Of a stretch of DNA of 8,624 bases, positions 1 to 8,624 are shown piece after piece. This DNA comes from a virus (taxonomy: Monodnaviria; Loebvirae; Hofneiviricota; Faserviricetes; Tubulavirales; Inoviridae): the IMG/VR virus record IMGVR_UViG_2541047910_000001; one strand, given 5' to 3'. The notes under the pieces were generated by a model. The model saw only the letters and a list, made by a program, of their open reading frames with translations, was not told the DNA's origin and ran no database searches. The position numbers were made by a program, and so were the translations under genes. Positions within the stretch are counted from its first letter, which is position 1; the number at the start of each line of letters is the position of its first letter.

Positions 1-7467: not shown

Positions 7468-8262
7468 ATGAAGCCAGAAAAAGCTATCGAGATATTAAAA
7501 AGACAACGGGAGCAAATCCCAGCAATACAAAATGAACGAAGGAGTACAGGAAATAACCCAAGTTTTAACTTATGGCAAAGAAACACTAAGACCGCCATAT
7601 CAAAAATATTTGGTGAAGAGTCAGATCACAAAAAAGAATTTGGCTCAATTCGATACTCTTTAATGGCATTTGTTGGTGATACACCAGATTATGTTTTCGA
7701 TAACGCATTTTGTAGTGGTTTAGATGAAGCACATTCTCTTCTTACGTCTATGATTGCTGAGATTGAAGAATATGGAATTGACGGAAATTTCATAGAGACA
7801 AAAAATGATCCCGTAGCTCTTGTTGAACTAATTTGCCATCAATTTCATAAGGTTGCAAGACAGCTACAGCAACGACACGATAATAGACAAACCATTGAAA
7901 TAAATGACGAATATGACGTTCAGGATTTATTTCATGCTCTTTTGAAGATTCATTTCGAGGATGTCAGACCAGAAGAATATACGCCAAGCTATGCAGGATC
8001 TTCAACACGAGTTGACTTCTTGTTAAAGAATGAAAAAATCATTATCGAGTTAAAGAAAACGAGAAAAAATCTCAAGCAAAAAGAAGTTGGTGAGCAATTA
8101 ATTGTTGATATAGCTCATTATCAAACGCATCCTGATTGCGAAACTTTAGTGTGTTTTGTATATGACCCTGAAGGTAGAATTGCCAATCCAATTGGTGTGG
8201 AGAATGACCTTGAGCGTTGTACAAATTCAATTTCGGTAAAAGTAATAATCTCACCAAAATAA
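7468..8262 (+). CDS. Hypothetical protein with C-terminal PD-(D/E)xK nuclease-fold motif; candidate defence or toxin nuclease
   Basis: Good SD (gaggaaag) upstream; helical N-terminal region, then motif block EYDVQDLFHALL ... STRVDFLLKNEKIIIELKK (D183 at 8014-8016, E194 at 8047-8049, K196 at 8053-8055) ... QLIVDIAHY, the classic restriction-endonuclease-like D-x(n)-E-x-K arrangement; gene is markedly AT-rich. Confidence 0.6.
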   Translation: MKPEKAIEILKRQREQIPAIQNERRSTGNNPSFNLWQRNTKTAISKIFGEESDHKKEFGSIRYSLMAFVGDTPDYVFDNAFCSGLDEAHSLLTSMIAEIEEYGIDGNFIETKNDPVALVELICHQFHKVARQLQQRHDNRQTIEINDEYDVQDLFHALLKIHFEDVRPEEYTPSYAGSSTRVDFLLKNEKIIIELKKTRKNLKQKEVGEQLIVDIAHYQTHPDCETLVCFVYDPEGRIANPIGVENDLERCTNSISVKVIISPK

Positions 8263-8272
8263 AAGGACATAT

Positions 8273-8539
8273 ATGGCTACTGTAGATGATGTTGCACAAT
8301 GGATGAAATCAGAGCTGGAAAACACAAACTGGCTATATCAAGAAACTGTTGTATATAAAATAAAAGAGTTATTTGGCGATACTTTCGTATATTTGAATGC
8401 TAATGGAAATTTATCCATTGATAAAAAAGTATTAGCGAAGTTTAGAAAGCTAACTAATGACACGGTTATATGGGAGAGAGGTGAAAAAGCATGGCGAAAA
8501 AGACAAGGTTATGATGCCCCTGGTCGACAGCAGGACTAA
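8273..8539 (+). CDS. Small hypothetical protein co-transcribed with the nuclease-fold protein; possible partner, immunity or antitoxin component
   Basis: 88-aa ORF starting 10 nt after the upstream stop, with AAGGA 5 nt before the ATG; basic C-terminus (KAWRKRQGYDAPGRQQD); same AT-rich composition; followed by the terminator. Confidence 0.55.
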   Translation: MATVDDVAQWMKSELENTNWLYQETVVYKIKELFGDTFVYLNANGNLSIDKKVLAKFRKLTNDTVIWERGEKAWRKRQGYDAPGRQQD

Positions 8540-8545
8540 ATAATT

Positions 8546-8572
8546 GGTTCGCACAATGACGTTATGCTAAAG
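8546..8572 (+). other. Degenerate dif-like sequence (XerC-arm-like, 5-nt spacer, XerD-arm-like)
   Basis: ggttcgcacaa matches GGTGCGCATAA at 9/11 and ttatgctaaag matches TTATGTTAAAT at 9/11, but the spacer tgacg is 5 nt rather than the canonical 6. Confidence 0.3.
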
Positions 8573-8573
8573 A

Positions 8574-8609
8574 GGCCGCTGCGGGATTCGATTTTCGCAG
8601 CGGCCTTTT
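8574..8609 (+). terminator. Rho-independent terminator of the plus-strand accessory operon, embedded in a longer imperfect inverted repeat
   Basis: Perfect 10-bp GC-rich stem ggccgctgcg/cgcagcggcc (8574-8583 and 8596-8605), 12-nt loop, then TTTT (8606-8609). The repeat extends to 22 nt per arm (8562-8583 vs 8596-8617, 19/22 matching). Confidence 0.65.
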
Positions 8610-8624
8610 CAACATAACGAGTCG

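Follow-up and report, generated by a model that had tools for sequence, protein, structure and literature searches.

A candidate anti-phage nuclease cassette in a variable, att-adjacent slot of CUS-1/YpfΦ-type filamentous prophages

The CUS-1/YpfΦ filamentous phages have been linked to invasive E. coli K1 clones and pandemic Y. pestis. CUS-1 and YpfΦ carry, in a segment described as 'attL-adjacent', unrelated pairs of ORFs (orf1/orf1a and YPO2271/YPO2272, respectively) that have no assigned function, and the role of these terminal ORFs was posed as an open question in a 2014 review of YpfΦ, because the fitness benefit conferred by the phage is explained by nothing in the phage (PMC4266046). 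YpfΦ, with its own unrelated ORFs in this segment, makes infectious particles and integrates, and a resident YpfΦ gives partial superinfection immunity (PMC4266046). Among nucleases with a restraining domain, AgaN possesses an N-domain that autoinhibits a toxic, non-specific DNase. Shedu (SduA, DUF4263) is a single-protein defense in which variable N-terminal regulatory domains are placed on a PD-(D/E)xK nuclease. Here we describe a nuclease gene carried as cargo by a prophage of the CUS-1/YpfΦ type, the slot that it occupies, and how both compare with these systems.

The DNA analyzed, an 8,624-nucleotide stretch (hereafter the window), is a dif-integrated filamentous prophage of E. coli, of the CUS-1/YpfΦ type. 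Profile searches with Pfam recovered the inovirus core (Phage_CRI, G5P, Zot, Secretin), and the backbone layout agrees with the one published for CUS-1/YpfΦ (PMC4266046). The morphogenesis and replication genes (secretin, Zot, pIII, G5P and G2P) lie on the - strand, and a pair of ORFs, of 264 and 88 aa, lies on the + strand together with the HTH repressor gene and the 140-aa membrane-protein gene, so that both the coordinates and the opposite orientation of the pair given in a preliminary description are correct (Table 1). The secretin gene is truncated, which makes this copy of the prophage probably defective, and selection acting on it may differ from that on an active phage. Searched at the nucleotide and protein levels, the INPHARED phage collection gave no match to the phage, which is known solely in prophage form; an Rfam search of the window found no RNA family.

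Table 1. Features of the window, with the evidence for each.
Feature	Coordinates	Strand	Evidence
Half of chromosomal dif (TACATTATGCGCACC), other prophage end	1..15	-	dif 28-mer match in L001
HTH_3 repressor gene (RstR-like)	6432..6878	+	Pfam HTH_3 1.6e-9; weak NCBIfam phage_RstR match
140-aa membrane-protein gene (phrog_4174), left slot border	6978..7400	+	88-100% identity in 29/29 copies
Cargo cassette, variable between otherwise ~99%-identical prophage copies	7401..8543	+	Homology breaks, GC, empty slot
Shine-Dalgarno-like GAGGA	7457..7461	+	6 nt 5' of nuclease-gene ATG; read from sequence
Two-domain nuclease gene, 264 aa, WP_001527023.1	7468..8262	+	ORF; Pfam, PADLOC, AF2
N-terminal four-helix-bundle domain, aa 1-102, proposed regulatory/sensor module	7468..7773	+	
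C-terminal PD-(D/E)xK restriction-endonuclease-fold domain, aa 115-264; catalytic E148, D183, E194, K196	7810..8262	+	
Shine-Dalgarno-like AAGGA	8263..8267	+	Within 10-nt spacer between both genes; read from sequence
DUF6953 gene, 88 aa, WP_001527024.1, winged-helix-like	8273..8539	+	Pfam PF22266 1.8e-28; AF2
dif-like site GGTTCGCACAATGACGTTATGCTAAAG, first att arm, right slot border	8546..8572	+	Sequence; identical behind all cassette variants
GC-rich hairpin GGCCGCTGCG / CGCAGCGGCC + TTTT, fold-back att tip	8574..8609	.	Inverted self-match 8543-8619
Second, inverted dif-like arm, first half	8610..8624	-	Runs on into window 1-15 in circular/tandem form

The ends of the prophage are those of a XerCD/dif-integrating phage, with a chromosomal dif and two inverted dif-like sites in addition to the core genes. 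A perfect dif is found at one prophage junction, beside hipBA, where the dif 28-mer matches with 0 mismatches at positions 5988-6015 of the surrounding locus L001, and window position 1 corresponds to L001 position 6001. Allowing ≤3 mismatches, no copy of the E. coli dif consensus lies within the window, the true dif being split by the window start and the att arm being more diverged; no further dif-like site was present elsewhere in L001 at ≤7 substitutions. On a Klebsiella plasmid with a tandem phage array the window end is joined to the window start, and the dif-like arm is also identical in P. brasiliense. The hairpin at 8574-8605 with its TTTT, taken in the preliminary description for the pair's own terminator, turned out to be the tip of this fold-back att, conserved whichever cassette precedes it and also where the slot is empty. 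It is a possible bidirectional terminator; a terminator scan of the window, which performed no better than on shuffled sequence, did not flag it. We also considered it as the terminator of host hipA, and ruled this out because the hairpin recurs in Pectobacterium, within tandem arrays of the phage and on plasmids.

The cassette itself is sharply delimited. Prophages of UTI89 and DEC5E are homologous to the window from 214 to 7396/7400, i.e., homology among copies stops at the stop codon of the 140-aa membrane-protein gene, and it is picked up again at 8544, leaving 1143 bp with two ORFs. This segment has a GC content of 35.3%, compared with 42.0% in the remaining window, and the lowest value of any 1143-bp window of the core is 36.5%, in agreement with the higher AT content noted earlier. 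Each gene has its own Shine-Dalgarno-like site, as had been described. These observations support the earlier reading of the pair as accessory cargo, acquired separately by the prophage. A promoter scan detected no consensus promoter between 7400 and 7468, and did no better than on shuffled sequence; the HTH repressor gene probably heads a transcription unit containing the cargo, in which case the nuclease gene would probably be transcribed in the lysogen jointly with the repressor gene. By inspection, the left border (7398-7467) holds no second dif-like site, and the possibility that the cassette is an independent mini-element was dismissed. It is also highly improbable that the cassette is a mere by-product of recombination, without a role that selection maintains in this prophage, as the probably defective state of this copy and a pseudogenized nuclease homologue at locus L049 might suggest: both ORFs are intact, and ≥99.6% identical in 24 E. 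coli genomes, whose hosts are varied, and on a Klebsiella plasmid, and the nuclease family is highly conserved, with 45 invariant columns and >50% identity across phyla in an alignment of 58 sequences.

The setting of the cassette, overlooked in the preliminary description, is a hypervariable slot between the 140-aa membrane-protein gene and the fold-back att, in which we found at least nine cassette types among 29 copies of the phage. The slot is empty in two of the 29 (L104 and L106), and for loci containing both borders the variable segment measures 0.4-1.2 kb. Domains of defense type were recognized in three cassettes (REase/PDC-S35-like, CAP12-type TIR, and AbiJ_NTD4+DUF7014), and domain searches of the remaining six or so gave nothing informative and no recognizable defense domain; in the UTI89 copy, for instance, the slot holds a single ORF of ~370 aa, and further cassettes are of the 155+123 and Zn-ribbon+159 kinds. 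Degraded relics of the phage retain their cargo. With variable genes, conserved flanks and a fixed position in near-identical phages, the att-adjacent slot is a hypervariable region, probably of defense type to judge from its predicted domain content, as in Vibrio CTX-like phages. A literature search on CUS-1/YpfΦ with defense returned nothing relevant, and no description of such a slot in this phage group. Phage genomes residing in the same cell would probably exchange cassettes by recombination, with homology provided by the 140-aa gene and the att module of ~90 nt. The same att module is found behind an AbiJ-like gene on about 480 plasmids, mostly conjugative, which hints at a Xer-site route for the spread of cassettes.

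Both cassette proteins matched named Pfam families in profile searches, although the preliminary description had been able to name none. The 264-aa protein, correctly recognized there as having a PD-(D/E)xK nuclease fold, matches PF18742 (REase_DpnII-MboI) at 6.9e-59 and 198.1 bits (cut-off 27), with residues 118-264 covering profile positions 2-150 of 150; two homologues (P0069 and P0110) have their N-domain assigned to DUF8371/PF28130, and the 88-aa protein belongs to PF22266/DUF6953. In PADLOC, residues 97-263 match Aga_Helical-REase (PDLC02411; 1.3e-34) and residues 1-107 match positions 1-103 of PDC-S35 (PDLC05005; 3.6e-11), no model spanning the complete architecture of four-helix N-domain plus REase; NCBIfam has no model matching the nuclease or the 88-aa protein. 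The catalytic triad proposed earlier, D183/E194/K196, is borne out by an alignment of 58 homologues, in which E148, D183 and K196 never vary and ≥90% of the sequences have E194. The triad also aligns with D298/E309/K311 of EcbAgaN, whose PDB profile matches the nuclease at E=1.5e-4. A Foldseek search of the AF2 model (pLDDT 86) against the PDB gave no significant match; the closest structural folds included those of BstYI, BglII and BamHI. The family comprises >3600 clusters, and the searchable literature yielded no experiment on it; searches for DUF6953, PDC-S35, DUF8371 and PF28130 gave no papers, and a preprint on modular discovery does not include the nuclease family.

The N-domain is swapped between effectors. 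Among 96 N-domain proteins, gathered by an exhaustive HMMER search (a word-indexed protein search gave fragments of the same protein only), 52 carry a TIR effector and 18 a nuclease of PF18742 type. That the domain is elsewhere fused mostly to TIR effectors, as in PDC-S35, suggests that the 264-aa protein is a one-protein defense of abortive-infection type, and would make the family a compact model in which to study a single sensor module serving different killing domains. The C-terminal DNase would be kept inactive by, or via, the four-helix bundle, an autoinhibition extrapolated from AgaN; an infection cue would shift the state of the N-domain, by binding or oligomerization, and free the nuclease; the ensuing DNA degradation would halt the phage infection and sacrifice the cell.

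An alternative is that the protein directly restricts incoming DNA that is unmethylated or otherwise modified, with no cell suicide, as an enzyme of the DpnII/MboI kind (GATC core; Dam-protected host) or a modification-dependent, type IV-like one. The prototypes of its Pfam family and its nearest folds fit such an activity, the recognition sites of BstYI, BglII and BamHI contain GATC, and E. coli and Klebsiella are Dam+, which would dispense with a methyltransferase gene. The window has fewer GATC sites than expected (18 compared with 31.5±5.4); however, the cargo has the expected number, and the depletion of the backbone is common to copies that lack this nuclease, which makes GATC counts uninformative here. 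Homologues at 52-55% identity are solitary genes in Alphaproteobacteria, Bacteroidota and Firmicutes, groups that are not known to be Dam+ and in which a constitutive GATC cutter would therefore be lethal. Moreover, no methyltransferase gene lies beside the nuclease in the window or in any sampled homologue context, by profile the protein is most strongly related to the non-specific AgaN class, and an N-domain common to TIR NADase-type effectors is more in keeping with a regulated effector than with a classical REase. We therefore regard restriction as unlikely.

The second gene raises the question of a toxin-antitoxin module, in which the nuclease as toxin and the DUF6953 protein as antitoxin would stabilize the prophage or a host plasmid by post-segregational killing. 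The two genes are co-oriented and 10 nt apart, and inoviruses often carry toxin-antitoxin pairs (PMC6813254). The nuclease C-domain, DUF6953 and att are shared as a unit by E. coli and P. brasiliense, where the linkage of DUF6953 to att is retained, and Morganella has an intact DUF6953 gene adjoining a decayed nuclease fragment, a pattern known from orphan antitoxins. Against such a module, and against the obligate coupling assumed in the preliminary description, stands the distribution of the two families, which beyond a few Enterobacterales are almost never linked. A nuclease gene within 4 kb was found in none of 25 DUF6953 species genomes, all of which have DUF6953 with no recurrent neighbor; the nuclease is solitary in all 31 other viral contigs and in five of five non-paired genomic contexts, and the sister species Pectobacterium polaris carries, at the same locus, an 85%-identical nuclease and no DUF6953. 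The DUF6953 protein is thus no obligate partner. Its net charge, counted from the sequence, is near neutral, and its AF2 model (pLDDT 95.8; topology α-β-α-β-β-α-β-β) is a stable, confidently predicted fold with no disordered neutralizing tail. With obligate pairing lacking, the toxin-antitoxin reading is poorly supported, and we consider it improbable.

The best Foldseek matches of the DUF6953 model were all winged-helix domains, at weak scores (E ≥0.2, TM about 0.5), and the protein looks, from its predicted structure, like a winged-helix, DNA-binding-like companion. Most likely it would be a small nucleic-acid-binding protein that tunes expression or activity, and no essential antidote. A predicted fold of this kind, in a gene directly adjoining att with a linkage kept in P. 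brasiliense, could also mean that the cassette serves the phage, either by excluding rival filamentous phages or plasmids, in line with the partial immunity conferred by YpfΦ, or by acting at att (e.g., DUF6953 as a Xer accessory, or the nuclease processing replicative forms); in Vibrio CTX-I phages the gene for the Xer activation factor, xafT, adjoins the variable region. The same att module is nevertheless retained in copies of the backbone whose slot is empty or filled by another cassette, YpfΦ infects and integrates with unrelated ORFs, and DUF6953 in the 25 other genomes has no phage neighbors, which together render a phage-serving role very unlikely.

Anti-phage defense, which the preliminary description had suggested, is the best-supported reading of the cargo. 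We consider it reasonably likely that the cassette has an anti-phage function and is carried as cargo in the hypervariable slot of CUS-1/YpfΦ-type phages, comprising a self-restrained one-protein DNase and a facultative DUF6953 companion. Several points count against this explanation: PDC-S35 is itself a predicted candidate, PADLOC models do not span the complete architecture, Foldseek gave no significant PDB match, most of the other cassettes lack recognizable defense domains, the AgaN N-domain from which autoinhibition is extrapolated shows no detectable homology to that of the nuclease, the L049 homologue is pseudogenized, and the secretin of this copy is truncated. A bolder proposal, which we put forward tentatively as possible rather than probable, is that the CUS-1/YpfΦ family may serve mainly to carry anti-phage cassettes, interchangeable and placed at att, that four-helix+REase may be a new and widespread single-gene Abi system, the DNase counterpart of PDC-S35, and that units of cassette plus att may have reached hundreds of conjugative IncF-type plasmids via Xer-site recombination. 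If so, defense would explain the retention of these phages and would give the long-unexplained terminal ORFs a function. If the slot takes swap-in defense-type genes, the question raised about these ORFs (PMC4266046) becomes open to simple plaque assays, and the concept of hypervariable regions in inoviruses would be widened from Vibrio to medically important Enterobacterales. The nuclease family, large and highly conserved, is nominated as a candidate one-protein defense.

Among described systems, the nuclease resembles EcbAgaN, the effector of the long-B pAgo system BPAN (PADLOC Aga_Helical-REase), in joining a helical N-domain to a PD-(D/E)xK C-domain of the same profile family, with aligned D-ExK catalytic residues. 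EcbAgaN is longer, at 390 aa, and the two N-domains show no detectable homology, the PADLOC match spanning only the C-terminal part given above; no Argonaute gene was found among the window ORFs or the sampled homologue neighborhoods, hence the activator of the nuclease must differ from a guide-loaded pAgo. PDC-S35 and TIR proteins of the N-domain/CAP12-Pycsar type share the homologous four-helix N-domain, a length of ~260 aa and a single-gene organization, and these TIR versions make up the majority of N-domain proteins. Their effector is a TIR, in contrast to the DNase (PF18742) of our protein, which lacks a TIR domain; the TIR part of the PDC-S35 model matches another cargo protein of the slot. 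Shedu, provided that its description above is right, would work by the logic proposed here, with infection releasing a nuclease that is otherwise restrained; the 264-aa protein has no Shedu/DUF4263 match in Pfam or PADLOC and is of a different subfamily. With DpnII and MboI it shares its Pfam family and a fold near BstYI/BglII/BamHI, and it differs from them in having no cognate methyltransferase, in the extra N-domain common to TIR effectors and in being solitary across phyla.

The slot, in turn, is like the pHVRs of Vibrio CTX-I phages and the P2/P4-like defense hotspots, being a short variable segment with Abi- and TIR-type genes in a conserved temperate-phage backbone. Vibrio CTX-I and CUS-1/YpfΦ-type phages are further alike in XerCD integration at dif and in degraded relics that keep their cargo. 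They differ in lineage and position: the Vibrio pHVR lies between zot and xafT, whereas the E. coli slot is on the repressor side, between the 140-aa gene and att, in phages whose hosts are E. coli, Klebsiella and the Yersinia group. The pairs orf1/orf1a of CUS-1 and YPO2271/YPO2272 of YpfΦ, if attL is the hipA-side end, occupy the same position in the same phage family, and the cassette described here is a third, distinct content beside them.

The inovirus core is complete and lies on the minus strand of the window, with Secretin, Zot, a pIII-like protein of 570 aa, G5P and G2P/Phage_CRI (Pfam); the remaining features are collected in the table. Chromosomal prophages of E. coli match the window at 100% identity, and in strain D8 the prophage adjoins hipBA, with a perfect 28-bp dif covering window positions 1-15. 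The same phage lies in a tandem array on a K. pneumoniae IncFIB/HI1B plasmid (locus L084; NZ_CP132684.1, 70356-80444), where the last base of the window is joined to the first; the window thus corresponds to precisely one unit of the phage, opened where Xer crossover takes place. The plasmid copy has an intact secretin and encodes identical nuclease and DUF6953 proteins; its location on a plasmid of another genus shows that the phage, cargo included, has crossed a genus boundary and is able to insert itself into a plasmid. This organization agrees with that published for the CUS-1/YpfΦ family, namely dif integration, two inverted XerC/D-like sites, a 7.1-kb core that is 99% identical, and two ORFs next to attL that vary from phage to phage and are described as having "no predicted function" (PMC4266046).

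All full-length copies examined contain 879 bp that the window lacks, at a junction near position 214 (6215-7093 of L001, the sampled locus in which window position 1 is 6001). The deletion removes two small att-side ORFs, whose products in L001 are hypothetical proteins of 66 and 83 aa (possibly the equivalents of YPO2280a/YPO2281), as well as ~69 residues from the C-terminus of the pIV secretin. The secretin ORF is thereby 356 aa instead of 414 aa, its Pfam match ending at profile position 111 of 169, and this copy of the phage is probably unable to extrude virions. The pIII-like ORF gives 570 aa from its first possible start versus 520 aa (1563 bp) in RefSeq, so its first 50 residues are uncertain. 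A 135-nt stretch of the repressor gene, with 92-97% identity to HTH genes of ~40-kb E. coli plasmids, suggests segment exchange with other elements. In lysogens SCU-101 and A4 (L081 7365-7685 and L082 6981-7493), the adjoining host hipA/hipB are truncated pseudogenes at the prophage junction.

Features of the cargo region and phage backbone (window positions)
Feature	Position	Strand	Remark
pIV secretin ORF	181-1251	-
pIII-like ORF	2580-4292	-
HTH_3 repressor	6432-6878	+	Pfam
Plasmid-like repressor stretch	6471-6605
140-aa membrane protein	6978-7400	+	phrog_4174; followed by nuclease and DUF6953 ORFs
Shine-Dalgarno-like sequence	7457-7461		GAGGA
Nuclease ORF	7468-8262	+	264 aa
Conserved loop	7978-8004		TPSYAGSST, aa 171-179
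Shine-Dalgarno-like sequence	8263-8267		AAGGA
DUF6953 ORF	8273-8539	+	88 aa
att module	8545-8616		~72 nt
dif-like arm 1	8546-8572		GGTTCGCACAATGACGTTATGCTAAAG
att hairpin	8574-8605
dif-like arm 2, inverted	reverse complement of 8610-8624 plus 1-15

The two cargo ORFs, their strand, their 10-nt spacing and their Shine-Dalgarno-like sequences are as given in the preliminary description, and the cargo is indeed AT-rich (35.3% GC vs 42.0% in the rest of the window), to a degree never reached by equally long core stretches. Homology to the UTI89 and DEC5E prophages (~99.4% identity) breaks off at the stop of the 140-aa gene (7396/7400) and returns at 8544, so the acquired segment is precisely 7401-8543. 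The hairpin taken for the pair's own terminator proved to lie between inverted dif-like arms, at the tip of an att palindrome that folds back as in CTXφ, and it recurs identically after all the other cassettes and after the empty slot.

Of some 90 complete E. coli genomes with the backbone, only 24 carry the nuclease and DUF6953 cassette, and the slot between the 140-aa gene and att holds at least nine different kinds of content among 29 copies (E. coli genomes and IMG/VR): the nuclease and DUF6953 pair, a 367-374-aa protein (UTI89 type), a 368-aa CAP12/Pycsar-type TIR protein, a 309-314-aa AbiJ_NTD4+DUF7014 protein, a 155-aa and 123-aa pair, a zinc-ribbon protein with a 159-aa protein, a 110-aa protein, a 98-aa and 262-aa set, and a 101-aa and 240-aa pair. 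Abortive-infection-type domains were found in three cassettes, and domain searches of the remaining ones were uninformative. Two of the 29 copies (L104 and L106, from IMG/VR; 3920-3933) have an empty slot, with att beginning 13 nt past the stop codon of a 140-aa gene whose product is 89% identical to that of the window, which gives the ancestral or minimal state. A phage-centered role of the cassette at the att site is disfavored, because backbone and att are kept unchanged in copies with other cassettes or none. The slot against att in the CUS-1/YpfΦ phage family is hypervariable and probably of the defence type. Several alternative cassettes open, right after the 140-aa gene stop, with a small hairpin (CCGTGG-GAAA-CCACGG and variants; e.g. 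L018 9523-9560, L080 6023-6060, L086 and L098) that is absent from the window's cassette. A nuclease homologue with 58% identity sits at the same relative position in an unrelated inovirus (8.2-kb IMG/VR contig, L049 6001-6780; Zot, Rep_trans-type initiator and Secretin_N), antisense to the core genes of that phage; three in-frame stops in the N-domain make this homologue a pseudogene or a sequencing error.

The proposed PD-(D/E)xK fold was borne out, as residues 118-264 match the Pfam REase_DpnII-MboI model end to end (6.9e-59), and PADLOC's Argonaute-associated "Helical-REase" models match the same C-terminal region (1.3e-34). Among 58 homologues, E148, D183 and K196 are invariant and E194 nearly so, and D183/E194/K196 align with the catalytic D298/E309/K311 of EcbAgaN, an Argonaute-associated DNase and the sole significant solved relative in a family-profile search (E=1.5e-4). 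The C-domain of EcbAgaN is toxic alone, the full-length dimer is autoinhibited by its N-domain, and the activated enzyme is a non-specific DNase (2026 study, PMC13535254). In the AlphaFold model of the nuclease (pLDDT 86), residues 1-102 form a helical N-domain that a low-confidence linker joins to an α/β C-domain. The least confident region of the model (pLDDT <50) is the loop TPSYAGSST, in which T172, P173, S174, Y175, A176 and G177 are almost invariant family-wide and which may function in DNA binding or oligomer contacts.

The N-domain is a shared module. PDC-S35, a PADLOC candidate defence protein combining this domain with TIR, matches the nuclease only at residues 1-107, and the alternative TIR cargo protein only across its TIR part. 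An exhaustive HMMER search with residues 1-112 returned 462 cluster representatives, almost all of them with the domain at the N-terminus; of 96 longer members, 45 carry CAP12/Pycsar-type TIR, 7 other TIR and 18 DpnII-MboI nuclease domains. The reverse swap is seen in Pectobacterium brasiliense, where a 79%-identical nuclease domain (119-264) follows 116 unrelated N-terminal residues. Combination of one N-module with different cell-damaging effectors, and of one effector with different N-modules, is typical of regulated defence effectors that consist of a single protein. Mainly because of this swapping in both directions, we propose that the N-domain would hold the DNase autoinhibited until a putative trigger releases it.

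The nuclease family (3617 hits) spans Proteobacteria, Bacteroidota and Firmicutes at >50% identity, and the gene is solitary in Magnetospirillum, Riemerella, Paenibacillus and P. polaris, with neighbors that include IS elements, ParDE, PemK and an Mrr_cat-nSTAND gene. In E. coli the nuclease could conceivably be a GATC-cutting restriction enzyme like DpnII, against which host Dam would give protection, but this fits poorly with homologues that are solitary and highly conserved in Alphaproteobacteria, Bacteroidota and Firmicutes, groups not known to be Dam+, as well as with the N-domain common to TIR proteins and the closer kinship to the non-specific AgaN. GATC counts do not discriminate for or against this reading; the whole window has 18 sites vs 31.5±5.4 expected from dinucleotide-preserving shuffles, the depletion lying in the shared backbone, not the cargo.

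The suggested coupling of the two genes is not obligate. DUF6953 is present in 3 of 34 nuclease-bearing viral contigs, all three being the window's phage, while in 25 species genomes no nuclease was found within 4 kb of DUF6953, nor any recurrent neighbor. Linkage was found only within Enterobacterales, namely this phage, P. brasiliense and Morganella, the last with a decayed nuclease fragment followed by an intact DUF6953. P. polaris has an 85%-identical nuclease at the P. brasiliense chromosomal locus without DUF6953, so the nuclease is tolerated in its absence. A toxin-antitoxin pair is accordingly disfavored, as the two families are hardly ever linked beyond these Enterobacterales. The DUF6953 model is confident (pLDDT 95.8), and its best fold matches, none significant, are all winged-helix proteins (CapW, BrxR, DtxR/MntR, and archaeal-virus F-112 and F93); it is probably a facultative, nucleic-acid-binding accessory protein, and any more specific role can be assigned only with low confidence. 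Anti-phage defence cargo, as first suggested, is the best reading of these sequence comparisons, with the nuclease a probable one-protein, self-restrained DNase defence and DUF6953 a dispensable companion.

Cassette and att also occur together outside the phage. Downstream of the nuclease-DUF6953 pair of P. brasiliense lie the identical 27-bp dif-like site and the hairpin; inovirus genes were neither called nor detected in the ~10-kb loci. The att module, made up of dif-like site and hairpin (e.g. L085 3001-3071), was found with about 93% identity on 482 plasmids of Escherichia, Klebsiella, Salmonella and others, of which 425 are conjugative. In pRK100 the start of the module coincides with the stop codon of an AbiJ_NTD4+DUF7014 gene ("STM4504/CBY_0614 family"), which shares 60% identity with one phage cassette and has no phage genes near it. 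These units look like cargo-retaining relics of integrated phages, or products of Xer-site recombination. Cassettes may be exchanged between co-resident or tandem phage genomes, with the 140-aa gene and att module as flanking homology.

Our literature search found no description of the slot for the CUS-1/YpfΦ family. In Vibrio CTX-I inoviruses, anti-phage systems are over-represented in hypervariable regions located from zot to xafT, with the cargo alone surviving in degraded relics (PMC12715192); the idea of such a slot is thus already published, but in the CUS-1/YpfΦ-type phage it sits elsewhere than zot–xafT. The unit of interest differs from the gene pair first singled out, being a single-protein candidate DNase defence together with a hypervariable slot, and both belong to known kinds, prophage defence hotspots and modular Abi effectors, rather than to a new category.

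Follow-up and report, generated by a model that had tools for sequence, protein, structure and literature searches.

The closest studied relative of the nuclease domain described here, as judged from its sequence, is that of bAgaN, the DNase of long-B Argonaute (BPAN) systems, whose C-terminal PD-(D/E)xK domain is homologous to it (PMC10620215; PMC13535254; PDB 23wq). EcbAgaN is a non-specific DNase whose C-terminal domain is toxic when isolated and whose N-terminal domain autoinhibits the dimer until Argonaute drives its assembly into an octamer (PMC13535254), and its D298A and E309A/K311A mutants lose both DNase activity and the ability to degrade genomic DNA (PMC10620215; PMC13535254). A second point of comparison is PDC-S35, a computational single-gene phage-defence candidate, for which our literature search found no published work. 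SpbK of ICEBs1 resembles our protein in joining a sensor and a toxic effector in one protein of ~260–300 aa encoded on a mobile element, and Shedu (DUF4263), NERD and Mrr_cat proteins belong to the same nuclease superfamily and likewise follow the general scheme of a regulatory N-terminus preceding a nuclease effector. CdiA-CT EC869-type DNase toxins and the Type II enzymes BstYI and BamHI are structural neighbours of the nuclease, with sequence identities of ~10–13%; the toxins operate in contact-dependent inhibition together with an immunity protein and the Type II enzymes in restriction–modification together with a methyltransferase, and both groups lack the N-terminal domain of our protein.

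We analysed a DNA stretch of 8,624 nucleotides (IMGVR_UViG_2541047910_000001; hereafter the window), which derives from an Escherichia coli filamentous (inovirus) prophage with a unit of ~9.5 kb. The minus strand encodes a secretin, Zot (pI-like), a DUF2523 protein, a 570-aa g3p-like protein, a small coat-like protein, the G5P ssDNA-binding protein, and the G2P replication initiator; the plus-strand features are listed in Table 1. The gene studied here is preceded by a GAGGA ribosome-binding site at a distance of 6–10 nt and encodes a 264-aa protein (WP_001527023.1) that corresponds over its full length to phrog_29450, a PHROG of the category unknown function.

Table 1. Features on the right-hand side of the window, numbered from its first nucleotide.
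Feature	Coordinates	Strand	Evidence
HTH_3 repressor-like protein, prophage backbone	6432-6878	+	Pfam HTH_3, E = 1.6e-9
140-aa protein, phrog_4174, without Pfam family, prophage backbone	6978-7400	+	
Exchangeable cargo slot, nuclease and DUF6953	7401..8539	+	Identity break between tandem copies; GC
Gene of the 264-aa two-domain protein, stop codon included	7468..8262	+	ORF list
N-terminal four-helix-bundle domain, aa 1-105, putative sensor/regulatory module, common to PADLOC PDC-S35	7468..7782	+	
PD-(D/E)xK nuclease domain, aa 118-264, Pfam PF18742 REase_DpnII-MboI	7819..8259	+	Pfam, PADLOC, AF2
Acidic cluster D147-E148-Y149-D150-V-Q152-D153, invariant, start of helix alpha-1	7906..7926	+	Conservation; helix 148-162
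Predicted catalytic Asp183 codon (RVDFLL), start of strand beta-2	8014..8016	+	Invariant; aligns with EcbAgaN D298
Predicted catalytic Glu194-Leu-Lys196 (ExK motif, IIIELKK), strand beta-3	8047..8055	+	Conservation; aligns with EcbAgaN E309/K311
Q210...D214...Y218 motif	ends at 8121	+	
88-aa DUF6953 protein, 10 nt 3' of nuclease gene	8273..8539	+	Pfam PF22266, E = 1.8e-28
17-bp GC-rich hairpin then UUUU, likely intrinsic terminator of the rightward transcription unit	8570..8615	+	Fold -39.4 kcal/mol, z = -6.45

That the C-terminal part of the 264-aa protein is a PD-(D/E)xK nuclease is near certain. A sequence-only reading of the window had pointed to four motifs of this superfamily, and all four are found at the positions it gave. 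Residues 118–264 match the Pfam profile PF18742 with E = 6.9e-59 and 198.1 bits (cut-off 27), covering profile positions 2–150 of 150; at E ≤ 0.1, the only other Pfam match of the protein is a spurious one to CENP-S. When 40 homologues of 52–85% identity were aligned, D147, E148, D150, D153, D183, K196, D214, and Y218 were invariant, and E194 and Q210 were conserved at a level of at least 90%. Because the whole PF18742 profile is matched and the residues are conserved in homologues, the motifs are not a chance D...ExK pattern. The PADLOC profile Aga_Helical-REase also matches this part of the protein (E = 1.3e-34, aa 97–263, profile positions 216–375 of 378). The domain had already been recognised, both by Pfam and by the RefSeq annotation ('PD-(D/E)XK nuclease domain-containing protein').

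Predicted structures agree with the profile matches. The full-length AlphaFold2 (AF2) model has a mean pLDDT of 85, and a model of the nuclease domain alone has a pLDDT of 87.6 and a pTM of 0.85. The modelled core runs from helix 148–162 through strands 166–169, 183–186, and 191–197 to helix 204–218 and strand 226–232, followed by helix 241–249 and strand 256–262, and thus has the canonical alpha-beta-beta-beta-alpha-beta order of the restriction-endonuclease core. D183 opens strand beta-2 and E194-x-K196 lies within beta-3. Conservation and the models together show a restriction-endonuclease-like fold with D183, E194, and K196 as the predicted catalytic residues. No single Foldseek match to a solved PD-(D/E)xK structure is strong (best E = 9e-3); the best match of the isolated nuclease domain is the PD-(D/E)xK enzyme EndoMS/NucS, and the Shedu nuclease domain is among the weak matches. 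The candidate families suggested by the earlier reading were not borne out: DUF4263, NERD, and Mrr_cat gave no Pfam match at E ≤ 0.1, PADLOC gave no Shedu match, and the family is PF18742. The protein likewise has no Pfam match at E ≤ 0.1 to the DpnII family proper or to a DNA-recognition domain, and neither Pfam nor PADLOC detects a TIR domain in it.

EcbAgaN is the sole sequence match of the protein in the PDB (E = 0.26 when the single sequence is the query and 3.9e-4 for the family profile), and D183, E194, and K196 fall, residue for residue, on D298, E309, and K311 of EcbAgaN. Both proteins consist of a helical N-terminal domain, then a linker, then the nuclease. They differ, however, in length (264 aa compared to 390 aa for EcbAgaN) and in the N-terminal domain, which is ~105 aa long and of the PDC-S35 type in our protein but ~220 aa long in AgaN, with the PADLOC match beginning only at position 216 of the profile. 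Neither the ORFs of the window nor their Pfam matches include an Argonaute or PIWI gene, and no Argonaute is present among the best 25 of 104 Pfam families of the immediate neighbours of 80 homologues. Since no Argonaute was found and the N-terminal domain is a different one, the activating signal must differ from that of AgaN. Membership of the 264-aa protein in BPAN was considered and rejected, as the window lacks an Argonaute and the N-terminus lacks a match to the AgaN N-terminal domain.

The first ~140 residues had been described from sequence as a region without recognisable motif that might be a sensor or targeting domain. As a unit of structure this region did not survive: in the AF2 model it comprises a four-helix bundle of ~105 aa (helices 3–15, 17–27, 31–48, 53–59, and 74–102), a low-confidence, disordered linker at residues 107–111, and a helix at 115–135 that already belongs to the nuclease domain. 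The suggested role fared better, if by indirect evidence. Residues 1–107 match the PADLOC candidate PDC-S35 with E = 3.6e-11, although only at profile positions 1–103 of 264. PDC-S35 proteins resemble ours in having the same N-terminal four-helix bundle, a single gene, a length of ~260 aa, and wide horizontal transfer, whereas their effector is mostly a CAP12/Pycsar-type TIR domain in place of the PF18742 nuclease. We built a profile from the N-terminal domain only and searched it against 1.84 billion cluster representatives, which yielded 1,618 proteins (50%-identity clusters) at E ≤ 1e-3 and 665 at E ≤ 1e-10. Among the matches listed, 95 N-domain relatives were at least 180 aa long, and 94 of these matched PDC-S35. 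Their effectors included CAP12/Pycsar-type TIR (41 proteins), TIR_2 (8), and TIR (3) domains, DpnII-MboI nuclease domains (19), and one each of PNP_UDP_1 and Hypoth_Ymh; many of the 95 had C-termini without a Pfam family, and such C-termini formed more than 20 sequence clusters. By PADLOC, single N-domain relatives carry SpbK-like TIR, ThsB-like TIR, or Aga_HEPN effectors. A precomputed match to PF28130 covers the N-terminus of a few homologues. Thus, sequence comparison shows alternative predicted toxic domains swapped onto one N-terminal domain, and the combination of one constant small domain with interchangeable toxic domains is the usual signature of an abortive-infection sensor or regulatory module, which supports the earlier guess of a sensor, the same domain being fused to TIR, HEPN, phosphorylase, and nuclease effectors. 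The bundle could instead be merely an oligomerisation or inhibitory module. We also considered whether it is the SpbK sensor and rejected this identity: some N-domain relatives carry an SpbK-type TIR (P0197, E = 1.5e-66), which is absent from the window protein, but the SpbK-model matches in these relatives span only the TIR part (profile positions 111–307), and the SpbK N-terminus is not homologous.

The most likely and best-supported reading, which we hold with moderate confidence, is that the 264-aa protein is an autoinhibited single-protein abortive-infection or defence DNase that combines sensor and effector and is carried as a moron by a chronic prophage. We infer a defence role, autoinhibition, a trigger, and non-specific DNA cleavage. 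The C-terminal half would be a Mg2+/Mn2+-dependent PD-(D/E)xK DNase of the PF18742 clade that uses D183, E194, and K196 together with the acidic helix D147–D153. In the resting cell, the N-terminal domain would hold the nuclease inactive; recognition of an infection-associated cue through this domain would then relieve inhibition, cause oligomerisation, or both, and the activated nuclease would degrade DNA without sequence specificity, so that the invader is destroyed or the infected cell is killed or arrested (abortive infection). A chronic, non-lytic filamentous prophage would gain from a host population that withstands lytic phages or rival mobile elements. The protein is most likely not a classical restriction enzyme, half of a toxin–antitoxin pair, or a core phage function. 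Our literature search, which covered DpnII-MboI, DUF6953, PDC-S35, and the accessions of the protein, revealed no experiments on the protein or its N-terminal domain, and the latter was known only as catalogued within the computational candidate PDC-S35; the nuclease-bearing form, carried by inoviruses and IncX4 plasmids, is new as a variation on a known theme.

We also advance, more tentatively and at somewhat less than an even chance, a broader proposal. The ~105-aa bundle may be a minimal, widespread invader sensor that detects a conserved component of phages or plasmids directly and can activate five or more killing domains unrelated to one another (three TIR types, HEPN, nucleoside phosphorylase, and AgaN-like DNase), and the DNase version, present on at least two unrelated inoviruses and on IncX4 plasmids, may protect the host from lytic phages or rival elements. 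This would be abortive infection encoded by an inovirus, in which DUF6953 acts as a modulator specific to the lineage.

The full-length family is large and widely spread. It comprises 3,617 clusters at 90% identity, almost all of them encoding proteins of 259–270 aa, and identities of 43–59% are found across Proteobacteria, Cyanobacteria, Planctomycetota, Bacteroidota, Verrucomicrobiota, Acidobacteriota, Spirochaetota, Firmicutes, and CPR bacteria; this distribution points to frequent horizontal transfer. When 1,053 ORFs from 81 loci were clustered, no neighbouring gene family was shared by more than 4 loci, and the gene of Pectobacterium polaris, whose product is 85% identical to ours, is solitary among housekeeping genes. 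Thus the nuclease is a stand-alone gene without an obligatory partner. In Pfam and PADLOC scans of 113 immediate neighbours, S subunits of Type I systems, Type IIG enzymes, PIN and HEPN proteins, integrases, transposases, a relaxase with its coupling protein, and conjugation genes turned up only here and there; the resulting signal of defence-island enrichment is weak, the neighbour counts being raw counts. No recurrent methyltransferase was found among the neighbours of 80 homologues, and the window contains none at all.

Most members of the family reside on chromosomes and conjugative plasmids, and phage-borne members are a small minority. The backbone of IncX4 conjugative plasmids includes a homologue of 44% identity, with matches in 207 plasmid records, of which 161 are conjugative. 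On the Salmonella IncX4 plasmid NC_021841 (L082 4878-5669), this homologue encodes the 263-aa protein WP_000163250.1 and lies near genes for H-NS, Hha, and a topoisomerase. In several plasmid records the IncX4 homologue is annotated 'malate dehydrogenase', which looks like a propagated mis-annotation. Homologues are carried by 33 IMG/VR viral contigs, some of which are 30–60 kb long, and one of 58% identity occupies the equivalent position in an unrelated inovirus of 8.2 kb (IMGVR_UViG_2654587799_000001; Rep_trans initiator, Zot, secretin). The gene in this second inovirus (L088 6875-7651) has three in-frame stops near codons 28–35 and may be a pseudogene or the product of an assembly error.

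Within the E. coli prophage, the nuclease and DUF6953 genes are mobile cargo. The genome record NZ_OZ547090 contains two tandem prophage copies, the identity of which stops at window position 7400/7401 and resumes at 8540, and the sister copy, which lacks the cassette, has an HTH protein that is 100% and a 140-aa protein that is 98.6% identical to those of the window. The GC content of the cassette is 33–37% compared to 40–47% for the remaining phage. Of 5,426 complete E. coli genomes, 24 have the cassette, and the backbone (G5P-G2P-HTH) is present in 90 at ≥ 80% coverage and has some match in 137, so that the cassette occurs in 24 of about 90–137 genomes with the backbone. By megablast, the window is up to 100% identical to sequences in E. 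coli chromosomes, beside hipBA. The ~9.5-kb phage with the nuclease cassette is also found as tandem copies on the Klebsiella pneumoniae plasmid NZ_CP132684 (IncFIB/IncHI1B; L083); the tandem unit places the target gene inside the phage unit, and the copies indicate that the phage crosses genera and can integrate into plasmids. GenBank phages gave no match to the window by megablast or tblastn, and the prophage is represented only in IMG/VR and bacterial genomes. With as many as 3 mismatches allowed, no E. coli dif sequence was found within L001, and integration at dif is accordingly not proposed. The cargo of the sister copy (L001 4925-5916; ORFs 5036-5503 and 5549-5920) consists of two unrelated genes, encoding proteins of 155 aa (phrog_6723) and 123 aa (phrog_22661) without Pfam family, the former with a weak PADLOC match to PDC-S57 (E = 3e-4); these genes may be an alternative accessory or defence cassette.

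This genomic setting bears on the alternative that the nuclease serves the phage itself, by cleaving the replicative form of a superinfecting filamentous phage (superinfection exclusion), by processing phage DNA, or by degrading host DNA. Such a role would suit a gene that shares its direction of transcription with the repressor-like HTH gene and lies inside a tandemly repeated phage unit, and the homologue in the equivalent position of a second, unrelated inovirus fits it as well. However, roughly three quarters of the E. coli genomes with the prophage backbone lack the nuclease, the slot of the tandem sister copy is filled by other genes, members of the family are found overwhelmingly outside phages, and G2P, G5P, Zot, and the secretin already provide for replication and assembly. 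We therefore consider a life-cycle or competition enzyme unlikely; excluding rival elements would in practice amount to one form of the defence explanation.

The arrangement of the nuclease and DUF6953 genes, which are 10 nt apart on one strand and move jointly as one cassette in E. coli and Klebsiella, raises the further alternative of a toxin–antitoxin (addiction) pair that stabilises the prophage, with DUF6953 neutralising the nuclease. DUF6953 is a small family (91 clusters, 87–99 aa), and the pair was seen in two settings only, the E. coli/Klebsiella inovirus and Morganella, where the nuclease is decayed. In Morganella morganii (L120, L121 5600-6267), a DpnII-MboI pseudogene with several in-frame stops lies directly 5' of an intact DUF6953 gene, the product of which is 76% identical to that of the window. 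DUF6953 thus persists after the nuclease has decayed, as expected if an antitoxin outlives its toxin. Against this, DUF6953 occurs in none of the 80 loci of nuclease homologues from other species, the 85%-identical Pectobacterium nuclease stands alone, the IncX4 plasmid homologues lack DUF6953, more distant DUF6953 genes adjoin unrelated HTH_17/DUF2158 or GDPD genes, and the nuclease has a regulatory domain of its own. An addiction pair accordingly appears improbable. On these contexts we reject an obligatory role of DUF6953, whether as partner or as antitoxin, and regard it as a lineage-specific companion rather than a required partner or general antitoxin.

A sequence-specific restriction endonuclease akin to DpnII/MboI that works without a cognate methyltransferase and would cut unmethylated incoming DNA while host methylation (for example by Dam at GATC) shields the chromosome is a poor candidate, because the N-terminal domain is common to TIR, HEPN, and phosphorylase effectors that do not read DNA, no DpnII-family or DNA-recognition domain is matched at E ≤ 0.1, the protein holds little beyond a minimal 150-aa core and the helical bundle, copies of 45–59% identity occur in phyla with very different methylation backgrounds, and the nearest studied relative, EcbAgaN, is a non-specific DNase.

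If the autoinhibited defence DNase is the correct reading, it represents a single-gene defence family with thousands of members in most bacterial phyla, in which one very small sensor module controls interchangeable effectors, and the DNase of long-B Argonaute systems works without Argonaute too. It would also be one more of the few examples of a chronic filamentous prophage with immunity genes from which the host profits; here the prophage is found in clinical and animal E. coli and on a Klebsiella plasmid. The homologue in the IncX4 backbone could matter for plasmid–phage and plasmid–plasmid competition. If the reading is wrong, the finding is that of a correctly recognised, already annotated PD-(D/E)xK domain.

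Several minor features of the prophage were also recorded. The 140-aa protein upstream of the cargo slot is hydrophobic by eye and might be a superinfection-exclusion factor. The 85 bp that follow the slot (8540-8624) are present in both tandem copies with 95% identity and contain the hairpin listed in Table 1, which could alternatively be a phage single-strand DNA signal. At the window junction 214-218, 876 bp of the intact prophage copies (L001 6218-7093) are missing; two small ORFs are lost with them, as are roughly the final 69 codons of the pIV-like secretin gene, so that this prophage copy may be unable to export virions. Among the matches listed, all complete E. coli genomes match the window in at least two pieces, and none has the 876-bp deletion. 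The 570-aa ORF at 2580-4292, which occupies the position of g3p (the receptor-binding minor coat protein), is without a Pfam match, and its RefSeq version is shorter, at 1,563 bp.

Follow-up and report, generated by a model that had tools for sequence, protein, structure and literature searches.

Type II toxin-antitoxin modules are also known with reversed gene order, such as those of the higBA and hicAB type, and Panacea (DUF4065) is a hyper-promiscuous antitoxin domain. The DUF6953 gene described in this study resembles the reversed-order modules in coding for a small protein within about 10 nt behind the gene of a potentially toxic enzyme, and it resembles Panacea in that a single small domain neighbours effectors of many unrelated families. 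Unlike in toxin-antitoxin modules, the nuclease encoded upstream is often intact without DUF6953, and DUF6953 is highly conserved and often solitary.

The nuclease EcbAgaN is an effector which is autoinhibited by its own N-terminal domain and assembled into a non-specific DNase by a separate sensor, the long-B Argonaute (PMC13535254). The nuclease domain PF18742 has furthermore been given as an alternative Detocs effector (bioRxiv 10.1101/2023.01.24.525353). Among the filamentous prophages, CUS-1 and YpfPhi carry a variable att-proximal ORF pair beyond the repressor, 'with no predicted functions' and without database homologues (PMC4266046). The accessory ORFs in the slot that corresponds to the one described here are orf1 and orf1a in CUS-1 and YPO2271 and YPO2272 in YpfPhi.

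The filamentous prophage and its cargo slot

The window, i.e. the whole stretch of 8,624 nucleotides that was analysed (IMG/VR: IMGVR_UViG_2541047910_000001), corresponds exactly to a single unit of a CUS-1/YpfPhi-like Inovirus prophage at dif. This is seen from its set of Pfam genes, its RefSeq annotation, its position beside hipBA and its inverted dif-like sites. Secretin, Zot/pI, DUF2523, pIII-like, coat, G5P and G2P genes are found on the minus strand, and an RstR-like HTH repressor, a 140-aa membrane protein, the nuclease and DUF6953 are encoded on the plus strand (Table 1). An rstR homologue is located at the corresponding position in YpfPhi (PMC4266046). The prophage has the same phage backbone as CUS-1 and YpfPhi, is likewise integrated at dif beside hipBA and also has a variable slot near att that lies beyond the rstR-like repressor.

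Table 1. Features of the plus strand between the repressor and the end of the window.
Feature	Position	Strand	Basis or remark
RstR-like HTH repressor	6432-6878	+	Pfam HTH_3, phrog_3557; first gene of the rightward string that ends with DUF6953
140-aa multi-pass membrane protein	6978-7400	+	phrog_4174, no Pfam; upstream of the nuclease
264-aa nuclease-domain protein	7468-8262	+	PF18742, PADLOC, alignment, PDB match, AF2 model
Intergenic gap AAGGACATAT, 10 nt, with Shine-Dalgarno AAGGA	8263-8272	+	Sequence
DUF6953 gene, 88 codons	8273-8539	+	ATG 8273, TAA 8537-8539
Phage attachment region	8546-8624	+	Shared junction, ssDNA fold

DUF6953 ends the plus-strand gene string, and attP follows it. In the attachment region, positions 8546-8572 form a dif-like site and positions 8573-8605 a GC-rich hairpin; a second, inverted dif-like site runs over the end of the window into positions 1-15. 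The two inverted sites, GGTTCGCACAATGACGTTATGCTAAAG and, across the window ends, AACATAACGAGTCG joined to TACATTATGCGCACC, lie around a GC hairpin of 10-11 bp. They are merely dif-like, the canonical E. coli dif site being absent within 3 mismatches. As single-stranded DNA the region folds into a forked hairpin (z = -5.3 to -6.3), similar to the CTXphi-type attP(+) substrate of XerCD. The junction between tandem copies and that with the chromosome, beside hipA, have in common the 102 nt after the DUF6953 stop codon. An excisionase-like (Xis) role for DUF6953, suggested by the proximity to attP, was set aside, as most family members are found outside phages.

The prophage is present at 99-100% identity in 24 complete genomes of E. 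coli, where the copies lie at the dif locus by hipBA and are sometimes in tandem. In the chromosome of E. coli 1410D004 tandem copies are located at dif by hipBA, one of which has a truncated secretin pseudogene. The prophage is also integrated in a Klebsiella pneumoniae plasmid (NZ_CP132684.1, 71-79 kb; IncFIB/IncHI1B), with identical nuclease and DUF6953 proteins; evidently the phage also uses plasmid Xer sites. The att/hairpin segment of about 72 nt (8541-8616) on its own is found in about 640 E. coli records with 90-93% identity, mostly plasmids, in up to 16 places per genome. It may be a widespread plasmid Xer (cer-like) site or a scar of filamentous phages.

In two sibling E. coli prophages (L099 and L100), the repressor, the 140-aa gene and attP are 96-97% identical to those of the window. 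In the slot corresponding to positions 7401-8539 (2085-3014 in L099 and 2108-3199 in L100), one other gene replaces the nuclease and DUF6953, either AbiJ_NTD4-DUF7014 (PADLOC: PDC-S32) or a gene for an unknown 363-aa protein. A defence or exclusion role of the cassette would fit its position in this att-proximal slot, a hot spot of cargo exchange, and the AbiJ-like gene in the sibling slot. The 140-aa membrane protein gene is kept in both siblings with the other cargo. In an unrelated inovirus, the gene for a 36%-identical homologue of the membrane protein (L108:3793-4176) follows that of a 57%-identical nuclease after 9 nt.

The upstream nuclease

The 264-aa protein has a helical N-terminal domain (residues 1-102) and a C-terminal alpha/beta PD-(D/E)xK domain of the DpnII/MboI type (residues ~115-264), which matches REase_DpnII-MboI (Pfam: PF18742) with an E-value of 6.9e-59. 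Its catalytic residues D183, E194 and K196 are conserved and form invariant columns of the alignment. The protein matches the PADLOC model Aga_Helical-REase (E-value 1.3e-34) and EcbAgaN in the PDB (E-value 2.8e-4). The match to PADLOC PDC-S35 covers the N-terminus only (residues 1-107 on profile positions 1-103 of 264, E-value 3.6e-11). Foldseek with the nuclease model against the PDB gave no match at E <= 0.001 and no significant match to the whole protein. Like bAgaN (EcBPAN) and the Detocs REase, the protein combines a helical N-terminal domain with a PF18742-type nuclease domain, but its N-terminal domain is unrelated to theirs beyond being helical.

A restriction-modification reading of the nuclease was rejected, since the 8.6-kb prophage has no methyltransferase ORF or domain, and PF18742 is thus found here without the cognate methyltransferase of DpnII/MboI type II systems. 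The nuclease domain is homologous to that of the long-B pAgo BPAN effectors, but neither the window nor the chromosome flanking it has an Argonaute gene. The kinase or phosphotransfer genes of Detocs are likewise absent from the window. The 264-aa protein therefore belongs to none of these three systems. Full-length relatives with more than 50% identity are found in Proteobacteria, Bacteroidota and Paenibacillus. The nuclease family is usually stand-alone, and stand-alone copies are present on E. coli plasmids of about 35 kb.

The DUF6953 gene and its junction with the nuclease gene

The TAA stop codon of the nuclease gene occupies positions 8260-8262 and is directly followed by AAGGA (8263-8267), or AAAGGA when the final A of the stop codon is included. 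The duplex energy with the anti-Shine-Dalgarno sequence is -5.3 kcal/mol and the spacing to the ATG at 8273 is 5 nt. The 10-nt gap with a Shine-Dalgarno sequence inside, which the preliminary description had pointed out, is indeed present. In the homologous pairs the gap measures 10-11 nt in E. coli, Salmonella and the metagenomic locus L029, and 16 nt in Pectobacterium brasiliense. The GC contents of the two cargo genes are 35.2% and 36.0%, compared to 41.6% in the phage backbone (181-6260); that of the 140-aa membrane protein gene is 47.5%. The low GC content suggests that both cargo genes were acquired separately from the phage backbone.

The nuclease and DUF6953 genes are likely co-transcribed. 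Their co-expression, as had been proposed, is near-certain because of the 10-nt gap, the shared low GC content and the conservation of the junction in relatives. The preliminary description had gone further and called the small gene translationally coupled. Folding of the junction RNA gave no structure that sequesters the Shine-Dalgarno sequence and none beyond that of shuffled sequence (z = +0.8); therefore, close co-transcription is evident, and strict translational coupling is something we infer. Promoter-like sites were no more frequent in our scan than in shuffled sequences, so that no cassette-specific promoter can be assigned, and neither an operator nor a promoter-like site above chance was found near the DUF6953 gene.

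The C-terminal tail had also been described as basic. Residues 61-88 have a pI of 8.2 and include a local WRKR cluster; the 88-aa protein as a whole is only marginally basic and near neutral (pI 7.9, 14 K/R versus 13 D/E).

Family, conservation and predicted fold of DUF6953

The suspicion that the small protein belongs to an uncharacterised DUF family proved right. It matches DUF6953 (Pfam: PF22266) with 98.9 bits and an E-value of 1.8e-28, well above the curated gathering threshold of 27 bits, with residues 3-75 aligned to profile positions 1-73 of 74. It also matches PHROG 10782 (E-value 1.3e-40), and the exact 88-aa protein is named 'DUF6953 family protein' in RefSeq. The gene is thus already catalogued in RefSeq and Pfam, and what this analysis adds is its context. 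Pfam assigns no function to the family, our literature search found no mention of it, PADLOC has no model for it and NCBIfam has none for the 88-aa protein, the nuclease or the membrane protein. A PADLOC match of the 88-aa protein to MTase_II is weak (E-value 0.0098) and probably spurious. Neither tblastn with the 88-aa protein nor megablast with the whole window found a match in the phage collection.

A word-indexed search with the 88-aa protein found 91 single-domain homologues of 86-99 aa, and the exhaustive profile search gave 1181 DUF6953 clusters at 50% identity. In a codon-level comparison of nine 88-codon homologues, dN/dS is 0.08-0.16 (around 0.1) where synonymous sites are unsaturated; in the remaining pairs these sites are saturated and pN is only 0.09-0.25. 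Together with the Pfam match this agrees with the earlier expectation that the ORF is conserved as coding: it is a genuine gene under purifying selection and not a chance ORF.

The model of the 88-aa protein is a confident single-domain winged helix. Its predicted secondary structure consists of helix 4-18, strand 20-22, helix 23-34, strands 39-41 and 47-49, helix 51-61 and the wing strands 65-68 and 73-76. The invariant residues of the family cluster in helix 3, in the wing (IWERGxKxWRKR) and in the C-terminal tail (YDAPGRQQ here, YDxPGRQQ in the family). They are retained from E. coli to Saccharibacteria-like metagenome-assembled genomes, whichever gene is the neighbour, and this independence favours a universal ligand over a co-evolving partner.

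The top structural matches of the model are DNA-binding regulators, namely F-112, PF0095, PadR and the wHTH domains of BrxR and CapW. The PDB sequence search with the DUF6953 profile returned nothing credible, and Foldseek with the model against BFVD gave no match at E <= 0.001. Sequence identity of DUF6953 to the small viral winged-helix DNA binders (F-112 of SSV1 and F93 of STIV) and to the wHTH domains of BrxR and CapW is only 6-13%. Two features set DUF6953 apart from these proteins: the conserved C-terminal tail and an additional beta-hairpin, which lies between H2 and H3. In contrast to BrxR and CapW, it has neither a WYL nor another ligand domain and is not located upstream of, or divergent from, the system.

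Genomic neighbours of DUF6953

A DUF2158 gene is located directly upstream of DUF6953 in 18 out of 50 distinct loci, with spacings from an overlap of 11 nt to a gap of 17 nt. Overlapping DUF2158-DUF6953 pairs are also found on plasmids of Phaeobacter, Cupriavidus, Thiothrix and Aeromonas. The gene that follows the pair varies and encodes Abi_alpha/PDC-S47, a Cap15-like 2TM/beta-barrel protein, DUF3644 or unknown proteins of 294, 373 and 503 aa. Further neighbours on plasmids are an 'abortive infection family protein', AIPR, Mrr_cat, TatD and HNH. Besides adjacent genes, there are also fusions in which DUF6953 is combined with another domain: TIR-DUF6953, PIN_8-DUF6953 and DUF2158-DUF6953. Clear fusions to an effector or partner number only three among the 150 best representatives. 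Most of the other 'long' representatives were rejected as fusions, their extensions being of low complexity or disordered or their N-termini probably mis-called.

The prophage copy of Salmonella enterica (L101) is 92.6% identical over 2.1 kb. Here 253 nt are inserted after the DUF6953 stop codon and before the dif-like site, and they carry a 67-aa DUF2158 gene (L101:4321-4524), so that the gene order is nuclease-DUF6953-DUF2158. No DUF2158 was found in the E. coli window.

DUF6953 also occurs without these partners. In two tailed prophages, that of Tatumella (L103:4001-4267) and L002 (L002:6001-6267), it is a solitary, oppositely oriented insertion between terminase or, in L002, terminase-like genes; in both loci neither the nuclease nor DUF2158 is found nearby. 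In the Saccharibacteria-like group its neighbours resemble housekeeping genes. On some plasmids DUF6953 is found alone, and the family is widespread outside phages. The Tatumella and Saccharibacteria-like cases are compatible with a function unrelated to adjacent effectors.

Co-occurrence of the nuclease and DUF6953

The nuclease-DUF6953 pair was found only in Enterobacterales (E. coli, Klebsiella, Salmonella and Pectobacterium). It recurs in Salmonella, in the metagenomic locus L029 and in Pectobacterium brasiliense in differing genomic settings. In the Pectobacterium pair the nuclease domain is 79% and DUF6953 77% identical, and the N-terminal domain of the nuclease is unrelated.

Many related nucleases are encoded without DUF6953. 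The closest other nuclease, P0094, is 85% identical over its full length and has an intact D/E-x-K motif; it is encoded at the same Pectobacterium site, where DUF6953 is lacking and a convergent gene follows after only 46 nt. None of the viral loci found with the nuclease at up to 58% identity has DUF6953 within the flank. DNA homologous to the nuclease domain was detected in 257 of 5426 E. coli genomes and DUF6953-like sequence in only 25, so that about 230 E. coli genomes have related nuclease-domain DNA with DUF6953 undetectable by blastn. In Citrobacter the nuclease is found alone, and in another inovirus it is followed by a membrane protein. The 140-aa membrane protein may be the more regular companion of the nuclease.

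Conversely, an intact nuclease is present in only about four of the 50 distinct DUF6953 loci, and in most lineages outside this group DUF6953 is accompanied by quite other genes. A frameshifted nuclease relic lies upstream of an intact DUF6953 gene in Morganella morganii (L014-L016:4816-4983), and a truncated nuclease in a Pectobacterium inovirus (L013:4763-4984). These relics comprise 50-73 aa of the nuclease C-terminus, and the DUF6953 gene behind them still has a good Shine-Dalgarno sequence. The nuclease family, with at least 3617 members in the homologue search, is far larger than DUF6953.

In the preliminary description the two genes had been taken as a possible toxin-antitoxin or nuclease-immunity pair. 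They are adjacent, co-oriented and closely spaced as in such pairs, with a 10-nt gap that holds the Shine-Dalgarno sequence and gaps of 10-16 nt in homologous pairs. Consistent co-occurrence across genomes was not found, the pair being restricted to Enterobacterales, and P0094 and the stand-alone plasmid nucleases suggest that the nuclease can be sustained without its neighbour. The proposed pairing is therefore not supported; its co-occurrence check was run and non-co-occurrence was largely found. DUF6953 is probably not a dedicated antidote for the nuclease, because joint inheritance of the two genes is confined to a narrow enterobacterial group, and the link between them is non-obligatory.

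Possible roles of DUF6953

We tentatively propose, from sequence comparison, the structure model and the gene context, that DUF6953 could be a nucleic-acid-binding accessory subunit, either a sensor or regulatory, of modular mobile defence cargo. According to this proposal, the nuclease and DUF6953 would have been imported together as low-GC cargo of the filamentous prophage, and DUF6953 would close the lysogeny-side operon, directly behind a putative abortive-infection-type nuclease. Helix 3, the wing and the tail would recognise a ligand common to all hosts, either a universal host factor or, most plausibly, a feature of nucleic acid. DUF6953 would then gate or target whichever effector adjoins it or is fused to it: the nuclease in the window and elsewhere Abi_alpha, Cap15-like, DUF3644, TIR or PIN proteins, usually together with DUF2158. 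The partner-independent surface, the promiscuous pairing, the TIR and PIN fusions and a nuclease that is viable without DUF6953 favour such a generic accessory module over a cognate antitoxin. Further support comes from the block of nuclease domain and DUF6953, which is kept in Pectobacterium despite the swap of the N-terminal domain, from the AbiJ-like gene in the slot of the sibling prophages, and from the documentation of PF18742-type nucleases as immune effectors. The E. coli cassette without DUF2158 speaks against this reading. Moreover, DUF6953 may add nothing to the nuclease, most homologues of which would work without it.

A somewhat doubtful alternative is that DUF6953 is a small winged-helix transcription factor, which tunes or represses the cargo operon or its neighbours by operator binding and has no contact with the nuclease, similar to the controller protein of a restriction-modification system or the DNA-binding half of an antitoxin. 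The winged helix itself, the DNA-binding regulators among its top structural matches, and its occurrence as a small, single-domain protein, often in tight operons with small partners, are in agreement with this. However, DUF6953 is the last gene of its operon, neither divergent nor first, and the scan for operators and promoter-like sites nearby found none above chance. Moreover, a DNA-contacting surface that is near-invariant across phyla with unrelated neighbours would be unusual for an operator-specific repressor, and the TIR and PIN fusions suit a sensor better than a repressor.

Another scenario, which we likewise consider somewhat doubtful, extends the proposed accessory role. DUF6953 and DUF2158, both small proteins, would make up the conserved core of a hitherto undescribed modular conflict system with interchangeable effectors, comprising the DpnII/MboI-type nuclease, Abi_alpha, the Cap15-like membrane effector, DUF3644, TIR and PIN. 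The full form would be present in the Salmonella copy and a reduced one in the E. coli cassette, and filamentous phages at dif and plasmid Xer sites would be the vehicles among Enterobacterales.

It is unlikely that DUF6953 is a hitch-hiking moron with a self-contained role (anti-defence, host modulation or DNA-architectural near att) which, with or without DUF2158, merely shares cargo hot spots with defence genes. Its stand-alone insertion in the Tatumella prophage, its position next to terminase-like genes in L002, its presence alone on plasmids and as the last gene before attP in the window, and the very heterogeneous neighbours in a slot that is a hot spot of cargo exchange would all be expected of such a gene. 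On the other hand, the block of nuclease domain and DUF6953 is kept across E. coli, Salmonella and Pectobacterium despite the N-terminal domain swap and differing insertion contexts, the TIR and PIN fusions argue for a functional tie to effectors, and the spread of the family outside phages argues against an att-specific role.

Finally, it is improbable that DUF6953 is an antitoxin or immunity protein which neutralises the nuclease at fixed stoichiometry or, as a variant, a promiscuous Panacea-like neutralising domain: the gap of 10-16 nt is conserved in four enterobacterial lineages, intact DUF6953 genes beside decayed or truncated nuclease genes look like orphan antitoxins, and DUF6953 adjoins many putatively toxic effectors, with TIR and PIN fusions as in fused toxin-antitoxin proteins, but intact nucleases lack DUF6953 (the 85%-identical P0094, the viral loci at up to 58% identity and the ~230 E. 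coli genomes by blastn), the related EcbAgaN is autoinhibited by its own N-terminal domain (PMC13535254), and DUF6953 is highly conserved without co-evolving with its partners and is also found alone or beside housekeeping-looking genes.

Implications for the family and its prophages

The context found here could give DUF6953 a testable function. If the module does not act as a sensor or gate, the finding would be an ordinary pair of neighbouring cargo genes. If it does act as a sensor or gate for effectors, DUF6953 would be a new small-protein component of the bacterial immune repertoire, and the fitness effects attributed to CUS-1/YpfPhi-like prophages would have an explanation.

What the first reader, a model, noticed from the sequence alone, without database searches (positions are those of the whole stretch)
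8546..8624. Right-end long imperfect hairpin with XerD-arm-like inverted repeats: candidate attP-type structure
The terminator stem is part of a 22-nt-per-arm inverted repeat, and each arm begins with a sequence close to the dif XerD arm (ttatgctaaag, and ttatgttgaaa on the opposite strand); a XerC-arm-like ggttcgcacaa lies just upstream. CTXphi-type phages form their functional attP by folding single-stranded DNA into a forked hairpin built from two inverted dif-like sites. The window also ends 7 nt after the second XerD-arm-like element, mirroring the cut inside dif at the left edge.
Basis: partly seen in the sequence, partly recalled or inferred. Interest (0 to 1): 0.6.

Follow-up and report, generated by a model that had tools for sequence, protein, structure and literature searches.

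The report
Folded dif-like attachment site of CUS-1/Ypf phage
The hairpin at the right end of the window is one half of the attachment site that a CUS-1/Ypf-type filamentous prophage most likely folds from its single-stranded DNA so that the host XerC/XerD enzymes insert it at the chromosomal dif site. This cholera-phage-like mechanism has already been proposed for this phage family.

Summary
It describes a feature already in the literature.

- **What the window is:** one unit of a CUS-1/Ypfφ-family inovirus prophage, inserted precisely in E. coli dif beside hipBA.
- **The two sites:** the circularised unit carries exactly two composite dif-like sites (0.009 expected by chance).
  - attP2-like, + strand, 8546-8572: GGTTCGCACAA-TGACG-TTATGCTAAAG.
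  - attP1-like, − strand, spanning the circle junction (window 15→1 then 8624→8607): GGTGCGCATAA-TGTACGACTCG-TTATGTTGAAA.
- **Arrangement:** the sites are inverted and 34 nt apart, around a GC-rich stem-loop that also looks like a bidirectional terminator.
- **Fold:** on the − strand (the strand that codes Rep and the coat proteins) they fold into a ~100-nt hairpin (−31.2 kcal/mol, z −6.7). It has a XerC-arm duplex, an 11/5-nt asymmetric central loop and a XerD-arm duplex. CTXφ has the same plan, with 12- and 7-nt centrals.
- **Crossover:** it lies within GGTGCGCATAATGTA, which includes the XerC cleavage position. attP2 stays intact inside the prophage.
- **Relatives:** they keep the architecture, including with unrelated sequence.
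- **Literature:** Ypfφ and CUS-1φ are already listed as CTX-type. The 84-nt module is 100% identical to Ypfφ.

Corrections: the relevant strand is the minus strand, and the full site also needs window 1-18.

The parts
8546..8572 (+). attP2-like dif-like site: XerC-like arm GGTTCGCACAA (8546-8556), 5-nt central TGACG (8557-8561), XerD-like arm TTATGCTAAAG (8562-8572). On the minus strand it reads CTTTAGCATAA-CGTCA-TTGTGCGAACC and forms the 3' (bottom) strand of the folded attP(+).
   Evidence: stays intact inside the prophage in all loci
8573..8606 (.). Hairpin tip: an 11-bp GC-rich stem (AGGCCGCTGCG / CGCAGCGGCCT on the minus strand) with a 12-nt loop. It is the 34-nt spacer between attP1 and attP2. 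It also looks like a bidirectional intrinsic terminator between the two convergent gene modules.
   Evidence: RNA folds -30 (+) and -27.1 (-) kcal/mol; not flagged by the terminator scan, whose loop limit is 8 nt
8607..8624 (-). attP1-like site, first part. XerD-like arm TTATGTTGAAA (8617->8607) and the phage-specific 7 nt of the central region, CGACTCG (8624->8618).
1..15 (-). attP1-like site, second part (across the circle or tandem junction). XerC arm GGTGCGCATAA (15->5) and TGTA (4->1), the first 4 nt of the central region, identical to dif. This 15-nt stretch is the direct repeat bounding the prophage and contains the inferred XerC cleavage and crossover point.
   Evidence: Y. pestis junctions narrow the crossover to between XerC-arm position 6 and central position 5
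16..18 (-). 3-nt extension of the outer stem (ATT on the minus strand), pairing with AAT (the complement of window 8543-8545).
   Evidence: pairs 3-5 with 101-103, partly conserved
8543..8545 (-). Partner of the 3-nt stem extension. The conserved att module begins at about 8541, directly after the stop codon of the DUF6953 gene (8539).

Best explanation
The feature is the attachment site of a CUS-1/Ypfphi-family filamentous phage of the CTXphi type, seen here in its integrated, split form. SHOWN: the circular unit has two inverted dif-like sites 34 nt apart. attP1 has an over-long 11-nt central region and attP2 a 5-nt one. The prophage sits precisely in E. coli dif, and the crossover lies within GGTGCGCATAATGTA of attP1. 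One end carries the hybrid site (chromosomal XerC arm - TGTACGACTCG - phage XerD arm) followed by intact attP2. The other end carries a regenerated perfect dif. No integrase is encoded. PREDICTED in silico: the window's minus strand folds the two sites into a ~100-nt hairpin. Its stem offers a XerC-binding duplex (GGTGCGCATAA/TTGTGCGAACC) and a XerD-binding duplex (TTATGTTGAAA/CTTTAGCATAA). These are separated by an asymmetric internal loop, 11 nt on top and 5 nt on the bottom, with 2 bp closed at each side. That this strand is the packaged (+) strand is itself inferred from gene polarity, not shown. INFERRED by analogy with CTXphi: XerC cuts the top strand after GGTGCGCATAA and exchanges it with the dif top strand. 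The TGT(A) shared with the dif central region TGTATA stabilises the exchange. XerD cannot exchange, because the bottom central CGTCA does not match the dif bottom strand TATACA. Replication then converts the pseudo-Holliday junction into the prophage. In duplex form neither site is a usable Xer substrate, so integration is essentially irreversible, and new phage DNA comes from rolling-circle replication across tandem copies. The hairpin tip doubles as a bidirectional terminator for the convergent structural and accessory gene modules.
For: Composite dif-like sites: 2 found, 0.009 expected. The flank holds a perfect XerC arm and the 15-nt direct repeat. The joined flanks are contiguous at 100% identity in prophage-free E. 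coli such as Nissle 1917 and ATCC 11775. ssDNA fold of the 135-nt junction: -31.2 kcal/mol, z -6.7, 0 of 200 shuffles as good. Rep (G2P), G5P, coat B, DUF2523, Zot and secretin are all on the minus strand, and no recombinase is present. The circularised junction sequence occurs in nature as the inter-copy junction of tandem Ypfphi in Y. pestis. There the chromosomal junction carries the Y. pestis XerC arm GGTGCACATAA and the inter-copy junction the phage arm GGTGCGCATAA, which places the crossover around the XerC cleavage site. The architecture is conserved in 14 distinct sequences: 92.3% of cells paired, 6 pairs with changes on both sides, 0 of 500 shuffles as good. It is also conserved in sequence-unrelated att types (L003, L004, L030, L005), which fold to the same plan with z -5.7 to -8.8. 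TGT at the 5' end of the top central region is invariant. The bottom central region never matches dif. CTXphi shows the same plan, with 12-nt and 7-nt centrals. [quoted passage not shown]
Against: No experiment on this phage's attP was found in the papers read, and the Ypfphi review calls the mechanism 'proposed'. Folding energies do not favour one strand: -31.2 (minus) versus -31.4 (plus) kcal/mol. The strand assignment therefore rests on gene polarity and on where the crossover lies. Most sequences in the alignment are nearly identical (92% mean column identity), so covariation power is small and much of it comes from one Brenneria sequence. The junctions alone cannot distinguish a folded-ssDNA substrate from a duplex attP1 substrate.
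Confidence: 0.85

Rival explanations
1. It is only a strong (bidirectional) intrinsic terminator between convergent operons, and the dif-like arms are chance resemblances.
For: The GC-rich stem is flanked by A and T tracts, with RNA folds of -30 and -27.1 kcal/mol. It lies directly after the stop codon of the last + strand gene (8539), at the convergence point of the two gene modules. Single dif arms at <=2 mismatches are no more frequent than chance.
Against: Two complete composite sites occur where 0.009 are expected. The prophage boundary falls exactly inside attP1. Relatives with unrelated tip sequences keep the flanking XerC/XerD arms and the asymmetric central loop. A terminator role is compatible with the attP role but cannot be the whole explanation.
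Confidence: 0.03
2. The duplex attP2-like site at 8546-8572 is the functional attP, recombining with dif as double-stranded DNA (VGJphi-type, reversible).
For: It is the only site in the window with a near-normal layout: 11-nt arms with 2 mismatches each and a short spacer.
Against: attP2 is unbroken and lies 50 nt inside the prophage in every locus examined, so the crossover is in attP1. Its spacer is 5 nt instead of 6-7 and shares only TG with the dif central region TGTATA. VGJ-type phages carry a single dif-like site (PMC4246890), whereas this phage has an inverted pair.
Confidence: 0.02
3. Duplex attP1 (11-bp central region) in the replicative form, not a folded single strand, recombines with dif by XerC-only strand exchange.
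For: It would give the same junction sequences as those observed, so sequence data alone cannot separate it from the folded model.
Against: For CTXphi, neither attP1 nor attP2 is suitable as a duplex, because of the extended central region or incompatible bases (PMC4246890). This model does not explain why an inverted attP2 partner with compensatory changes and a conserved asymmetric loop is kept next to attP1 in divergent relatives.
Confidence: 0.07
4. The long hairpin is (also) the packaging signal or minus-strand origin, like the imperfect hairpin downstream of gene IV in Ff phages, which also terminates transcription (Ff detail from my own knowledge).
For: Its position on the (+) strand, downstream of the secretin (gene IV) module, and its dual terminator character resemble the Ff packaging signal. 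The att module (8541-8624 plus about 1-210) is conserved across mosaic relatives whose neighbouring genes differ.
Against: Nothing in the sequence requires this role. Other candidate cis elements exist: structured non-coding DNA at window 16-180 on the minus strand (z -3.0), a conserved inverted repeat at 6907-6935, and an inverted repeat at 6330-6386. It would be an added function and would not replace attP.
Confidence: 0.15

Closest known systems
CTXphi attP(+) of Vibrio cholerae (folded ssDNA attachment site; Val et al. 2005, as summarised in PMC3089051 and PMC4246890)
   Same: Two inverted dif-like sites lie between convergent modules of an integrase-less inovirus. attP1 has an over-long central region (12 nt in CTXphi, 11 nt here) and attP2 a short one (5-7 nt in CTXphi, 5 nt here). 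The first bases after the XerC arm match dif (TGT), and there is no match on the XerD side. The prophage has the hybrid site plus attP2 at one end and a regenerated dif at the other, and tandem arrays occur. Both even share G at XerD-arm position 8 of attP1 opposite A in attP2, giving a G.T wobble.
   Different: The spacer between the sites is 34 nt (one stem-loop) instead of about 90 nt (forked), so the hairpin is about 100 nt rather than about 150 nt. The arms match the enterobacterial dif rather than the Vibrio dif. The Rep is a G2P-type protein. The mechanism has not been demonstrated experimentally for this phage.
Ypfphi (Yersinia pestis) and CUS-1phi (E. coli O18:K1:H7) prophages
   Same: Window 214-6958 is 99.6% identical and window 8541-8624 is 100% identical to the Y. 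pestis prophage. Both insert at dif and regenerate dif at the 3' end. The att-adjacent accessory ORFs differ from those of Ypfphi, as the literature describes for CUS-1.
   Different: This copy lacks about 877 bp present in all close relatives: the YPO2280a/2281-like ORFs and the secretin C-terminus. The CUS-1 record itself could not be retrieved for direct comparison.
VGJphi-type and TLCphi-type IMEXs
   Same: They also use host XerCD and insert at dif.
   Different: They carry a single duplex attP. VGJphi uses XerC exchange and is reversible. TLCphi has a degenerate XerD arm and uses XerD-first exchange. This phage instead has an inverted pair of sites, with the crossover in the long-spacer site.

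Membership tests
CTX-type IMEX attP(+) | Integrase-less filamentous phage or IMEX integrated at the chromosomal dif site | tested here: met
   Inovirus gene set and no recombinase. A perfect dif abuts the prophage next to hipBA. The empty site is contiguous in other E. coli genomes.
CTX-type IMEX attP(+) | Two dif-like sites in inverted orientation, close together, in the circular genome | tested here: met
   attP1 (minus strand, across the junction) and attP2 (8546-8572, plus strand) lie 34 nt apart. Two composite sites were found against 0.009 expected.
CTX-type IMEX attP(+) | attP1 has an over-long central region (12 bp in CTXphi) and attP2 a 5-7 bp central region, so neither is usable as a duplex | tested here: met
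   The spacers are 11 nt and 5 nt; the CTXphi values come. That the duplex forms are unusable is inferred, not tested.
CTX-type IMEX attP(+) | The (+) ssDNA folds so that attP1 and attP2 pair into XerC- and XerD-binding duplexes around an unpaired central region | tested here: met
   This is an in silico result only. The MFE is -31.2 kcal/mol with z -6.7. Across relatives 92% of cells are paired, with compensatory changes. Divergent att types fold the same way. The opposite strand folds equally well, so strand specificity is not shown by energy.
CTX-type IMEX attP(+) | The bases next to the XerC arm can pair with the dif central region, and there is no homology on the XerD side | tested here: met
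   The top central region starts with TGTA against dif TGTATA, and TGT is invariant in all variants. The bottom central regions CGTCA, CGTTA, TCTGCA and AGTGCA do not match the dif bottom strand TATACA.
CTX-type IMEX attP(+) | Prophage structure: hybrid non-functional site plus intact attP2 at the 5' end, and a regenerated functional dif at the 3' end | tested here: met
   L001 coordinates 12487-12519 and 12426-12452 versus 2988-3015. The same structure occurs in L010, L031, L034 and L046.
CTX-type IMEX attP(+) | Integration uses the (+) ssDNA and needs XerC but not XerD catalysis; replication resolves the pseudo-Holliday junction | not testable with these tools
   This requires in vivo or in vitro recombination assays. 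The literature calls it 'proposed' for Ypfphi.
CTX-type IMEX attP(+) | Tandem prophage arrays that allow rolling-circle production of phage DNA | tested here: inconclusive
   Tandem copies are seen in relatives: Y. pestis L002, L005, L037 and L019. The window itself is a single unit, and D8 holds one copy.
VGJ-type IMEX | A single duplex dif-like attP at which the crossover occurs, leaving two recombinable sites around the prophage | tested here: not met
   There are two inverted sites. The near-normal one, attP2, is not at the crossover.

The most novel reading that the evidence does not exclude
The ~100-nt hairpin may be a compact, portable, multi-purpose module that is attP(+), bidirectional terminator and possibly packaging signal at once. 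It appears to be exchanged intact between otherwise mosaic inovirus backbones: it is 100% identical in Ypfphi although the neighbouring cargo is replaced. Its G.T wobble pairs in the XerD arm exist only on the (+) strand and are conserved across sequence-unrelated att types and in CTXphi. These wobbles could be a functional requirement, for example to weaken the duplex or cruciform form or to disable XerD. Truncated relics of the module, next to an STM4504-family cargo gene, also sit at hundreds of places on E. coli ColV-type plasmids.
Probability: 0.2. Interest if true: 0.45.

Novelty: already known. Interest (0 to 1): 0.25.

Why it matters
The finding identifies the window as a complete unit of a CUS-1/Ypfφ-type dif-integrated filamentous prophage, and it explains the odd window edges as cuts inside dif. 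It gives base-level anatomy for an attachment site that the literature describes only in outline for this family. It also provides comparative support, from about 15 sequence variants and 4 unrelated att types, that the CTXφ single-strand integration design is general in enterobacterial inoviruses. These phages affect the fitness of extraintestinal E. coli and Y. pestis and carry variable cargo; here the cargo includes a DpnII/MboI-type nuclease-domain protein. The mechanism itself is not new.

Tried and rejected
- **Phage collection:** a megablast of the whole window against the GenBank phage collection gave no match. Ypfφ and CUS-1 are evidently not held there as separate records.
- **Rfam:** a scan of the window gave no family.
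- **Terminator scan:** the promoter/terminator scan did not flag the hairpin, because its loop limit is 8 nt. I folded the RNA instead.
- **Strand asymmetry:** I looked for an energetic difference between the strands and found none (−31.2 vs −31.4 kcal/mol). The (+) strand has 3 wobbles and 2 mismatches where the opposite strand has 1 wobble and 4 mismatches, but the DNA energy model does not reflect this. I do not use energy as evidence for the strand.
- **Single-arm matches to dif:** these are at chance level, so only the composite test is informative.
- **Primary papers:** Gonzalez 2002 (PMC135385) and Val 2005 (DOI) are not held. What they say is cited second-hand through the reviews.
- **UPφ phages (PMC7307601):** these turned out to be a different, IKe/I2-2-like group. 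The paper was useful only for its remark that prophage repeats match the first 15 bases of dif.
- **Window's 877-bp deletion:** I looked for its junction in complete E. coli genomes and in IMG/VR relatives and did not find it.
- **Recurring weak composite hit:** TGTTTGCATAA-N11-TTGTTTTAAAT appears in many relatives. I left it aside and did not examine it. It needs the loose threshold of 3 mismatches per arm, and it has no inverted partner and no prophage junction nearby.

Full report
**1. What the window is**

The window matches many E. coli chromosomes at 99.5-100% identity. In strain D8 (locus L001) the element lies beside hipBA.

The minus strand carries a complete inovirus set:
- Rep (G2P N- and C-terminal domains)
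- G5P-like ssDNA-binding protein
- coat protein B
- a 570-aa adsorption-type protein
- DUF2523
- Zot (pI)
- a secretin (pIV)

The plus strand carries an HTH repressor-like gene and three accessory ORFs. No integrase is present.

Window 214-6958 is 99.6% identical to the Y. pestis prophage Ypfφ. The accessory ORFs at 6958-8540 are replaced there. The literature describes exactly this pattern for CUS-1 versus Ypfφ (PMC4266046).

**2. The observation**

The inverted repeat is real. Its arms are 8560-8583 and 8596-8619, 24 nt long, 88% complementary, with 12 nt between them.

- GGTTCGCACAA at 8546-8556
- TTATGCTAAAG at 8562-8572
- TTATGTTGAAA on the minus strand at 8617-8607

Each has 2 mismatches to the E. 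coli dif arms.

On their own, such arms are not above chance (13 found vs 8.8 expected; 5 vs 4.3). Complete composite sites are very different. A XerC arm, 4-13 nt, then a XerD arm occurs exactly twice in the circularised window. The expectation is 0.009, and none of 1000 simulations had two. The two sites are adjacent and inverted.

**3. The flank and the junctions**

In L001 the bases after the window end are TACATTATGCGCACC, identical to window 1-15. The window is therefore one prophage unit bounded by a 15-nt direct repeat. IMG/VR contigs L018 and L022 are cut in the same way.

On the minus strand, the prophage's 5' junction reads GGTGCGCATAA-TGTACGACTCG-TTATGTTGAAA. This is a perfect XerC arm, an 11-nt central region and a XerD-like arm. 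After 34 nt comes the intact inverted attP2.

The other end carries a perfect dif, GGTGCGCATAA-TGTATA-TTATGTTAAAT.

Joining the two chromosomal flanks gives a sequence that is contiguous at 100% identity in prophage-free strains such as Nissle 1917 and ATCC 11775. The insertion is therefore precise.

In Y. pestis the chromosomal junction keeps the host XerC arm GGTGCACATAA. The junction between tandem copies has the phage arm GGTGCGCATAA and is identical to the circularised window junction. This places the crossover between XerC-arm position 6 and central-region position 5, around the XerC cleavage position.

**4. The fold**

The 135-nt junction on the minus strand folds into one long hairpin of −31.2 kcal/mol (z −6.7). 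It consists of:
- A XerC-arm duplex, GGTGCGCATAA/TTGTGCGAACC: 9 Watson-Crick pairs, 1 G·T wobble and 1 mismatch.
- Two closing pairs on each side of an asymmetric internal loop. The central regions are 11 nt (top) and 5 nt (bottom).
- A XerD-arm duplex, TTATGTTGAAA/CTTTAGCATAA: 8 Watson-Crick pairs, 2 G·T wobbles and 1 mismatch.
- An 11-bp GC-rich tip with a 12-nt loop.

The plus strand folds equally well (−31.4 kcal/mol), so energy does not pick the strand. The strand assignment rests on two things:
- **Gene polarity.** In Ff and CTXφ the packaged (+) strand has the sense of the replication and structural genes (established knowledge). Those genes are on the window's minus strand.
- **The crossover position.** It lies after the XerC arm of the minus-strand top site.

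**5. Relatives**

Rep-based searches returned 7 genome loci and 39 IMG/VR loci. Wherever the region is present, attP1 is on the Rep-sense strand with a 9-11-nt central region. An inverted attP2 with a 5-6-nt central region follows.

Fourteen distinct sequences align at 92% mean column identity. On the proposed 40-pair structure:
- 92.3% of cells are paired.
- 6 pairs show changes on both sides; for example, XerD-arm position 7 is T-A here and A-T in Brenneria.
- No shuffle out of 500, and no slid register, reaches these values.

The power of this test is limited by the high similarity of the sequences.

More telling are four att types with largely different sequence: L004, L003 (Klebsiella spallanzanii), L030 and L005 (Brenneria). 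They fold to the same plan (z −5.7 to −8.8), with different tips. L004 has a forked tip, as CTXφ does.

In all variants the top central region begins with TGT, and the bottom central region never matches the dif bottom strand.

**6. Comparison with what is known**

| | attP1 | attP2 | spacer between sites |
|---|---|---|---|
| CTXφ (El Tor) | AGTGCGTATTA-TGTGGCGCGGCA-TTATGTTGAGG | AATGCGTATTA-TACGCCA-TTATGTTACGG | about 90 nt |
| this window | GGTGCGCATAA-TGTACGACTCG-TTATGTTGAAA | GGTTCGCACAA-TGACG-TTATGCTAAAG | 34 nt |

The CTXφ sequences come from PMC3089051 Table II. For CTXφ, integration is fixed by pairing next to the XerC arm, and the absence of homology on the XerD side prevents XerD exchange (PMC4246890). 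The present site has the same design, in a more compact form.

The literature already says this for the family:
- Ypfφ and CUS-1φ are listed as related members of the CTX type.

Window 8541-8624 is 100% identical to Ypfφ. The feature is therefore already known as a proposal based on sequence. I found no experimental test of it for this family in the papers I could read.

**7. Rivals**

- **Terminator only.** The tip is a credible bidirectional terminator. This does not explain the composite sites, the junction position or the conservation.
- **Duplex attP2 (VGJ type).** This is contradicted, because attP2 is never split.
- **Duplex attP1.** Sequence data alone cannot exclude it. It is unlikely by analogy with CTXφ, and it does not explain why an inverted partner is maintained.
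- **Added packaging-signal role.** This remains open. Other candidate cis elements exist.

**8. Verdict**

Novelty is "already known" and interest is low to moderate.

Noticed in passing
window ~214-218 (junction); L001 3218-4093 is the missing segment: The window lacks about 877 bp present in every close relative (E. coli D8, Y. pestis, IMG/VR L010 and L016). The deletion removes the YPO2280a/2281-like ORFs and the C-terminal third of the pIV secretin: the ORF at 181-1251 is 356 aa instead of 414 aa, and the Pfam Secretin domain is matched only over profile positions 2-111 of 169. No complete E. coli genome holds this junction contiguously. The copy is probably defective for virion secretion.
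   Followed up: partly
E. coli plasmids, e.g. L048 4003-4071 and L049 4003-4077 (NZ_CP091535.1, NZ_CP082074.1): The 3' part of the hairpin (partial attP1 XerD arm, tip stem-loop and complete attP2) occurs at about 93% identity at about 475 places on E. coli plasmids. The two copies examined lie among IS fragments, one beside a MacB/TolC efflux pair and one near iss, so I take them to be ColV-type plasmids. In both it abuts the stop codon of an STM4504/CBY_0614-family gene. The same gene family (60% aa identity) is the att-adjacent cargo of related prophages L023, L024, L037 and L038. The plasmid copies therefore look like relics of a related phage's cargo end, without the attP1 XerC arm or central region.
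   Followed up: partly
window 6889-6935 (inverted repeat 6907-6919 / 6923-6935): A roughly 46-nt stretch with a 13-nt-arm inverted repeat lies downstream of the repressor gene. It is conserved at 85-100% in relatives whose neighbouring DNA is unrelated (L003, L004, L005, L006). It is a candidate Rep nick site or ori(+), in a position analogous to CTXphi ig-1.
   Followed up: no
window 6330-6386: A 27-nt-arm inverted repeat (78% complementary) sits between the divergent rep and HTH-repressor genes, overlapping promoter-like hexamers on the minus strand. It is probably an operator/promoter region.
   Followed up: no
window 7468-8262 (+), 8273-8539 (+), 6978-7400 (+): These are the accessory cargo next to attP2. 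The 264-aa protein has a DpnII/MboI-type restriction-endonuclease domain (Pfam E 7e-59) and matches PADLOC 'Aga_Helical-REase' models. It is followed by a DUF6953 protein and preceded by a 140-aa protein of unknown function. This may be defence-type cargo, and Ypfphi has other ORFs in its place.
   Followed up: partly
window 16-180 (minus strand); conserved in L022, L018, L003: Non-coding DNA just 5' of attP1 on the phage (+) strand is conserved across mosaic relatives and folds into three hairpins (-25.8 kcal/mol, z -3.0). It is a candidate packaging signal or minus-strand origin.
   Followed up: partly
L006 4811-4840: An additional dif-like site, AGTGCGCATAA-TGTGTTGA-ACATGTTAAAT, lies about 3.4 kb upstream of the CUS-1-like attP1 junction in a contig labelled 'Candidatus Nanosynbacter' MAG. 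This may be a second IMEX in an array. The MAG labels of L006 and of L004 ('Aerococcus') look like binning contamination by enterobacterial DNA.
   Followed up: no
XerD-arm positions 6 and 8 of attP1/attP2 (window 8612 and 8610 vs 8567 and 8569): The non-Watson-Crick positions of the XerD-arm duplex are G.T wobbles on the (+) strand in this window, in all the near-identical att variants tabulated, and in the sequence-unrelated type L004, where T.G becomes G.T at position 6. In L030 the second wobble is at position 9 instead, and L003 has mismatches there. The position-8 G(top)/A(attP2) arrangement is shared with CTXphi.
   Followed up: partly
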